From a virus: a stretch of DNA of 64,000 nt. Location of the stretch: IMG/VR virus record IMGVR_UViG_3300044826_000112; one strand, written 5' to 3'. Positions 1 through 64,000 of this stretch are shown piece by piece (the stretch's first letter is position 1; every line of letters starts with the position of its first letter). The notes under the pieces were generated by a model, which saw only the letters and a list, made by a program, of their open reading frames with translations, was not told the DNA's origin and ran no database searches. The position numbers and the translations under genes are program-made.

Positions 1-1110
1 ATGTCTGCAGTCGACTTCTGTACCTCTATCGCCTCTGAGCGTGCGAGTACTGGCCGTCTGTATGTGGCACACATGGACCATATGAACACCAACAGCCCGT
101 TCGATCCGAATGTGGCACCTGTTCGTCAATCCAACCTGTGCCTGGAAATCGCTCTGCCGACCAAGCCTGTCGGTATGGAAGAAGAGACTGGTGAGAAAGG
201 TGAGATCGCCCTGTGTACTCTGGGTGCGTTCAACCTGGGTGCCATTACCGAGGAAGAACTGCCGGAGCTGTCTGACCTGCTGGTCCGCGGTCTGGATACC
301 ATCCTGGATTATCAGGATTATCCCCGCAAAGAAGCCAAGTACGCAACCATGCTGCGTCGCCCTCTGGGTATTGGCGTCATCAACTACGCCTATGACCTGG
401 CCCGCCGCGGCCTGCGTTACACAGACCCCAAAGCTCTGGAGTACACGCACCGCCTGTTCGAAGCCATCCAGTACAACCTGCTGTCCGCATCGGTTGACCT
501 GGCAGTGGAGTTCGGTGCATGCCCGGCGTTCCACGAGACCACCTATGCTCAAGGCGTCCTGCCGATCGACCGCTACAAGAAGTCTGTCGATAAGCTGACT
601 GCTCCGGTCTACTACTACGACTGGGAGAGCCTGCGTGAGCGTATCGTGAAGCACGGTCTGCGTAACTCTACTCTGACCGCTCTGATGCCTTCCGAGACCT
701 CCAGCCAGATCTCCAACGCCACCAACGGTATCGAGCCGCCACGTGGTCTGGTGTCTGTGAAGCAGTCCAAGGACGGCGTCATGCGTCAGGTGGTACCGGA
801 CATCAAGCGTCTGCGTCGTGCCTACGAGACTCTGTGGGAGCAGCCAAGCTGTGTGCCGTACCTGCAGCTGGTAGGTGTAATGCAGAAGTTCGTCGACCAG
901 GCTATCTCTGCCAACACCAACTACGACCCGGTTCGTTTCCCGGAAGGTAAGGTGTCTGCAGCGACTGTTCTGCGTGACATGATGACTGCTTACAGCTATG
1001 GTGTGAAGACTCTGTACTATCACAACACTCGTGATGGTGCCGACGATAACATGGCTGAAGTTCTGCTGGCGGAGTCCGATGACTGTGCCGGTGGTGGTTG
1101 CAAGATCTAA
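1..1110 (+). CDS. nrdA: Class Ia ribonucleotide reductase alpha subunit (C-terminal part; gene probably begins before the window)
   Basis: QSNLCLEI active-site motif, ALCTLGAFNLG, LMPSETSSQISNATNGIEP, KTLYY, C-terminal CxxxxC (DCAGGGCKI). Confidence 0.97.
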   Translation: MSAVDFCTSIASERASTGRLYVAHMDHMNTNSPFDPNVAPVRQSNLCLEIALPTKPVGMEEETGEKGEIALCTLGAFNLGAITEEELPELSDLLVRGLDTILDYQDYPRKEAKYATMLRRPLGIGVINYAYDLARRGLRYTDPKALEYTHRLFEAIQYNLLSASVDLAVEFGACPAFHETTYAQGVLPIDRYKKSVDKLTAPVYYYDWESLRERIVKHGLRNSTLTALMPSETSSQISNATNGIEPPRGLVSVKQSKDGVMRQVVPDIKRLRRAYETLWEQPSCVPYLQLVGVMQKFVDQAISANTNYDPVRFPEGKVSAATVLRDMMTAYSYGVKTLYYHNTRDGADDNMAEVLLAESDDCAGGGCKI

Positions 1111-1115
1111 CTAAC

Positions 1116-1140
1116 AGGGCCCTACGGGGCCCTTTCATTT
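1116..1140 (+). terminator. Rho-independent terminator
   Basis: AGGGCCC-TACG-GGGCCCT followed by T-rich tract, right after the nrdA stop. Confidence 0.8.
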
Positions 1141-1151
1141 GGAGAAAGGAT

Positions 1152-1805
1152 ATGAAGAAGACTATTCTGGTTGCCATGATGGCTATCTCTCTGACCGGTT
1201 GCGTAGACTCTCTGCGTGATCTGGATAATAACACCCGTATGACCAACGCTGAGCAGGGCTATATCATTGCTACTGGTAAGGCCGCGGATGCCCGGGATGC
1301 CATCACTAACGGCTATGAGTCAGGTACTGGTGCTGGCGAAGACTTCCGCCGTATCTGGTGGGATCTGGCCTCCGCCGCTAACTCTAAGCGTAAGAACTTG
1401 CGGAACGAGGATGAGGTAAACATCAAGCCTTTCTGCGACATCCTAGAGGAAGTTCGCATGGCTGACTACCGTGTCACCACGCAGTTCCCTAAGGCTCGCA
1501 CTCTGCAGAGTGTCTACCAGGAGATCACTGGTAAGACTCTGGATGAGTCATGCGGCGTAGTACCTGCGGCCATCCCTGTGGCACGTACTGTTCAGACTGA
1601 CCGTACCGGCAACGGTGAACCTGAGTTGGCCCCTGAGACCTATGGTCTGATGATCGACGCTGCTAAGTCCTGCGAGCGTGCACGTATCTCCCTGATGTCC
1701 TATCCGTCAGGCTACGTGTTCACCAAGAAGGACTACAACAAGATCATGAACCTGGTGAACGACTGCAAGCGATTCGAACTGGAGAGTTCAATCAACAGTA
1801 AGTGA
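1152..1805 (+). CDS. Putative lipoprotein
   Basis: ATG at 1152 after AAGGA; signal peptide MKKTILVAMMAISLTGC with lipobox. Confidence 0.75.
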   Translation: MKKTILVAMMAISLTGCVDSLRDLDNNTRMTNAEQGYIIATGKAADARDAITNGYESGTGAGEDFRRIWWDLASAANSKRKNLRNEDEVNIKPFCDILEEVRMADYRVTTQFPKARTLQSVYQEITGKTLDESCGVVPAAIPVARTVQTDRTGNGEPELAPETYGLMIDAAKSCERARISLMSYPSGYVFTKKDYNKIMNLVNDCKRFELESSINSK

Positions 1806-1809
1806 TCAT

Positions 1810-1820
1810 GGTATAAGTAC
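1810..1820 (+). promoter_or_regulatory. Phage GGTATAAG promoter motif
   Basis: TGGTATAAGTAC; the motif recurs at the head of + strand transcription units. Confidence 0.6.
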
Positions 1821-1870
1821 TGTGTAGGAGTCTGACCTACGAAATCAAATAACTATACAGGAATACTGTC

Positions 1871-2020
1871 ATGCAAACTCAAGTTGTACAAATCGCTGCT
1901 AGTAAGCTGGTCCACATGTCAATCGAAGAGATCGAAGAGATCAATGCCATGGAAGGTGTCGAAAGCATGAGCCAGCTGGTTCGCAAAGTAGAGGCTGAGC
2001 AGTATAAGCTCGATGCGTAA
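1871..2020 (+). CDS. Small hypothetical protein (49 aa, not in ORF track)
   Basis: AGGA RBS, ATG 1871 to TAA 2020, MQTQVVQIAASKLVHMSIEEIEE... Confidence 0.6.
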   Translation: MQTQVVQIAASKLVHMSIEEIEEINAMEGVESMSQLVRKVEAEQYKLDA

Positions 2021-2041
2021 TCCAGTAGACCGGGGTCAACA

Positions 2042-2082
2042 TTGATCCCGGTCAAATCTTCCTTTTCTTTTTTCCCTATACT
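2042..2082 (+). promoter_or_regulatory. FNR-like box plus -10 element upstream of nrdD
   Basis: TTGAT-CCCG-GTCAA (9/10 match to TTGAT-N4-ATCAA) at 2042-2055; TATACT at 2077-2082. Confidence 0.55.
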
Positions 2083-2108
2083 TACTCCCGATTTTCCGGA
2101 GAATCCAT

Positions 2109-3965
2109 ATGTCCATGATCAGACTAACCCCCGACCAACTCAAGCAGATGGTCCAGAACTCTATTGACTATCGTCAAGCCCAGAACGCCGCCACCGGCTC
2201 CAAACTGGATGCCAACGCCAACGTATCAGTCAAGAACGTAGCGACCGAAGAAGTGGAGCTCGTCAAAGACTTCCTCCTGCAGCTCAACCGTACTCGCGTA
2301 AGTGCTGCTATCCAGGAATTGTACGGCACTCGCGACGCCCAACAGTACCTGGAAGACCTTGGTGATCACTTCATCTATACCCACGATGAAACCTCTATCA
2401 AACCCTACTGCACCTCGATCTCCATGTATCCGTTCGTACTGAATGGTCTCAAGGGTCTGGGTGGAGATACCACTGCTCCTAAGCATCTGCGTACCTTCGT
2501 AGGTGGCTTCATCAACCTCCTGCATGCCATTGCCAGCCAGTTCGCTGGTGCCGTGGCCACTGTAGAATTCCTTACCTACTTCGATCACTTTGCTCGTATG
2601 GAGTATGGCCAGGGCTACTCGAATGCCTTCGACCCCAAGAGCCTCAACTATGACTCTATTCAGGCTCAAGAGATCCGCAAGGACATCTACGAGCACTTTG
2701 CCCACGTGATCTACACCATCAACCAGCCGGCTGCGAACCGCGGCTATCAGGCCATCTTCTGGAACATCACAGTATTCGACCAAGGCTACTTCGAGAGCAT
2801 GTTCGAAGGCTTTGTGTTCCCCGATCTGGACCGTCCGAACTGGGCATCTACCTCTGTGCTCCAGCGTGAATTCCTGCGTTGGTTCAACAAAGAGCGTGAG
2901 CGTGCAGTCCTGACCTTCCCGGTCGTAACTGCTGCCCTGTTGAATGATGGTACTGACTTCCGTGATCTGGATACTGCAAAGTTCCTGGCCAAGGAGATGT
3001 CTGAAGGTAACTCCTTCTTCATCTACACCTCCAAGTCCGCGGATAGCTTGGCCTCTTGCTGCCGTCTGCGTAACGAGGTGACTGACAACGTGTTCTCCCA
3101 TAGCCTGGGCGCTGGCGGTGTCATGACTGGTTCTCTGAACGTCATCACCATCAACATGAACCGTTTGGCCCAAGCAGGTAGCCGTGAGCTCAACATTCAA
3201 GGGTTCCACGCCGCTCTGAAACGTCAGGTCCAGCAGGTACACAAGTACCAGCACGGCCACCTGAAGATCTACCAAGAATACTTGGCCCAAGGGATGCTGA
3301 CCGCGTACGACGCAGGCTTCATCTCTATGGAGAAGCAGTTCCTGACCGTAGGCCTGAATGGTCTGGTAGAGGCTGCAGAGTTCTTCAACATCCGCCCTGA
3401 CAACAACCCTCTGTATCGCAAGTTCGTACAAGACACTCTCAAGGTCATCTATGATGAAAACCGTGAGTTCTCCGCACGTACTGGCCTGAAGGTGAACACT
3501 GAATTCGTGCCGGCTGAGAGCCTGGGCGTCAAGAACGCCATGTGGGACCAGAAAGACGGTTTGAAGGTCATGCGGGATTGCTACAACAGCTACTTCTATC
3601 GCGTGGAAGACGAGAACCTCTCTCCTCTGGATAAGCTGAATCTGTTCGATCAGGATATGACCAAGTACCTGGACGGCGGTTCTGCCCTCCACCTCAACCT
3701 GGAAGATCTCCTGGACGAGGAACGCTGGATGGGTATGATGCGTTGTGCCATCGTGGTCGGTGTGCAGTACTTCTGCTTTAACGTGAAGTCCACTATCTGT
3801 AACGACTGTGGCTTCATCGACAAGCGTACTCGCCAGTGCTGCGAGAAGTGCGGCTCCCATGACGTCGATGGTGCCACTCGAGTGATTGGCTACTTGAAAC
3901 GGGTGAGCAACTTCTCGAAAGCTCGACAGGAAGAGCATTCCAGAAGAGTCTATTCCCGGGTATAA
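2109..3965 (+). CDS. nrdD: Class III anaerobic ribonucleoside-triphosphate reductase
   Basis: SCCRLRN, NTEFVPAES, CNDCG..CEKCG Zn site, glycyl-radical motif RVIGYL; no obvious N-terminal ATP cone. Confidence 0.95.
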   Translation: MSMIRLTPDQLKQMVQNSIDYRQAQNAATGSKLDANANVSVKNVATEEVELVKDFLLQLNRTRVSAAIQELYGTRDAQQYLEDLGDHFIYTHDETSIKPYCTSISMYPFVLNGLKGLGGDTTAPKHLRTFVGGFINLLHAIASQFAGAVATVEFLTYFDHFARMEYGQGYSNAFDPKSLNYDSIQAQEIRKDIYEHFAHVIYTINQPAANRGYQAIFWNITVFDQGYFESMFEGFVFPDLDRPNWASTSVLQREFLRWFNKERERAVLTFPVVTAALLNDGTDFRDLDTAKFLAKEMSEGNSFFIYTSKSADSLASCCRLRNEVTDNVFSHSLGAGGVMTGSLNVITINMNRLAQAGSRELNIQGFHAALKRQVQQVHKYQHGHLKIYQEYLAQGMLTAYDAGFISMEKQFLTVGLNGLVEAAEFFNIRPDNNPLYRKFVQDTLKVIYDENREFSARTGLKVNTEFVPAESLGVKNAMWDQKDGLKVMRDCYNSYFYRVEDENLSPLDKLNLFDQDMTKYLDGGSALHLNLEDLLDEERWMGMMRCAIVVGVQYFCFNVKSTICNDCGFIDKRTRQCCEKCGSHDVDGATRVIGYLKRVSNFSKARQEEHSRRVYSRV

Positions 3966-3972
3966 GAAACCT

Positions 3973-3999
3973 AGAGGGGCCCATATCGGGCCCTTTCTT
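3973..3999 (+). terminator. Rho-independent terminator
   Basis: GGGCCC-ATATC-GGGCCC then TTTCTT after nrdD. Confidence 0.65.
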
Positions 4000-4013
4000 A
4001 TTGGAGAAGAGTC

Positions 4014-4250
4014 ATGACTGACCTAGCGAGAATGATGAGCAACCTTAACGGGTTGACCTCGGAGAGACGTCTGATTGAGAACCGGATCCTCACTGCTAAC
4101 AGTGACATCCTTGCTGCTATCAAAGAGAGCGGCTTGACCAGGGTTCAATTAGAGATGATGCCTGAGTTCCGGACGTACGCCGGCTGCGTACTCATCCAGA
4201 CTGCCTTCCAACCTAAACCACCAAAGGATAACTATGAGCTCGGAGCTTAA
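4014..4250 (+). CDS. Hypothetical protein
   Basis: GGAG RBS, 78-aa ORF in a gene-dense run. Confidence 0.65.
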   Translation: MTDLARMMSNLNGLTSERRLIENRILTANSDILAAIKESGLTRVQLEMMPEFRTYAGCVLIQTAFQPKPPKDNYELGA

Positions 4251-4734
4251 GAACTTGATATGCATTGGGGCTGCTAGTTACGAGGCTGCCCGCTCTGCTA
4301 ACGTGGCCCTTGCCGGGGCCGAAGACGCTATCGAACGACTATTCCACCGAGAGGCTCTTAACGGCCAGATCTACACGCTGCTTGAATGCATGAAGGGTAT
4401 GACCTACTCGTTCTGCTGCAAGCTGTTGGATAAGATGTTCTACGACTATGGTTCAACGTGGCTGACGGAGGACATAGTAAAGGCTTTGCTGCCAGCATAC
4501 ACCTGGCTGGAACTGGAACCTTCGGCTACATGCCAAGATCCAAAGCCTATCCTGGAAATGCTCTACCGTATAGAGACTGGGTTTGCGGAGTATTTCGCAA
4601 GAGATGACCGTCCATATAATGAGAGATACTACCTGATTATTCATGAAGAGGAATTCCTCGGGATAATCAATAAGGCTCAGCGTATTCGCAAACGAGAAAA
4701 ACGGAAGGTGAAACGTGGCAACAGTGATCTTTAA
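4234..4734 (+). CDS. Hypothetical protein
   Basis: 166-aa ORF, AAGGA RBS, short overlaps with neighbours. Confidence 0.7.
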   Translation: MSSELKNLICIGAASYEAARSANVALAGAEDAIERLFHREALNGQIYTLLECMKGMTYSFCCKLLDKMFYDYGSTWLTEDIVKALLPAYTWLELEPSATCQDPKPILEMLYRIETGFAEYFARDDRPYNERYYLIIHEEEFLGIINKAQRIRKREKRKVKRGNSDL

Positions 4735-5479
4735 GCAAGCTGGGGTAGGTGTAGAGACCTACCTCAAAGATGGCATTCCGATGCTGTATGTGGACCAGAT
4801 CTTCACGATGTGCAAGATGAGTCTGGACCACCTGGTGAAGTTCAATGAACGCTATGAGACTGATAACCTTTGTCCGGCCGAAGGTGACCCAGAAGATCGC
4901 GGCTACTATGTAGGGGCCCAGCTGTACGATGTACACGAGTATCTCGTCAGCCTCCGTACCAATCCCTTCCAGAGCCTGCTGCGTACCTTCCAGGCAAGCC
5001 TGTTGAAGGTGATTACGGGCTATTGGGCGAACATCGTGTATGACTCAGACTTCGCTCCAGTTCTCACCATACGTGAGCATCGGGAGATCACTCTTGATGA
5101 TGAAGCTTTCGTGGTCAACGCGGCGTTCAAGATGATTGCACTCCTGCAGGCTCATGCCGAGGAGTTCAACTACATCGATCTCGCCCGCAAGAGCATCTAC
5201 AAGGCCCGCACTAAGACTGTAGGCCCAAATTTGCTCGTCAACACACTCATGTGGTATATTCCCCGAACGTCTGGGGGTGCTGCCGTGTTGTCTCGCGTGC
5301 GGGAAATCATCTGGGCCATACAGAAAACCAATCAAACCGAAGGTTCGCTATTCGCTCTCCAATGGGCAATAGCGGACCTGATGAGCCTCGAGCCAGAGGC
5401 ATACGAGGATCTGGACCTGCTCGAAGTTGAGCTGTTCACAGGAATCCTCCTAGTACTAAGGGAGTTCACTAATGGCTAA
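4715..5479 (+). CDS. Hypothetical protein
   Basis: 254-aa ORF with GTG start. Confidence 0.7.
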   Translation: MATVIFKQAGVGVETYLKDGIPMLYVDQIFTMCKMSLDHLVKFNERYETDNLCPAEGDPEDRGYYVGAQLYDVHEYLVSLRTNPFQSLLRTFQASLLKVITGYWANIVYDSDFAPVLTIREHREITLDDEAFVVNAAFKMIALLQAHAEEFNYIDLARKSIYKARTKTVGPNLLVNTLMWYIPRTSGGAAVLSRVREIIWAIQKTNQTEGSLFALQWAIADLMSLEPEAYEDLDLLEVELFTGILLVLREFTNG

Positions 5480-6086
5480 CAACAAGATCCACGAGATCCA
5501 CGCAAGTGCCGATAGCGTTCCGTATTGGAACGAGCGTCACGTTACCCGTAACGCATTGGCCTTGCGGTCTCTGGAGATCGCCGATGCAGTAGTCCTGAAC
5601 GAGGCGGATTTGACCAAATTGCGTGACGTCGACATGCTTCAAGAGCGTGACCTCAGCGGTATCACCAAGCCTATCTATCTGCAGTTTGACGGTAAGAAGT
5701 CCGAAGGTCGCTTCATCATCGGCCTGCTGATGTCCCTGTCGGAAACGGACGAGCGGGTAACTGTAGTTCCCTACTCGAACAACAACGATGAAGGCAAGAT
5801 GTGGCCGTATGACGTGTACTTTGAGATCACCAAGGTCTGCGAGAAAGAGGCTACGGTGACTACTCACCCGTTCCACCCGGCTGCTCTGCAGGACAAGATG
5901 GATGAAGAGGCTAAGGCACACTTCACAGCACTGAGCGGGATCGCCTTAAGCTTCCTGACTTTGCTGGGTACTGGCGCCCTGACTATCGGTCCTGAGAAGG
6001 AAGACATGTCCAAACTCAACAAAAGGAGAGGAAAGGATGGTAAACCGCCTGTTAAAGCGGACTGCCAGATCGTATGGAATAACTAA
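5472..6086 (+). CDS. Hypothetical protein
   Basis: 204-aa ORF, GGGAG RBS. Confidence 0.75.
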   Translation: MANNKIHEIHASADSVPYWNERHVTRNALALRSLEIADAVVLNEADLTKLRDVDMLQERDLSGITKPIYLQFDGKKSEGRFIIGLLMSLSETDERVTVVPYSNNNDEGKMWPYDVYFEITKVCEKEATVTTHPFHPAALQDKMDEEAKAHFTALSGIALSFLTLLGTGALTIGPEKEDMSKLNKRRGKDGKPPVKADCQIVWNN

Positions 6087-6720
6087 GCGTGTTTTGGCGG
6101 TGACAGCTGTAGCCGCCATAACCATGGGCTTTAGCAGCACCCATGAAGTAATAACTAGCTGCGAAGCATACGCTGCCTCTTACGCAGTCGTTCAGAAGAG
6201 AGCCCGGATGCATCGAATCGATGAGTCCGGTAAGAGTGAGATCTACACTCGGTTCTGGGAAGAACGAGCAAATGAGAAGAGGAAGATCCGTACCATAAAT
6301 GGCAAAGTCATCTGGGATACTCCGGTATCTCGGGGGGAAAATCTAATACGGAGCGATTATGGCTATTACGTTAGAGAATATCCTGATGTACCAAGCACGG
6401 TATACACCTCGGAAGACGCTTATGGTTGGCATAATCAGATCGATGTTGTGGTCACGGCCTGGACAATGGATGGCCTACAGTATCGACTCAGAGCTGACCA
6501 GTACCAGCAGTGTATGGCAAGCCTTCATCGGCCAACTCCTGCCTACGAGTGGTACGGAATTGTACTATCAACAGAAATAATCAAGGAGAATGAAGAGAAA
6601 TGGCCTATAGCACTTTTGGCGAAAAACGTGTGGACCACACTGTACAACCGATGTTCTTCGGTACTCCGGTTAACGTGGCTCGATACGACCGAGTCAAGTA
6701 CGACGAGTTCAACGACCTGA
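6037..6720 (+). CDS. Hypothetical protein with N-terminal hydrophobic/signal segment
   Basis: VLAVTAVAAITMGFSS segment; 3' end overlaps nrdB by 121 nt. Confidence 0.6.
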   Translation: MVNRLLKRTARSYGITKRVLAVTAVAAITMGFSSTHEVITSCEAYAASYAVVQKRARMHRIDESGKSEIYTRFWEERANEKRKIRTINGKVIWDTPVSRGENLIRSDYGYYVREYPDVPSTVYTSEDAYGWHNQIDVVVTAWTMDGLQYRLRADQYQQCMASLHRPTPAYEWYGIVLSTEIIKENEEKWPIALLAKNVWTTLYNRCSSVLRLTWLDTTESSTTSSTT

Positions 6721-7709
6721 CGACTCGTCAGCTGGCGTTCTTCTGGCGTCCTGAAGAGATCGACCTGTCCATCGACCGCGTCGACTTCAACCAGCACATG
6801 CAGGAGCATGAGCGTCACATCTTCACCTCCAACCTGAAGTATCAGACCCTGCTGGACTCCGTCCAAGGTCGTGCTTTGGTTCTGGCATTGATGAAGATCA
6901 CTTCGCTGCCTGAGCTGGAGAACTGGATCGAGACTTGGTCTTTCTCCGAGACCATTCACTCTCGCTCCTACAGCCACATCATCCGCAACCTAGTAGCGGA
7001 TCCCGACGTTATCTTCAACGATATCGTCGAGAACAAGTACATTTCTGAGCGTGCTCGTTCGGTAACGGACCGCTACGACCGCTTCATCAAGATGGTCGAT
7101 GAGTATTCCCATGCGGAAGACCTCGCGATGTTCGACCTGAAGGTCATGAAGCGTGACCTGTACCTGCTGCTGGTTGACATCAATGCCCTGGAAGCTCTTC
7201 GCTTCTATGTGAGCTTTGCGTGCTCCTTCGCCTTCGCTGAGCGTGAGCTCATGGAGGGTAACGCCAAGATCATCAAGCTGATCGCCCGGGACGAGGCCCT
7301 CCACAAGGAGGGCACCGTTACCATCCTTCGTCTTTTGCGTACCAGCGAAGACGCAGACTTCCGGGCAATCGCCAATGATCCTGAAGTTCACAAAGAGATC
7401 GATCTGATCTACGCATCGATCGTTCAGCAAGAGAGTGAATGGGCCGACTACCTGTTCAAGGACGGGGCTATGATCGGCCTGAACGCAACCATTGTGAAGC
7501 AGTACATGCAATGGATTGCGGATATCAACCTGCGTCTTATCGGTCGCCCGGCTATGTTCGGCATCAAGAGCAACCCGCTGCCCTGGATGTCCAACTACAC
7601 CAACTCCTCTGATGTACAAGTTGCACCTCAGGAGACCGAACTGACCTCTTACCGTACTGCTGACCTTGCAGCAGATACTCATGGAGCTGATCTCGATGTG
7701 GAACTCTGA
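6600..7709 (+). CDS. nrdB: Class Ia ribonucleotide reductase beta subunit
   Basis: MAYSTF..PMFFG.PVNVARYD, FFWRPEEIDL, ETIHSRSY (radical Tyr), LEALRFYVSFACSF, RDEALH. Confidence 0.97.
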   Translation: MAYSTFGEKRVDHTVQPMFFGTPVNVARYDRVKYDEFNDLTTRQLAFFWRPEEIDLSIDRVDFNQHMQEHERHIFTSNLKYQTLLDSVQGRALVLALMKITSLPELENWIETWSFSETIHSRSYSHIIRNLVADPDVIFNDIVENKYISERARSVTDRYDRFIKMVDEYSHAEDLAMFDLKVMKRDLYLLLVDINALEALRFYVSFACSFAFAERELMEGNAKIIKLIARDEALHKEGTVTILRLLRTSEDADFRAIANDPEVHKEIDLIYASIVQQESEWADYLFKDGAMIGLNATIVKQYMQWIADINLRLIGRPAMFGIKSNPLPWMSNYTNSSDVQVAPQETELTSYRTADLAADTHGADLDVEL

Positions 7710-8022
7710 GTTTGAAGAGGCTGAACGTTTCGTTCGCCTCATCTCTATCCCGAAGAAGGCCGTAAGCGGTCCTGTCTTCATCGAAGTTCCGGAGGGTACC
7801 ACCTTCCGGAATGAAATCCGTTGGCAGAACAATCGTCCTGTCATCATGGCTTCCTGCCCAACCCACCGCAACATGGTCAAGCTGCGTCTGTGCGTCTATC
7901 GCATTGCTGACGTACCGGTTGGCCGTGACATCTGTGGTCCGTACTGCCTGGGTACTTTTTACATGAACCTCGGCAAGATGGATACTTACGTGGCGTTCCT
8001 CGACGCCAACGTAGCAGAGTAA
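7696..8022 (+). CDS. Hypothetical protein
   Basis: ATG 7696 after GGAG; ends just before a terminator. Confidence 0.65.
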   Translation: MWNSEFEEAERFVRLISIPKKAVSGPVFIEVPEGTTFRNEIRWQNNRPVIMASCPTHRNMVKLRLCVYRIADVPVGRDICGPYCLGTFYMNLGKMDTYVAFLDANVAE

Positions 8023-8026
8023 CTTC

Positions 8027-8047
8027 AAGGGCCCTTCGGGGCCCTTT
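8027..8047 (+). terminator. Rho-independent terminator (cUUCGg loop)
   Basis: AAGGGCCC-TTCG-GGGCCCTTT. Confidence 0.8.
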
Positions 8048-8106
8048 GAGCATTATCTTGCTCAAAATCCTCTAGACCAAGCCGATTTTGAGCAATAAGT
8101 TGCTCA
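8047..8106. promoter_or_regulatory. Tandem palindromic operator-like sites TGAGCA-N6-TGCTCA
   Basis: Two copies, at 8047-8064 and 8089-8106, 42 bp apart, just upstream of a promoter motif. Confidence 0.55.
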
Positions 8107-8126
8107 TCCACATTCCCTCGTATCCA

Positions 8127-8144
8127 GGTATAAGTACCTTGGAG
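8127..8144 (+). promoter_or_regulatory. Phage GGTATAAG promoter motif
   Basis: GGTATAAGTACCTTGGAG; identical 18-mer at 45937-45954. Confidence 0.65.
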
Positions 8145-8154
8145 GAACACATAT

Positions 8155-9042
8155 ATGATCGAAATAGATGAATTGGAGAACCGCTGTGCCAACGGATTGA
8201 TGGCGGCAGCTGGTTGTCTTCCGATTATGACCTTGGCGTCATATCGGGCTCAAGAGGCTATGGCCCGTCCGAAGTCTTCTGTTAGAGCAGTCTCCTGGGG
8301 TTTCATCTCATCGGTAGCCCTCGGGGCTATATGGGCTGCAACTCCTTGGGCTAAAGAAGAGCCTACGGAGAAGGATGAGGCAGAAGTTCTGAAGGCGTAT
8401 CAACCACGTATCGTGATGTCCATTGCCAACGAGATCGGTGAAGACATCAAAGAGACCGCAGACGACTATGCATACAAGATTGCCGATGAGGCAGGTAAGC
8501 GTCGTATGCGTGCAGAACGCTTTGAGAGCGTGCTGTGGGGTGATCGCTTCAAGCGTGAACACATAGAAGCACTGCATGACTCGGAACGCAGGAAGGACCT
8601 CAAGGAGCGTCTGATGCGTATCGATCCGGTGTATGGTGAGCGTCTGTTCTCATCGTACGACGAGGCGGCGGCTCGCTACTATGATCTGCCAGAGTGGCGT
8701 TGGATGGATAACATCGATGAGAAGGAGAAGGATCGCAGTAGTGGAAGCTACTATCGTAATCCGTACCTCTCGTCAGGCAAGGAGGATACCTCACGGCCTA
8801 CCTCTAAGTCAGTCTTCTCGTACCGATCTCCTACTCTTGAGAAGAAGATCGATGCATCCAAGAAGGCTGCCGATGAGCGTAAAGCCGCAGCTGCCGTCCC
8901 AACCAAACGCTACGACACTTCCCGTTGGGATTCTGACGATGATGACGGTGAGGAGGTAGTGGTGCGGGAAACTCGTCACACTGACGTAGTAGATCGCCTC
9001 CTGGCGGGCGGCATAGACACAGACTTCGAGGATGAATCATGA
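8155..9042 (+). CDS. Hypothetical protein (one hydrophobic segment, charged C-terminus)
   Basis: 295-aa ORF, GGAGG RBS. Confidence 0.75.
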   Translation: MIEIDELENRCANGLMAAAGCLPIMTLASYRAQEAMARPKSSVRAVSWGFISSVALGAIWAATPWAKEEPTEKDEAEVLKAYQPRIVMSIANEIGEDIKETADDYAYKIADEAGKRRMRAERFESVLWGDRFKREHIEALHDSERRKDLKERLMRIDPVYGERLFSSYDEAAARYYDLPEWRWMDNIDEKEKDRSSGSYYRNPYLSSGKEDTSRPTSKSVFSYRSPTLEKKIDASKKAADERKAAAAVPTKRYDTSRWDSDDDDGEEVVVRETRHTDVVDRLLAGGIDTDFEDES

Positions 9043-9518
9043 GTTGGTGGGGTAACGGGTACCGTAGCGGGAGTACATATACGACCACTACTTCCAAGAC
9101 CTCTCGTCGCCGTCCGAAAGATGGCGTCGACTTGGGGATCGAGGTGAATGTACGGCTTAAGCTGTACGAGCGTAGACACCTGAAGGGCCGCGGGGAGTCG
9201 GCCCTTGTGCAGTACCTCTTGCAGCATCCTAAGATAGAGGGCCTGCAAGTATCGTTCACCTGCCGCCGGGAGCAACTGCCCGAAGTGCTGGAGGCGATAG
9301 CAGAAAACAAGGAAGACATCATCAATATGAATGACTTCCAATTCGAGACATTCGGGGAGATGCTCCATGCAGTTGTGGAGAGTAACCTCGGTGTAAAACT
9401 GGATGACGACACAAAGGAAGCTTTGACAGGCAAATCCCACTCCGTACGGCCGGATAAAAGGGAGAAGCCGAAGTCAAGTGACCCTCTGTCACTCATTCGG
9501 ATGAAAGGGGAGGATTGA
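9039..9518 (+). CDS. Hypothetical protein
   Basis: ATGA overlap with upstream gene; 159 aa. Confidence 0.7.
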   Translation: MSWWGNGYRSGSTYTTTTSKTSRRRPKDGVDLGIEVNVRLKLYERRHLKGRGESALVQYLLQHPKIEGLQVSFTCRREQLPEVLEAIAENKEDIINMNDFQFETFGEMLHAVVESNLGVKLDDDTKEALTGKSHSVRPDKREKPKSSDPLSLIRMKGED

Positions 9519-9569
9519 TCCTCCCCGCTCCTTTTTATATACTTCCGGGTATACACAAAGGAGACGGAT

Positions 9570-10196
9570 ATGAACACAATTGTCGTAGGAATTGCAGGAT
9601 TGGCCGGTGCTGGCAAGGATACCTTCGCAAACTACCTCATCGAAGAGCTGAAGAAGTACCAGGTGAGCGTCGGCACGTATGCCTTCGCAGAGCCGGTTAA
9701 GCACGTTGCAGGATATGTTTTCGGTATGACCGAGGAAGAGCTTCACACCCAGGCTGGTAAAGCTGCAGTGGCTATTCATGGCTACGGCTTGACCAACCGT
9801 GAGATTCTCCAAAAGGTTGGTACCGAGAGCTTCCGCGACGTGTTTGCCCAGCAGATCTGGATCGACTTCGCTAATCGAGTACTGAGTGAGCGGACCGAGG
9901 TCTTTACCATCATCACCGATCTCCGTTTCGAGAACGAACTGAACTTCGTTCAAAGCAACGGCATTTCCATCCGGATCGACGCACCAAAACGGAACAAGAT
10001 TACAGTGCCTGATCACCCGTCTGAACGCTTCGTGCAGAACATGCCGGTAGATGTCGTTGTTAGCAACGATGGCTCCCTGGCAGACTTGCAAGTAGCAGCG
10101 GCCGAGGTGGCACAAGTGCTGATTTTCCCTTTAGCTGAGCAGCTTCAGGGTAACATTGGAGCTAACTATGCTAGCCATTTCAAACCTGCCGTCTGA
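9570..10196 (+). CDS. Deoxynucleoside monophosphate kinase (T4 gp1-like)
   Basis: P-loop GLAGAGKDT, FAEPVK, REILQKVGTE, ITDLRFENE, HPSE. Confidence 0.9.
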   Translation: MNTIVVGIAGLAGAGKDTFANYLIEELKKYQVSVGTYAFAEPVKHVAGYVFGMTEEELHTQAGKAAVAIHGYGLTNREILQKVGTESFRDVFAQQIWIDFANRVLSERTEVFTIITDLRFENELNFVQSNGISIRIDAPKRNKITVPDHPSERFVQNMPVDVVVSNDGSLADLQVAAAEVAQVLIFPLAEQLQGNIGANYASHFKPAV

Positions 10197-10863
10197 CGGT
10201 AGTGATTGGGGTCCTATGGACCCCACCTTTTCTTTTAGCCATGACGTAAATTCCCCACTGCGAAATATCCAGTGCGGCAAGCGAGATCAGTATCCTCTAA
10301 ACGAATTGGATATGGTCTACTCCCCAGAGAAACCTGAAGATATCCATACGATGCACTTCGTCATCGATGAGATTGAAGAAGAACCTGAAGATACCGAATA
10401 TGTTTTCATTGATAGTCCAGTTCTTTCGTATATTAGAGCCAACCTTTCCCTACTCCCTAAGTGCATGGTTACGGATCCTCTCGGTGATGTTCACTATGTT
10501 TATCAATGCTACTCGTTCACGCGCCCAATCTATTACACGATTTCAGATAACATCGTGTCTATCAGCCGTAATCGCCCTGTTTATCCTTTTGGGTCTACTT
10601 GTAGCGATTTCGATGTATCTCTTCTCCTGGATCACCGTCCCCGCCTCGTAGAGGCAACCTACCTCTTAAGCTTCTCCCCTGTCGACACCATGATGATCTT
10701 TGGTGGGCGTTATGACGTCGTCGGGAAATTCTTCAAGTACGGTAAGGAATTCTGGGGAGATGTGAAGGAGCATCTGATGGATATCGTTCAGGAGCAGGAA
10801 CGCCGTCGGATTGCCGAACAAAAGCTCTATAACTACACAGAAATGCTCTTCTCCAAGGTATAA
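10168..10863 (+). CDS. Hypothetical protein
   Basis: ATG 10168 after GGAG; about 231 aa. Confidence 0.65.
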   Translation: MLAISNLPSDGSDWGPMDPTFSFSHDVNSPLRNIQCGKRDQYPLNELDMVYSPEKPEDIHTMHFVIDEIEEEPEDTEYVFIDSPVLSYIRANLSLLPKCMVTDPLGDVHYVYQCYSFTRPIYYTISDNIVSISRNRPVYPFGSTCSDFDVSLLLDHRPRLVEATYLLSFSPVDTMMIFGGRYDVVGKFFKYGKEFWGDVKEHLMDIVQEQERRRIAEQKLYNYTEMLFSKV

Positions 10864-10874
10864 GTATATTGGAG
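10857..10874 (+). promoter_or_regulatory. Phage GGTATAAG promoter motif
   Basis: GGTATAAGTATATTGGAG overlapping the upstream stop codon. Confidence 0.55.
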
Positions 10875-10906
10875 GTGGATAAGATGCCACCGTAACTTCG
10901 GAGAGT

Positions 10907-11167
10907 ATGATGTTTCAAGTAAGAATCCCTATGGCAGGTCGATCTGCCAAGGATATGTTGGACTTCGCCCAAAGCAAGGCTAAGGAGCGTAAGGGATGCC
11001 TGATTATGGGCACAACGGAAGCTGGTCAGGTGCACGATGATGGTAAGCATCTTGCAAACTATCATTTTGACGCAGACCACATGGTCGTCAACGTACTCCA
11101 CAAGCCCTTGTTCGTTCCCCAAGGGTTGGTAGAACGGGAATTACACAAGTTATTTGCGGCGAGCTAA
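10907..11167 (+). CDS. Hypothetical protein
   Basis: GGAGAG RBS, 86 aa. Confidence 0.65.
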   Translation: MMFQVRIPMAGRSAKDMLDFAQSKAKERKGCLIMGTTEAGQVHDDGKHLANYHFDADHMVVNVLHKPLFVPQGLVERELHKLFAAS

Positions 11168-11188
11168 GCCCCAGAGGGGCCAAAATTT

Positions 11189-11214
11189 AAGAAGGGCACG
11201 AAGGCCCTTCTTTT
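11189..11214. terminator. Bidirectional terminator at convergent junction
   Basis: AAGAAGGGC-ACGAAG-GCCCTTCTTTT between convergent genes. Confidence 0.75.
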
Positions 11215-11605
11215 AGTCTGCAATCTCGAAGTGAGGCAGGTCGTTGAAGGAGTTATCCTTCAACTCCGTGTTCTGGTTCCAGTCACCACCCCAGCGTAGC
11301 TTGATGCCCATAGTGGCAGCGATGCCTACTACGAAGCCTGCGAAGTAACGCATGCGGTTGGTGTCGTTCCAGTCGATAGGGTAAGGCAGAACGTCAGCCG
11401 CCAGGGACGGAGTCTTGTTGTGCTTACCTTGCGGATACTTCAGCTTGGACTTACCTTCAGCGAAGGCCTTGTTCTGAGCTGCTTCTCCACGGTGACCCTC
11501 GATGACGGTGCAATCAAAGTGCTTGATGACTTCGTTGAACACCTTCTGCAGGCGTGGATCACAAGTTGCTAGCTTCTCCTGCGAAGCTTTACCGAATGCT
11601 GGCAT
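11213..11605 (-). CDS. Endolysin, L-Ala-D-Glu peptidase (M15 family, T5-like)
   Basis: VIEGHR..Q..FAEGKS, KHN..PSLAAD, RWGGDW, DLPHFE. Confidence 0.92.
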   Translation of the reverse strand: MPAFGKASQEKLATCDPRLQKVFNEVIKHFDCTVIEGHRGEAAQNKAFAEGKSKLKYPQGKHNKTPSLAADVLPYPIDWNDTNRMRYFAGFVVGIAATMGIKLRWGGDWNQNTELKDNSFNDLPHFEIAD

Positions 11606-12142
11606 TTACTTTCTCCCAGTTTGCTGGGACATCATAGGGATGTCCTTCATGTCAGAAGACTTGGACGAACCGAAGTAGTAGTTCAGGATAGTTGTCCACG
11701 CCGTGCCTAGCGAACCTAAAAGGATGTTCAGCACGTTTAGCATTGTACCCTCGACCTTCACGAAGATCAGGGTGAACAGGATACCAAAGAACCCTACTGT
11801 AACGGCCCCGGCAAGAGCACGGGGAGTCCAGTCTCGTAGTACGATCTCGCGTTGACGAGCGTCGGAACGATCGGCGAGATACATACCAGTTTCCTTAATG
11901 CCAAGCTCCTTCATCTTGACCTTGAAGTCGTTGTCTAGCTCCTTCATCTTGGTCAGAACTGCGGGATCACCCGTCTGAACAAGCTTCTCGAGCTTAGCTT
12001 CCAACTGGTCTTGAGTATCGCCTTCTGTGTCTCCTAGGAGACTGTCAGCGAGGAACTTAGTAGCCACGCCAGCAAGAGGACCACCAAGGGCAGTCCCCAG
12101 AGCTGGAGCGACAGTTTTAACCATGTCTCTCCATTCAAACAC
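11606..12142 (-). CDS. Putative holin (3TM/GTA-type)
   Basis: APALGTALGGP N-terminus, DRSDARQRE, two C-terminal TM segments, YYFGSS; adjacent to endolysin. Confidence 0.75.
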   Translation of the reverse strand: MFEWRDMVKTVAPALGTALGGPLAGVATKFLADSLLGDTEGDTQDQLEAKLEKLVQTGDPAVLTKMKELDNDFKVKMKELGIKETGMYLADRSDARQREIVLRDWTPRALAGAVTVGFFGILFTLIFVKVEGTMLNVLNILLGSLGTAWTTILNYYFGSSKSSDMKDIPMMSQQTGRK

Positions 12143-12500
12143 TGAATACCTCTACTACAGGCCCTCTTTGCTCAGTACTTTGATGGACAAGAGCCTTGAA
12201 GCTCTTCTTCATCGTCTCCATCGTACGCAGCAGCTGTTCCTTACTGTCGTACGCCACCGACATCTCCGAGTGTCGAACCAGCCGAGAGCCAAAACCGGAA
12301 GCGGGTTTGTTCGGATTGTACAGAGGATACTTGCCTAGCTCGTCCAGGTAGCACAGAGTCTGGTACTCTCCTAAGGTGCCATCTTCCTTGCGTTCGTGCA
12401 GAAAGATGTCCTTGGACACTTCAGACCCGTCACCTACCCGGGCCTTCAGTGTGTACTTGCCTCTCACGAGCTCATGTGTCAGCTCAAGAGTATTAGGCAT
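12135..12500 (-). CDS. Hypothetical virion-cluster protein
   Basis: ATG 12500 after GGAG. Confidence 0.65.
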   Translation of the reverse strand: MPNTLELTHELVRGKYTLKARVGDGSEVSKDIFLHERKEDGTLGEYQTLCYLDELGKYPLYNPNKPASGFGSRLVRHSEMSVAYDSKEQLLRTMETMKKSFKALVHQSTEQRGPVVEVFSV

Positions 12501-12990
12501 ATACGATTCTCCAAGAGAACTGCAGGGAGAAGGACTCATTTTTAGGTACGGCTCGGAATGTCTTGATGTTAAACATGTCGCCGGCCTTCTTGAACAAGCC
12601 TACTTCACTGATGTTCTGGTCGTTACCTTCATCCTGGGTCAGAGCGAACACTACGAGGATGTAATCCTGAGCGTCAGTATCCTTGGACGCCGTAATAGTG
12701 ATCTTGTTGTTGTTGATGTTCAGCGGTGCGTACAGGTTGTTACGGGTAGGATCCGGGTTGATCGGACGCTTACCTTCCGGGTCCATGGTACCGCCAGTAC
12801 CCACCTTGAAGCTCGTCAGGATGTCTGGACGAGCCATTTCGTCATACAGGAAGGATAGGTGGTGACGCTTACTCTTACGAGTGATCACGTTCTTCTCTTC
12901 GGTGAAGACGTTCTCGACGGTGCCATCAGCGAACACCTTGTCGATAGTAAGGTAGCCAAAGGCTACCGCATTCTCTACTAAATCCATCAT
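12493..12990 (-). CDS. Baseplate/tail-fibre attachment-type protein
   Basis: N.IT..., VGTGG, ISEVGLF, and C-terminal FSWRI pattern typical of tail-collar/baseplate proteins. Confidence 0.6.
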   Translation of the reverse strand: MMDLVENAVAFGYLTIDKVFADGTVENVFTEEKNVITRKSKRHHLSFLYDEMARPDILTSFKVGTGGTMDPEGKRPINPDPTRNNLYAPLNINNNKITITASKDTDAQDYILVVFALTQDEGNDQNISEVGLFKKAGDMFNIKTFRAVPKNESFSLQFSWRIVYA

Positions 12991-12994
12991 TTCG

Positions 12995-15214
12995 TTACAC
13001 CTTCTTGTAAATCTTCAGCGGCTTGTCCAGGTCTCCGTACACACCAGAACGGTTGAGGTACAGGGTATATCCGCCGTCTCTATCCACGTAGGCACCCTTC
13101 TCGTTATCTCGAGACATCAGGAAGGATGGCTCCAGATTGATCGTAGAGCGGTTCAGCAGAGCTGGGCGGTATCCGGTGAAGTCAGTAGCATCCGCTCCTC
13201 CCGCTGGGTAGCTCAGCTTGTTGTAGTCGAACTCGATTACCAAGTCGATCTCATCAGTACGAGGTACTGGGAAATAGGTCGGGCGAACCTTCACGTTACG
13301 CTCGATCACATATACCGCCCAGACGTGGCGGAAGATCTCTGCTACGACGATGTCTACTGTGTCGCCAAATGCCTGACGTGGAGGCACGTACATCTGTAGA
13401 TTATGGCGAGACAGCAGTGGGTCTAAGCCTAGTTCTGAGATCTGGAAGTCAAACACCTCTTCTAGCATAGGGTGGTTGAAGCCAGTGCCCGGCGTTGAAG
13501 CGACTTTGCTACGCATCATTACGTCGTCCCACACTAATTTTAGTGGAACGTTACGCACAACTTTCATTTTGGAGTTGTCCAGGTCGAAGGAGATGTACAC
13601 CTTCTTGAACTTCTCCAAGATCTCACTGGCAGTAGCCGAGTAGAGAGGGATCAGCTGCTTCTCAAGGAAAGTCTCGCCTTTATCTGCTGGATAGCAGCTC
13701 TTAGCTGGTACATTCCACTCCATGTTGTCGAACGACTCATTGATATCCCCACGGCGTCCACGGATGGCGGTGCTGCGAGTTCTGGAGATGACGTTGTCAC
13801 CACGAGTACGGAACATAGGAGCCATGCGTGCACGATCGATGTCCTCAACAAACTGGAACTCAGGGACCCAGCCACCGATACCAGAACGGACCAGTCCATC
13901 CACGTTAACCCCAATGTCATCCGCATCAGAGTCATCGCCAAGACGCTTCTTCACGCCCATCGGAACTTGGTAGCGGTTGTACCAGTTCTTACCGCGGTAG
14001 AACTCAGTCTGAGGATTGTTACGGATGAACAGCTCGATAGGCAAGCCTTGCCCCAGGTTGTCTTCGATGGAGACGTCCAGCAGATACGAGAAGTCCTCCT
14101 TCAGATCAACGATTTCATCGCCAACCGGAGCTTGCCATACGAAGATCGGGAAGGTGTAGCTAGGTTTCACACGGTCCACGATCTCACGGACGGTCTGGTA
14201 AGCATCCAGTGACACACCTGCTTGCTTAAAGAGAACCTGGAAGGTGTGGTTCTTCAGGTGAGAACGCATCAGGCGATCTGTTACGTTACCAGGCACAGCA
14301 GGTGGCAGCTCGGTGTTATTCAGCAGCTGCTTAGGGATAAAGCTGTTGATCCACCAATCGCCATCCTTTTGATAGTCACGTACCTCGATCCAAGAGGCCA
14401 GCTGCTGGCCGGACTGGATGATGTCTCCTACTTCGATGTCTGGGCGGAAACCATACGGGATGTCGTAGTACTGGGATGCAGTAACTACGATCCAGTGACC
14501 ATTCACACGGTCTTGGATAACGGATAGCACCTTCTCAGTCTGGCGGGCGTACGGCAGACCAAGAGCCAGGTTCAGACCTTGCTCGATGTACTGGATGTTA
14601 GGCCCATGGCCATATAGGAAGTACAAACCCTTCAGGAAATCTTTGTAGCGACCGATCGCCTTCTCTGGCGTCATATCAACTAAGTAGCCATACAGCTTCT
14701 CAAGCTGACCTTCATCCACGCAGTAGTCGGTTGCCCAGATGGCGTATTCCTCAACGCCCAGCTTAGTCGGACGCTTAGGGAAAGCCAGTTCGAACAGCGG
14801 ACGATACAGCAGCAGCTCACCATCGTTGATCTCGAAGTGAACACCACGCTCCAACGTAAGGGTTGGAAGCAGAGGGCGGTTCATCAAGTACTTAACAGTA
14901 GTCACACCTTCAGGAAGACGGAAGCGAACCGATAGTCCTGGCTCTGGAGAGTCCTCTTGAGACAGACGGATCAGCTTGATCTGGGAGTTGTAGGTCTCCT
15001 GGATAGAATCCAAGGAGATGTTACCTGCAAGCTGCAAGAATCGGCTGTAGACGTCACCAAGTTGGAAGGTAGACGCCTCTAGGATCCCATCGACCAGCTC
15101 GGAATCCTCAAAGATGGACACCCAGAAGTCAGACAGACCATACAGGTAAGTAAGGGAACTTTGGTTCCCTTCGTTTACGTTTAGGCCAAGCTTGCTGGCC
15201 GGGGAGATGAACAT
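12995..15214 (-). CDS. Putative baseplate wedge protein
   Basis: 739 aa, follows baseplate J-like gene; IVDRVKPSYT-like motif. Confidence 0.55.
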   Translation of the reverse strand: MFISPASKLGLNVNEGNQSSLTYLYGLSDFWVSIFEDSELVDGILEASTFQLGDVYSRFLQLAGNISLDSIQETYNSQIKLIRLSQEDSPEPGLSVRFRLPEGVTTVKYLMNRPLLPTLTLERGVHFEINDGELLLYRPLFELAFPKRPTKLGVEEYAIWATDYCVDEGQLEKLYGYLVDMTPEKAIGRYKDFLKGLYFLYGHGPNIQYIEQGLNLALGLPYARQTEKVLSVIQDRVNGHWIVVTASQYYDIPYGFRPDIEVGDIIQSGQQLASWIEVRDYQKDGDWWINSFIPKQLLNNTELPPAVPGNVTDRLMRSHLKNHTFQVLFKQAGVSLDAYQTVREIVDRVKPSYTFPIFVWQAPVGDEIVDLKEDFSYLLDVSIEDNLGQGLPIELFIRNNPQTEFYRGKNWYNRYQVPMGVKKRLGDDSDADDIGVNVDGLVRSGIGGWVPEFQFVEDIDRARMAPMFRTRGDNVISRTRSTAIRGRRGDINESFDNMEWNVPAKSCYPADKGETFLEKQLIPLYSATASEILEKFKKVYISFDLDNSKMKVVRNVPLKLVWDDVMMRSKVASTPGTGFNHPMLEEVFDFQISELGLDPLLSRHNLQMYVPPRQAFGDTVDIVVAEIFRHVWAVYVIERNVKVRPTYFPVPRTDEIDLVIEFDYNKLSYPAGGADATDFTGYRPALLNRSTINLEPSFLMSRDNEKGAYVDRDGGYTLYLNRSGVYGDLDKPLKIYKKV

Positions 15215-15216
15215 GC

Positions 15217-16776
15217 TTATCCTCCGTTAACTACGAAGCGGTTAAGCAGGAATTTCTGTGTGGTGGACAGGTTGAAAGTATCGTTGATAGTTCCAGAGGC
15301 CACTTCCAGGTTCTTGTTTACTGCTGCGTAGGGAATCTCGATTGGGGTTACGATACCCTTGATCCCTGCGTCATCCAGGATGGCTGTCAGCTCCGATACG
15401 TAGAAGATGCCACCACGTTTGATGCCTTCGACATACTCACGAACAGCCTTCTCAGTTGTCACTGCATCGTACACCACAGGGCTGTGAGTACTGATGTTAA
15501 CATCAAGCTGCACCGGTTCAAACCCGCGGGCCATGTAGTTAGCACAAACGACGCGGTTTAGCTTAGCCTTCAGGTATTCCTCGATGTCGCTGATGCCCAC
15601 GAAGGACTTCACGATCAAGGATGCAGTGCTGTCTTTGTGCATATCGCCAAAGGAGATCTTCAGTTGCTGACGAGCAGACAGACCAAAGTCCTTCAGAGGG
15701 TTTACTGGCACGCCATTGTTGTAGCGAGTACCTTCAGAGATCGTTACGGACATAGGAGCATTAGCAGGCACCAAGTCGTCTACCCCATCTGGATCACCTG
15801 TTACTGGCGAGCGAGATACGTGATAGATCGGACCCTGGATGTACACATCGCCGTGTTCATCGGTGATGTACTGCTTGACGGTCTTGGTGATTGGCGTACT
15901 GCAATACACATCGACGTGTCCACCAGACTTGTAGGTGATGTGTCCGCCCGGGGCGTCCGGATCGTTGATAGTTACCTGGTCACGGTACATCTCCTTGTCA
16001 CCATGGCCAACCACGAGAATATCCCGTACATAGTCAAAGACGTCATGTAGACGAGCCTCGACAGATGGGTCGTTGATCAGGTTACGAGTAGAGATAGCCG
16101 TCGGAGCACGGGTTACCATCTCAGTGTTCTTCTCACGAGCCACAGCTGCCTTCTCAAGGTATAAAACGGTACCTTTGATGAAGTACGGGGAGAAAATCGT
16201 GAAGTAGATCAGGTCGCCTTCCTCAAGGCTGTAGTCTTCTGACGGAGCCTCAGAGATCAGGGACAGGTCGGCATACCACAGATCTTCCGCAGAGTCGTAC
16301 TGCATGTAAGTAACGCCTGGCACCGGTGTGTTTGTCGGAGGATCTACCGTCAGGGATGCCTGTGGGTAGAACTTACGCTCGTTATCCGTGGAGAAGTACG
16401 CTGTAGATGGGATCTGCAGGGACTGTGGACGGTTGCCCGGGAAGGCAAAGTACAGACGAGCACGCACAACGGAGTTCTCACCAGCCTTACGGGTGATGAA
16501 GAAGTTGGACAGGATCTTATCAGCCGTCTCTTCTGGCGTATCGTTGGTGATATCCTTGATGGACATCTGTTCGAAGTACACAGCGATTGCCTTGTTAACT
16601 AACGCAATAAGCGTAGCACTAGGACGGATCACCATGTCTCGCACACCGGTACCTTGACGGAAGTCTACTTCCGGGAACTTCGATTCCAGATACTGTTGGG
16701 CGAACACTTCGGCCTGGAGGACGTCGTCACGAGTCAGCTCCAGTTCATTCATAATTCCGAAAATGTTAGACATCAT
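15217..16776 (-). CDS. Baseplate J / gp6-like wedge protein
   Basis: VDFRQGTGVRDMVIRP, NFFITRKAG, RE...EMVTR motifs; synteny with gp25-like gene. Confidence 0.75.
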   Translation of the reverse strand: MMSNIFGIMNELELTRDDVLQAEVFAQQYLESKFPEVDFRQGTGVRDMVIRPSATLIALVNKAIAVYFEQMSIKDITNDTPEETADKILSNFFITRKAGENSVVRARLYFAFPGNRPQSLQIPSTAYFSTDNERKFYPQASLTVDPPTNTPVPGVTYMQYDSAEDLWYADLSLISEAPSEDYSLEEGDLIYFTIFSPYFIKGTVLYLEKAAVAREKNTEMVTRAPTAISTRNLINDPSVEARLHDVFDYVRDILVVGHGDKEMYRDQVTINDPDAPGGHITYKSGGHVDVYCSTPITKTVKQYITDEHGDVYIQGPIYHVSRSPVTGDPDGVDDLVPANAPMSVTISEGTRYNNGVPVNPLKDFGLSARQQLKISFGDMHKDSTASLIVKSFVGISDIEEYLKAKLNRVVCANYMARGFEPVQLDVNISTHSPVVYDAVTTEKAVREYVEGIKRGGIFYVSELTAILDDAGIKGIVTPIEIPYAAVNKNLEVASGTINDTFNLSTTQKFLLNRFVVNGG

Positions 16777-16781
16777 TTACC

Positions 16782-17282
16782 TCATGCGTTGAAGACCATA
16801 CCGGTGCTAGTGAACGGGACGGAGATTGGGGCAGACTTACCGGCCTTCGTGAGAACACGTAGCTGCACGATAGTGTACTCGTCGCCCTGTCTTGCATCCA
16901 GTACCTCTACGCTATCCATTTGGGATTCAAGACTGTACTTATTGCTGTTCAGGATGTTCTTCGCTTGATCTACTGCTGACTTCACGCTGACTTCGATGGC
17001 AGATTTAGCCTCAGAGGTCGAGTAAGTCCCGACGTTCGAGTACTGCATGAAATCCTGGAAGTCCGTGCCAAGAGAGGTGTTGATGACATCGCTGCCTCTT
17101 CTCGTAGTCAGGCACTTCAGGAAGACCTGCACGACCTTCTCAACACCGGTGATTCTCCGAGGGGTTGCCCCTAGCGTGAATTTCAGCTTGGAGTTAGGGA
17201 ACCCGTCTGGGAAGTCAAACAGCAGTAAGTCATAGCGGTCGTTCTTTCGCAGGTTCACATCGTTACGTAGACGACTTGTCAT
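16782..17282 (-). CDS. gp25/GPW-like baseplate wedge subunit
   Basis: KVVQVFLKCLTTRRGSD...LGT pattern. Confidence 0.7.
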   Translation of the reverse strand: MTSRLRNDVNLRKNDRYDLLLFDFPDGFPNSKLKFTLGATPRRITGVEKVVQVFLKCLTTRRGSDVINTSLGTDFQDFMQYSNVGTYSTSEAKSAIEVSVKSAVDQAKNILNSNKYSLESQMDSVEVLDARQGDEYTIVQLRVLTKAGKSAPISVPFTSTGMVFNA

Positions 17283-17285
17283 GGA

Positions 17286-17666
17286 TTACCTCTGTACTAG
17301 TTCTCTCCCTTGCAGCAGGTTTTTGCTAACCTGGTGGGAGTATTTCCACTGATCACCTACTCGTCTTGCCTCAGCGGCTGCATCGGCTAGATAGCCTTTA
17401 CGAGTGGTAAGGCGGAGTTCATATTCGTGCTGGAGGGACTCAACGTCCCGATAGGCTGTCAGCATAGCCCCTTCAGATCGGCTGGCACTCGAGTCGATCC
17501 TGGATTGGATCGAACGTACAAGCGTATCTAAAAAAATACCGTTGAGATAATCTTGAGGCTCTCCTAAAGGAGAAGCGGGGTCCCCATGGAACCCCGCGAC
17601 TGCATCAAGATACTTCTGAACGGCATCGTATAGCTTGCTGACCTCCGATGGAGTGTCTACTGCCAT
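17286..17666 (-). CDS. Hypothetical protein
   Basis: 126-aa ORF in operon. Confidence 0.65.
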   Translation of the reverse strand: MAVDTPSEVSKLYDAVQKYLDAVAGFHGDPASPLGEPQDYLNGIFLDTLVRSIQSRIDSSASRSEGAMLTAYRDVESLQHEYELRLTTRKGYLADAAAEARRVGDQWKYSHQVSKNLLQGRELVQR

Positions 17667-17667
17667 A

Positions 17668-18408
17668 TTACCATTCTCCGTAATCCTTGATGAGCTTCTC
17701 TACCTTCTCACGCAGCTTACGAACCGCATAGTTGTATGCGTTGATGTTCATGTTCATACGTGCTGCGGTCTGACCGGCTGGTACATCATTAGCACGATCA
17801 TTGAAGAGTTCAAGCTCTTCTTTGGTCAGGTGGCTCTTGATGTAGTTTAGCTTGATGGCATCTTGATTGAAACCACTATGCTCCTTGGCATAAGTCGCAC
17901 CAGATTCACTGAAATCGTTGAAGATCAGTGTGGCGAACTTGCTGGTTTCCTTCTCTGTCCACCCAAGCTTATGGGCCAGCTCTTTGTGGTTTGGCTGACG
18001 ACCAAGCTCATCTTCCAGCTGGGTACGAGCGTTGTTGTACTGACCATACAGACGCTGCTTGTCTTCCCCCATATCCGCAAAGTTCTGGTGCTGGTAGTTC
18101 AGACGCTTGGTCTTCTGCACCCAGTTGTAAGCGTGAGTGGACAGCTTAGTGCCTTTGTCCGGGCTGTACGTGTTGATTGCACGGATGGTCCAGCTAACGG
18201 CTTCACCCTTCAGGGCTGACTGCGGCAGGGAACCAGACAGAGCGTTCACTTCCTTCAAGATGATGGGTTTGAGGCTGTTAACCAGATCCCGCAAAGCTCT
18301 CTTGTCGCCGGTACTTTTCCAGCGAGTGTAGAGCTCCATATCCCGATCGCCTAGATTGGCGTTCGTTTGTGCCTGAGTTAGAGGCGGCTTGTTATCTTCA
18401 TCGAACAT
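17668..18408 (-). CDS. Phage sigma70-family RNA polymerase sigma factor (candidate late sigma)
   Basis: GDKRALRDLV (region 1.2/2.1), AINTYSPDKGTKLSTHAYNWV (region 2.3-2.4), LEDELGRQPNHKELAHKLGW (region 3), region 4-like C-terminus. Confidence 0.85.
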   Translation of the reverse strand: MFDEDNKPPLTQAQTNANLGDRDMELYTRWKSTGDKRALRDLVNSLKPIILKEVNALSGSLPQSALKGEAVSWTIRAINTYSPDKGTKLSTHAYNWVQKTKRLNYQHQNFADMGEDKQRLYGQYNNARTQLEDELGRQPNHKELAHKLGWTEKETSKFATLIFNDFSESGATYAKEHSGFNQDAIKLNYIKSHLTKEELELFNDRANDVPAGQTAARMNMNINAYNYAVRKLREKVEKLIKDYGEW

Positions 18409-18409
18409 C

Positions 18410-18688
18410 TTAAACCTCTTGTGTTAAGTTGAAACTCGTAACGACCATGTACGTGTAGTTCATCAGATAATCTTGCATCAGTCGACTGCAACGACGAAGG
18501 ACAAAGCAGTCCTTCGCATTAGATGTTTTAGACAGGTAGCCGCCGTTGTAGATTTCCTTAGGGATTGCGTAAGACCATCTACGAACGGTGTTGATGCCGG
18601 TACTTTCCAGTTCTCCTTGGGCGTCGGACGAACCGACGACCTTGGAGGTACTATCCACGTCGCTAGGAGACCATTCAGGATACACCAT
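18410..18688 (-). CDS. Hypothetical protein
   Basis: 92-aa ORF filling the gap; GAGG RBS and a GGTATAAGTAC motif immediately upstream (18690-18700, - strand). Confidence 0.5.
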   Translation of the reverse strand: MVYPEWSPSDVDSTSKVVGSSDAQGELESTGINTVRRWSYAIPKEIYNGGYLSKTSNAKDCFVLRRCSRLMQDYLMNYTYMVVTSFNLTQEV

Positions 18689-18703
18689 AGTACTTATACC
18701 TCG

Positions 18704-21700
18704 TTATTCAGCATATGGGCCTTGACCCATCCAGATTTGACCTTCTTCAGCACGACGCTGGACAAGTCCATTACTCACCTTGCCGCCAGAGCGGTTGTAC
18801 AGCTTCATGGCGACCGGGACGTTGGCCCAATCCTTGGTCCGCAAGGCTGTGTTAATGGCTCTGAACTTATCATCGCGAGAGTAGAAGTACTCACCTGCGT
18901 TGTAGCTGAATGAAATCAGAGCGGTCCTCTTGTTGTTATCCATCTCATCCCAGTACGGGATATTACGTAAGATGGATACATTGAATCTCACGCGGTATTC
19001 CATCAATCTCACAGCTCTAGTCTGGTCAATAGCTGGGTCGCTCATACGAACAGGGGTACCGTCTTCGTAGAAGCGGCAGCCGTACCCGATAGTAGCGTAT
19101 CCAGACCCATCGTCGTAAGGATGAGGGATGAAGTCTTCCTTCGCAACCAGATACTTAAAGACTTGTGGGGGAATATCACCGCTGGATGGCTCAAAGCCTA
19201 GATCGCCCAGCTTGACCGTGTTAGTTGGCTGTCCAGCTGCAATGACGACAGGAGTGATCTTGTCGTAGGTCAGGAACGGACTAGCCTCGATCTCACGGAA
19301 GCCTTCTGCGATACCTGTAGGTGATTCTCCACCTTCGGTCTTCTCCAGGGCAGTTAGCTTAGCACCGACCGAGATCAGCTCCCAGCCACCTGTTTGAGCC
19401 TTCTCACGGATTTGCTCCAGCTCGGTTCTTGTGTAGTTGTGCACATACTGTACCTCTACCTTGTCACTTACGTGCCACATCGAGATATCCACGAATTTCT
19501 GTCCCTCTTCACAATAGTCGCGTTCGACTGTCGGTAAGCTGACGATGTTGCGGGCTACCAGGTTCAAGTTACCAAGAGTGGAGTAGTACAGGTTGTAGGC
19601 TGTATCAATCCCATCTTTAGCGGCTTGATCTGTAGAGCCGACGTCCCATACGCCGCCTTTACGTGTGACCGGGGACGCTTCACCTGTGTTCAGGTCTTGA
19701 AGCATTACTGGATTTGCCGCACCAACGCCAAGTACCTCGCCGTAGAAACGGCAGGCAATCTTATAGGCGGTCATGTTGGAGAAGATGCGAGGATCTTCGT
19801 CCAGACCCAGGACTTGGGCAAGCCATGGATCAACAGCAGGGATGAAGCAGGAGGCCAGCTCCGTGTAAGTCATGGCAGAAGCCATGCCGACAGTGGTGCT
19901 AGAGTATCCGGCAGCATCGATGCTGTGGGTTACGCTTGAGCAGAAACCGTGATAGCTATCACGTTGCGGTGACGGATCGATTACATCCATCGGGTAACCC
20001 GCGATGATATACGGGTTGAATACGCAGTTTACCTGGCCGGTACGAGATTGGGCATGCGACATGGCATACTCCTTATCCGCAATAGCAAACCCCATACGTT
20101 GGTTGTCAGATAGACCAGATTCAGTACCCCAAGGGTTCATGCTAGCTTGTCCTTTCGGATAGGCTTTAGCATAGGCCTTTCCGTAGCTGGCAATTTCTTC
20201 CTGCTTCTCAGTTGGTAGCTTCTTAACAGAGAATCCAGCTGCTGCCTTGTCCCACTCAAACACTGTCGTAGTAGGGATTTTGACTGGAATCCCCTCCTCG
20301 CTAGTAGAAGCAGCCGGCTTATCGGACTCTGCCGGAGTATTCAGCTGCTTATGAGTATCCGCTTCGGTATTCTTGTTGCCCCGCTGGTTGTTCACGTTGT
20401 GCTTAGTGTTAAGCAGTGAGTACCACATTGGGAACTGAGAGATCTGCGGACGGATACCCGTACCCCACTCATAGACGCCTACCTTGCTCGTGTAGGCCAT
20501 CATAGTGGCGTTCAGGTTGGCAGCCTGCTTGATACGAACGCTATGTGGAGCCAAGTACTGCAACTGCACAGGGGTGTTGCCGGCATCACCTTTCTCTAAC
20601 CCCGACATGAAGACCATACGGCTTGGGATGTCGAAGTTGCTGAAGTTGATGCTGAACGAGTCGTACATGTACGGCAGGATCACGTTGCAGATTGGCGAGT
20701 AGTAGAACGGCATGTTCGGCTTCACGATCGTCTCAACGGTAGATCCATCACCCTTGATAGCAGGACTGTTCAGGAACGCAATGCTGTAGTGGCAGAAGTT
20801 CAGGAATTCAGCTACCAGGTTGGCAAAAGACACCTTTTGGTAAGCACTCATCCACTCTTGCAGAGCTGACTGCACCATTTCTGCCATGAGAGCAGTAGCA
20901 AAACCTGCTGTCTTAGCAAACGGCGGAGAGATAATCTTCAGGACGCCGACTGAGTTCTCCATAGAGCCCTTAGTTGGGTCGGTCACTCCGCTTAGCTGCA
21001 TGCGGTCGCCTTGAATGGCTGACTCGAGGAATGGGTGGCCGGTCATCTTGATGAACATCTTCAAACCTTCTTCCACTAGAGGGATGTACATCTCCTCTGC
21101 GGCTTCAGATGAAGTAGTGCCGGTTAGGTTGTACGCATCGAACTTGATGGTGTTCCACAGGGCTACGATAGCCCCTGGAATGCCTTGCAGCTGCTCAAAT
21201 CTATCCAATGCATTGCGGGGAAGTCCATTGATATCGCCTACGGGGCCGCTACCTTGTTCCTTCTTCTCAACCCCTACTTTACCCCTCTCAATCCCCTGCA
21301 TGATACGGGTAAATGCAGTCCCGCTCCCCATTAGAGAGGACTTAACAGAACCGTCTACGTTGGCACCATTAGCTGATAAGCCTTCAATGCCGAGCCCGAA
21401 GAAAGTCAAAGCAATTTCCTGCAGAATGTATAGAGGATGTACACATTCCAATGTCACCATGGCGTTGGCACCACCCCCACCGATAGACTTGCTCTCACCG
21501 ATGTTGATGGCTACGCCTGAGAAGATCTGCTTGTATGCCTCACGAGAAGCTTGGTCTGCCTTGACGTCGCTGCTGTAGTCAGCTCCTTCCGCACTAACAG
21601 AGTCTTCCTTAGCGATATCGTAAGGGGTCTGTGCCTCATTAAAGTCACGGTAGAAAATGTGGACCTTCGGGTAGTAGTTCTTGCCGATTTCTACCATACC

Positions 21701-21850
21701 ATCATAAGGAGGCAGGTAGACAGTAGCTCTAGGGAGATCCCCCATGGCTGTAGTCACGCTGGCTGAACTAAAGGGGACCTCGATCCCCTCAATGTACACG
21801 CGAAAGTCGGTGTATAGGTGGTCGCCACCCAGTTCGTTAATTGATCGCAC
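18704..21850 (-). CDS. Baseplate hub protein with C-terminal GH24 (T4-type) lysozyme
   Basis: N-terminal FRVYIEGIEVP hub-like start; C-terminal EDF..HPYDDGSGYATIGYG, ALISFSYNAG, GLVQRRAEE. Confidence 0.85.
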   Translation of the reverse strand: MRSINELGGDHLYTDFRVYIEGIEVPFSSASVTTAMGDLPRATVYLPPYDGMVEIGKNYYPKVHIFYRDFNEAQTPYDIAKEDSVSAEGADYSSDVKADQASREAYKQIFSGVAINIGESKSIGGGGANAMVTLECVHPLYILQEIALTFFGLGIEGLSANGANVDGSVKSSLMGSGTAFTRIMQGIERGKVGVEKKEQGSGPVGDINGLPRNALDRFEQLQGIPGAIVALWNTIKFDAYNLTGTTSSEAAEEMYIPLVEEGLKMFIKMTGHPFLESAIQGDRMQLSGVTDPTKGSMENSVGVLKIISPPFAKTAGFATALMAEMVQSALQEWMSAYQKVSFANLVAEFLNFCHYSIAFLNSPAIKGDGSTVETIVKPNMPFYYSPICNVILPYMYDSFSINFSNFDIPSRMVFMSGLEKGDAGNTPVQLQYLAPHSVRIKQAANLNATMMAYTSKVGVYEWGTGIRPQISQFPMWYSLLNTKHNVNNQRGNKNTEADTHKQLNTPAESDKPAASTSEEGIPVKIPTTTVFEWDKAAAGFSVKKLPTEKQEEIASYGKAYAKAYPKGQASMNPWGTESGLSDNQRMGFAIADKEYAMSHAQSRTGQVNCVFNPYIIAGYPMDVIDPSPQRDSYHGFCSSVTHSIDAAGYSSTTVGMASAMTYTELASCFIPAVDPWLAQVLGLDEDPRIFSNMTAYKIACRFYGEVLGVGAANPVMLQDLNTGEASPVTRKGGVWDVGSTDQAAKDGIDTAYNLYYSTLGNLNLVARNIVSLPTVERDYCEEGQKFVDISMWHVSDKVEVQYVHNYTRTELEQIREKAQTGGWELISVGAKLTALEKTEGGESPTGIAEGFREIEASPFLTYDKITPVVIAAGQPTNTVKLGDLGFEPSSGDIPPQVFKYLVAKEDFIPHPYDDGSGYATIGYGCRFYEDGTPVRMSDPAIDQTRAVRLMEYRVRFNVSILRNIPYWDEMDNNKRTALISFSYNAGEYFYSRDDKFRAINTALRTKDWANVPVAMKLYNRSGGKVSNGLVQRRAEEGQIWMGQGPYAE

Positions 21851-22502
21851 TTCCGTACACTCCGTAATATGCTGTCATGATGAGGGCTCTTTCGAGCTCA
21901 TCCTTCACCGTCATAGTGTAGTCTACCTCATCTGAGTTCATTTTCAGAGCACGAAGATTGCCTGCAAGCTTATCCATCGTTTGATGATCGATGATTGTGC
22001 TGTAAAGAGCAGATCTGATTGGCAGTGGAGTAGACGGAACAGACTCGATACCCATCAGAGCTCCCGAGTAGGTGTTACCCAGGTATTCCAGGAAGGCACC
22101 TGAGTCACCTTTGAGGGTCACCACGGAGCCCACAGGAGGCACTGTGAGCGTACTCTTCTTACGAGCCATAGCTCCGGCTAGACAAGCCTTACAAACGCCT
22201 CCAGGGGCCGTACAGGTGCTTGTATCGCGTACTCTGAGCTCGTACACACCCTGACGCCACAGGTTCTCCAGGTACGCCTGGGTGATAGGTTGTCCGTTGG
22301 CCAGGTTAATCATGCCAATTGTGTCTGTTTCTGCTTGTAACTTAAGGCCTACGAGCGTCTTGCAGTCCTCGATGACCACCTTGACCGTCGGGTAGATAAC
22401 CCGACGGGCAAAGCGATAGAGGTCCATGTCTCGCTTAGGCGTTACGTTAAAGATGTTCTCAAGGAACAGAGCGTTCGCATAAGAACGGTTACCTAAAGCC
22501 AT
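21837..22502 (-). CDS. Protein containing an RNA polymerase beta-prime-like Zn-binding module
   Basis: VIEDCKT..G ... LRVRDTSTC....GVCKACL parallels RpoC VTEDDCGT ... VRS..SC....GVCAHCYG. Confidence 0.6.
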   Translation of the reverse strand: MALGNRSYANALFLENIFNVTPKRDMDLYRFARRVIYPTVKVVIEDCKTLVGLKLQAETDTIGMINLANGQPITQAYLENLWRQGVYELRVRDTSTCTAPGGVCKACLAGAMARKKSTLTVPPVGSVVTLKGDSGAFLEYLGNTYSGALMGIESVPSTPLPIRSALYSTIIDHQTMDKLAGNLRALKMNSDEVDYTMTVKDELERALIMTAYYGVYGSAIN

Positions 22503-22511
22503 TGTATCTCC

Positions 22512-23864
22512 TTAGATCTCATCTACGTCGATGACTGCACCGTCATCAGCGGTCTTGCTGGCCGCCTTCTGAGTACCCTGAGGAGTACCACGGATAGGAC
22601 CAGGGTTAGCACGGCTCTTCATGCGAAGGATTGCTTCGGCATCTGCAGAGCTCACGTAGCTTCCACCAATGATTTGAGCTGAAGAATCTCCCGTGCCACC
22701 GCCAGTAATCAACAGACCGTTATCGATGAACGAGCCGATCTTATCTGCGATAGACTCTGGGAAGTTCACCAGATCACCTGCCCAGTCCTGGAAGTAGTCA
22801 ACAGTGCTCTCTGCATACTCGATCGCGTTGGTCACCGAGCTGATTGCACCTAAGACTTCATCCACAGCACCTTCTACGGCACCTAGATACGCATCGACTT
22901 CGTATGTGAAGTTTCGTACGTAGTCTACAACACCGTTGATCTCATCGGCAATCTGCTTGAGCGGGTCAGTGATAACCGACAGCCAGCTGGAGAAGATGTT
23001 CGCCAATTCTTCCGGAGTAATCCCCAGGAGATCTTTCAGGTCAGGCAGAGAGTCAACCAAACGAGTGTATGTACCGCCAATCCCCAAGGTAGCAGTCTTA
23101 TCCACACCAGACATCGTCACGGACGTACCGTTGATCCGAGCGGTTAGGTCTGCAGACTTCTTACGTGCCTGCGATTGCGTGTAGGTTGGGATTTGATTAC
23201 GGGCACTCTCGAGGAATGTCTCGTTCTGGTAATCCTTCAGCTGTCCATCTTCACCCATGAAATAGGTGTCAGTGGAGCGGAAGATGACCTTCTTCGCGAT
23301 GAACGACATGGAGAATCCCACGTCAGTATCACGAGCTGCGTTCTGGTTGATCTGCAAGGCACGAATAGAACCGAAGAAGGTCGCATTAGGCGTAGAGATC
23401 TGCACCAGAGCGAAGTTCTTGGCAGCCTTCGTACCGCGGATATGGTTGTTGTACAGGGTGACGAAGCGGACGAACTGGTCGTTGTCTAGATCGTCGATCA
23501 CTAAGCCTGATAGTTGTAGATCAACCGGGTTGTGACCGTAGAAGTACACTGACTCTCGCCCACCGAAGGTGTGGAAGACCTGGTGCTTCTCGGTCATGCT
23601 GTAGCCGATATCCGATACGAGGAAGTTGATGTAGCCACTCTCGCTGAACATCTGACGAAGAGCGTTAGCTTCGTGAGAAGGTGCTCCGGCGATGATCTTG
23701 CTGATATCGTCGTTAGTCAGATCCTTCGGCAGAGTCAGACGGATGGTACATACTTCACCACGACGGGGATTGTTACGATCAACAGCATTGTAACGCGGAC
23801 GGACGGTGAACAGACGTTCACCCTCCTGATTAATCCGGCGTGTATCGTATTTGCCTTCAGCCAT
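22512..23864 (-). CDS. Putative tail tip/baseplate-tube initiator protein
   Basis: 450 aa immediately downstream of tape measure. Confidence 0.5.
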   Translation of the reverse strand: MAEGKYDTRRINQEGERLFTVRPRYNAVDRNNPRRGEVCTIRLTLPKDLTNDDISKIIAGAPSHEANALRQMFSESGYINFLVSDIGYSMTEKHQVFHTFGGRESVYFYGHNPVDLQLSGLVIDDLDNDQFVRFVTLYNNHIRGTKAAKNFALVQISTPNATFFGSIRALQINQNAARDTDVGFSMSFIAKKVIFRSTDTYFMGEDGQLKDYQNETFLESARNQIPTYTQSQARKKSADLTARINGTSVTMSGVDKTATLGIGGTYTRLVDSLPDLKDLLGITPEELANIFSSWLSVITDPLKQIADEINGVVDYVRNFTYEVDAYLGAVEGAVDEVLGAISSVTNAIEYAESTVDYFQDWAGDLVNFPESIADKIGSFIDNGLLITGGGTGDSSAQIIGGSYVSSADAEAILRMKSRANPGPIRGTPQGTQKAASKTADDGAVIDVDEI

Positions 23865-24064
23865 TACTTCTTCCCTAGCGTAGTAATACGCATCACATTA
23901 CCGCCCTCGAGAATCTCTCTTTGAGCGAAGATGCCCCCGAGTTGCAGGGGCATGAAGTTGGTGCCAGTGCCGGCGTTCTGTAAGCGGATCCCCTCAATAG
24001 AGGTCTGAACCCGCTGTTTGAACATCTCGGTCGGCGTCATGTTTTTCAGCTTGACGTTACTCAT
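23864..24064 (-). CDS. Hypothetical protein
   Basis: 66 aa, coupled to both neighbours. Confidence 0.6.
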   Translation of the reverse strand: MSNVKLKNMTPTEMFKQRVQTSIEGIRLQNAGTGTNFMPLQLGGIFAQREILEGGNVMRITTLGKK

Positions 24065-27000
24065 TTTTGGATTGTCCCTCCTAGGCCTGGGTTTTTACCC
24101 ACTGAAGAAGATGCCGGTGCCACAGTACCCTTGGACAGAGTCTTATCCAACTTATCCAGTGTTGTACTGAGTTTAGACATCACTTCAGAGTCAAAATTGG
24201 AACCCTTAGAGCCGCCTTGTGGGCGGTTTTCGCGAAGCTCTTGGGTAAGATTCTCCATCGCCTTAGCTGCACGACCGATACCTTCACCGGACGAGTTGAT
24301 AGCCTTAGTGGCATCAGCAAAATCCTTGATGAAGTGCAGATCCATACCGCCTAAAGCTTTGACGTCATCGCTAATACGCTTATTGACCTCTCCCATCTGC
24401 TCTTGAGCATGGCCTTCAGCTCGAGATTTAGTTACCCAAGCCTCTAGGCCGCCATCACCTGCGACTCCATGAGTGGTGGCGGATAATCTCTCGGCTGCGA
24501 TTTGCATCTTCCCATCGCCAGTTTCTAGAGCTGCTTGTACTGCAATGTCCTTCAGCACCTCCCCATCAGCTGTTTCGGTCAACTGGTCGAGGTTATATTT
24601 GAACTTCTTGCGGATAGAGCCAAGGCTCATACTGGTAATGCCTGCGGCTCCTCGCTTGAGGTTAGCGTCGAACTCTTCTGAGGAGATGCCAGACAAAGCT
24701 GCAACCTTACGGGCCTCTTCGACCTTAGTCTTCTCAGCATCCGACAGCTTATCTAGCGAAGTACCTGATTTGATCTTGTTGGCGATAGTACCCATATCAG
24801 TACTGCCGATACGGTCAAACATCAGGTTCACAATCTCATCGCTGGAGTGATCCTTAGACATCTTGTAGGCTTCGGTTAGGATATCCCGACCGTGGCTCTC
24901 CATAGCCCCTTGGACTACAGAGTCATCCCCAGACCAGTTGTTCCAAGCGGTCCAGTTGTCATCCACTAATTTGGCCTTCAGAGCCTTATCTGTAGCTGCC
25001 TTCATAGACTTCAGATCGATGTTCTTCTCGATAGACAGCTTGGAGTTGTCTCGCAGCAAGCGAACGTATCTAGCCGCTGCTTCCCGATCAGTTTCGTCAT
25101 CGAAGCGAGAGTATAGAGCACCCTTAGCCTTCTTATTGGCAGTCATCAGGGTATCTACACCCTTCTCCCAATCCTTCTCCTTGCCGGTCAGCAAGTCTTT
25201 GATGGTCTGGGCTTCTCCATATAGCTCGCTATCTTCGTCTACGTTAAGCATACGACCAATGGCGCCTAAGGTCTCATCATGACGGCCATCTAGGACCAGT
25301 CTGCTGTTACCAGAAGGCGTGATCAGGTTGAAGCCGGTTTGTAGACGCATGCGGTCGATGGTCTTCTTACCGTCAGGCCCTTCCTTGAAGGTGTAGTTCC
25401 AAGCATCACCTTCTGCCTGCAAGCCTTGAGCTCTGGCTTGAATCAGATTCCACGCATCCTGGAAGTTAGCCTTGAAGCCAGTGATACCGGCCATCATATT
25501 GTTGGCACCGCGGTCCATGCTGCGGCCTAGTTCGCGGGTATCGGCAATCAGAGTACCTACTCCTGGCATGTTGGTAAACAGGCCAGTCATTCCGTTTTGG
25601 TTAAGCTGCTGCATCATGGTACGGGTAGCACCAGACTGAGCTGCCTCACGGGCACGTTCTTGATAAGTAGGATCTTGTACGGCCTTCCAGTTTTCCAAGG
25701 TCGCACGGATTTCTTCATCGCCAAGCCCCATGGACTTCATGATGATAGGTAGGGAACGCTGAGGATCCTTGATGTTACCTTTCTCGTCCAGGAAGTAGTT
25801 GCCAAACTGGGACATCATCTGCTTAACAGATTTGACCTCAGCATCGATCTTACCAGTGCTAGCCAGCTGCTCAGATAGACGAGCCTTGCCGTTCACGATC
25901 ATATCACCCATCATGGCAAACGGATCTTGGGCAAACTGATTACCGAACTTCGACATAGTCTCAACTAGGTTAGCACCCATAGGCATGCCTGCATGAAGAC
26001 CCATCATGTTAGCCTGGCTGCCAGTTAACTTCAGGAACGCCTGCATGGAGTTCTGAGTTGCACCCTCTACGCCTCCCAGCATTGCCAGGTTTTCAGTAGA
26101 GATGATGCCTGCCTTGTAAGCATTAGCAAAGCCTGCATGCGTACCGATGGCTGCCTTTTGGCCCAGAACAGGCAGAAGCCCTTGACTCTGGAACATCAGC
26201 TGACCTTGGTTACCCACGGTGTTCATCAGCTGCTCTACCGCTACGCCGGACATAGCGGAAGATACGCCGATGCTCTGCATAGTACGACGTGCAGCAGCCG
26301 GATCAGTGATGCCAGCGGCCTTCAGGCGACCCATGTACTCAATAGCTGTCTTCACGGAATCCGTATTGGCTACGGCCATGATCAACTTAACGGTGTCAGC
26401 CATGTTGGCCACACGCTTCTTCATATCGTCAACGTTCATGTTGCCGATATCATTCAAGAGGCCTTGCTGCATTGCGTAGTCAGCCATGATGCCCATATCT
26501 TCACGCTTGAACGCAAGATCATTGGTACCAGACTGAGTGAATGCTTCTGCCAACTTAGCTGCATGTACTGCAGAAATACCATATCCACCGCCTACAGCCC
26601 CTGCTCCGCCACCTACGAAGGTGTTAGCAGTGTTAGACAGCATGGCGTCTTCGTTACGGCGAAGGGAGATATACGGGTCTGCTACGTATCTGTTGGCTAC
26701 AGTTGCTGCTGCTTGAGCTGCTAACAGTGGAACTGCAATGCCACCTACGGCTGAACCGATAGTTGCACCTACTGCTCCCATGCCGCCAGCAATCGCACCA
26801 GAACCAGCAAAGCCTAACCCTTTAGCACCCATGTTGATAAGGCCGCCAGCTCCACGGAAGACGTTCTTACCAAATCCTGCACCAATACGAGCACCTAGGC
26901 TTTGCTTAGCCTTAGTGGCCATTGCGGCACGAGCTGCGGCCATACCGGCAGTATGCCCCTTGGCCTGGAAGAAGCCTTGACGCATGTACTCGGTAGCCCC

Positions 27001-27375
27001 ATAGAAGCCTTTAGCCAATGGGTTAGCTGAACGAACTTGGCGGTTGAAAACCTTGTTGGCAGCCCACCACGCAGCAAGTGGAGTACCCCACTTAGTAACA
27101 CCATCTACCAAACCATCCCAGTGGGTGTCGTCAACCTGCTTACTCAAAGCATAGCTATGAGTTAGCGGATCTGACGCGAAGGTAGTAGTGTCACGAAGAG
27201 GGAGAACCGACTCGGCGAAGGCCGCCGAGTACGGGTATTCCATTGCATACGGGTTATATGGGTCTTGCTCGAAACTGTATGCTGGTCTGAAGTTGGACAT
27301 GTATGCCGGCGTGGTGTACGCCGGGTTAATGCCGAAGCCATCATACGTTGTGATTGGAGTTTGGAATTGATCCAT
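24061..27375 (-). CDS. Tape measure protein
   Basis: 1104 aa, Ala/Gly/Met-rich helical protein directly downstream of the frameshifted chaperone pair. Confidence 0.75.
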   Translation of the reverse strand: MDQFQTPITTYDGFGINPAYTTPAYMSNFRPAYSFEQDPYNPYAMEYPYSAAFAESVLPLRDTTTFASDPLTHSYALSKQVDDTHWDGLVDGVTKWGTPLAAWWAANKVFNRQVRSANPLAKGFYGATEYMRQGFFQAKGHTAGMAAARAAMATKAKQSLGARIGAGFGKNVFRGAGGLINMGAKGLGFAGSGAIAGGMGAVGATIGSAVGGIAVPLLAAQAAATVANRYVADPYISLRRNEDAMLSNTANTFVGGGAGAVGGGYGISAVHAAKLAEAFTQSGTNDLAFKREDMGIMADYAMQQGLLNDIGNMNVDDMKKRVANMADTVKLIMAVANTDSVKTAIEYMGRLKAAGITDPAAARRTMQSIGVSSAMSGVAVEQLMNTVGNQGQLMFQSQGLLPVLGQKAAIGTHAGFANAYKAGIISTENLAMLGGVEGATQNSMQAFLKLTGSQANMMGLHAGMPMGANLVETMSKFGNQFAQDPFAMMGDMIVNGKARLSEQLASTGKIDAEVKSVKQMMSQFGNYFLDEKGNIKDPQRSLPIIMKSMGLGDEEIRATLENWKAVQDPTYQERAREAAQSGATRTMMQQLNQNGMTGLFTNMPGVGTLIADTRELGRSMDRGANNMMAGITGFKANFQDAWNLIQARAQGLQAEGDAWNYTFKEGPDGKKTIDRMRLQTGFNLITPSGNSRLVLDGRHDETLGAIGRMLNVDEDSELYGEAQTIKDLLTGKEKDWEKGVDTLMTANKKAKGALYSRFDDETDREAAARYVRLLRDNSKLSIEKNIDLKSMKAATDKALKAKLVDDNWTAWNNWSGDDSVVQGAMESHGRDILTEAYKMSKDHSSDEIVNLMFDRIGSTDMGTIANKIKSGTSLDKLSDAEKTKVEEARKVAALSGISSEEFDANLKRGAAGITSMSLGSIRKKFKYNLDQLTETADGEVLKDIAVQAALETGDGKMQIAAERLSATTHGVAGDGGLEAWVTKSRAEGHAQEQMGEVNKRISDDVKALGGMDLHFIKDFADATKAINSSGEGIGRAAKAMENLTQELRENRPQGGSKGSNFDSEVMSKLSTTLDKLDKTLSKGTVAPASSSVGKNPGLGGTIQK

Positions 27376-27743
27376 TACAGTAACCCTTCTAATCCGCTTA
27401 CGGCCACACGTTCGTTGCCGTTTCCGTCTCTTTCCACATGAACTTCAGGAGAAAGATTTCGTACCACCTGTTCGTAGTACTCCAACATCTCTTGATGTTT
27501 GTCCTGTTTCTTCTTACCGAGGTACCAGAGGTCTTCGGTATACTGCTGCAAGAGACTACGCGAACTCTTAGGATCACCGAGGGAAGCTACCATCATAGCC
27601 GTGAGCTTCCGGGACTCTCTAAGCTTTCGCTCGGATAAGAAGGCCCGGAAGGTCGTATCCCTAATAGAGCCCATGCGTCCCGGGTTGATTCCATCTAGAT
27701 AGAGCTCAACCCGGAATTTGGCCCACGGCTCTTTTAGAAATTT
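27375..27743 (-). CDS. Tail assembly chaperone, -1 frame (gpT-like) segment
   Basis: The -1 frame is open from slippery site A-AAT-TTC (27743-27737) into ORF 27674-27375. Confidence 0.75.
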   Translation of the reverse strand, partial: KFLKEPWAKFRVELYLDGINPGRMGSIRDTTFRAFLSERKLRESRKLTAMMVASLGDPKSSRSLLQQYTEDLWYLGKKKQDKHQEMLEYYEQVVRNLSPEVHVERDGNGNERVAVSGLEGLL

Positions 27744-28294
27744 TCCTGGCCGTACTGGACAGCTGCCATGACCTTCGCATCGAACTTGCCGAGAGCGTCG
27801 GACAGGACTACTACAGTCTGGCTCGGCAGGTCAGATACGACCTTATAGCGATCCTTAACCTTCATGTCACGGTAGTCTTCACCGTTCCACTCAGCCAGGG
27901 AATACGCCAAGGTCAGCAGGCTTGATTGGTTCTGGTAAGCCAGCAGGGTCTCGAACTTCATAGCGTCGAGACGGCTGCTGATAGTCAGATCCTCTGCGGC
28001 AGAGCGAGTTTGGAATACGGCATGGTACTTACGGCCGATCTGAACACGTTCTTCGTACTTGCCTTCGAACAGCAGAGTATCGAAGATGTTCAGCATTTCC
28101 AGCTTCTCTTCTTCAGTAGGGCCTGCCGGCTCTTCAGTCTCCGCATCCTCTTTCAGGGCAAGCTCCGCCGGCTTGTCAGCCTCTTTCTCCTTCGGCTTCG
28201 AAGGCTCTTGTTCATCAAACAGAGCGGCGGTTTGGTCTTCCTCACCGAGTACGAAGTCGGGTTGGTCAATAAAAAGTTCTTGAGTCTCTTGCAT
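27734..28294 (-). CDS. Tail assembly chaperone (gpG-like)
   Basis: Acidic 186-aa protein ending GQENF on a slippery heptamer, upstream of tape measure. Confidence 0.78.
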   Translation of the reverse strand: MQETQELFIDQPDFVLGEEDQTAALFDEQEPSKPKEKEADKPAELALKEDAETEEPAGPTEEEKLEMLNIFDTLLFEGKYEERVQIGRKYHAVFQTRSAAEDLTISSRLDAMKFETLLAYQNQSSLLTLAYSLAEWNGEDYRDMKVKDRYKVVSDLPSQTVVVLSDALGKFDAKVMAAVQYGQENF

Positions 28295-28323
28295 AATTGC
28301 CTCACGGTATCCATTAGTTTAGG

Positions 28324-29955
28324 TCACTCAGTGTAGGTGAAATCGCCTGTCAGGTACTGGTATCCCACGTTCCCGAACACGACCGCATGCATCCAATCGT
28401 CCGGCTCATCCGGGTGGTGACGGTACACACGTTTACCTACCATCGTCTCCTCTTCGAAGACGCTCAGGGCATCTTTCCAGTAGCCTTCGGTCAGCTCCCA
28501 GGACGGGCACATGAAACGATCGGCACCAAGACGCCACTTCATCATTACGTTGTCGATTGCTTGAGTACGGTCTGCAGCCAGGAATTGGCCGTTAGAGTCC
28601 CAACGCAGTCGCTTACCAGCCGACACGTACTGTACCATGATAACCTTATCATGACCCAGTTCTTTCTGCATCAGCTGACCTTGAAGAACACCGACCCCGC
28701 GGTCGGAAGCTACCATGCTGGCGTTCCAGCGACGTGCGATTTCACATACGCTGGCGACTTGATCAAGAATGTGGATTCCCTGCATCTTCCGAGACTCCAG
28801 CAGGTAGCACTTGCCATTATAGTCGTATCCGAGCACAACTGCGACTGTATATGACTTCTCACTACCGGTAACCGACCAGTCCACACCAACGACAGTTGTC
28901 TGGATGGTTGGCAGGATAGCCTTGCTGACTTCATCAAGCGGCTCACCTTTAGCTAGTGCCAGGCCGGGCCATTGCTTCCAGGTATCTACGCAGCACTTCA
29001 GAGCTTCACTCATGGACAGGGACTTACCTGACAAGTCTGTAGCAAGCCCGAACACTTCGTTCGCCAGAGTAGCTGGGGTGTACAGACCGCCTTCCTGTGC
29101 GGAGATCACTTTGTCATACAGACGCGGCCAACGCTTAGGAACACAGTTAGCACCGATAACAAGCTGCGGCAGGTGGAAACCTACGACCTTCTTGATGGTT
29201 GGTCTAGTAGATACCCAAGTACCCTTGTTCACGTCGATGAACTTACCGCACTTAACGCAAGTAGGGCCATCTGGGTGAGAGCAGATCTTAACGCATGTGT
29301 CATAGTCGCCCGGGATGTTCCAATGGTTGCAGTGAGTGCACTTCATGGCCCATTCAAGTTGGTTACTACGAAGCCAAAGCTGCTCGAGAGTGTTCGAGAC
29401 TGACTTACTGGTGCCGGCCATAACTTTGAAGCCATGGTCAGAGGCGTTAAGGATTTCGAAGATTGGTGGTAGGGCATCGAAGGAGATGTCCTGTACTTCG
29501 TCTACAGTCAGAAGGTCCGCCATGATACCACGAATACGGTCCGCATCAGATTCAGTCTGAGCGTAGGACAGGTAAATCGTGGAGCCGTTGGAGAAGCTCT
29601 TTTCGTAAACGTTACGGGAAGTACCGGTGGAGCGGAAGTACTTCTTCACCAAAGGGCTGTCCATGAAGCTATCCAGATAGGCGTTCGAGAAACGCTTGGC
29701 CTGAATCTGGAATGGTGCAATGTACAGCGAGTTGAAGTACGGCAACGCAATACTCTTAGACACCAAGCGGCCACCGAGAGATACGGACTTACCGATCTGA
29801 CGGCCAGCCTTGAACACCATCAACTCCGGGTCGATGTCATAGATCGCCCGGAAGGGTTCGTACTGGTCGAATCGTAGCGGATATCCCTTCAGCTCCAGCA
29901 GGGATGCTGCTAGCTGTGAGGCCGTGGCGATACGAACGCTTTTCTGTTTAATCAT
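28324..29955 (-). CDS. terL: Terminase large subunit (GpA-like)
   Basis: KAGRQIGKS Walker A, LLTVDEVQD Walker B, CTHC/CVKC Zn motifs, VVGVDW and PDDWMHA nuclease motifs. Confidence 0.9.
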   Translation of the reverse strand: MIKQKSVRIATASQLAASLLELKGYPLRFDQYEPFRAIYDIDPELMVFKAGRQIGKSVSLGGRLVSKSIALPYFNSLYIAPFQIQAKRFSNAYLDSFMDSPLVKKYFRSTGTSRNVYEKSFSNGSTIYLSYAQTESDADRIRGIMADLLTVDEVQDISFDALPPIFEILNASDHGFKVMAGTSKSVSNTLEQLWLRSNQLEWAMKCTHCNHWNIPGDYDTCVKICSHPDGPTCVKCGKFIDVNKGTWVSTRPTIKKVVGFHLPQLVIGANCVPKRWPRLYDKVISAQEGGLYTPATLANEVFGLATDLSGKSLSMSEALKCCVDTWKQWPGLALAKGEPLDEVSKAILPTIQTTVVGVDWSVTGSEKSYTVAVVLGYDYNGKCYLLESRKMQGIHILDQVASVCEIARRWNASMVASDRGVGVLQGQLMQKELGHDKVIMVQYVSAGKRLRWDSNGQFLAADRTQAIDNVMMKWRLGADRFMCPSWELTEGYWKDALSVFEEETMVGKRVYRHHPDEPDDWMHAVVFGNVGYQYLTGDFTYTE

Positions 29956-30057
29956 TAGGGTTCTCCTTGATTACTGATTATAGTTTAAATCCAGAGATTT
30001 CGTTATAGTCATAGCTAAAAATAGATTGGATAAAGTTTCAACATTTTGAAAACCCCT

Positions 30058-30076
30058 GGTATAATAACTGTGTAGG
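30058..30076 (+). promoter_or_regulatory. Promoter motif for the Ubl operon
   Basis: TGGTATAATAACTGTGTAGG (extended -10 TGnTATAAT), similar to 1810 (GGTATAAGTACTGTGTAGG). Confidence 0.65.
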
Positions 30077-30135
30077 CAAGTACGCTACGCTTACACATTT
30101 ACCGAACCCAAATCATATCTTTTAGGAGAAATGCC

Positions 30136-30516
30136 ATGTCTATTACCTCTACCGTAGTTAAGATCCAAGGCCAAGCCGATGTAACCCTGCCGCTGGTTCT
30201 GACCGCTCAGGAAGTCATCGCCCAGATGACCAGCCAGGATCTGAACGGTATGAACAACAGCACTTCCGAGTCCGGCTCCGTGCGTACCATCACCTTCACC
30301 AAGCGTACCGGTACCAAGGGCGCCGAGATCACCAGCACCGTGCTGAAGATCGAAGGCTACTCCGACGTGACCCTGCCGATGGCCCTGACCCTGGAGTCTG
30401 CTCGTGAGCAGTACCGCTCCGTGGATCTGTCCGGCTACAACGCCAACGTGACCGAAGACGGCTCTGTCCGTACTCTGTCCTTCACCAAGCGTACTGGTAC
30501 CAAAGGTAACGATTAA
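30136..30516 (+). CDS. Tandem di-ubiquitin-like protein (PRTRC protein C-like), two 62-aa units each ending FTKRTGTKG
   Basis: Internal duplication, 36/62 identical by manual alignment; AGGAG RBS; strongly biased codons; operon with E2-like, JAB and E1 genes. Confidence 0.8.
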   Translation: MSITSTVVKIQGQADVTLPLVLTAQEVIAQMTSQDLNGMNNSTSESGSVRTITFTKRTGTKGAEITSTVLKIEGYSDVTLPMALTLESAREQYRSVDLSGYNANVTEDGSVRTLSFTKRTGTKGND

Positions 30517-30542
30517 GTTACCTCTGGCCGGTGCCAAAAACG

Positions 30543-30569
30543 GGGAGCCTTCGGGCTCCCTATTTTTTT
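30543..30569 (+). terminator. Rho-independent terminator after the Ubl gene
   Basis: GGGAGCC-TTCG-GGCTCCC-TATTTTTTT. Confidence 0.85.
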
Positions 30570-30590
30570 AGTCTCTGCAGAGAGGTTTCT

Positions 30591-31772
30591 ATGTACTTCT
30601 GCTATACGAAAGAGTTTGATATTAGCAGAGCAAGAGCTAACGGAGTTCCTCGGATCAGCAGCGTATCTCTGGCTACCTTCGGCAGCTGGCAGGTATCTCG
30701 CACCCCATCCCCAGAGCACTACGGATTCATCAACTCGCCATCACTTGAAGAAGGTCTTAAAGACTTCCTCAATTATGGCTTTGAGGAACTTCGTAAGGTT
30801 GAGTTCACAGACTTAGCCGACGGGGAAGTAGAGAACTTCCAACGGATGATTGCGATTGACATCCAGAACATCTGTAAGGAGTTCTTACAACAGTCTGATG
30901 ATAGCGGTTGTTTTTCAATAATCAACGTGATTCAGACGGCACTGAACGACCTGTACGAAAAACTTGGAGTATCCAGCGGGCCATTCATCATCTCACACCC
31001 TCCGGTAACTACTGGAGCCCTGCGAGATTTGGTTCGTGGAATTATCTCCAACGCATCTACTGGTATGCGTAAGTTCTTTCCTCCGCGTATTGCGTCGGAA
31101 ACTACCATGCAGACCTGCCGTCCAATGATCAACACGCATCGCTTCGAGAGCTCAGAAGGATTTCAGCATTCCATCATCAAATCGCTGCGTCATGGCCCTA
31201 CTTTGGAAGCCTTAGAATATGTCGGTGAAGATGATGTAATCTCGCTGAACGGGTTCGAAATCGATCTCGATGATACTCCGCTGACTCGCCGATATGTGCG
31301 GTTCATCCAGCATTTGGCACATAAATACTCCCCGTATCGCCTGCAGGTTCGCCTGCATAGCCAATCCAGGAGTATTCGTATAATGCCACTCATCGAGCAG
31401 GATTACATTATCGAGGCAGCGTTCGAACGCTTCCGCGGTCACATCCCTTGTGAGTTGCCGGAAGATCTTCCTTTAGAAGACAAATTGGTCTTGAGCTTTA
31501 TGGTCATCTCTCAGATGAACCTAGCTCCGCGGTGGCCAATAACTATCACAGACGCGGACTACCACGAGTACAACCGTGCTGCTATGGTAGAACGCCTGAG
31601 TCGTGTAGGCACTGAGGTTAATCTCACACCTATAGATATGACTCATATCTTCAACCACATCATGCCCCATCTGGTGGAGGTAATATGGTCCATAGGCAAG
31701 CTGAAATGGACGCACTTGCAATCAACTTCGCTGAACTTCCCGGAATTGGCGACGTTTACGCAGAACGCATAG
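30591..31772 (+). CDS. Hypothetical protein of the Ubl operon
   Basis: ATG 30591 after AGAGG (the longer track start runs through the terminator); 393 aa; no motif recognised. Confidence 0.7.
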   Translation: MYFCYTKEFDISRARANGVPRISSVSLATFGSWQVSRTPSPEHYGFINSPSLEEGLKDFLNYGFEELRKVEFTDLADGEVENFQRMIAIDIQNICKEFLQQSDDSGCFSIINVIQTALNDLYEKLGVSSGPFIISHPPVTTGALRDLVRGIISNASTGMRKFFPPRIASETTMQTCRPMINTHRFESSEGFQHSIIKSLRHGPTLEALEYVGEDDVISLNGFEIDLDDTPLTRRYVRFIQHLAHKYSPYRLQVRLHSQSRSIRIMPLIEQDYIIEAAFERFRGHIPCELPEDLPLEDKLVLSFMVISQMNLAPRWPITITDADYHEYNRAAMVERLSRVGTEVNLTPIDMTHIFNHIMPHLVEVIWSIGKLKWTHLQSTSLNFPELATFTQNA

Positions 31773-31963
31773 GTCAGGCTATCGATGATATGGTCTCTCG
31801 CATTGGGGGTATCAACTTCGAGGATCGTGCGTATGTCCATGCGTTATCTATCAATCACATCAGACAGCGTCGTAACGTGCAGATCAACCGGGTCATACCG
31901 GTAGAGCAGCGTTTGAACTTCCGGGCCTACCGTCCGGTAATGTCTGGCATCGTTTTCATCTGA
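31706..31963 (+). CDS. Small hypothetical protein of the Ubl operon
   Basis: ORF fills the gap before the E2-like gene; start at 31685 or 31706. Confidence 0.55.
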   Translation: MDALAINFAELPGIGDVYAERIGQAIDDMVSRIGGINFEDRAYVHALSINHIRQRRNVQINRVIPVEQRLNFRAYRPVMSGIVFI

Positions 31964-31970
31964 GGTATCT

Positions 31971-32648
31971 ATGATCGTAGAACTCAAACCCAACGGGGTC
32001 CTCGTGGACAATGGCCTCGGTGGCAAGAAGGTCATTTCATATGAATCCTTCATCGCCGAAATTGCCAAGATGGCAACTGAAGATACTGCCGCTATGGTGC
32101 GTACCTTAGGTCTGCCGGAGGGTGCATATGTGCTGGCTCAGAATGGTCGTGAAGCGACTATCGGCATGTACTACCCCTCTCGTCGTGCCACTCTGGACTT
32201 CAGCGGTACCAAATTCAAGGACGTCCTGTTGCCCAACGTGGTAATCATGGTCGGCCTTACCAACTTCGGCGTAGACGGTGACTTTGCCATCCTGGATGGC
32301 ATTCACTGGTTCTGTACCGATCTCCCTCTGGCGATCATGCCGCGGGTTACTTTCCGTAGCCTGAATGATCTGCCAGAAGGCCTTGCTGGTCACGTATGGT
32401 GCCTGCCGTTCCCCAATATGTATTCGGGGATGGGCTGCTCCATGTGTACTGGCAGCAACAGCTTCATTAGCCGCTTCCCAGATAACCAACTGGCAGGCAT
32501 CTCCTCTTACTATAACGATCTGTTCATCGGTAGTCGCTTTAACAACGACTTGGGCCAGTGGATGATTGAGAATGGCAGAGGCTGGCCTGAATGGTTGCGT
32601 GAACTGGCGGCTGCTGAAGAATTTCCCTACAATAGACTGCGGAGTTAA
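31971..32648 (+). CDS. Prokaryotic E2-like protein (PRTRC protein B / Prok-E2_D-like)
   Basis: YYPSRR..L.F, LPNVVI, PFPNMY....MCTG with candidate catalytic Cys, F..SRFNNDL. Confidence 0.75.
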   Translation: MIVELKPNGVLVDNGLGGKKVISYESFIAEIAKMATEDTAAMVRTLGLPEGAYVLAQNGREATIGMYYPSRRATLDFSGTKFKDVLLPNVVIMVGLTNFGVDGDFAILDGIHWFCTDLPLAIMPRVTFRSLNDLPEGLAGHVWCLPFPNMYSGMGCSMCTGSNSFISRFPDNQLAGISSYYNDLFIGSRFNNDLGQWMIENGRGWPEWLRELAAAEEFPYNRLRS

Positions 32649-32653
32649 GTCTG

Positions 32654-34024
32654 ATGATCAATATCACTCTGTTCGAATCCCTGGTAACCGAGCGTGACTT
32701 CCTGGATAAGAAGTTCCCGGACCATCACAACGTGATCAACGTACTGGCAAACGATGGCAAGCTCTACCGCTACCATCGCTATGCCGGTGAGCGTGAGCTC
32801 CTGACGAAGATCGCCGAAACCCCCATCCGTTTCGTCGATAAGACTCAGCTCGTAGAGCGTCGTCAAATCGTGCCGGGCGGAGTGCGTGTTCCGATGCAGC
32901 TGTTGAAAGACATCGAGAACTTCTTCCGTGCCTTCATGATCAAGAACGTGACCTCCGCTGCCGGGTATCGCCCGGGCCACGGTGACTACGAGGCTATGGC
33001 CTTGATCCTGTACAACCTGGATACACAGCAGTATCGCGTATCCATCCCTACCCAGAAAGTCTCCAAAGCATCTGTGTCCTATGACATCGATGACAAGGCT
33101 GACAACGAGATCGTGGTAGTGGATATCCACAGCCACAACTCTATGGGTGCCTTCTTCTCCGGTGTGGATGATCGTGATGATCGCTCCGGTGCTTGGGTGA
33201 CGGGCGTACTGGGTAAATTGGATCAGCCAGAGTTCGCCTCGGTATGGCGTTTCAACGCCGGTGCTACCAAGGTTCAGCTGACCATCGCTGACATCTTCGA
33301 AACCCCGACCATCACCGCTAACCCGGTTGATCAGGCCTGGATGGACAAGGTGCAAGTAGGCTACTCCAGCTACGGTGGTACTCCGTACTACCAGCGTCCG
33401 GTAGGCGGTGCCCAAGTGGGTAACTCCAAAGTAGGGGGTGCCCAGGTGGGAAACCACAACTTTCAATCCGAAGCCAAAAGCCCCCGCATCTACGGTGCTG
33501 AGGTTGGAGGACTTGGTGGGGGAAAATCACAAGGGGGGTTCGGAAAAAACCCAGCTGGATTCCCCGTTGAAAGTGACTTCTTCGACCAAGAAGCCTACGA
33601 AGAACTCATGGACATGCTGGGTGTCGACGGCTTGGGCTCACGCCTGGACTTGGATGACGACATCCCTTTCGAGGAGGACGAAGTAGTTGGTGAGGCCGAT
33701 GCTTCTCTCGTCCGTCAAATTGACAAACTTCTCGGCCGAATCGAAAACGAGCACGCCTATGGGCTCGTAGTGGAGAACATCGTTCAGTACGTGACCGATG
33801 AAGCTGTCCTGGTGGATATGGCGGGAGAAGTAGTAGACCGCATCACCGATGGCATCCCGGATCTGACTGAGCGTGGTATCTACGTCATCACCGATCCTGA
33901 GCAAGTAGTAGATGCTATGGCCGACATGTGCGGCGAGTATCTGCATGCTGATCAAATTGCTACTGCGTTCAATGAGATCTCAGAAGCTCAGGGTGTCCTC
34001 TACACATACACTCCCAAGGAGTAA
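32654..34024 (+). CDS. JAB/MPN+ metalloprotease (PRTRC protein A-like) with Gly-rich linker and acidic C-terminal domain
   Basis: YEAMA Glu, IPTQKVS, VVDIHSHNSMGAFFSGVDDRDD JAMM motif, GVLGKLD. Confidence 0.9.
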   Translation: MINITLFESLVTERDFLDKKFPDHHNVINVLANDGKLYRYHRYAGERELLTKIAETPIRFVDKTQLVERRQIVPGGVRVPMQLLKDIENFFRAFMIKNVTSAAGYRPGHGDYEAMALILYNLDTQQYRVSIPTQKVSKASVSYDIDDKADNEIVVVDIHSHNSMGAFFSGVDDRDDRSGAWVTGVLGKLDQPEFASVWRFNAGATKVQLTIADIFETPTITANPVDQAWMDKVQVGYSSYGGTPYYQRPVGGAQVGNSKVGGAQVGNHNFQSEAKSPRIYGAEVGGLGGGKSQGGFGKNPAGFPVESDFFDQEAYEELMDMLGVDGLGSRLDLDDDIPFEEDEVVGEADASLVRQIDKLLGRIENEHAYGLVVENIVQYVTDEAVLVDMAGEVVDRITDGIPDLTERGIYVITDPEQVVDAMADMCGEYLHADQIATAFNEISEAQGVLYTYTPKE

Positions 34025-34027
34025 AAG

Positions 34028-35170
34028 ATGTTTCACACTCGATTCAACCGGATTGTGTCGAATGTGATCATCGTAGGTTGCGGCGGGACTGGTTCCCGCC
34101 TCATTCCTATGGTGGCACAGTTCATGAAAAGCTGCCCGGCTATCCTCGATCCGTTCATCACCCTGATCGACGGGGATACAGTGGAGATGAAGAATCTGGC
34201 TCGTCAGAACTTCATCAAGCCGGATATCGGCCGTCACAAGTCCGAAGTGCTGGCGGAGCGTTATGGCGGGGCTATCGAAATCCCCATCGTATCTATCCCG
34301 GAATACTACCAGTACTCCAAGTACAAGGACTTCCGCGGCTGGCTGCAGAACCACTACTCGAAGCTGGATCCGAACCTGGCCAACCGTTCTGTCGGTAGCC
34401 CGATCGTCTTCTTCGCAGTGGACTCTATGCAGGCACGGATGGAGATCTTAGCAGGCATCATGTACTCTCGCTTCCGCAACCACACCTGGGCGTCTGTGAT
34501 GCCCATCATCGTGGATGCCGGTAACGAGAATACCTTCGGCCAGGTTAGCGTGTATCACGCGGCTGTCGTACCTGATGATTCCCACTACCTCCATCATCGC
34601 CATGTAGAAGAGTTCATTCGCAGCTTCAACTCTCTGAGCACCATCAAGAAGGGCTATGTTGGCGGCGATCTCAACTTCCCACTGCGTCCTGCTCCGGTAG
34701 ACATGCTGGTATCTGCCCTGGAGAACCCCTCCGAGGCTGACGTATCGTGTGCCGACTTGGATCAGACTGCTGCGATCAACGCTCAGATGGCTGTAGGTAT
34801 GTTCACTGCATTCCAGAACATCTGTCTGAACCACAAGATGACGATTCTGACTTCCTACTTCGATATTCATAATGGCAACAGTCAGACGAAGATCGATGAT
34901 TGGCTGCTGAATCTGCCGGAAGAGGATCCCTCTAAAGGTGCTCGGGTGACCGCTGAGCGTATCGCCAAGGCATTGAAGAAGGCCCGTGATGTGAAGACTT
35001 TGGATAATGATTCTTCTGAGATGTGCCGCCTCCTGGCGTCAGGCACGGTCGATATGGATATGACCATTATCCGTGATGCCCGTCAGGTAGCCCAAGCGGC
35101 TATCAAAGATGGATCTATCTCCAAGCGTAACTTGGAGTTGGAAGCTCTGCTTAACGGCAGGGCAGCATAA
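34028..35170 (+). CDS. ThiF/E1-like Ubl-activating enzyme
   Basis: IIVGCGGTGS, DGDTVEMKNLARQNF, AVDSMQAR, DAGNE..GQV, SCAD candidate catalytic Cys, IN.QMA. Confidence 0.92.
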   Translation: MFHTRFNRIVSNVIIVGCGGTGSRLIPMVAQFMKSCPAILDPFITLIDGDTVEMKNLARQNFIKPDIGRHKSEVLAERYGGAIEIPIVSIPEYYQYSKYKDFRGWLQNHYSKLDPNLANRSVGSPIVFFAVDSMQARMEILAGIMYSRFRNHTWASVMPIIVDAGNENTFGQVSVYHAAVVPDDSHYLHHRHVEEFIRSFNSLSTIKKGYVGGDLNFPLRPAPVDMLVSALENPSEADVSCADLDQTAAINAQMAVGMFTAFQNICLNHKMTILTSYFDIHNGNSQTKIDDWLLNLPEEDPSKGARVTAERIAKALKKARDVKTLDNDSSEMCRLLASGTVDMDMTIIRDARQVAQAAIKDGSISKRNLELEALLNGRAA

Positions 35171-35171
35171 G

Positions 35172-35196
35172 AAAAGGGCCCATTGGGCCCTTTTTT
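35172..35196. terminator. Bidirectional terminator
   Basis: AAAAGGGCCC-ATT-GGGCCCTTTTTT between convergent genes. Confidence 0.85.
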
Positions 35197-36442
35197 AGCT
35201 AGACTCGAGGTCCGTTCTACGTTCACGAGAGGAGACGTCAGGAGTATCCGTAATGGAGAATACTGCCGCTTCCAAACCGTGAGTATCGAACATAGTCAGA
35301 GTACCTGCACGCTTATCCCAGCTCCAAGAGCCCATAGCTTCGGCGTGAATATCCATGATCATGTCGATGACGTTAGATGGTACACCTTCAATACCTGCCA
35401 GAAGAGTCTTCAGCTCGTTTTGATCACTAGACATATGACCATGTACGCCTTCGATGGCGGACATAACGCCGGAGATCTGGCTACCAGTGCTCGCCATAAC
35501 AGCCGATGCTTGATCTTGAACTACCTGATTGGTGTTAGTGAAACGAGAATTTACGTTATCGAAAAGCCCATTCATGCTGCTTTGCATGCTGGAAATGTGA
35601 GAGTGTACACCATTGAACTGGGTATCAGACACATCCTTTACAGCGTCCACTTGGGCAATTACCAGGTCTACTTTGGCACCCACAGTTTGACTGGTGGAAG
35701 TCACGTTAGTGTCTACCGCAGTAACCTGCAGAGCAATAGCATCCAGCTTATCCAGAATATCCAGAATAGGAGACATGTCTACTGTGCCACCGCCGCAACC
35801 GCATCCACCACCATCTCCACTACCCTCGTAGTTATCAGGCACGAAGAACTTGAACACCTGTTTGGATTCGATCAGCTGAACACCCATAGAGGTATAGGTG
35901 AAGGTGTGCCCGCAGATTACGCGGATCTTCAGGAAGGTGTCGATAGGCTGCTCTTCAATCACATGTACGTGGTTGAGCGTTAAGTCCCAAGGACGAGTAT
36001 CGGAGTAGATCTCGCTGTTATGGTTGACCATAACGTGAGTATCCGGGTATGGCTTAGGGTTGTTCTCGTCGTCGATCACACCATCAGCACGGTATAGGAC
36101 AAGCTCCCGGGAGCCACTGCCAGTGCGTGTGTTGTAGTGCATGTCGGTGAAGACTACTGGAGAGTCCAGCAGCCAGCCGCGGTGGTAAATAACGCCGAAA
36201 AAGCAGGTGTCGTAACCGCCTTCGATCTCCCAGTTAATCTGCACGGTGTGCAGGTCGGTGTAGAAATCGGCCGGAATCCCATTGCCAAAGTTAGGGGTGT
36301 ACTGAGAGACTGTTACACCTCGCTGGTACAGTTCGATCGTTGGCGGTTGGGAGATATCCAACGGCAGGATCATCTTGTACACCATCGCTTTGTAGTTAGC
36401 CACGTCGCCGTGAACGATGGGGTTAGATGCAATTAGCTTCAT
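35195..36442 (-). CDS. Putative virion protein with Gly/Cys linker and coiled-coil C-terminal half
   Basis: GSGDGGGCGCGGG linker followed by a heptad-like region. Confidence 0.65.
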   Translation of the reverse strand: MKLIASNPIVHGDVANYKAMVYKMILPLDISQPPTIELYQRGVTVSQYTPNFGNGIPADFYTDLHTVQINWEIEGGYDTCFFGVIYHRGWLLDSPVVFTDMHYNTRTGSGSRELVLYRADGVIDDENNPKPYPDTHVMVNHNSEIYSDTRPWDLTLNHVHVIEEQPIDTFLKIRVICGHTFTYTSMGVQLIESKQVFKFFVPDNYEGSGDGGGCGCGGGTVDMSPILDILDKLDAIALQVTAVDTNVTSTSQTVGAKVDLVIAQVDAVKDVSDTQFNGVHSHISSMQSSMNGLFDNVNSRFTNTNQVVQDQASAVMASTGSQISGVMSAIEGVHGHMSSDQNELKTLLAGIEGVPSNVIDMIMDIHAEAMGSWSWDKRAGTLTMFDTHGLEAAVFSITDTPDVSSRERRTDLESS

Positions 36443-36924
36443 ACAGATTCCTCCATAGCCCGAATGTAGAGACGAATAGCTTTCGCTTTGTTAGCGGTCT
36501 CTTGTTCGGTTTGCTCTGTGGTCAGGGGCTCTTTGATGAAGTCGAATGGTGGAACAGCTTTGGCGTACCCTTCTTCCTGCAGTACGTAATGGCAAATAGT
36601 GGCCAGTACGGAGGAGTCTTTGATATCTACCAAGCCCTTCAGTTCAACTAAAGCCCACGCTAGCTCGAGACTGTTCGGCATGTGCACGAAATCAGGCTCA
36701 AGCAGGTGTCCGTTTGCTACTTCTACGAAACGTAGGAAGTAGTCTGCGTTCTCAAGGAATTCAAGCGGGTTATGCTTGACGGCCTTGATCATTTGGATCT
36801 TCTCGACAGTATGGGGGTCGAAAGCGGCCCCCGTATCCAGGGAGAGCGTCTCTGTTTCCAGAGACGTCCAATCCTGGCCATACCGTCGAGTGAAGAGTTT
36901 ATCAAGTCTCACTAGAGTGCTCAT
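36439..36924 (-). CDS. Hypothetical virion-cluster protein
   Basis: 161 aa, ATGA-coupled. Confidence 0.7.
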   Translation of the reverse strand: MSTLVRLDKLFTRRYGQDWTSLETETLSLDTGAAFDPHTVEKIQMIKAVKHNPLEFLENADYFLRFVEVANGHLLEPDFVHMPNSLELAWALVELKGLVDIKDSSVLATICHYVLQEEGYAKAVPPFDFIKEPLTTEQTEQETANKAKAIRLYIRAMEESV

Positions 36925-37772
36925 ACGATTCCTGCAAGTGTTTTCTTCTCAGCCAGAGGAAGTGCCTCAAGGGCATGCTTCATGTTAAGCGGGTCTTCTT
37001 TCAGAAGAGCACCGACGTCTGGGCCTAGGATAGCAGAAACCTTGCTGGAGCCCAAGGCGATAATCTTCTCAACCGGTACGGACTTAGAGCCCAGGTTGAC
37101 GGTCACACCGGCAAGCTTGGTCATGAAGATGTCCTTGTAGATGTCACCGAGGTACCCAGCAGTCTTGTCCAGACCCATGATGGTGCTGGCAATGTTCCGC
37201 TTGTCTTCAGTGGACAGCTTGTATGGGTCAACGCCTTGGATTACGTGAGCAACCTTTTCGAACTCAGAGTTACCGGTCTTCTTAGCACGGTAAGTCAGAG
37301 CAGCGACAGCCGCTTCCTTGTTTAGGTGGCCTTCGCCGCCGTACAGACGAACAAGAGGAGACTGGATGTGCTCACCGTAGTTGTCTACCAGAGACTCTGC
37401 CATAGCGGCCAGCTTTTCCATGTCCGGAATACCGCTCAGGGAGCCTTCGAAGATCTGTTCGGCCATACGGACTTCAGCAGTCACATCATCAGAGGCTTGC
37501 TTTTGAAGGGCTGCAGCCTTGATCATCTTGTGGGCCATGTCTTCTACTTGATCACGTACGTCGTACAGTTCGACAGCTTTGCCGACACGACGCAGGTGTT
37601 CTTCGTCGACCATCTGGTTAGCAACCTTGGTCAGGAAGGTAATTTCAAGGGCTGATGCGATAGTGGCATCCCTGGAAGTAGTCGGGAACTCGGTCTCTAC
37701 GCAGGCCTGCTTGACGATTCCGGCAGCCTCCGGAATCAGTTCGATAACGTTCTTAAGTGCATATAGGGACAT
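36921..37772 (-). CDS. K-x-A-rich putative head/core protein
   Basis: Many KQA/KVA/KLA/KEA/KTA motifs; AGGAGG RBS. Confidence 0.7.
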   Translation of the reverse strand: MSLYALKNVIELIPEAAGIVKQACVETEFPTTSRDATIASALEITFLTKVANQMVDEEHLRRVGKAVELYDVRDQVEDMAHKMIKAAALQKQASDDVTAEVRMAEQIFEGSLSGIPDMEKLAAMAESLVDNYGEHIQSPLVRLYGGEGHLNKEAAVAALTYRAKKTGNSEFEKVAHVIQGVDPYKLSTEDKRNIASTIMGLDKTAGYLGDIYKDIFMTKLAGVTVNLGSKSVPVEKIIALGSSKVSAILGPDVGALLKEDPLNMKHALEALPLAEKKTLAGIV

Positions 37773-37783
37773 AAGTCCTCCTG

Positions 37784-38806
37784 TTACTGCGAATCTCTGT
37801 AATGCTTGAGGTAGTTAGCAAGGTCCCCAAGGGTGTCTGATTTAGACAGTTTCTGTGCATGTTCTGCCAGATCTTGATGTGGCTCGGAAAGGATAGATGC
37901 ACTGTTAACTTGATCCATCATCCCTTTGAGCATTTTAGCCTTGTTGGCAATCTCGACAGCCTTGTCAGCATTGGCGATATCTTCGTCAGTAGCGGTTCTG
38001 TTCGGGTTGTAGTTGCCGCGGATAGCATGGTCAATCATCTCTCGCGGGTATGGATTGCCGTCGTCGTCACGAGCGGCCTCGAGAGCACTGTTAACACGCT
38101 CGATGACCCCCAAGTCGTGCTCCATACGTGACTGCATGCCATCTACATCCAGCTCATCTGCTTCATGCAGAAGACGGCCGTAGTTGACCGAGTTGATAGC
38201 CTTCTCATATGGCTTGACCAGCTGACCTACTGTGTTGATGATTGGGTTTGCAAAGGTTACCGGCTTAGGATCATCGTAATGGCGTACGGAACCAAACATG
38301 GCACCATAGGCATGAGCATCTGCGTCATCCCCACCTTTACGGATGGCCTCTAGTGCGTTGTGAACACGCTGCTTGTCCGACTCCTGGGCTTGGATCTTCT
38401 TAACGGCGTTGTAGGCGCCTTGAGCACCACCCATGCCGGCCATCAGGCCTACACCCAGTTGAACAGACTTGTCGGCAGCAGCCATACGAAGACCTGTCAA
38501 CAGAGCTTTAGGACTCTTAGATAGCGGCATGAACCCAGAGCGGATAACCATTGCCACCGGTAATCCGGTTACTGCACCGGACAGAGCTCCCCATGCAGCC
38601 TTAGCAGCCAGGGCTTTGATCCGTTGCTTAGTGTCCATAGGACGTGCCTCGACCTCATGGGCAGAGGCGTACTCCTTCACGACTGCAGCTCGGTCTTTCA
38701 TATCGAGTGTCGTAAAGTTGCGGTTCTCAAGGATGTCTGACAGGGGGACTCCGCTATCGCGGGCAAGTCGAACCCCTCGAGCTACGTTAGTAATACTTAC
38801 AGTCAT
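37784..38806 (-). CDS. Putative internal virion protein with hydrophobic Gly/Ala segments
   Basis: ATG 38806 after AGAGGG; two hydrophobic stretches. Confidence 0.65.
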   Translation of the reverse strand: MTVSITNVARGVRLARDSGVPLSDILENRNFTTLDMKDRAAVVKEYASAHEVEARPMDTKQRIKALAAKAAWGALSGAVTGLPVAMVIRSGFMPLSKSPKALLTGLRMAAADKSVQLGVGLMAGMGGAQGAYNAVKKIQAQESDKQRVHNALEAIRKGGDDADAHAYGAMFGSVRHYDDPKPVTFANPIINTVGQLVKPYEKAINSVNYGRLLHEADELDVDGMQSRMEHDLGVIERVNSALEAARDDDGNPYPREMIDHAIRGNYNPNRTATDEDIANADKAVEIANKAKMLKGMMDQVNSASILSEPHQDLAEHAQKLSKSDTLGDLANYLKHYRDSQ

Positions 38807-38878
38807 GGGTATTCCCTCTCTAAAAAGCTGTAACTCTATTTTACCCATCGCATTTGCCCGCCGCTAGAGCTATCTAAT

Positions 38879-39210
38879 CGACACATGTGTCGGGTCATTT
38901 CGAGTCCCCACCACACATCAGAATGGCTATTTCATAGGCTTTTCGCCTGGTATGTGTCGGTTGTGTCGATTGTTCCACCCCAAAATACATACTCACTTCT
39001 GTAAAACCTCCGATGTGTCTTATTCTATATATCTCTCTATCTCTCGTAAGGAAAATAAAAATAAATAAATAAGAAGGGCGGTTGGGGATTTTCCATGTAC
39101 GGGGTATTTTTAGACCCTGGAACACGCACACATCCGACACATGCTACTAGATATCCTTTAGAGCAACGACATGTTCCGTGTAGCCGCCCCACACGGGTCC
39201 GGCACACACG
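38879..39210. repeat. Origin-like intergenic region: inverted TGTGTCG/CGACACA repeats around an AT-rich core
   Basis: Palindrome CGACACATGTGTCG at 38879-38892; ATGTGTCGG 38952, TTGTGTCGA 38961, ATGTGTCT 39013; AT-rich 39020-39073; ACACATC 39128, CCGACACATG 39134. Confidence 0.55.
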
Positions 39211-39230
39211 TCAAGAAATCTCGAGATAAT

Positions 39231-39248
39231 GGTATAACTATTGTAGAG
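39231..39248 (+). promoter_or_regulatory. Phage promoter motif for the RT operon
   Basis: TGGTATAACTATTGTAG. Confidence 0.55.
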
Positions 39249-39283
39249 AAGCCTTATTACACTAACCATATTCGAGGTCCCAC

Positions 39284-39406
39284 ATGAACTTCTTCAAGAA
39301 AGCTAAATCCGTCAAATTCTCTATGAACCTGGCTCAGTTCCTGGCAGTCGTCAAGGTCCTGGCATCTACCATCGCCGGCATCGGCGTCCTCGTCGGAGTA
39401 CTCTAA
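39284..39406 (+). CDS. Small membrane peptide (40 aa, not in ORF track)
   Basis: GAGG RBS; MNFFKKAKSVKFSMNLAQFLAVVKVLASTIAGIGVLVGVL. Confidence 0.65.
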   Translation: MNFFKKAKSVKFSMNLAQFLAVVKVLASTIAGIGVLVGVL

Positions 39407-39417
39407 GGAGGTACCCA

Positions 39418-39906
39418 TTGGCTAAACCAGCAATCCCGCTACCACGACTACTGAGAGGTGGTTCCGCAATGGTCCGGAACGTAAAGCCATCTCACGCAAC
39501 CGATTCTTTAGTCCTGAAGCCGAACTACTATGTGGTCACGATTCAGGAAGACGGCTGCCCGACATTCTTCTATTACCCCTGCCGGGTAGTGGAGATGTCT
39601 GGCGGGCGAGTAAGAATCACCCGTTATCCACCCGTTGCTTTACCTGGAATCCTAATGCTGTCCCGGAAGAGAGTCTACCTTGTCGACAAGGCTGACTATC
39701 AACGAGGCGTCCTTGGCGAGAACCGCCGCGTCAAGGATATTCAAGCATTCTTCAACTTCGTGAGTGAGAAGTATGGAACTCCAGACCAAGAAGCAGCTGC
39801 AGCAGCAGTGCAATATCCGTACGCTGCGGACGTTGACCTTCCCGACAGTCAACAAGACTTTATCCTACGATATCTGTCGGGTACCGAAGAGTTCTGGCGG
39901 ATTTAG
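39418..39906 (+). CDS. Hypothetical protein upstream of RT (overlaps RT; region is also hairpin-rich)
   Basis: TTG start 6 nt after AAGGAGG; overlaps RT by more than 130 nt. Confidence 0.45.
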   Translation: MAKPAIPLPRLLRGGSAMVRNVKPSHATDSLVLKPNYYVVTIQEDGCPTFFYYPCRVVEMSGGRVRITRYPPVALPGILMLSRKRVYLVDKADYQRGVLGENRRVKDIQAFFNFVSEKYGTPDQEAAAAAVQYPYAADVDLPDSQQDFILRYLSGTEEFWRI

Positions 39907-40777
39907 AACGCTGCACGTGCCAAGACCGCACATGAAGATCGCCCAGGCAGTGATCCTCAAGTACGTTCTGAACCACCTTAAGGTACCTGACTATCTATGG
40001 GCTTTCGAGAAAGGCAGATCGATTCCTCAGATGACACGTCTACATCTGAATAAGGAGTGGGTCCTGTCGCTGGACATCAAGAACTACTTCACCAGCATCA
40101 AGCAGGTGAACATCATGTCCATGCTGGAGTCTCACGGCATAACCGATGAGGCTGCCCGGTTGATCTCGGAGATCGTTACGTACAAATTCTTTTTGCCCCA
40201 AGGTGCGATGACCTCGCCTAAGGTAAGCAATCTGTATGCTGCGTACACGTTCGGCCCAGAGCTGGAGTCCGCTCTCAAAGAGTTGGACATAACATTCACC
40301 ATCTATGCAGATGATATCACGTTCTCCTTCGACTACTCCCAAGGGCTATGGGATGGCGTCAGGGATGTGTACCAAAACGTGCTGCCAGCCGAAGACCGGA
40401 TCGAGATTCCCTCGGTCGGTTGTGGCAAAGCCATCTGCACCCTACTCACAGATATGACCAAAAAGATCCTGAACCGACATCAGCTCCGGCTGAATATGGA
40501 CAAGGTGAAGGTAATGGGTCCTGGTAGACGACACTGGATCTGTGGAGTAGTAGCCAACAGAAAACCGAATATCTCAAAGGCTCAGCGAGACTTCTTACGA
40601 GCTGTCGTTCACAACATCACTGTGAATGGATTGGAAGTTGAAGCTGCAAAAGCCGGTCGTGAACCTGGCGAGTTCCTCTCGAACATCAAAGGCCGCATCG
40701 GCTGGTATCATCAACTCAATCCTGAGCGTTCACAAAGAATGCTCGAAACCATCAACTCAATTGGAGTGCAATCATGA
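39773..40777 (+). CDS. Retron-type reverse transcriptase
   Basis: Y....VPKSSGGFRTLHVP, LDIKNYFTSI, LPQGAMTSPKVSN, catalytic YADD, ICGVVAN (VTG-like region Y), QMTRLH at the NAxxH position. Confidence 0.92.
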   Translation: MELQTKKQLQQQCNIRTLRTLTFPTVNKTLSYDICRVPKSSGGFRTLHVPRPHMKIAQAVILKYVLNHLKVPDYLWAFEKGRSIPQMTRLHLNKEWVLSLDIKNYFTSIKQVNIMSMLESHGITDEAARLISEIVTYKFFLPQGAMTSPKVSNLYAAYTFGPELESALKELDITFTIYADDITFSFDYSQGLWDGVRDVYQNVLPAEDRIEIPSVGCGKAICTLLTDMTKKILNRHQLRLNMDKVKVMGPGRRHWICGVVANRKPNISKAQRDFLRAVVHNITVNGLEVEAAKAGREPGEFLSNIKGRIGWYHQLNPERSQRMLETINSIGVQS

Positions 40778-41355
40778 CTATGGTAAACGAAATCCGCGTA
40801 CAGTTCCGTGGCAACGCTATCCGTACTGGCTTCCTGTGGGGAGTTCAACTGGTAAACATCACTGACATCTGTGCCGGTCTGGGTATCGATGTGACCCCTA
40901 CCCGCTTCAACGCCATGCACCTAGATCAGACCCGTTCCTACTGGGCTCCGATGCAGGATATGGTTGCAGGCCTGGAGGCTCTGCTGGTTGAGATGGAGCC
41001 GATGCGGGATGCGTTCCCCGACATGATCAACAACATCGTTGTCTTCAAGGACATGTTGCCGGCTACCATGAACTTCCCGACTCCGGAGTTCCTGGAATAT
41101 GCCCGTCAAGGCGGCTCCACCAACTTCGCTCTGTACCCGGCACAGATCCGTCGTTGCATCCTGGAAGCTCTGCACGTACCGGTCAGCGGAAACTCCTACA
41201 CCGTAGATGTTCCGCAGCAGTACTCCACTCAGTATGCCATTATGTGGCATGTTGCAGATGCCTCTCTGCGTCGCTCTATGGCAGCCAACAAGGGCTACAA
41301 AGAGTGCTACCAGACCATGAAGCAGGACATCACCACTGTAGCTGCTCTGGTGTAA
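40774..41355 (+). CDS. Bro-N/antirepressor-like protein translationally coupled to RT
   Basis: ATGA overlap with RT; F.GNAIRT....G...VNITDIC.GLG resembles Bro-N. Confidence 0.55.
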   Translation: MTMVNEIRVQFRGNAIRTGFLWGVQLVNITDICAGLGIDVTPTRFNAMHLDQTRSYWAPMQDMVAGLEALLVEMEPMRDAFPDMINNIVVFKDMLPATMNFPTPEFLEYARQGGSTNFALYPAQIRRCILEALHVPVSGNSYTVDVPQQYSTQYAIMWHVADASLRRSMAANKGYKECYQTMKQDITTVAALV

Positions 41356-41359
41356 TCCG

Positions 41360-41384
41360 ACAGGGGCCTTCGGGCCCCTGTTGT
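41360..41384 (+). terminator. Terminator closing the RT operon
   Basis: CAGGGGCC-TTCG-GGCCCCTG-TTGT. Confidence 0.7.
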
Positions 41385-41413
41385 CTATCCTATCTCTTTT
41401 TAAGGAGTGTATT

Positions 41414-42184
41414 ATGAAAGTGACCGTAGGCGGCAGAGAAGTTACAACTAACTTCAAAGGCTATCTGAAAATAACAGACTTCAAGTGGATCGCTCAGTAC
41501 GTAGATTACGAGGGCTCCATAGTCTCCATATCCGCCCGCACCGGGTACCATGTAAGAAACCTTCCCGAGTGCATTAAGAAGTACTTCAAACGTGAAAACA
41601 TCCCACTAAGCGATGTCCGCTGGTCTGATCCAGCAAAAGGCCCTGGCGGTCCGGCATACGTACACCCGCTGGTATGGATGTATGTGGCTGATCGATTGGG
41701 CCCGGTCATCTCCGAGGCTGTATCCGCCAGATATCATATTGCTCAATACATCGATGGATACAAGGCAAACCTCCGACAGCTCCCACCTCCTCAAGCTCCG
41801 GCTGCTCCACGTCCAAAGCTTGACGATCCGCATCAAGTTCCGCTGGTTGATGATGCTATCGAGGACCTACGTCTGGCCATCCAAGTTCAGCTGAGCCAAG
41901 CTATCTCCCCGGCTCAGATCATGTCTGACATCCTCCATGACGCAGAGAGTCTGGTTCTCCGCGGATACACAGGGGTACGTCTGCCTTTCGAACGTACTGC
42001 TATCCCTGAGTTGATCCAGGTGGCGGTCAAGGGGTTCTCCGATGGCTTGGCAGCCAAGAAGGTGAGCGAAGCTATGGTCGATCACTTCCTCCATAACATC
42101 AATCCGCTCCTTGATGCTCATCGGGAAGTAGCTGGGGTTCTGCGTCCTACCGGACCTGCGGATCTTCACCTGGCTAAAGGATAA
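41414..42184 (+). CDS. KilA-N-like domain protein
   Basis: AAGGAG RBS; GYLKITD and GGPAYVHPLV...A..LGP match the KilA-N pattern. Confidence 0.6.
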   Translation: MKVTVGGREVTTNFKGYLKITDFKWIAQYVDYEGSIVSISARTGYHVRNLPECIKKYFKRENIPLSDVRWSDPAKGPGGPAYVHPLVWMYVADRLGPVISEAVSARYHIAQYIDGYKANLRQLPPPQAPAAPRPKLDDPHQVPLVDDAIEDLRLAIQVQLSQAISPAQIMSDILHDAESLVLRGYTGVRLPFERTAIPELIQVAVKGFSDGLAAKKVSEAMVDHFLHNINPLLDAHREVAGVLRPTGPADLHLAKG

Positions 42185-42195
42185 TGCGGCAACCG

Positions 42196-42213
42196 GGTAT
42201 AAGTCATATGAAG
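42196..42213 (+). promoter_or_regulatory. Phage GGTATAAG promoter motif
   Basis: GGTATAAGTCATATGAAG. Confidence 0.55.
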
Positions 42214-42223
42214 GGAGGATTCG

Positions 42224-42487
42224 ATGCCCAGAACTTCTACAGATAGAGTCTTCGTCAACATCATCATGAGTCTTGTACTAGTCGTACTCATCGTCTTGGT
42301 GACGTATATCCTGAGCGGCCTGTTAGGCAAGAATAAAGCAGTAAATCTCGAGGGACCGTTCTGGTTGGATTCGCTTGTATGCACCGAAAGCGTGTGTACA
42401 ATGTCCATCCGAAACAGTTATGAAAACCGAATGGAGGTCATTGTAAGTCGTGAAACAGCAAATCATGTCTATGGTATTAGTCGCTAG
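42224..42487 (+). CDS. Small membrane-anchored protein
   Basis: GGAGG RBS; N-terminal TM segment. Confidence 0.65.
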   Translation: MPRTSTDRVFVNIIMSLVLVVLIVLVTYILSGLLGKNKAVNLEGPFWLDSLVCTESVCTMSIRNSYENRMEVIVSRETANHVYGISR

Positions 42488-42644
42488 TCTGCTGACTGGC
42501 TGCACTCAAACCGCCCCTGAAGAGAGACGCTTCGTGTGCAACATCTACACAATCGACTCTATGAAGTCGTTTGCAGTCAACTCTACTGAGGCCAAAGAGT
42601 GCCGCCATCAAGGTGGTATCGTGCGGTTCGTAGACACTCCGTAA
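42450..42644 (+). CDS. Small lipoprotein
   Basis: Lipobox LLTGC. Confidence 0.65.
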   Translation: MKQQIMSMVLVASLLTGCTQTAPEERRFVCNIYTIDSMKSFAVNSTEAKECRHQGGIVRFVDTP

Positions 42645-42711
42645 TGATCTGAAGGTGGACTTTTGTTGATACGTTAGTATAATCGGCGTACTAACCAACA
42701 AGGAGTCCACC

Positions 42712-43086
42712 ATGATCACTATCGAGAAACAAGAGCACATCGACGCAATCAAGGCTGAGGCAGAAATTTTTACCCAGTCCTGGAAGCGAATCGCCCATTC
42801 CGCCCAGCAGATCAATGCCCTGAACGGGTTTTGGGATGGTGAGCGTAACAAGGGTGAGATGATTGCTCTCATGCACTCCGAGCTGTCTGAAGCTCTTGAA
42901 GCCCTTCGTAAAGATGCGAATGACGACAAGATCCCTCAGTACCTCGGAGAAGAAGCTGAGCTGGCAGATGCCGTGATCCGCGTAATGGATTACGACGCAG
43001 GGTTCTCTCTGCGTATTGCGGAAGCGATCATCGACAAGCTCGTGTTCAATGCAGGCCGGGAGCCTAAGCATGGCAAGAAGTTCTGA
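42712..43086 (+). CDS. MazG-like nucleotide pyrophosphohydrolase
   Basis: IALMHSELSEALEALRK, EAELADAVIRVMD, K..FN..R..KHGKKF. Confidence 0.85.
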   Translation: MITIEKQEHIDAIKAEAEIFTQSWKRIAHSAQQINALNGFWDGERNKGEMIALMHSELSEALEALRKDANDDKIPQYLGEEAELADAVIRVMDYDAGFSLRIAEAIIDKLVFNAGREPKHGKKF

Positions 43087-43426
43087 TCGTCTGATTGACA
43101 GAGATCTGTATTACAAAGGGGCTCCTCGCGGGCCCCTTCTTGATTTCAAGGCAATCATTTTCGCTAACTTACTGACGTACCTCAACGAAGATCTAGAGGA
43201 TTCCGACAGCATTCGCAAGGATGATCGAGGCATCTCTTACTGGGGCCGGTACGGTGTGTTCGAGTTCTACATGGGCAGCGATAGCGTAAGCATCCGCTAC
43301 TCTGAAGCGTTCCCAGCACACAGACCTCTACTAGTACTGTTCGAGTATCTCGAAGGTTACGTTGATATCATCAAAGTAGTCATGGAGATTGAGAAAGCCT
43401 ATGCAGACTATACTCACAGTGGCTAA
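43070..43426 (+). CDS. Hypothetical protein
   Basis: ATG 43070 after GGGAG. Confidence 0.55.
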   Translation: MARSSDRLIDRDLYYKGAPRGPLLDFKAIIFANLLTYLNEDLEDSDSIRKDDRGISYWGRYGVFEFYMGSDSVSIRYSEAFPAHRPLLVLFEYLEGYVDIIKVVMEIEKAYADYTHSG

Positions 43427-43769
43427 GCGATTCAGCGGACATGTGCCTACCCATATGGCCGCAGACTTCGAGCATATCCTCAACCGGATAGGTGGAGGCG
43501 ATGCCCGTTGTAAGATCGAGAAGATCATCGAGATTGACGGCAACCCTCGAATGTTCTTCGAAGTCAGTATCTCCCCTCGTCGTCCGTTTGAACTGAGAAT
43601 GAGGTTCACATCAGCCGGTTGGTTGCATATGGAAGTAGCAGCAACCCGGGATGGTGCAGCTTTGTTCTTTGGACTTGCGGACATCCTTTTACAAGTCGGC
43701 GTTGATATATGGGAAGGGGTAACTCCTCAGAACATGCGTACCCTTGCCGAAGGACTTGAAACTACCTGA
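43401..43769 (+). CDS. Hypothetical protein
   Basis: ORF of about 122 aa. Confidence 0.6.
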   Translation: MQTILTVAKRFSGHVPTHMAADFEHILNRIGGGDARCKIEKIIEIDGNPRMFFEVSISPRRPFELRMRFTSAGWLHMEVAATRDGAALFFGLADILLQVGVDIWEGVTPQNMRTLAEGLETT

Positions 43770-43806
43770 AGTAAAATGTCACATCTGACATTTAAGGACC
43801 TATTAC

Positions 43807-44043
43807 ATGAAGATCGAAATCTTTGGCCGTTCGGCCCCTCATTGCCCATTCTGTGAAGCCGCTAAGAGTTTCTGCGAGCGTTTCGGTAAGGAGTTCACCT
43901 ACTCCGACATGTCGAAAGGCGAGTGGGATCCTGCTCAAATGGCTGAGCGTCTGGGTCATCCCGTACGTACAGTTCCGGCTGTATTCGTCGATGACAAGTT
44001 CATCGGTGGTGCAGCAGAACTCGGGGATCTTCTCCGCAAGTAA
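43807..44043 (+). CDS. Glutaredoxin (RNR reductant)
   Basis: CPFC, RTVPAVFVDDKFIGG. Confidence 0.92.
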   Translation: MKIEIFGRSAPHCPFCEAAKSFCERFGKEFTYSDMSKGEWDPAQMAERLGHPVRTVPAVFVDDKFIGGAAELGDLLRK

Positions 44044-44046
44044 ACC

Positions 44047-44070
44047 AAAAGGCTCCTTCGGGAGCCTTTT
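44047..44070 (+). terminator. Rho-independent terminator
   Basis: AAAAGGCTCC-TTCG-GGAGCCTTTT. Confidence 0.85.
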
Positions 44071-44086
44071 ACATTAGGGTTAGAGT

Positions 44087-44473
44087 ATGTTCTACGACAA
44101 CTTTCGCTTGAACAATCGCAACTACACCTTGGCCAACATGGACTTCAATCACATCAGCATCGAGCGGATGATCGAGGCGGCCAGAGCCAAGCTAGGTTTC
44201 CCGTTCAGAGATCTGATAGTAGAAGGACATGACTGGCCTGGTGCCATCAACGTTTCCTACTACGAGCGTCTGCGGGAAGCTTACGAGACCGCTCGTTACC
44301 CAGAGCTCGAGTTGGAAGATGCTCTGCGGCATATCGATGGTTATGTAATCCTCGATGATGAGGACAGCATCGTAACCCTCCTCAACGCTTACTTATCTGT
44401 CGGTGCTGGCCGGGAAGTCTGCCTGCACGACGTTTCACCCCACAAGGTCATTCGCTTCGACCTTTCACACTAA
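44087..44473 (+). CDS. Paralogue array member 1 (divergent)
   Basis: Shares the MFYDN start and VGAG with the next gene. Confidence 0.65.
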   Translation: MFYDNFRLNNRNYTLANMDFNHISIERMIEAARAKLGFPFRDLIVEGHDWPGAINVSYYERLREAYETARYPELELEDALRHIDGYVILDDEDSIVTLLNAYLSVGAGREVCLHDVSPHKVIRFDLSH

Positions 44474-44483
44474 GGAGAACACC

Positions 44484-44975
44484 ATGTTCTACGATAACAA
44501 TCCTTCACTGATCCCTTCCCTGCTCCTCGTAGAGGTAGGCGATTGGTCCCGAGATGGGCACAACGAATCCACAGTTTATCCACTGCACTGGGAGGGTCTG
44601 CATCCTGGCGACAATGCCCAGAAGATGTTCGAAAACTTCCTGGACGTAGGTGCCAAGAAGATGGGTGTAGATCTGCGTGAAGAGATCTGCTCTGACTACG
44701 AGGACGACAAGCTGCCGGTCAAGAAGATCCAGCCTCTGTACGACGCCATCATGGACCTGCGGATCAACGTAAGTCTGCTGGCTCCGTTCAAACGTATGGG
44801 CCTGGAGTTCATCGACAGTGTTCTCCAAAAGGATGGTGGGGTAGCTGATAAGAAAGACTACGTCTTCTTGATCTACCTGCAGGCATGCGTAGGGGCAGGC
44901 GTAGCTTTGCCGATTACTCTGGTAGATCGCTCTTCCTGCAAGATTGGCGGTTATGGCCTGTTCAGTGTGGGGTAA
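44484..44975 (+). CDS. Paralogue array member 2
   Basis: AAGGAG RBS; GDWSRDGH and C-terminal GGYGLF. Confidence 0.75.
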   Translation: MFYDNNPSLIPSLLLVEVGDWSRDGHNESTVYPLHWEGLHPGDNAQKMFENFLDVGAKKMGVDLREEICSDYEDDKLPVKKIQPLYDAIMDLRINVSLLAPFKRMGLEFIDSVLQKDGGVADKKDYVFLIYLQACVGAGVALPITLVDRSSCKIGGYGLFSVG

Positions 44976-44978
44976 TCT

Positions 44979-45464
44979 ATGATCTCCGTATTCGATTCGT
45001 GGAAGGATGAGGTCCAACCGGGCCTCTTTAACATCTTCGTAGGGGATGACAGTGGGGATGGCCATGGGCATTGCTTCCGCACCACTATAGCCTGGCCGGA
45101 TTTCGCACCTGAGTTCTCCCATAAGGAGATGAAAGAGCGTTTCAATGAGATGCTCACTAAGGGTGACGAGATCCTTCAGACGCAACTGCTTAGTCTGTGC
45201 TCTGCGTATGGTGACATTGAAATCCCGATGAGCTATATCAAACGCTTGCTCGGGTACATCGAGGATATGGGATACATTGATGAGGCTGACAGCATCCGCA
45301 AGGAGGTAGCTCTCAGCTCCGACCCAGAAATCTACTACGCCGACACCTGCACTTGGATCTACTTGATCCTCTGGCATGCTATCGTCGGTAATGGCCATTT
45401 CATCCCGTTCAAGATCGTCAACATCGTAGAAGTAGATGGCGGCGGTTACGGGTTCTTCTCATAG
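44979..45464 (+). CDS. Paralogue array member 3
   Basis: GDDSGDGH and C-terminal GGYGFF. Confidence 0.75.
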   Translation: MISVFDSWKDEVQPGLFNIFVGDDSGDGHGHCFRTTIAWPDFAPEFSHKEMKERFNEMLTKGDEILQTQLLSLCSAYGDIEIPMSYIKRLLGYIEDMGYIDEADSIRKEVALSSDPEIYYADTCTWIYLILWHAIVGNGHFIPFKIVNIVEVDGGGYGFFS

Positions 45465-45471
45465 GTAACTT

Positions 45472-45906
45472 ATGAACTTCAACAGTCTGTTTGAACTCCT
45501 GATCGGCGATACCAGCCATGACGGACACGGCCAGGTCAGCTGCTACGCATACCAATGGGTGGGTGATATGGCAGATCTGGACTACGACTCTGCAAGCGAG
45601 GCTTTCGAGAACCTCCTGGCTCTGGGGCGTAACATCATGTCTATCCCGAAAAACATGATCTACGAGAAGTACATCCCTGAGGCCTACTACTCCAAGATTC
45701 TGGAGTATGCCGAGCAGTTCAACCCTGATCTCGTAGAACACATCAAGGGTGAGTGTGAGATCATATCTGGTAACGTGAACCTGCATGAAGATGCCTATCT
45801 GAGCATCATGCTGGCCATCGCTACTGTGGGCTACGGGAGTCCTCTCCCGATCAAGTCTGTCGAGATCCCAGCTATTGACCTGGGTGGATACGACATTCTG
45901 GCGTAA
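45472..45906 (+). CDS. Paralogue array member 4
   Basis: GDTSHDGH and C-terminal GGYDIL. Confidence 0.75.
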   Translation: MNFNSLFELLIGDTSHDGHGQVSCYAYQWVGDMADLDYDSASEAFENLLALGRNIMSIPKNMIYEKYIPEAYYSKILEYAEQFNPDLVEHIKGECEIISGNVNLHEDAYLSIMLAIATVGYGSPLPIKSVEIPAIDLGGYDILA

Positions 45907-45911
45907 CTGAT

Positions 45912-45936
45912 AGAGGGCTCAACGGCCCTCTTTCTT
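45912..45936 (+). terminator. Rho-independent terminator
   Basis: AGAGGGC-TCAACG-GCCCTCT-TTCTT. Confidence 0.7.
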
Positions 45937-45954
45937 GGTATAAGTACCTTGGAG
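45937..45954 (+). promoter_or_regulatory. Phage GGTATAAG promoter motif
   Basis: GGTATAAGTACCTTGGAG, identical to 8127-8144. Confidence 0.65.
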
Positions 45955-45993
45955 TCGATGAGATCGACCTAATCATAACTAAAAGAGGCTATT

Positions 45994-46713
45994 ATGAAAT
46001 TTCATCTGTACGTACCTGTGGAAGAAGAAGGTAAAGAGCCGCCTACCCGCATCCGTACCTTGATCGGTCAGATGCACCTGGCTGGTCACACCTTCTGCTC
46101 AGAAGTAGGAGATACTGCTGACGGCTCTATCACCTTCCATCAGTTCACCGATGTAGAAGATCCGGCATGCACCCTGTTCTTCATGACACTCGAGAACAAA
46201 TACGGCAAGTTCCTGTGTGACTCTACCGTTACTAGCTATCCCCTGCTCATGCAGTGGATCGACGAGTGCTTCGTAGAGCCTCAAGGCCTTGGTGCTGCTC
46301 TGTATGTCCTGTTCAGCCCGAACAAAGGCTTCGCCATGCTGATGAGCGAGAAGCGTGGCCTCACTTTCCCGGGTGGTAAGATCGAAGAAGGGGAGGAACC
46401 CTACGAGGCGTGTATCAGGGAGGTGATGGAGGAGACTGGTATGATTGCCAAGATCCATCCCAAAGCATCCTTCCAGATGATGTGTGGTACATGCCGGTGC
46501 CACGTACATGTCTGCATCGAGGATAGTGCAGAGGTTCTTCCAAATGAGTTCGGTCCTCAACCTGAATTCGCTCATGAAGGTAAGGGCGTTTGGAATCCGT
46601 ACACTCTTCCGAGCAAGTACTGTGGGTTCAACGAGCGGGTATATCAGACCGTTCTGTCTATGGCTGGCATCTGGGGTCACGTACGTGAGCATGGAATCAC
46701 AGCTGCTGACTGA
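45994..46713 (+). CDS. Nudix hydrolase with N-terminal extension
   Basis: Nudix box GGKIEEGEEPYEACIREVMEETG. Confidence 0.88.
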   Translation: MKFHLYVPVEEEGKEPPTRIRTLIGQMHLAGHTFCSEVGDTADGSITFHQFTDVEDPACTLFFMTLENKYGKFLCDSTVTSYPLLMQWIDECFVEPQGLGAALYVLFSPNKGFAMLMSEKRGLTFPGGKIEEGEEPYEACIREVMEETGMIAKIHPKASFQMMCGTCRCHVHVCIEDSAEVLPNEFGPQPEFAHEGKGVWNPYTLPSKYCGFNERVYQTVLSMAGIWGHVREHGITAAD

Positions 46714-46909
46714 GATTCGTCTCGGGATAGCTCTAGGCGGTCGTCCTAAGGTGATCGTCGCCAACTTGGCCAAAAGCGGGAGGTATCCCGCTTCTGCCCT
46801 TCTCATCGGACTCTTGAAGTCCAAGCATCCAGAACAGATCGTGGAGGAGCTCATACCTGCACACGATCAAGCACTCCAGGAGGAGAAATGCAGTCTGTTA
46901 ATGATTTAG
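46691..46909 (+). CDS. Hypothetical protein
   Basis: ATG 46691; fills the gap after the Nudix gene. Confidence 0.5.
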   Translation: MESQLLTEIRLGIALGGRPKVIVANLAKSGRYPASALLIGLLKSKHPEQIVEELIPAHDQALQEEKCSLLMI

Positions 46910-47100
46910 TGATGTCGTATGACGAGATGAACGCCATGGTAGGCGAGATGCTCAAGAAGAAAGGTTTCATAGGTCCAGGTAACTCTGTCGCCGTCAATGT
47001 GTTGACAGTAGATCGTCACCAAGGTGAGGGGTTCAAGCTGCGGGTCTCTGTAACGACTCCAGACGTCCCTGAGAAGCCAGAGGGGCCTATCTCGCGGTAA
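46888..47100 (+). CDS. Hypothetical protein
   Basis: AGGAGG RBS, 70 aa. Confidence 0.65.
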   Translation: MQSVNDLVMSYDEMNAMVGEMLKKKGFIGPGNSVAVNVLTVDRHQGEGFKLRVSVTTPDVPEKPEGPISR

Positions 47101-47149
47101 CCATATTGCCGAACTCTCAGAATCGCTCCTAGAGCGTCTGAGAGCGTCT

Positions 47150-47174
47150 GAGGGGGCGTTGCACCCCCTCTTTT
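47150..47174. terminator. Terminator at convergent junction
   Basis: GAGGGGG...CCCCCTC-TTTT. Confidence 0.6.
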
Positions 47175-47463
47175 AGCCTACGTTCACATTCCCAGAGCAC
47201 CCCCCGGCAATCTTATCTCCGCATCCACAAGAACTTCCCATCTTTGCCAACGGTTTCCCGTTAACGAAGACGGTTCCAGACCCTGCAGATACAGTTACGG
47301 CGTGCGGAGGGTTATCCGGCTTGCTGTGACTGACAGAGTTATGACCTACAGTTACTGCTCCGACACCATTGATATTGACGTTAGGAGAGCAATCAGGGAT
47401 GGATACGGGTGGGAATCCATCATGACCTGCTGTAGTACACCCTTTTTTAGCTGCTGCTGCCAT
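47173..47463 (-). CDS. PAAR-repeat spike tip protein
   Basis: GHDGFPP, SPNVNING, GSGTVFVNGKPLA..G..CGCGD.I. Confidence 0.9.
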   Translation of the reverse strand: MAAAAKKGCTTAGHDGFPPVSIPDCSPNVNINGVGAVTVGHNSVSHSKPDNPPHAVTVSAGSGTVFVNGKPLAKMGSSCGCGDKIAGGCSGNVNVG

Positions 47464-47472
47464 ATCTACTCC

Positions 47473-48588
47473 TTAGTTCAGGTTGATAGTCGATGCTTTC
47501 ACGTCAAAGGAACCGCCTGCGTTGAACTTCACGTTACCGGATGCATTAAATTGCATATCCCCGGATGTGGTGACTGTAAGCTTGCCATTGGTGTTTGCAT
47601 CGATAACCACAGCACCATTGGAGTTAATTCTGATTCCCCGCTTGTCGATGTCGACTTTCCAGTTTGTTCCGACATCCAGGTGGATAGAGGTTTCGTCCAT
47701 CTTATAGTAAGAGGTGTCTCCTCCATGGACTTTGATAGAGGCGATATTCTCCGCACGGATCTCTTCCATCCGGCTAGATCCTCCTGCGTTCTGGGAAAGT
47801 ACTCTGACACGACCTGTAATAAACTTCTCAGTGGTGCGTCTAAGAGCGTTGGCGGCATCATAGAGATATTCTCTGAAGTAGGATCCGTCATCTGCAGCAC
47901 TAGATCCAGCACCTGCTGTCGCGTATCCCTTTCCGATAGACTCCCCTGCTTGAGCCATTCCTTCAAAGCGTTTGACGGTTGCTCTCTCACTTCTCGAATC
48001 GGCTTGAGATCGATATAGCTCGTAAACGGAGAATAGTTTTCCACGTGTGCTTACCTTGTAAGTTGCGTCCATATCCGTGAAGAGCTCGTAGTTACGAGAC
48101 ACTACGCGAACCAAGTCTCCTAGCTTAGAGACGATGATCTGAGACATGGAGGAGGACTTAAGGATGGCCGTACCAGATCTCAGCAATGCGATGATACCAC
48201 CCATCTTGTTGGATAGCACGCGGTCACCTGGACGTACATCTTGAGGATTCTTGCGGTCACCCTTGATCCCGTTACTCTTCATAGGAGAGTAGTCGGCGAT
48301 GTCAGGAGTTGCCGATGCGGCACCCTTAATGCCGGGCATTGGGACGTCACCAACAGATGCTACCGGTAGGTATCCGGTAATGTAGAAACTGCCGTTTCTC
48401 TGCTCGATTTGAACCTCATCACCTTCGGATGGGATCGATACGTCTGAACTGGAGGGGGACATCCAGCGAACGTTGGAGATAGGACGTCTATCTCGAGTCA
48501 GGCATTTGCACACACTACGCTGAACGTCTACGGCGATTACCGTAGCTTCATTCGTGCTGCTTACGTCAGGTTTGCTTTGTCCGAACAT
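47473..48588 (-). CDS. Baseplate central spike (gpV/gp5-like)
   Basis: OB-fold-like N-terminus (IPSEGDEV), beta-repeat C-terminus ending TINLN; adjacent to PAAR. Confidence 0.78.
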   Translation of the reverse strand: MFGQSKPDVSSTNEATVIAVDVQRSVCKCLTRDRRPISNVRWMSPSSSDVSIPSEGDEVQIEQRNGSFYITGYLPVASVGDVPMPGIKGAASATPDIADYSPMKSNGIKGDRKNPQDVRPGDRVLSNKMGGIIALLRSGTAILKSSSMSQIIVSKLGDLVRVVSRNYELFTDMDATYKVSTRGKLFSVYELYRSQADSRSERATVKRFEGMAQAGESIGKGYATAGAGSSAADDGSYFREYLYDAANALRRTTEKFITGRVRVLSQNAGGSSRMEEIRAENIASIKVHGGDTSYYKMDETSIHLDVGTNWKVDIDKRGIRINSNGAVVIDANTNGKLTVTTSGDMQFNASGNVKFNAGGSFDVKASTINLN

Positions 48589-48603
48589 GATTACTCCAAA
48601 CTA

Positions 48604-48623
48604 GAAGGGCCCCGAAGGGCCCT
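48604..48623 (-). terminator. Terminator after tail tube gene
   Basis: AGGGCCC-TTCG-GGGCCCT on - strand. Confidence 0.7.
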
Positions 48624-48628
48624 ATCTT

Positions 48629-49330
48629 TTAGCGAAGGTCGACTGGGACAACCCGGTCGAATTCGATCGATAGACTTTCCGCGATCACCGGAGACTGGCT
48701 CTGAACGTTGAACTGGAAGTTCGACATCATGCAGTATTCCAGGTACGCAGCACCCAGGATCTTACCACGCAGGCCTACGTTGCCTTGAGCACCCTTGGTC
48801 TTGAACAGCAGCAACATACCGAACGGCACGCCGAGAGCTTCGGAGTCCAGGTTCATGTAGAAGTTGTTCACGCCAGGAGCCTTAGTACCACCTGCGTTAA
48901 CAGTGTACTTGCCATCTTCCATACCTGCAATCAGGTTAGGAGTCACGGACTCTTGGGTCAGTACCTTCATCAGGTTTTGCTGATCCGCAAGCATAGCTTG
49001 GATCTGCATCTGATGCATGGTCTTACCGCGTGTGAAGAAGCTACGGTTAGAACCGATCTCGAACAGACGTTGCAGCTGGGCAGAAGAGCCGAAGCTGAAG
49101 CCGTCGATCAGACCGATCGGGTGAAGCTTCTTGGTATCCTTGCCGATACCAGTGAAACGTGCAGGGCCTCCGAACACCAAAGTGGTGTCTGGAGTAGCGG
49201 AACCTTGACTGAAACGCTCAAGACCGTCGCCAGAGGCGAGGTTGTTGATGTATTCACCCTTCCAGTCCCAACCCGCAGATAGGCCTTCAGTCTGGGTGAC
49301 GATGCCTAGTGCGTCTTTTGGTGTACTCAT
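48629..49330 (-). CDS. Tail tube protein
   Basis: PIGLI..FS...QLQRLFEIGSNRS, YLEYC....F, near sheath gene, highly expressed codon usage. Confidence 0.7.
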   Translation of the reverse strand: MSTPKDALGIVTQTEGLSAGWDWKGEYINNLASGDGLERFSQGSATPDTTLVFGGPARFTGIGKDTKKLHPIGLIDGFSFGSSAQLQRLFEIGSNRSFFTRGKTMHQMQIQAMLADQQNLMKVLTQESVTPNLIAGMEDGKYTVNAGGTKAPGVNNFYMNLDSEALGVPFGMLLLFKTKGAQGNVGLRGKILGAAYLEYCMMSNFQFNVQSQSPVIAESLSIEFDRVVPVDLR

Positions 49331-49384
49331 TTAATCTCTCCTATCTAGACAGTGAGAGCAGTCCGCCCTCTACTGTTGATGATT

Positions 49385-49882
49385 TTAAGCTGATCTGTAT
49401 TTCCGAAGCTGATCTTCAAGCTCTACGTGCCGTTTAAACGCTTTTCCATGGGCGTATAGCTGAGCACCCTTCAAAGCTAAGCCACCTACAAGTGCAGATT
49501 TACCTACGGCTTTCCCCACACTCTTAAGGGTGGGTTTTGACTTAAAGGCTGTGTGAAGTGCTCCGCCTAATGCCCCGCCAGCAATGGCCCCGTGGGTAAA
49601 ACCGCTAACCTTGTGGTCATCTAGCCGCTTCAGATCACGTGCTCTATCTGCAAGTTCGCTTTCTGCTACCCCTTCGTGGAAGTCAGCAGGTAACCCAGTC
49701 TTAGCCAAAATAGCCTTATGAGCTTTATGACTAGCCTGATAGTGCCCTGTTTGAGCCTTAGCTACCTCGTGGATAGACGTGTACTTCTTATGGTTACGCT
49801 TATGATCTAACGCCTCGTATTCCTTGGCGTGATGAGTTCTCTGATCATACAGCTCCCCAGCGATCTTCAGTAATCCACTCAT
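49385..49882 (-). CDS. Basic His/Lys-rich protein with N-terminal MSGLLKIA tag
   Basis: N-terminal tag shared by four adjacent genes. Confidence 0.7.
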   Translation of the reverse strand: MSGLLKIAGELYDQRTHHAKEYEALDHKRNHKKYTSIHEVAKAQTGHYQASHKAHKAILAKTGLPADFHEGVAESELADRARDLKRLDDHKVSGFTHGAIAGGALGGALHTAFKSKPTLKSVGKAVGKSALVGGLALKGAQLYAHGKAFKRHVELEDQLRKYRSA

Positions 49883-50028
49883 TTCTTGTGTTCCTTTTTC
49901 TGCTTGCGGCGTTTAACTGCATGCTCGCCACCTGATACTGCCAGGTTGAAGGCCTCATCTGCATAATCTTTATGGCCATTGTGGTGCTTCATATGCAGAT
50001 GCTTAGCGAGCTTCAATAGGCCGTTCAT
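49879..50028 (-). CDS. Small basic protein with MNGLLKLA tag (49 aa, not in ORF track)
   Basis: ATGA-coupled on both sides; MNGLLKLAKHLHMKHHNG...KRRKQKKEHKK. Confidence 0.75.
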   Translation of the reverse strand: MNGLLKLAKHLHMKHHNGHKDYADEAFNLAVSGGEHAVKRRKQKKEHKK

Positions 50029-50324
50029 TTCTTGTGGCTAGCCTTAGCGGTATCGTACTCAGCGGTGGCTTTAGCGAGGTTCTTTGCGGCACGCTGCTTG
50101 TTCAAGTGGCCGCCGGCAACCCCGCCACCTATTAACGCCCCCAGGAACATATTCTTGGAGAGCTTTTTAGTCAGTCTAGGGGCTAGTAGATCTACGCCTG
50201 CAACGGTTCCTACACCAGCAGCTGTACCGACAAATCTAGCATGCTTGTTAGCATTCTCTGCTTGGTTTTTGGCGTGACGCTTAATAAATAGCTCGGAAGC
50301 GGCAATCTTCAATAGTGCATTCAT
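50025..50324 (-). CDS. Basic protein with MNALLKIA tag
   Basis: ATG 50324; Gly-zipper hydrophobic segments. Confidence 0.7.
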   Translation of the reverse strand: MNALLKIAASELFIKRHAKNQAENANKHARFVGTAAGVGTVAGVDLLAPRLTKKLSKNMFLGALIGGGVAGGHLNKQRAAKNLAKATAEYDTAKASHKK

Positions 50325-50362
50325 TAGAACCAATCCTCTTCTCTAAACATATAAGCCGTTCA

Positions 50363-50677
50363 TTAGCCTTGCTTAATCTTCTTAAGGATATAGCGGTGCT
50401 CCGCATCCTTATAAGCAGCATCTGCTTTCTTTACCTTACGAGCGTTGTGAAGGTGAGCGGCAGCAGCCCCGAGGCCAGTACCTACACCTGCTCCGGAAAG
50501 AGGGCCTAGTCGTTTTACCGCTAGACCTGTGGCTCCGCCCACTAGGGCACCAGCCAAAGATCCCTTGACGATACTGCCCTTACGTTCAGCTTGAGCCTTA
50601 TGCTTATCCGACGCGGCATGAATCATATCTAGATCTTCGGCTGATAATTGATATGCGAGTTTAAGTAGAGTGTTCAT
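50363..50677 (-). CDS. Basic protein with MNTLLKLA tag
   Basis: AGGAG RBS; Gly-zipper segments. Confidence 0.7.
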   Translation of the reverse strand: MNTLLKLAYQLSAEDLDMIHAASDKHKAQAERKGSIVKGSLAGALVGGATGLAVKRLGPLSGAGVGTGLGAAAAHLHNARKVKKADAAYKDAEHRYILKKIKQG

Positions 50678-50692
50678 GATCTCTCCTATCAG

Positions 50693-50714
50693 AAAGGGCC
50701 CCGAAGGGCCCTTT
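50693..50714 (-). terminator. Terminator after tail sheath gene
   Basis: AAAGGGCCC-TTCG-GGGCCCTTT on - strand. Confidence 0.8.
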
Positions 50715-50717
50715 GGG

Positions 50718-52781
50718 TTAGATAACCAGCTGAACGTCGTTGTAGTTGTTCGGAGATACGATCTCCGTCTTGATACGAACGTCGATGGTGTCCTTGTTGG
50801 TGGCGTTTTGCTCCAACTTCTGGATCTCGTAGGAGATCAGAGGGGCACCGATCTTCGGCAGCTTTTGGGTTAGCAGGTTCTCGGATGCCGAGATGATGGT
50901 CTGACGGATAGTAGTCAGAGTATCCTCGGTGATGTTCCACTGACCGATGAAGTCGTCCAGCAGGTCGTGGTAGAAGTAGGACAGGTAGTCCCAGTTCTTG
51001 ACCTTCAGGATTTCACGGTACTCAAGAACGCTCATGTCCGTGGTCAGCTCGTGACGGCAGTAAGGCATGCCACCCTGAGTGTCCTGTACGAACAAGCAGG
51101 TACCAGCACCAGCCATCAGGTTCAGCTCTTCACGAGTGAAGTAGTAGTTGGACAGGGACAGGTCGTCGATGCCTACTACGCCGATGTTGGTGAAGCCTTG
51201 CTGTACTGGGAAACCAGCAACCATACCTGCGATACCGCAAGCCAGGTAGTAGCCTGGCAGGTACTTCATGACACCGCCGATCTTGATGCCAACTTTCGGA
51301 GGCATTACGTGAACGACACGGTTGGACTTGAAGTTTTCGCTGGTAGCAGCAACACGTTCAGCCTGCTGACGACGGCTCAGATCACGACGTACGTAGTAAG
51401 TAGTGTTCTGGGCTACCGGTACAACTTCTTTCAGTTGGACCATGGTGTTGTTCAGTGCACGAACGACAGTGAACTCACCCTTAGCAGCGTCATCTGTCCC
51501 TGTAGAGATGACTACCTTGTCACCGGCCTGGATCTTGTCAGAGATGAACTGAGCACCCTTGTCTTCCAGTACTGCAGAGCCGTCATCACCCTTGATGATG
51601 TGAGCGGTTTCAGTAGCCGGCTTGTCCTCAGGACGGCGGGCACCGATGTAGTCGAACTCCGGCAGAGCGGTGTTCACGATGGCCATACGCCACATTGCTT
51701 CTACAGGCTGGGACAGCTGCACGCAGTGTGCCTTCAGCATGTTGGCAATGTTGATGTCCTGGTTCAGAGCTACCAGGCAGTAAACCTTCTCGGTTTCGAT
51801 CAGGTCAAGAGCCTTGCTGTAACCTTCAGCGTCATCACTTTCTACCGCTAGAGCACGGATAGAAGTGGTGGTGTTCTGCTGAGCGATGGAGACGCCCAGG
51901 GACAGCGGGTTCAGCTCGGAAGCCACGCCCAGCTTGCCAGTACGATCGGATGGATCGTTGATGGTCAGCAGGGTGCTCACGGTATCCAGACGCTGTGCAC
52001 GGTAGCCTACGTAGGTCTCGATCACGTCGTAACCAGTGGTTTCTGACGGTGCACGGAACACGTAGTCAGACGGGTTAGCAGCGTTCGGGAACGGACGTGC
52101 GGTACGAGACAAGGTGACCTTGGCAACCGCATCTTGGATGTGGTTGAAGGACAGGTACTGCTTGTCCACCTGCAGGAAGTCGAAGGTGTGGTAGATCTTG
52201 AAGGTAGCCAGCAGCGGAGTGTTGTCTACGTAATCGATCGGGTTAGCCACACGCAGATACTTCTTGCCGTTAGCAGACTCGACACCAACTACGATAGTGG
52301 TGTAGGTCTTGGCAGTAGTCTCAACGATTACCAGGTCGCCGGCACGTACGTGAGCACCGCGGTTGCCTGGGAGGGCAGCGGTAGGATCATACTCGGTGTC
52401 ACCGAACTTGGAACCAGTCACCGGAATCTCAAACAGAGACTTATCCACTTTGTCCTTGTTCTTCAACAGGTCGAAAGTGAACTCGTAGGTTTGAACCTGT
52501 GCGTTCTTCAGCAGAACTTCTACTTCCGCAGTCACGACCTTCTGGCCAGGGAAGGCGGTGGAGTCGTTCAGCGGCAGCTCGAAATCTGCAGTTGCTCCAC
52601 TCCAGTTAGTGATGTCGATCGACTTGCTCTTAGTCAGAGAAGTAGAATCGGTCGGATCCGCCTTCACAATGTTGTAAAGAGGACCGATGATCACGGACTG
52701 GAGATCAGGAGTTGCGTTAGCTGCACCGCCAGCATTCTCAAGAATCTGGTAGATGGCAACGCTGGGTTTTCTGTAAGCCAT
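50718..52781 (-). CDS. Contractile tail sheath protein
   Basis: MAYRKPSV N-terminus; PGYYLACGIAG...P.QGFTN, RHELTTD, C-terminal P.NY..V. Confidence 0.88.
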   Translation of the reverse strand: MAYRKPSVAIYQILENAGGAANATPDLQSVIIGPLYNIVKADPTDSTSLTKSKSIDITNWSGATADFELPLNDSTAFPGQKVVTAEVEVLLKNAQVQTYEFTFDLLKNKDKVDKSLFEIPVTGSKFGDTEYDPTAALPGNRGAHVRAGDLVIVETTAKTYTTIVVGVESANGKKYLRVANPIDYVDNTPLLATFKIYHTFDFLQVDKQYLSFNHIQDAVAKVTLSRTARPFPNAANPSDYVFRAPSETTGYDVIETYVGYRAQRLDTVSTLLTINDPSDRTGKLGVASELNPLSLGVSIAQQNTTTSIRALAVESDDAEGYSKALDLIETEKVYCLVALNQDINIANMLKAHCVQLSQPVEAMWRMAIVNTALPEFDYIGARRPEDKPATETAHIIKGDDGSAVLEDKGAQFISDKIQAGDKVVISTGTDDAAKGEFTVVRALNNTMVQLKEVVPVAQNTTYYVRRDLSRRQQAERVAATSENFKSNRVVHVMPPKVGIKIGGVMKYLPGYYLACGIAGMVAGFPVQQGFTNIGVVGIDDLSLSNYYFTREELNLMAGAGTCLFVQDTQGGMPYCRHELTTDMSVLEYREILKVKNWDYLSYFYHDLLDDFIGQWNITEDTLTTIRQTIISASENLLTQKLPKIGAPLISYEIQKLEQNATNKDTIDVRIKTEIVSPNNYNDVQLVI

Positions 52782-52801
52782 GGATACTCCTTAGTCGCTT
52801 C

Positions 52802-53374
52802 TTAACTGGACTTCAGGTCCAGGAAGATATTCTTCAGACGGAAAGCATCGCTTTCAGTCATCCACCCGTCTTCAACTCGATACGGGATGGTTACCACTAT
52901 TTTAAATTTCTCTTTGTCTTCTCTGTCCGGCATACACTCAGACAATTGCATTTCACGAGCATAAGCTTGGAATCCAAAGTCGAGCTCCAGGTACGGTTTA
53001 GACCAAGAGATAAGAATTCTGACGAAATCGCCGATTACCTCGCAGGTTCCCTCGTTAGTGGCTTCGACGATGATCTGGATAGATCCGTCGATGTCCTGGC
53101 GTTTGATCCGTTGCTTCTCACTCTTCTCTCCTACTACCTCTTTGAGGTTCTCGGAGATTGAAGTCATCCGCTGCGTGACCATACCACGCTGTACGAGGAT
53201 TCTCGGGAATTGCTGAACACCGTCACGAGAGTGGTAATCGTTGGCAGTGCCGATAACAATTTTACTCTTCTTTTCGTCAGGATCCCACTTGAGGTCATCA
53301 GGAGCGAACTCCCGAAAGAGACGCCGTAAGACGTCTCGAGTGATAGTGGCTGTTGATAGCGGGTTGAATCGCAT
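52802..53374 (-). CDS. Putative tail completion/terminator protein
   Basis: Directly upstream of sheath; FPRILVQRG. Confidence 0.55.
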   Translation of the reverse strand: MRFNPLSTATITRDVLRRLFREFAPDDLKWDPDEKKSKIVIGTANDYHSRDGVQQFPRILVQRGMVTQRMTSISENLKEVVGEKSEKQRIKRQDIDGSIQIIVEATNEGTCEVIGDFVRILISWSKPYLELDFGFQAYAREMQLSECMPDREDKEKFKIVVTIPYRVEDGWMTESDAFRLKNIFLDLKSS

Positions 53375-53383
53375 GATTGGTCC

Positions 53384-54280
53384 TTAAGAGTGCTGATGTG
53401 GAGGACGTGGTCGTAACTCCACCGTCTCTGCATTATGCAGCAGCTTGTTCTCGATTGATAGTCGTGGAAGCTCCACTAGCTGCATAATCTGTCTCAAGTG
53501 AGCAGTCATCATCTCAGTGTTCTGCAGGGCTTCTACACGGAAGATCCGGTAGTCCGACAGACGGATGATGATGTCATGCGGCTGGATAGTCGGGTAGGCG
53601 ATAGTCCATCCGATCAACCCGTTAGGTTCAAACTTACCGAAGTAGGTCAGCTTACGGTTGTCGTTGGTACTATCGTACTGCACAAGCGTCTTGATGCCAG
53701 TGTAGTAGCCGCCCACAAAGCTCGTCCCGTAGCACACTTCACAGTGATCTTTGACGATCTTCTCAGTGCGAGCATCCCAGCAGTTAGGGCAACGAGTACC
53801 GTAATCACGCTTACGGAACACGATGCTGGGGATGCCTGCAAACTTATCCAGGAGAATCCATTCACGACGAATGATCTCGGACCAGCGAATGTGCTGCCAT
53901 CTAGGCAAAGCACGCCCGATAGTCAGTGGTTGTGACTTGTAGATCTTCCCATCAGACAGCATGGCTTGTACAACGAAGAACTCGCCACTGAATCTGGTGG
54001 AGTCTACAGTCTCACGCACTAGGTAGTGCGGATCACTTGTCGGCTCTGCGTTCACTTCTCGGAAAGGACCCTCTTCGGAGTTACCGATAAACACGGTGAA
54101 CTTCGGATCAAGGGTCTTCCATTCTTCCGGGACTACCCACTCCAAGTAGATCGAATCGAACCACTTAGGCAGGAACTTCACGTCCATCCAGTACTCATCA
54201 ACCTCCTGGCCAACGATCGTCTTCATCTCACGGTGATCGGAGAAGTTAATCCAATCGATAGACATTGGGTTTAAGAGCAT
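53384..54280 (-). CDS. Putative neck/head-closure protein with Zn-finger-like Cys motif
   Basis: RCPNCWD..CEVCYGTSFVGGY; position between capsid and sheath genes. Confidence 0.55.
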   Translation of the reverse strand: MLLNPMSIDWINFSDHREMKTIVGQEVDEYWMDVKFLPKWFDSIYLEWVVPEEWKTLDPKFTVFIGNSEEGPFREVNAEPTSDPHYLVRETVDSTRFSGEFFVVQAMLSDGKIYKSQPLTIGRALPRWQHIRWSEIIRREWILLDKFAGIPSIVFRKRDYGTRCPNCWDARTEKIVKDHCEVCYGTSFVGGYYTGIKTLVQYDSTNDNRKLTYFGKFEPNGLIGWTIAYPTIQPHDIIIRLSDYRIFRVEALQNTEMMTAHLRQIMQLVELPRLSIENKLLHNAETVELRPRPPHQHS

Positions 54281-54282
54281 GA

Positions 54283-54597
54283 TCAGCCTCCGTAAATTCT
54301 ACGTTCAGTCTGTTCGGTACCCTTCTTCTTGCCCATGTGATAGGCAGTAAGAGCAGTACCACCTAGGACTACACCGTTGCGAATCTTACGCATCTGACGT
54401 GCTTCGTCTGCCAGACGTTGCTGACGACGTTGTTCCCGGATGTTGCCGATACCGTTCTGACGGTATCTGTACAGTTTATCAGAAGGGGCCTCGGTCTTTA
54501 CGAAAGACGCAGGGTCAACCTTCTGACTCTTCTTGCGGATCTTGTCGACAATGCGACGGATTCTTCCGCTGTTCTTGAAAACAATCTTCGGCTTCAT
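54283..54597 (-). CDS. Small highly basic protein
   Basis: ATG 54597 after AAGGTGG; Arg/Lys-rich. Confidence 0.6.
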   Translation of the reverse strand: MKPKIVFKNSGRIRRIVDKIRKKSQKVDPASFVKTEAPSDKLYRYRQNGIGNIREQRRQQRLADEARQMRKIRNGVVLGGTALTAYHMGKKKGTEQTERRIYGG

Positions 54598-54605
54598 ATA
54601 CCACC

Positions 54606-55067
54606 TTACCAGTTCGGGAACGTCGCATAGTCCGAGTGGACCATGTTCCAACCGTTCTCCATGTTCATGTGGATCTTGAGCTCTTTAGCCTTACGCTGGA
54701 ACTCTTGGCCGTAGAAGCCCATGAGTTGCTCGTAGTACTGGTAACGCTCTTCGATCGGGATAGTAAGTCCGCCGTCAGTGTACGACATTTGGTTACGAGC
54801 CGATAGAGCTACTTGACCCTTGAAGAGATTGTAGCAGGTACCATCTAGCAACACTGACAGAGATGGGAAGTCCCGCCCCTGGAACATCGTTGCTGGAGAC
54901 ATCGTGTTGTAATCCGAGATCGCCATCTTCATAGCCAGAAGAATGCGGTTGTCGGAGAACTCGATGCTATCTAAAAGGTGGTTGTCCTGCACGGAATCAG
55001 AGAGGTACGTACGTACCTCCTCTGGGGTTAGGATAACTCCATCAAGACTCGGATTAGTTGCACTCAT
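54606..55067 (-). CDS. Putative head-tail adaptor protein
   Basis: VRTYLSD....HLL...EFSD, RNQMSYTDGG; position. Confidence 0.6.
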   Translation of the reverse strand: MSATNPSLDGVILTPEEVRTYLSDSVQDNHLLDSIEFSDNRILLAMKMAISDYNTMSPATMFQGRDFPSLSVLLDGTCYNLFKGQVALSARNQMSYTDGGLTIPIEERYQYYEQLMGFYGQEFQRKAKELKIHMNMENGWNMVHSDYATFPNW

Positions 55068-55074
55068 ATGATCC

Positions 55075-55728
55075 TCACTTGCTAGACAGCATGCCAGATA
55101 GCTTGTATGACAGCAGCTGCATATCCAATTTGTACTCAGGATGCTTCTTGTCTTCGATGTCGTCAGCCCATTGGGTCATAACCAGACCTACTAGACGTTC
55201 GTCATCTGGAGAGCTAATTGGGCAGATCCCGAGAGATCCGACGCCATTAGAAGACATCCAGTCAGTGATCGACGGCGTGGCATACGTGTTGAATGTCGGA
55301 TCGACGAACACACATTTGCCTTCAAGGAGTGGGCCCCAGTCACCGGCTAGAAGGGATGTAGGTAGGTTTTGAGTATCCAGGAGGATCTTTGCAAAACCTG
55401 GCTTCACAACTTCGTAGCTCGAGGAGATGTACGCGAAGTGCACTCCTGAGGCGTTTACCTTGCCGTTATGCAGCTCGAAGATCATGACGCGATCCGCATC
55501 GATCTTGGTCTGCAGGGTTAGGATAGCCGAGGTGATCGGACCATCCATTTTGATTCTATTCTCCATGGAGATGTAGGCATCCATCGAGTCAACATAACGC
55601 TGAGCAATTGGGAATACCAGGTACCCCACTGTCAGGAACGTAACGAAGAAAGCTACGATGAAGGCTCGTTTCCAGGAATCAATAGCCCCTAAGATAGGGG
55701 AGATTACACTGATAATGTGTTGCCACAT
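55075..55728 (-). CDS. Single-TM protein with GAF-like domain (T4 holin T-like architecture)
   Basis: TM AFIVAFFVTFLTVGYLVFPIA, then DADRVMIFELHNG ... SLGICPI ... LVGLV. Confidence 0.5.
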   Translation of the reverse strand: MWQHIISVISPILGAIDSWKRAFIVAFFVTFLTVGYLVFPIAQRYVDSMDAYISMENRIKMDGPITSAILTLQTKIDADRVMIFELHNGKVNASGVHFAYISSSYEVVKPGFAKILLDTQNLPTSLLAGDWGPLLEGKCVFVDPTFNTYATPSITDWMSSNGVGSLGICPISSPDDERLVGLVMTQWADDIEDKKHPEYKLDMQLLSYKLSGMLSSK

Positions 55729-55735
55729 CAGAACC

Positions 55736-56089
55736 TCACTTAAGAGGGTCGTGGCCCCAAATGTACAGAGACATAGCCTTACGAGTAAGACTACCCTTTC
55801 CGTCCATCAAGGGGCCTTGAACCCCTCTCATTCTCTTGATGAAGCGAATCTGCCGGTTAGCCCATTCTCACTCATCTTCAGTCCACTGCTCGGGAGGAAC
55901 CTGCTTCATCTTGATGATGTTCCTGGCAGATTCTCTCCCGGACTTAATGCTTAAGGATTTGGCGGCTAATCTGCTCAACCCACTCTTTTGCCCAAGAGGA
56001 GAGTCGTAATACTCTTGCAGCTCGTTGTCCGTCATGTTGACTAGGCGGAGCCATTCCTCGTATGTAGCCTTCTGGGAGTCGGTTAGCAT
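55736..56089 (-). pseudogene. DUF3140-like gene interrupted by an in-frame TGA (pseudogene or readthrough)
   Basis: LVNMT..EL, SGRESARNII before TGA 55868-55870; same frame continues EWANRQIRFIKR...SLYIWGHDPLK to TGA 55736. Confidence 0.7.
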
Positions 56090-56100
56090 ACTAGCTCCTA

Positions 56101-56421
56101 TTACTCAGCAGCCTTCTTTGCAGCTGGCTTGCGAGTCTTAGGTGCCGGGGCCTCTACCTTCGGTTCTTCTGCAGGCTTCTCTTCAGCCTTAGGCTCTTCT
56201 ACTGGCTTTTCAGCCGGCTTGACTGGAGCCACGTCGATCACCTGCTTCTCCATCCATGCATAGAAGCTCTGACCGCGGTCATACAGATCACCGTTAGGGA
56301 GAATCACGCCGTCCTTTTGAGAGACGAAGTGAGCAGGATCACCTGCATACATGACCACAGTGCCATCTTCCAGACCCTTCTTCAGGTACTCAATTACGCT
56401 TTCGCTTTGGTAAATTGCCAT
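56101..56421 (-). CDS. Hypothetical protein with P/E/K/A-rich tail
   Basis: AGGAG RBS; low-complexity C-terminus. Confidence 0.7.
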   Translation of the reverse strand: MAIYQSESVIEYLKKGLEDGTVVMYAGDPAHFVSQKDGVILPNGDLYDRGQSFYAWMEKQVIDVAPVKPAEKPVEEPKAEEKPAEEPKVEAPAPKTRKPAAKKAAE

Positions 56422-56469
56422 TGGGGAAATCTCCTATTGTAAATGACTACTAGTATTTTACGCACAAAC

Positions 56470-56497
56470 AAAAAGGGCCCCCGGAGGGGCCCTTTTT
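56470..56497 (-). terminator. Terminator after major capsid gene
   Basis: AAAAAGGGCCCC-TCCG-GGGGCCCTTTTT on - strand. Confidence 0.85.
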
Positions 56498-56507
56498 AGG
56501 GGTTGGC

Positions 56508-57425
56508 TTAGCCTTCGATGGAGCCGAGTACGAAGCCCTTGACGTTACCGATACCGATACCGATGGACTCGTAAGTTTCGAACTCGATCATGTCCGCTTC
56601 GGCCTTCAGGAACACAGTCGGTTCTTGCAGGCTGTAGAACTGGCCAAGGTAAGCTTCTGGAGCGAAGACCGCTACCAGGTCGCCCTTCTTGACGCCGTCA
56701 GAGGACAGGATGCTGGCCTTGTTGGAGGTCACGATGTCGAAACCGTAGAAACCTTCCATGGAACCAGACTTGAAGTGCTCGGATGCCACAGCATCACCCA
56801 GCTGGGTAGCAGGTTCGCGAAGCATGGTCAGATACAGCTGATGGGACATCAGGATCTTGGACGGCTTCTGCTCGTCAGTTACCAGAACCTTCACCAGGTT
56901 CATCAGCTTGTCAGTGACACGGTCACCGGTAGGCTTAACGAACGCTTCACCGCGGGATTCGGTCTGAATTGCCTTCAGGCCGGCGATGAAGTTCTCGTCT
57001 TCCTGCTTCTGGATGTCCTTCACGCTGTTGTCTTGCAGGATCTGACGGATGTCAGTCTTGTAAGTAGCCAGCTCGAACTTGGACTTCTTGAAACGCTGGG
57101 AAGAGATCTTGTAGAACGGAACTTCGTAGCGGGAACCACGGAAGTAACGTACTTCAGTCTTACCAGACAGGGACATGCTTGCTGCCACGGAGTCCGGTTC
57201 CTTTTCGACGATCACACGAGGTTGGTCGTCCAGGCCGCGGTCCAGGTCAGACGCAGTGATGGTCTGAGGCTGCATGATCTTACGGGTGAACCCGTCTTCA
57301 CGTAGCTTTTGGCGAACGAATGCAGACATAGCTGCACCAGCTTCCTTCTCCAGGCCCTGGTCGATCTTGTCGATGAAGGCTTGGTTCAGGAATTGTACGT
57401 TCATAGTTTCAACGTTGTAGCTCAT
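56508..57425 (-). CDS. Major capsid protein
   Basis: 305 aa, strongly biased codons, downstream of protease/scaffold genes, KLREDGFTRKI, strong terminator. Confidence 0.75.
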   Translation of the reverse strand: MSYNVETMNVQFLNQAFIDKIDQGLEKEAGAAMSAFVRQKLREDGFTRKIMQPQTITASDLDRGLDDQPRVIVEKEPDSVAASMSLSGKTEVRYFRGSRYEVPFYKISSQRFKKSKFELATYKTDIRQILQDNSVKDIQKQEDENFIAGLKAIQTESRGEAFVKPTGDRVTDKLMNLVKVLVTDEQKPSKILMSHQLYLTMLREPATQLGDAVASEHFKSGSMEGFYGFDIVTSNKASILSSDGVKKGDLVAVFAPEAYLGQFYSLQEPTVFLKAEADMIEFETYESIGIGIGNVKGFVLGSIEG

Positions 57426-57437
57426 CTTATTCTCCTA

Positions 57438-57923
57438 TTAGCGTACCAGAACAACCAGAGCCTTCTTGCCGTCGGCAAGAGTGTCTACTTCCAGCACGTG
57501 GCCCAGAACTGGGGTGGAACCGTCGCCGGCACCCTTAGCCAGGGTAGCAGATGCGTTAGCGTAGACTTCGTCGCCCGGGGCGAACACGTCGTCTTGCTTG
57601 AAGTTGTTGGTACGAACAACGTAGTGACCCCACAGGACGATACATTTGTTACCACCACCAACTACTTTGGTGCCATCACCAGCAGCAATGCCACCAGTTA
57701 CACGTACAGATTTGTCGTCCACGGGTCCGCGAACAACGATACCGACCTTACCGGCACCGGCAGGGGCAGATACTTTGGCAACCTTTGCCCCGGCTACCAT
57801 CTTAACCAGATCACCATTGGTGATAGTGGCGTCATCGGTAGCGTAGTTAAGGTCCAGAGCACCTTCTTGAGGCCATCCACGCAGGAACTCGGCACGGTAT
57901 TCAAGATTTTGCAGTCTGCTCAT
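57438..57923 (-). CDS. Putative capsid decoration/stabilising protein
   Basis: 161 aa Gly-rich beta protein directly upstream of MCP. Confidence 0.6.
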   Translation of the reverse strand: MSRLQNLEYRAEFLRGWPQEGALDLNYATDDATITNGDLVKMVAGAKVAKVSAPAGAGKVGIVVRGPVDDKSVRVTGGIAAGDGTKVVGGGNKCIVLWGHYVVRTNNFKQDDVFAPGDEVYANASATLAKGAGDGSTPVLGHVLEVDTLADGKKALVVLVR

Positions 57924-57940
57924 CTCGTTTTATCTCCTGA

Positions 57941-58462
57941 TTAATTCATTAGGAATTCAAGTAAAGCGTCACCGCCTCGAGATGGGATGCTGGATGCAGA
58001 TCCAATCTCCCACGGGCTGCCGCTGGTACTGCTAGCAATCTTCTTCAGAGTGCCTTCTGACAGAGAGTTTAACTCATCCAGTTCGCCTTGGCCGAGATGT
58101 AGGTTTTTTGCCAGTACATTCAGTTCAGGTGACACGTTAGCCTTCTTCTCCATGTCAGAGATTTTAGCTTGTGCTGAGTTAAGTTTAGCTTCCAGTTCGT
58201 CGATGTATGCTGCAGTCTTTTCCAGTACCTGGACTTCTGTACGAAGTTCAGCAACCTTCTGCATCATTTTATCCGATTCTGGGGCTACTTGGGCTTTCAG
58301 GCCATCGAGAACTTCAGAAGCAACAGCTTCTTCCATTCCGCCCTCTACCAGAGAGTTTACTGCAGCCTGCTTGATCAGGGCAAAATTGTTGCCTTCTTCA
58401 AGTGCTGCGGCACGCTGTTCCAAATCGTTAGCATGGTTACGAAGGATTTGGCTAAAAGTCAT
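57941..58462 (-). CDS. K-x-A-rich coiled-coil scaffold/core protein
   Basis: KQA, KVA, KTA, KKA, KIA motifs. Confidence 0.65.
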   Translation of the reverse strand: MTFSQILRNHANDLEQRAAALEEGNNFALIKQAAVNSLVEGGMEEAVASEVLDGLKAQVAPESDKMMQKVAELRTEVQVLEKTAAYIDELEAKLNSAQAKISDMEKKANVSPELNVLAKNLHLGQGELDELNSLSEGTLKKIASSTSGSPWEIGSASSIPSRGGDALLEFLMN

Positions 58463-58845
58463 TTTAACTCTCCGTTCTTACGCTGCTGTTTGATTCCGCC
58501 GTGTTCGCCGATCAAGTTGTTAACCTTACGGTCTACTGCTGCTGTGACGAAGTGAGCTCCGACACCTGCTGCTGCACCTGATCCGACTACTTTGGCGATC
58601 TTCTTGGCTGACGCCGCAAGATTAGCAGCTCGTTTCTGCATCCCATCCTTCACGCCTTCGTTATAAGCGTCAAGTTGGGATTTACGAGTGCCCTCGAGGC
58701 CGCCAGTAAAGTATCCGATACCCGCTCCGGTTACAGCTCCGGCCGGAGATACCTTTTTGATGGTCTTTTTCACACCATCAAGTTTACCCTTAGCAGTGCC
58801 GTAAAGGCCCTTGGCTTTGGATACTAGGCTAGATACATTCGGCAT
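58459..58845 (-). CDS. Basic putative internal head protein
   Basis: Lys/Gly/Ala-rich; KRA, KIA. Confidence 0.6.
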   Translation of the reverse strand: MPNVSSLVSKAKGLYGTAKGKLDGVKKTIKKVSPAGAVTGAGIGYFTGGLEGTRKSQLDAYNEGVKDGMQKRAANLAASAKKIAKVVGSGAAAGVGAHFVTAAVDRKVNNLIGEHGGIKQQRKNGELK

Positions 58846-58855
58846 GTTTACCTCG

Positions 58856-58876
58856 AAAGGCCCCCGGAGGGGCCTT
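58856..58876 (-). terminator. Hairpin/terminator
   Basis: AAGGCCCC-TCCG-GGGGCCTTT on - strand. Confidence 0.65.
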
Positions 58877-58884
58877 AGTGATGA

Positions 58885-59814
58885 TTACTGAGCTTTCTTC
58901 TTGCGGTTGTAGGCGTAAGCACCTGCACCGGCAGCACCAGCAGCTACGCCACCAGCGATTGCAGCCTTAGCAGCACGGCCAAGACCCTTCTTGCCCGGGA
59001 TTACCGCAGGCAGGGCCTTCTTAACTACTGCCGGCAGAGCAGCAGCTTGCTTAACCAGCTCAGCTGCTTCTTCGAAGTCGATGCCTTCGGAGACCAGTTG
59101 TGCTACAGCAGCGGACTTCTCGATGTCGGTATAGTCACCTTCAACTTCTTCACCGAACAGTTCGGCGGAAGCTTGCTTGACCAGCTCAGCAGCGTCTTCG
59201 AAATCGACGCCTTCAGCGATCAGAGCGTCGAAGGCAGCAGCCTTTTCCAGCTCGATGGACAGGATGTCAGAAGCCTGCTTAACCAGCTCAACAGCTTCGT
59301 CGAAAGCAACGCCTTCACCGATCAGAGCATGGATAGCTTCGGAAGCTTCCTTGGACAGGTTGGAGGCAACAGGGGTACCTTCGTACTGCTCTTTACCTTC
59401 GGCCGCAGCTTCGTCGAAGCCTGGCTCTTGTACGCCACCTTCAGCAGCACCACGCTCCAGGAGAGCCTTGGCTACTTCGGTAACAGTCTTGCCTTCGCGA
59501 GGAGTCGCTTGATCACGCTTCTCGTCGTCAGCTACCATTTGGTTCAGGTCAGCTTGAACCATGTTCTCGGCTTGCTTGTTCATGCCACCGATTTGGGCCA
59601 GGATAGCTTCGGCAATGCTGGAACCCAGTGCGTTTTCTTTGCTCATGTTAGGAGTCTCTCCGTTCACTTCAGATGCTTGTTTGGTCAGAAGGTTTTGAAG
59701 CTGATCAGCAGCGGATTCAGAACCCGCAGCGTCCGACGCTTCCTTGTTTAGCCCTTGCTCGTCGGCAACTTGCAGGCCTTCAAGCAGTTTCTCTAGGCTA
59801 AGTGGTTGATCCAT
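58885..59814 (-). CDS. Acidic scaffold/core protein with three internal repeats
   Basis: Three L..EG..F..A.ELVKQA repeats; many K-x-A motifs; basic C-terminus. Confidence 0.7.
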   Translation of the reverse strand: MDQPLSLEKLLEGLQVADEQGLNKEASDAAGSESAADQLQNLLTKQASEVNGETPNMSKENALGSSIAEAILAQIGGMNKQAENMVQADLNQMVADDEKRDQATPREGKTVTEVAKALLERGAAEGGVQEPGFDEAAAEGKEQYEGTPVASNLSKEASEAIHALIGEGVAFDEAVELVKQASDILSIELEKAAAFDALIAEGVDFEDAAELVKQASAELFGEEVEGDYTDIEKSAAVAQLVSEGIDFEEAAELVKQAAALPAVVKKALPAVIPGKKGLGRAAKAAIAGGVAAGAAGAGAYAYNRKKKAQ

Positions 59815-59818
59815 GACG

Positions 59819-61309
59819 TTATCCTCTACGTTTTCTGTCCGCTTTTGCGAATTCTCGCTCCACGGAACTATTCATAAGTTTAGCCGTAATAGATGCACTC
59901 TTGGTAAAAGAGTTACCTACAGATGATTTTAGCCAACTTTGTGCTTTCTCTAGTTTACTTTGAACCAGGGAGTTGATGACATATTTCAGCACCAACGCAC
60001 TTCCAGCTACAGTCAGAAGCAATTTTAAACCGCTCGGCTGCTCTACTGGGGCTGCAATCACCGGCTTCTCGATTGGCTTTCTGCCAGGTTCGAAGTTAGT
60101 GTATCCCGTAGGACGGGTAGGTGGAGGCATTACGTACGTGGCAGCACGCTTTTCCACTACACTTGGAGCCAACGATGACCCTTCAATGAATTTGGTAAGC
60201 AGCTTAACCAGTAACGGGTTGGCTTCCTTTTCTTCCACCTGAGGAACTAGAATGAAGTGTTCTTGAGTCAGTGCCTCCGGTCCCATCTCTAGCAGGATCT
60301 TGATTGCCTCTACACCTAAGTGGGAGTGCTCATGACCTGCACCTTTGGATACTAGCAGGGTAGCTAGGAACTCTAAGGATGGGGAGATGCCCAACTCAGC
60401 GAACGCATTCGCTAAATCCTCGACAGAATATTGGCACAGTACAGGGATAATGTCCATATCCGGATCAACTACGCGATCTAGAATGGTATCCAAATTCTCT
60501 GCACCAGCTGCAACCTCACCGTCGATATGCTTGATCAGGTCGGCGACCTTCTCAACGGCAATCTTCTTGAGACTTGCAGACTTTACTCGACCCTCGAACT
60601 GTACACCTTCCATCTCAGCCTGCTCGACAGAGCCGATGGCTGATACGTCAGATGCCACCTTCTGAAGTACAGAAGAGGTGACGTCTGCAGGGCGGATAAC
60701 GATGGAGATGTCGAAGAACTTCAGCGGACCGACGTTCAGGGACATAACCTTGCGACCATCCGGCAGGAGTTCGTTCAGGTGGTTGTTCAAGTGCTCACAG
60801 TACATGCTACGAGAGGTAGCCTTGTTACCGCAAACACTGCAGACGTCGAACGGCGTATGGCATGCCATCGAGGTCATTGGGAAGTCGCCAGCCATGATCC
60901 GGGAGTACTCGGCAGAGGCTTTAGTCTTATCGACCTCGGCTACTAGTTCCACACGGTGCATGCGTGGGTTGTAGTACGAGAAGATTACCTTACCGATGGC
61001 AATCGCTGGATCTTTGTTGACGTGGTGACGGAAGACGTGTGCGGGAGATGTTTCGAACGTCTTGTGCCACTTGATAAGCTGAGATTCTGGGAAGTAGTCG
61101 CCGTTACGGTTGGACCCATACCACTCACCTGCCCCCATCGCATTGATGTGCAGGTAGAAGAACCCTTCTCTCGGCTCGATGGCCTTAACGAAATCATCGA
61201 TCTCCGCCGCAGCTGCTTCCTTAGTTAGCCCACCATCTTCCTGGAATAGCAGACGGACTTGCATCTCGTCTTCTTGGAAGAAAGATTGACTATCAAGCAG
61301 TTTATCCAT
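59819..61309 (-). CDS. Prohead maturation protease
   Basis: NRNGDYF, FRHHVNKDP..AIGKV, TSMAC, CSVCG..CEHL, FFDISIV..PAD. Confidence 0.75.
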   Translation of the reverse strand: MDKLLDSQSFFQEDEMQVRLLFQEDGGLTKEAAAAEIDDFVKAIEPREGFFYLHINAMGAGEWYGSNRNGDYFPESQLIKWHKTFETSPAHVFRHHVNKDPAIAIGKVIFSYYNPRMHRVELVAEVDKTKASAEYSRIMAGDFPMTSMACHTPFDVCSVCGNKATSRSMYCEHLNNHLNELLPDGRKVMSLNVGPLKFFDISIVIRPADVTSSVLQKVASDVSAIGSVEQAEMEGVQFEGRVKSASLKKIAVEKVADLIKHIDGEVAAGAENLDTILDRVVDPDMDIIPVLCQYSVEDLANAFAELGISPSLEFLATLLVSKGAGHEHSHLGVEAIKILLEMGPEALTQEHFILVPQVEEKEANPLLVKLLTKFIEGSSLAPSVVEKRAATYVMPPPTRPTGYTNFEPGRKPIEKPVIAAPVEQPSGLKLLLTVAGSALVLKYVINSLVQSKLEKAQSWLKSSVGNSFTKSASITAKLMNSSVEREFAKADRKRRG

Positions 61310-61328
61310 TGGAGACTCCTATAGGGAT

Positions 61329-61348
61329 GAAGGCCCCGAAGGGCCTTC
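61329..61348 (-). terminator. Hairpin/terminator
   Basis: GAAGGCCC-TTCG-GGGCCTTC on - strand. Confidence 0.65.
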
Positions 61349-61354
61349 TTGGGA

Positions 61355-61957
61355 TTACATGGTCAGGTTCTTCGGACGGAAGTCACCCTTACCATCCTTC
61401 ATACGTGCTTCGAGGTCTGCCAGGGTACGAAGAGTCTGGAGGTCCATAGTCTCGTAGTGAACAGCACCATCAAGCACATTCTGCAGGATGTTCGGGTCCT
61501 GGGCAACAGTCGGAGCGATGTTATAGATGGTATCGCCCAGACGCTTAACCTTAGCAGGATCCTGGCCGGACAGAGTTTCGGAGTGAGCGATGGCTTGAGC
61601 CAGAGCACGCTCGTACTTAGCCTTGTCGGCCATACTGGAAACTGCCTTCACGGCAGATACCGCGGCCAGAGCACCTAGGCCCAGACCAAGAGCACCGATA
61701 CCGGTACCCAGAGAGTTACCCAGACCCTTGGCAGCAGCTTCACCGGCATGCATACCGCCAGAGTGACGCAGAGCATCACCTACGCCACGCATGAAGGATT
61801 CCGGGCCGAAGGATGCTTGCTTCTCAATCTCTTCGATGGCTGCATCGATGAAAGTCTTGTGTTCATCGGTCAGCTCTTCGACGCTGGCCTGCTTCTTCAG
61901 ACCAACTTCCAGCTCACCGCGAACGGACGCCAGCAGATCTTGTAGTTCTTGATTCAT
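61355..61957 (-). CDS. K-x-A-containing virion protein with hydrophobic segment
   Basis: Two KQAS motifs; Gly/Ala TM-like stretch. Confidence 0.65.
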   Translation of the reverse strand: MNQELQDLLASVRGELEVGLKKQASVEELTDEHKTFIDAAIEEIEKQASFGPESFMRGVGDALRHSGGMHAGEAAAKGLGNSLGTGIGALGLGLGALAAVSAVKAVSSMADKAKYERALAQAIAHSETLSGQDPAKVKRLGDTIYNIAPTVAQDPNILQNVLDGAVHYETMDLQTLRTLADLEARMKDGKGDFRPKNLTM

Positions 61958-61966
61958 GATTACCTC

Positions 61967-62899
61967 TTAGCCGTGCAGGCTTTTCCAGACGTCATTGTTA
62001 GGACGGGCACCTTGGGAGATTTGTGCCACTTCCATACCAGCCATACCTAAGGTACCTACGCCACCTACTGCCTTAGCAGCACGGGCTACACCTGGAGAGA
62101 TGACCTTTTTCAGAGCACCGGCAGCTCGTAGAGCAGGTCCGATGAACGCCTCTTTGGTCATTCCGGTGTGCTGGGAGAGAACGGATGCAACCTTATCGAG
62201 GGTTGCTTCGGTTTCCTTTGTCTTGGCCACCAGGTCACGACTTTGGGAAACGCTTTCCTGTAAGGATTTTACATTCAAAACGTCTCCAGCAGGGAAGCTT
62301 CTCACACGAGAAGCGGCCTTCACGTGACCTAGTACCAGATGGCATAGCTCGGCGTACTGGTTAGGGTCGTCTTTGGCTACAAAGGCGATCTTCTCCATGA
62401 CGTCTTGATCACGACGCAGCTGTTCAGCCTGCTTGATCAGGTCTACCATGCTGTCTTGCTGGGCCATGTACAGGTCTTGGGCCTGTTTGACCAGCTTAGA
62501 GCACTCTGCACGCAGAGCTACCAGCATGTCCTTTTGGTCCATCTGCGGTTCTACCGGAGCAGATGCCTTCTTCTCCATCGGCTTAGTCAGCACGATAGCT
62601 AAAGGAGAGGGCTTGTAGGCAGAAGCTTGCTTCTCGACCCCAGGAGCTGCTGTGATGATGCTGATGACATCATCATAGTTAGCTGTCTGGAACTCGAAAG
62701 TGCGGTCATCTGCAGATGCCATCTTGCTCAGGTAGGCAATCTGGTTGCCAGCTTCGACAAGACGCTTCACTTGCTCGACATTCATGTCTTGGTCGCAAGC
62801 AATCTTGGCGATACCTTCGCTCATTGTGTGTACACCCGCGTTAGCACCGGCAACCACTTGGGCTGCCATCTGCTTAAGGGCTTCAGTTGTCAGATTCAT
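61967..62899 (-). CDS. K-x-A-rich virion core protein
   Basis: About ten K-x-A motifs; KIA....MN.EQVKRLVE..N. Confidence 0.65.
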   Translation of the reverse strand: MNLTTEALKQMAAQVVAGANAGVHTMSEGIAKIACDQDMNVEQVKRLVEAGNQIAYLSKMASADDRTFEFQTANYDDVISIITAAPGVEKQASAYKPSPLAIVLTKPMEKKASAPVEPQMDQKDMLVALRAECSKLVKQAQDLYMAQQDSMVDLIKQAEQLRRDQDVMEKIAFVAKDDPNQYAELCHLVLGHVKAASRVRSFPAGDVLNVKSLQESVSQSRDLVAKTKETEATLDKVASVLSQHTGMTKEAFIGPALRAAGALKKVISPGVARAAKAVGGVGTLGMAGMEVAQISQGARPNNDVWKSLHG

Positions 62900-63530
62900 T
62901 GTTCAAATCCTCGATAGATGGGAACTGGATATCATCACCAGTGAACTTCTGCAGTGCAATCTCAATGTCCTTCATCGCTTCTTCACCGTCGGTTACCCAC
63001 AGCTTCAGCAGACGAGCGATATCAGTTGCCTGTTTTGCCCACTTAATTCCTTCCTTCGACGCTTCCGCCGAGTTAGGGTTAAAGTATGCCTCTTTGCTCT
63101 TGTAGTAGCAGTCGGAGAATAGGCTGGTGAGGCCGGAAACCGGTGAAATGTTTACCGCGTTACCGAAACGCCACTCAATGAACTGCAGGCCCTGAGCGAG
63201 TGCCCACATCTTCATACCTTTCTCATAGCCATCCTTCACCCTTTCGATGTGGGACAGTTTCTGCAGCTTAGTCACTTCAGCTACATCAAAGTACACGTCC
63301 CGATACAGACGTACGCCGTCAACTGGAAGTTCCAGCAGTTCAGCGATGACATCCTCATCGTTAGATGCAAGTAGGGCTGCCTCTAGGAAAGACCGTTGAA
63401 TCTTATCCTTGTGGATAATCTCAATCAGGTCTACCAAGGACCGTTCTACTTTACCCTCAAGCAGAGCATCTACTAGAGGGTCGGCCTCCTTAGTGGAGGC
63501 CTTCCAGAGCTTGTATCTGTGATCAAACAT
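62883..63530 (-). CDS. Hypothetical protein
   Basis: ATG 63530; about 215 aa. Confidence 0.65.
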   Translation of the reverse strand: MFDHRYKLWKASTKEADPLVDALLEGKVERSLVDLIEIIHKDKIQRSFLEAALLASNDEDVIAELLELPVDGVRLYRDVYFDVAEVTKLQKLSHIERVKDGYEKGMKMWALAQGLQFIEWRFGNAVNISPVSGLTSLFSDCYYKSKEAYFNPNSAEASKEGIKWAKQATDIARLLKLWVTDGEEAMKDIEIALQKFTGDDIQFPSIEDLNNESDN

Positions 63531-63999
63531 CTCGTGACAGTTGTTCGAGGCGTACGCAGTTCTCACCTAGTGAACGGTAAGTGTTGCGGATAGCCGTAAT
63601 CAGGTCGCTCAGTGCTTCAGGATCCATGTCGTCGGACAGCTTGTCGGACTTCAGACGGGCCAGGAACAGGATACGTCCCATCTTGTCTACCGCCTGGAGG
63701 ATATCCGGCAGGTATTCACCGATGGTCTCGTACATGTCAGGGTCAGACAGCAGTTCTGACATGATAGTAGCTTCAACTACCTGCTTGTCCTTGGTGTCAG
63801 TCGCCTTGCGGATAGCCAGGTTGGCACCACGCAGACGCTGATCCTTATTACCGGTGTATGGCTCATCCGGAGAGATACGCTCACCGTACTGCGGCATCGG
63901 AGTTACACGTTGCTTCTCTGCAGACTTCTGCATAGGAGCGGACATGACGATCTCCACCTTACCCTTCTCTTCGGCAGACTTCATGAAGCGTTCAGCGTC
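63523..63999 (-). CDS. Hypothetical virion-cluster protein (5' end outside window)
   Basis: Frame is open to the window edge. Confidence 0.65.
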   Translation of the reverse strand, partial: DAERFMKSAEEKGKVEIVMSAPMQKSAEKQRVTPMPQYGERISPDEPYTGNKDQRLRGANLAIRKATDTKDKQVVEATIMSELLSDPDMYETIGEYLPDILQAVDKMGRILFLARLKSDKLSDDMDPEALSDLITAIRNTYRSLGENCVRLEQLSRDV

Positions 64000-64000
64000 A

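Follow-up and report, generated by a model that had tools for sequence, protein, structure and literature searches.

A 175-kb phage genome encodes two small predicted ubiquitin-like (Ubl) units fused head to tail, each with its own conserved Gly tail, beside genes for E2-like, protease and E1-like proteins. Relatives carrying between one and five such units suggest a viral counterpart of the polyubiquitin gene, although cleavage has not been shown. The gene lies at positions 30136-30516 on the + strand of the window, a 64,000-nucleotide stretch of IMG/VR record IMGVR_UViG_3300044826_000112, a genome of 175,261 bp that CheckV rates as 98% complete. The open reading frame encodes 126 amino acids, of which unit 1 (30136-30321) and unit 2 (30322-30507) account for 62 each. 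BLASTP aligns the units without gaps with 36 of 60 residues identical, 46 of 60 positive and an E-value of 2e-25, which becomes 36/62 when the two unmatched N-terminal residues are counted, while nucleotide identity is 116/186; the repeat is far beyond chance. Both units end FTKRTGTKG, with G62 followed by AEITS, the start of unit 2, and G124 followed by an Asn-Asp cap and stop codon (30508-30516). Unit 2 has no internal start codon or ribosome-binding site, so neither Gly is free in the primary product. The features that the initial annotation had described at this locus were thus all confirmed.

The two-unit layout is conserved in seven metagenomic orthologues at 77-99% identity, and ND ends five of the six full-length orthologues P0001-P0006 (P numbers denote proteins recovered in the protein searches), with P0005 shown to carry it in its contig translation. 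The stretches AQEVIAQMTS and LESAREQYRS occupy residues 24-33 of their respective units, over the only predicted helix (24-30), and each version is kept in its own position in the orthologues. In this lineage the internal tail is at least as conserved as the terminal one, and dN/dS against the orthologue on metagenomic contig L002 (L numbers denote loci) is about 0.40 for unit 1 and 0.29 for unit 2, so that both are under purifying selection. The gene has several features of a strongly expressed monocistronic unit: a sigma-70-like promoter at 30038-30065 (TCAACA, 16 nt, TATAAT, with a TG extension), which matches 10 of 12 positions and is a consensus match only; a ribosome-binding site, AGGAGA, at 30124-30129, 6 nt before the ATG; a hairpin of 8 bp, 6 of them G-C, followed by a T run at 30542-30571, which resembles an intrinsic terminator and also reads as one on the - strand; and a GC3 of 0.73, compared with 0.55-0.66 in the four downstream genes.

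The Ubl gene is divergent from the large terminase (28324-29955, - strand) and is followed by four genes on the + strand. The first (30591-31772) encodes a 393-aa protein that gave no Pfam, PHROG, PADLOC or NCBIfam hit and no lead in the ESM Atlas, and whose homologues were found only in the close relatives L002 and L003. It sits in the position of PRTRC protein F on plasmids, where other cassettes carry unrelated genes of 199-273 aa plus a gene of about 95-115 aa; a variable slot like this could hold a target or a specificity factor. A 92-aa ORF (31685-31963) overlaps the end of this gene in another frame, where L002 has only a 43-aa called gene; whether it is a real gene was not examined. 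The next gene (31971-32648) encodes a 225-aa E2-like protein with an invariant P148-N149...M158-C159-x-G161 motif resembling the E2 "HPN...Cys" active site, and of five homologues three hit Prok-E2_D weakly (best E 4e-4) and three hit PRTRC_B weakly. The third (32654-34024) encodes a 456-aa JAB/JAMM metalloprotease (Prok-JAB, E 6e-7) with the full signature of E113, H159-x-H161, seven residues, S169, two residues and D172, invariant in 20 diverse sequences. Its C-terminal half of about 220 aa, which contains a Gly-rich repeat (GGAQVGNSKVGGAQVGN) and an acidic region, is poorly conserved between cassettes, and plasmid PRTRC protein A is only about 200 aa. The last (34028-35170) encodes a 380-aa ThiF-type E1-like adenylating enzyme (ThiF, E 1.8e-11). 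NCBIfam places the JAB nearest PRTRC system protein A (E 1.4e-18) and the E1 nearest the PRTRC ThiF protein (E 7e-16), both below the curated cut-offs. PHROGs and PADLOC gave nothing for the Ubl, E2-like or JAB proteins, and only the E1 hit generic E1-E2 models of PADLOC. A weak Reprolysin_4 Pfam hit (E 0.006, below cut-off) was dismissed as noise, and megablast of 8 kb against the phage collection found nothing.

The units are divergent members of the Prok_Ub (PF14454)/PRTRC system protein C (TIGR03738) lineage that do not reach the curated thresholds. The whole protein scores only 13.8 bits (E 0.048) against a TIGR03738 cut-off of 45.95, and Pfam shows no Prok_Ub hit for it. A profile of the ten units of this lineage was searched against 1.8 billion representative proteins, and recovered a family of proteins with one to five units once seven large repeat proteins that match only part of the profile (P0015, P0018, P0024, P0027, P0030, P0040 and P0046) had been excluded as unrelated; the two that were read are Ig-like and Calx-like repeat proteins. 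Of 47 family units, 8 match PRTRC_C (best E 3e-7) and 7 match Prok_Ub (best E 4e-6) at E below 1. Profile-profile comparison by hhalign of the family with PRTRC_C sequences gives 97.2% probability (E 4.4e-11) over 55 columns ending at the last Gly, and 90.3% for the profile of the window's lineage alone, although the PRTRC_C alignment has only four rows, one of which is a phage sequence. A phage single-unit member is 37-44% identical over its full length to annotated PRTRC protein C on 154 plasmids. Plasmid proteins of this family end LGTKG-stop and FGAKG-stop, matching the TGTKG of both window units, and across the 47 units G59 and K61 are invariant and G62 is nearly invariant.

With the 47-unit alignment, AlphaFold2 models unit 1 at pLDDT 89.9 as strand-strand-helix-strand-strand, with confidence dropping in the last residues of a loose tail. 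The top matches in a Foldseek-independent (VIA) structure search are mostly beta-grasp modifiers and sulfur carriers (MoaD, ubiquitin, SUMO, ISG15, FAT10, ThiS, TtuB, Urm1 and the bacterial Ubl 8tyz_B), but Z-scores of only 3.5-5.0, usual for so small a domain, are not decisive, and Foldseek against the PDB gave no hit at E 0.001 or better, so that assignment to the beta-grasp fold is left undecided by these comparisons. A model of the whole 126-aa protein made without an alignment was unusable (pLDDT 36.7), and packing of the two units against each other was not tested. Prediction of a complex between the JAB N-terminal 235 aa and the Ubl unit scored 0.09 against a mark of 0.32, which is used neither for nor against binding.

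The cassette is conserved and widespread in phages. A scan of IMG/VR seeded with the JAB rather than the Ubl returned 48 loci, and in all 24 with a close JAB (L007-L030) a family Ubl gene lies 2-3 kb upstream, followed by E2-like, JAB and E1 genes in the same order. The same holds for Vibrio phage D69 (L001) and the metagenomic contigs L002-L005, although in the five-unit cassette of L004 an HNH/AP2-type homing-endonuclease gene (11854-12378) is inserted between the JAB and E1 genes. A search of the 175-kb genome found no further Ubl unit, unit 2 itself scoring 77 bits against the family profile.

Ubl copy number across homologous cassettes, a comparison proposed in advance as a test of the precursor reading, was examined in 60 distinct family proteins. 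There is one unit in 29 proteins, two in 19, three in 7, four in 2 and five in 3. The G-x-K-G tail is intact in 49 of 51 internal units, the two exceptions each being one degenerate internal unit in the multi-unit proteins L030:3262-4350 (the same protein as P0012) and P0014, and in 59 of 60 terminal units, the exception, P0007, appearing to be a truncated or frameshifted fragment. Of the 59 proteins with an intact terminal tail, 31 stop exactly at the Gly, while 13 add one residue, 8 add two, 3 add three and 4 have longer extensions. The residue after the Gly is mostly A, N or S at both kinds of site (internal: A 24, N 9, S 8; terminal: A 9, N 8). Units are either directly abutted, as here, or separated by spacers of up to 55 residues that are often acidic. 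Identity between units of one protein ranges from 25% to 100%, and near-identical pairs occur in several unrelated proteins (L013, L023, P0016, P0021, L030, P0043 and L004), so duplications have arisen repeatedly and copy number is labile. The 60 proteins are not phylogenetically independent, so the counts describe a pattern and are not a statistical test, but it is the pattern expected if each unit is selected as a separate mature product with a free Gly, and it fits a polyubiquitin-type precursor better than a Bil/Bub-type multi-domain Ubl. A single-unit Ubl at L011:2913-3194, and in L012, ends KTGTKG-ARLL-KTGVKG-ASLFKRVVNFLIG, with a second, partial tail motif four residues after the first and then a 13-residue extension, and an annotated PRTRC protein C of 124 aa on Azonexus hydrophilus plasmid NZ_CP151407.1 (L055:5986-6360) has one unit ending AAGTKG followed by a 57-aa extension that is not Ubl-like, so blocked Gly residues also occur in plasmid cassettes.

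The interpretation offered in the initial annotation, that the operon's JAB cuts after each TKG to release two distinct Ubl paralogues that may act as different tags, is only partly supported: comparative evidence upholds a head-to-tail precursor with a blocked C-terminus, but not the enzymology or the tagging. What the analysis demonstrates is that each 62-aa unit is a complete copy of the family domain with its G-T-K-G tail, that the neighbouring enzymes keep their catalytic motifs, and that the genes are conserved together. We infer, with a probability of roughly 0.6, that the primary product is cut after G62 (G|A) and G124 (G|N), most probably by the cassette's JAMM protease, which would release two different 62-aa Ubls and the dipeptide ND. 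Each freed Gly would then be adenylated by the ThiF-type E1, passed to Cys159 of the E2-like protein and attached to targets that are not yet identified, an attachment that the JAB would also reverse. Precedent comes from BilC, a JAB of a related bacterial cassette that trims its Ubl BilA at Gly97|Ala98, cleaves a linear Ubl-GFP fusion and removes conjugates (bioRxiv 10.1101/2023.09.26.559546); there is no direct evidence of cleavage, of conjugation or of a target for the phage proteins. The JAB also accompanies Ubls that already end in a free Gly, so precursor processing cannot be its only role and its conserved function is more likely deconjugation, with processing as a second job. Because the Ubl gene has its own terminator, "the operon's JAB" denotes a conserved gene cluster rather than a proven single transcript; in this view the promoter, strong ribosome-binding site, codon bias and terminator fit a substrate made in large excess over its enzymes. 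The idea of two different tags rests only on the divergence over residues 24-33, where the units differ most, and on the positional conservation of each version, and is speculation.

The alternative that survives best, though we consider it unlikely, is an ISG15-like di-Ubl in which the units stay joined, only the ND cap is trimmed, the 124-aa protein is conjugated through G124, and the internal FTKRTGTKG serves as an inter-domain linker or docking motif. Multi-beta-grasp bacterial Ubls that act as whole proteins are well documented, as in the two-domain type I Bil Ubls and the Bil/Bub Ubl2 and Ubl3 proteins (PMC11601603), C-terminal trimming alone is what was shown for BilA, and two units that differ (59% identity) and are each conserved in a fixed order would also suit an integrated two-domain protein. 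Linkers may also be more than waste: in the three- to four-unit subfamily of phage D69 (L001:8624-9415, CDS VPHD69_0307; also P0011, P0013, P0014, P0020, P0026 and P0028) the spacer between units 1 and 2 is itself conserved, roughly (D/N)(I/V)N(I/V)xG(D/N)(L/V)x(I/V)N, and the last unit is a distinct, conserved type preceded by a long acidic spacer, so that these linkers may function as a recognition element or a released peptide. However, in ISG15 and the Bil/Bub multi-domain Ubls only the last domain carries the reactive tail, a point not checked in this analysis, whereas both window units and 49 of 51 internal units in the family keep it, and many relatives have a single unit that stops at that Gly. 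Several proteins carry 97-100% identical units, which argues for dosage rather than domain specialization, and spacers of 0 to 55 residues are hard to square with a fixed two-domain structure.

A role as sulfur carriers of the ThiS/MoaD/CysO type, with the E1 adenylating and thiocarboxylating the terminal Gly for synthesis of a small molecule and the JAB only trimming the carrier, as Mec+ and QbsD do, is very unlikely. The ThiF-family E1, the presence of MoaD, ThiS and TtuB among the nearest folds, and the JAB, E1 and ThiS/MoaD-like sulfur-assimilation clusters described by Iyer et al. 2006 are consistent with it, but the cassette always includes an E2-like protein with an invariant Cys, no rhodanese, cysteine desulfurase or biosynthetic gene lies next to it, Iyer et al. 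note that the E1s of these operon types never carry a rhodanese domain, and a strongly expressed gene with several carrier copies in a lytic-type phage genome is hard to explain by cofactor synthesis. Equally improbable is a structural or scaffolding protein only positionally linked to the E1 and JAB genes, its TGTKG motif having a role unrelated to conjugation: the gene does lie among virion genes with its own promoter and terminator, and no function has been shown for any PRTRC cassette in the literature searched, but it stays with E2, JAB and E1 in the same order in phages that share only about 30% identity and have otherwise different neighbourhoods, and it is homologous to plasmid PRTRC_C, which sits in the same cassette.

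Bacterial ubiquitin-like conjugation (CBASS Cap2/Cap3, Bil, Bub) has recently been shown to act in anti-phage defence, whereas the PRTRC/type 6d cassettes were predicted in 2006 and we found no functional study of them in the literature searched. The present finding shows that a diverged form of this cassette is common in large phages, with a modifier often encoded as a tandem array in which nearly every unit keeps the activating tail. Tandem Ub-like domains beside E1 and JAB genes, JAB pre-processing of a bacterial Ubl, and PRTRC genes in a prophage, where a 2026 preprint reports PRTRC protein B as a target of a diversity-generating retroelement, are already known; a PRTRC_C-type Ubl encoded as such an array, and recognition that these cassettes are common in large phages, were not found in searches for Prok_Ub, PRTRC and phage Ubl precursors, which reached few subscription journals and so do not prove novelty. 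If the array is processed, it would be the first polyubiquitin-like precursor outside eukaryotes of which we are aware and a case of convergent gene architecture. A bolder reading, possible but held at somewhat less than even odds, is that large phages carry a complete conjugation cassette of their own whose modifier gene has independently taken on the polyubiquitin layout, with one to five head-to-tail units released by the cassette's JAMM protease, identical repeats raising the dose and diverged repeats such as the two units here giving distinct tags from one transcript, attached to virion or host proteins during infection. The system offers a simple handle in a 126-aa substrate, a defined scissile bond and a neighbouring protease, and its targets would show why phages need protein tagging of their own.

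The closest known system is the PRTRC cassette of plasmids and ICEs (TIGR03735-03741), equal to operon type 6d of Iyer, Burroughs and Aravind 2006 (PMC1779556): a small Ubl with a conserved C-terminal Gly, an alpha-helical protein, an E2-like protein with a conserved Cys, a JAB and an E1. The Azonexus plasmid cassette reads E, C (Ubl), F, B (E2-like), A (JAB), ThiF, and from C onward the window has the same order, with sequence links for the Ubl, JAB, E1 and, weakly, the E2. The phage version differs in its tandem Ubl, the three plasmid proteins read here having one unit each, in an F-position protein that is not detectably related, in the long C-terminal extension of its JAB, and in the lack of a ParB-related gene, TIGR03734 giving no match at E 0.01 or better in the whole genome. 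Type 6d is also described as having an absolutely conserved His downstream of the E2 Cys and a JAB-N domain with conserved Arg and Trp; our E2 alignment has no invariant His and the JAB alignment has a nearly invariant R47 but no clear N-terminal Trp, observations that do not settle the matter, as the alignments were not made against the families of Iyer et al. All family scores are below the curated cut-offs.

Eukaryotic polyubiquitin genes (yeast UBI4, human UBB/UBC) likewise have head-to-tail units without a spacer, each ending in the Gly used for activation, with one or a few extra residues on the last, a copy number that varies between genomes, near-identical units in some genes, and a need for a deubiquitinase in maturation. 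There is no detectable sequence relation beyond the predicted beta-grasp fold, the phage tail is T-G-T-K-G rather than L-R-G-G, units within one gene can be strongly diverged, so that distinct products are possible, some relatives have long spacers, and the presumed protease is a JAMM enzyme encoded next door. The BilABCD system (Chambers et al., bioRxiv 10.1101/2023.09.26.559546) shares the gene order Ubl, E2, JAB, E1 and a Gly blocked by extra residues, but its Ubl family is different and Bil is a host anti-phage defence, whereas this cassette is carried by the phage. The Ubl2/Ubl3 proteins of Bil and Bub operons (Gong et al., PMC11601603) and the two to three tandem Ub-like domains of type 6e operons, which Iyer et al. 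called "reminiscent of poly-ubiquitin", also place several domains of the beta-grasp type, a fold only predicted for the phage units, in one polypeptide beside E1, E2 and peptidase genes, yet those proteins work as whole units that form dimers and Ca2+-dependent filaments. Finally, the Ub-like tail assembly protein I of phages lambda and T1, encoded next to the JAB-containing protein K, was predicted by Iyer et al. to be released by cleavage at a conserved Gly, but that system has no E1 or E2, a single Ubl fused to another domain, and a tail-assembly context.
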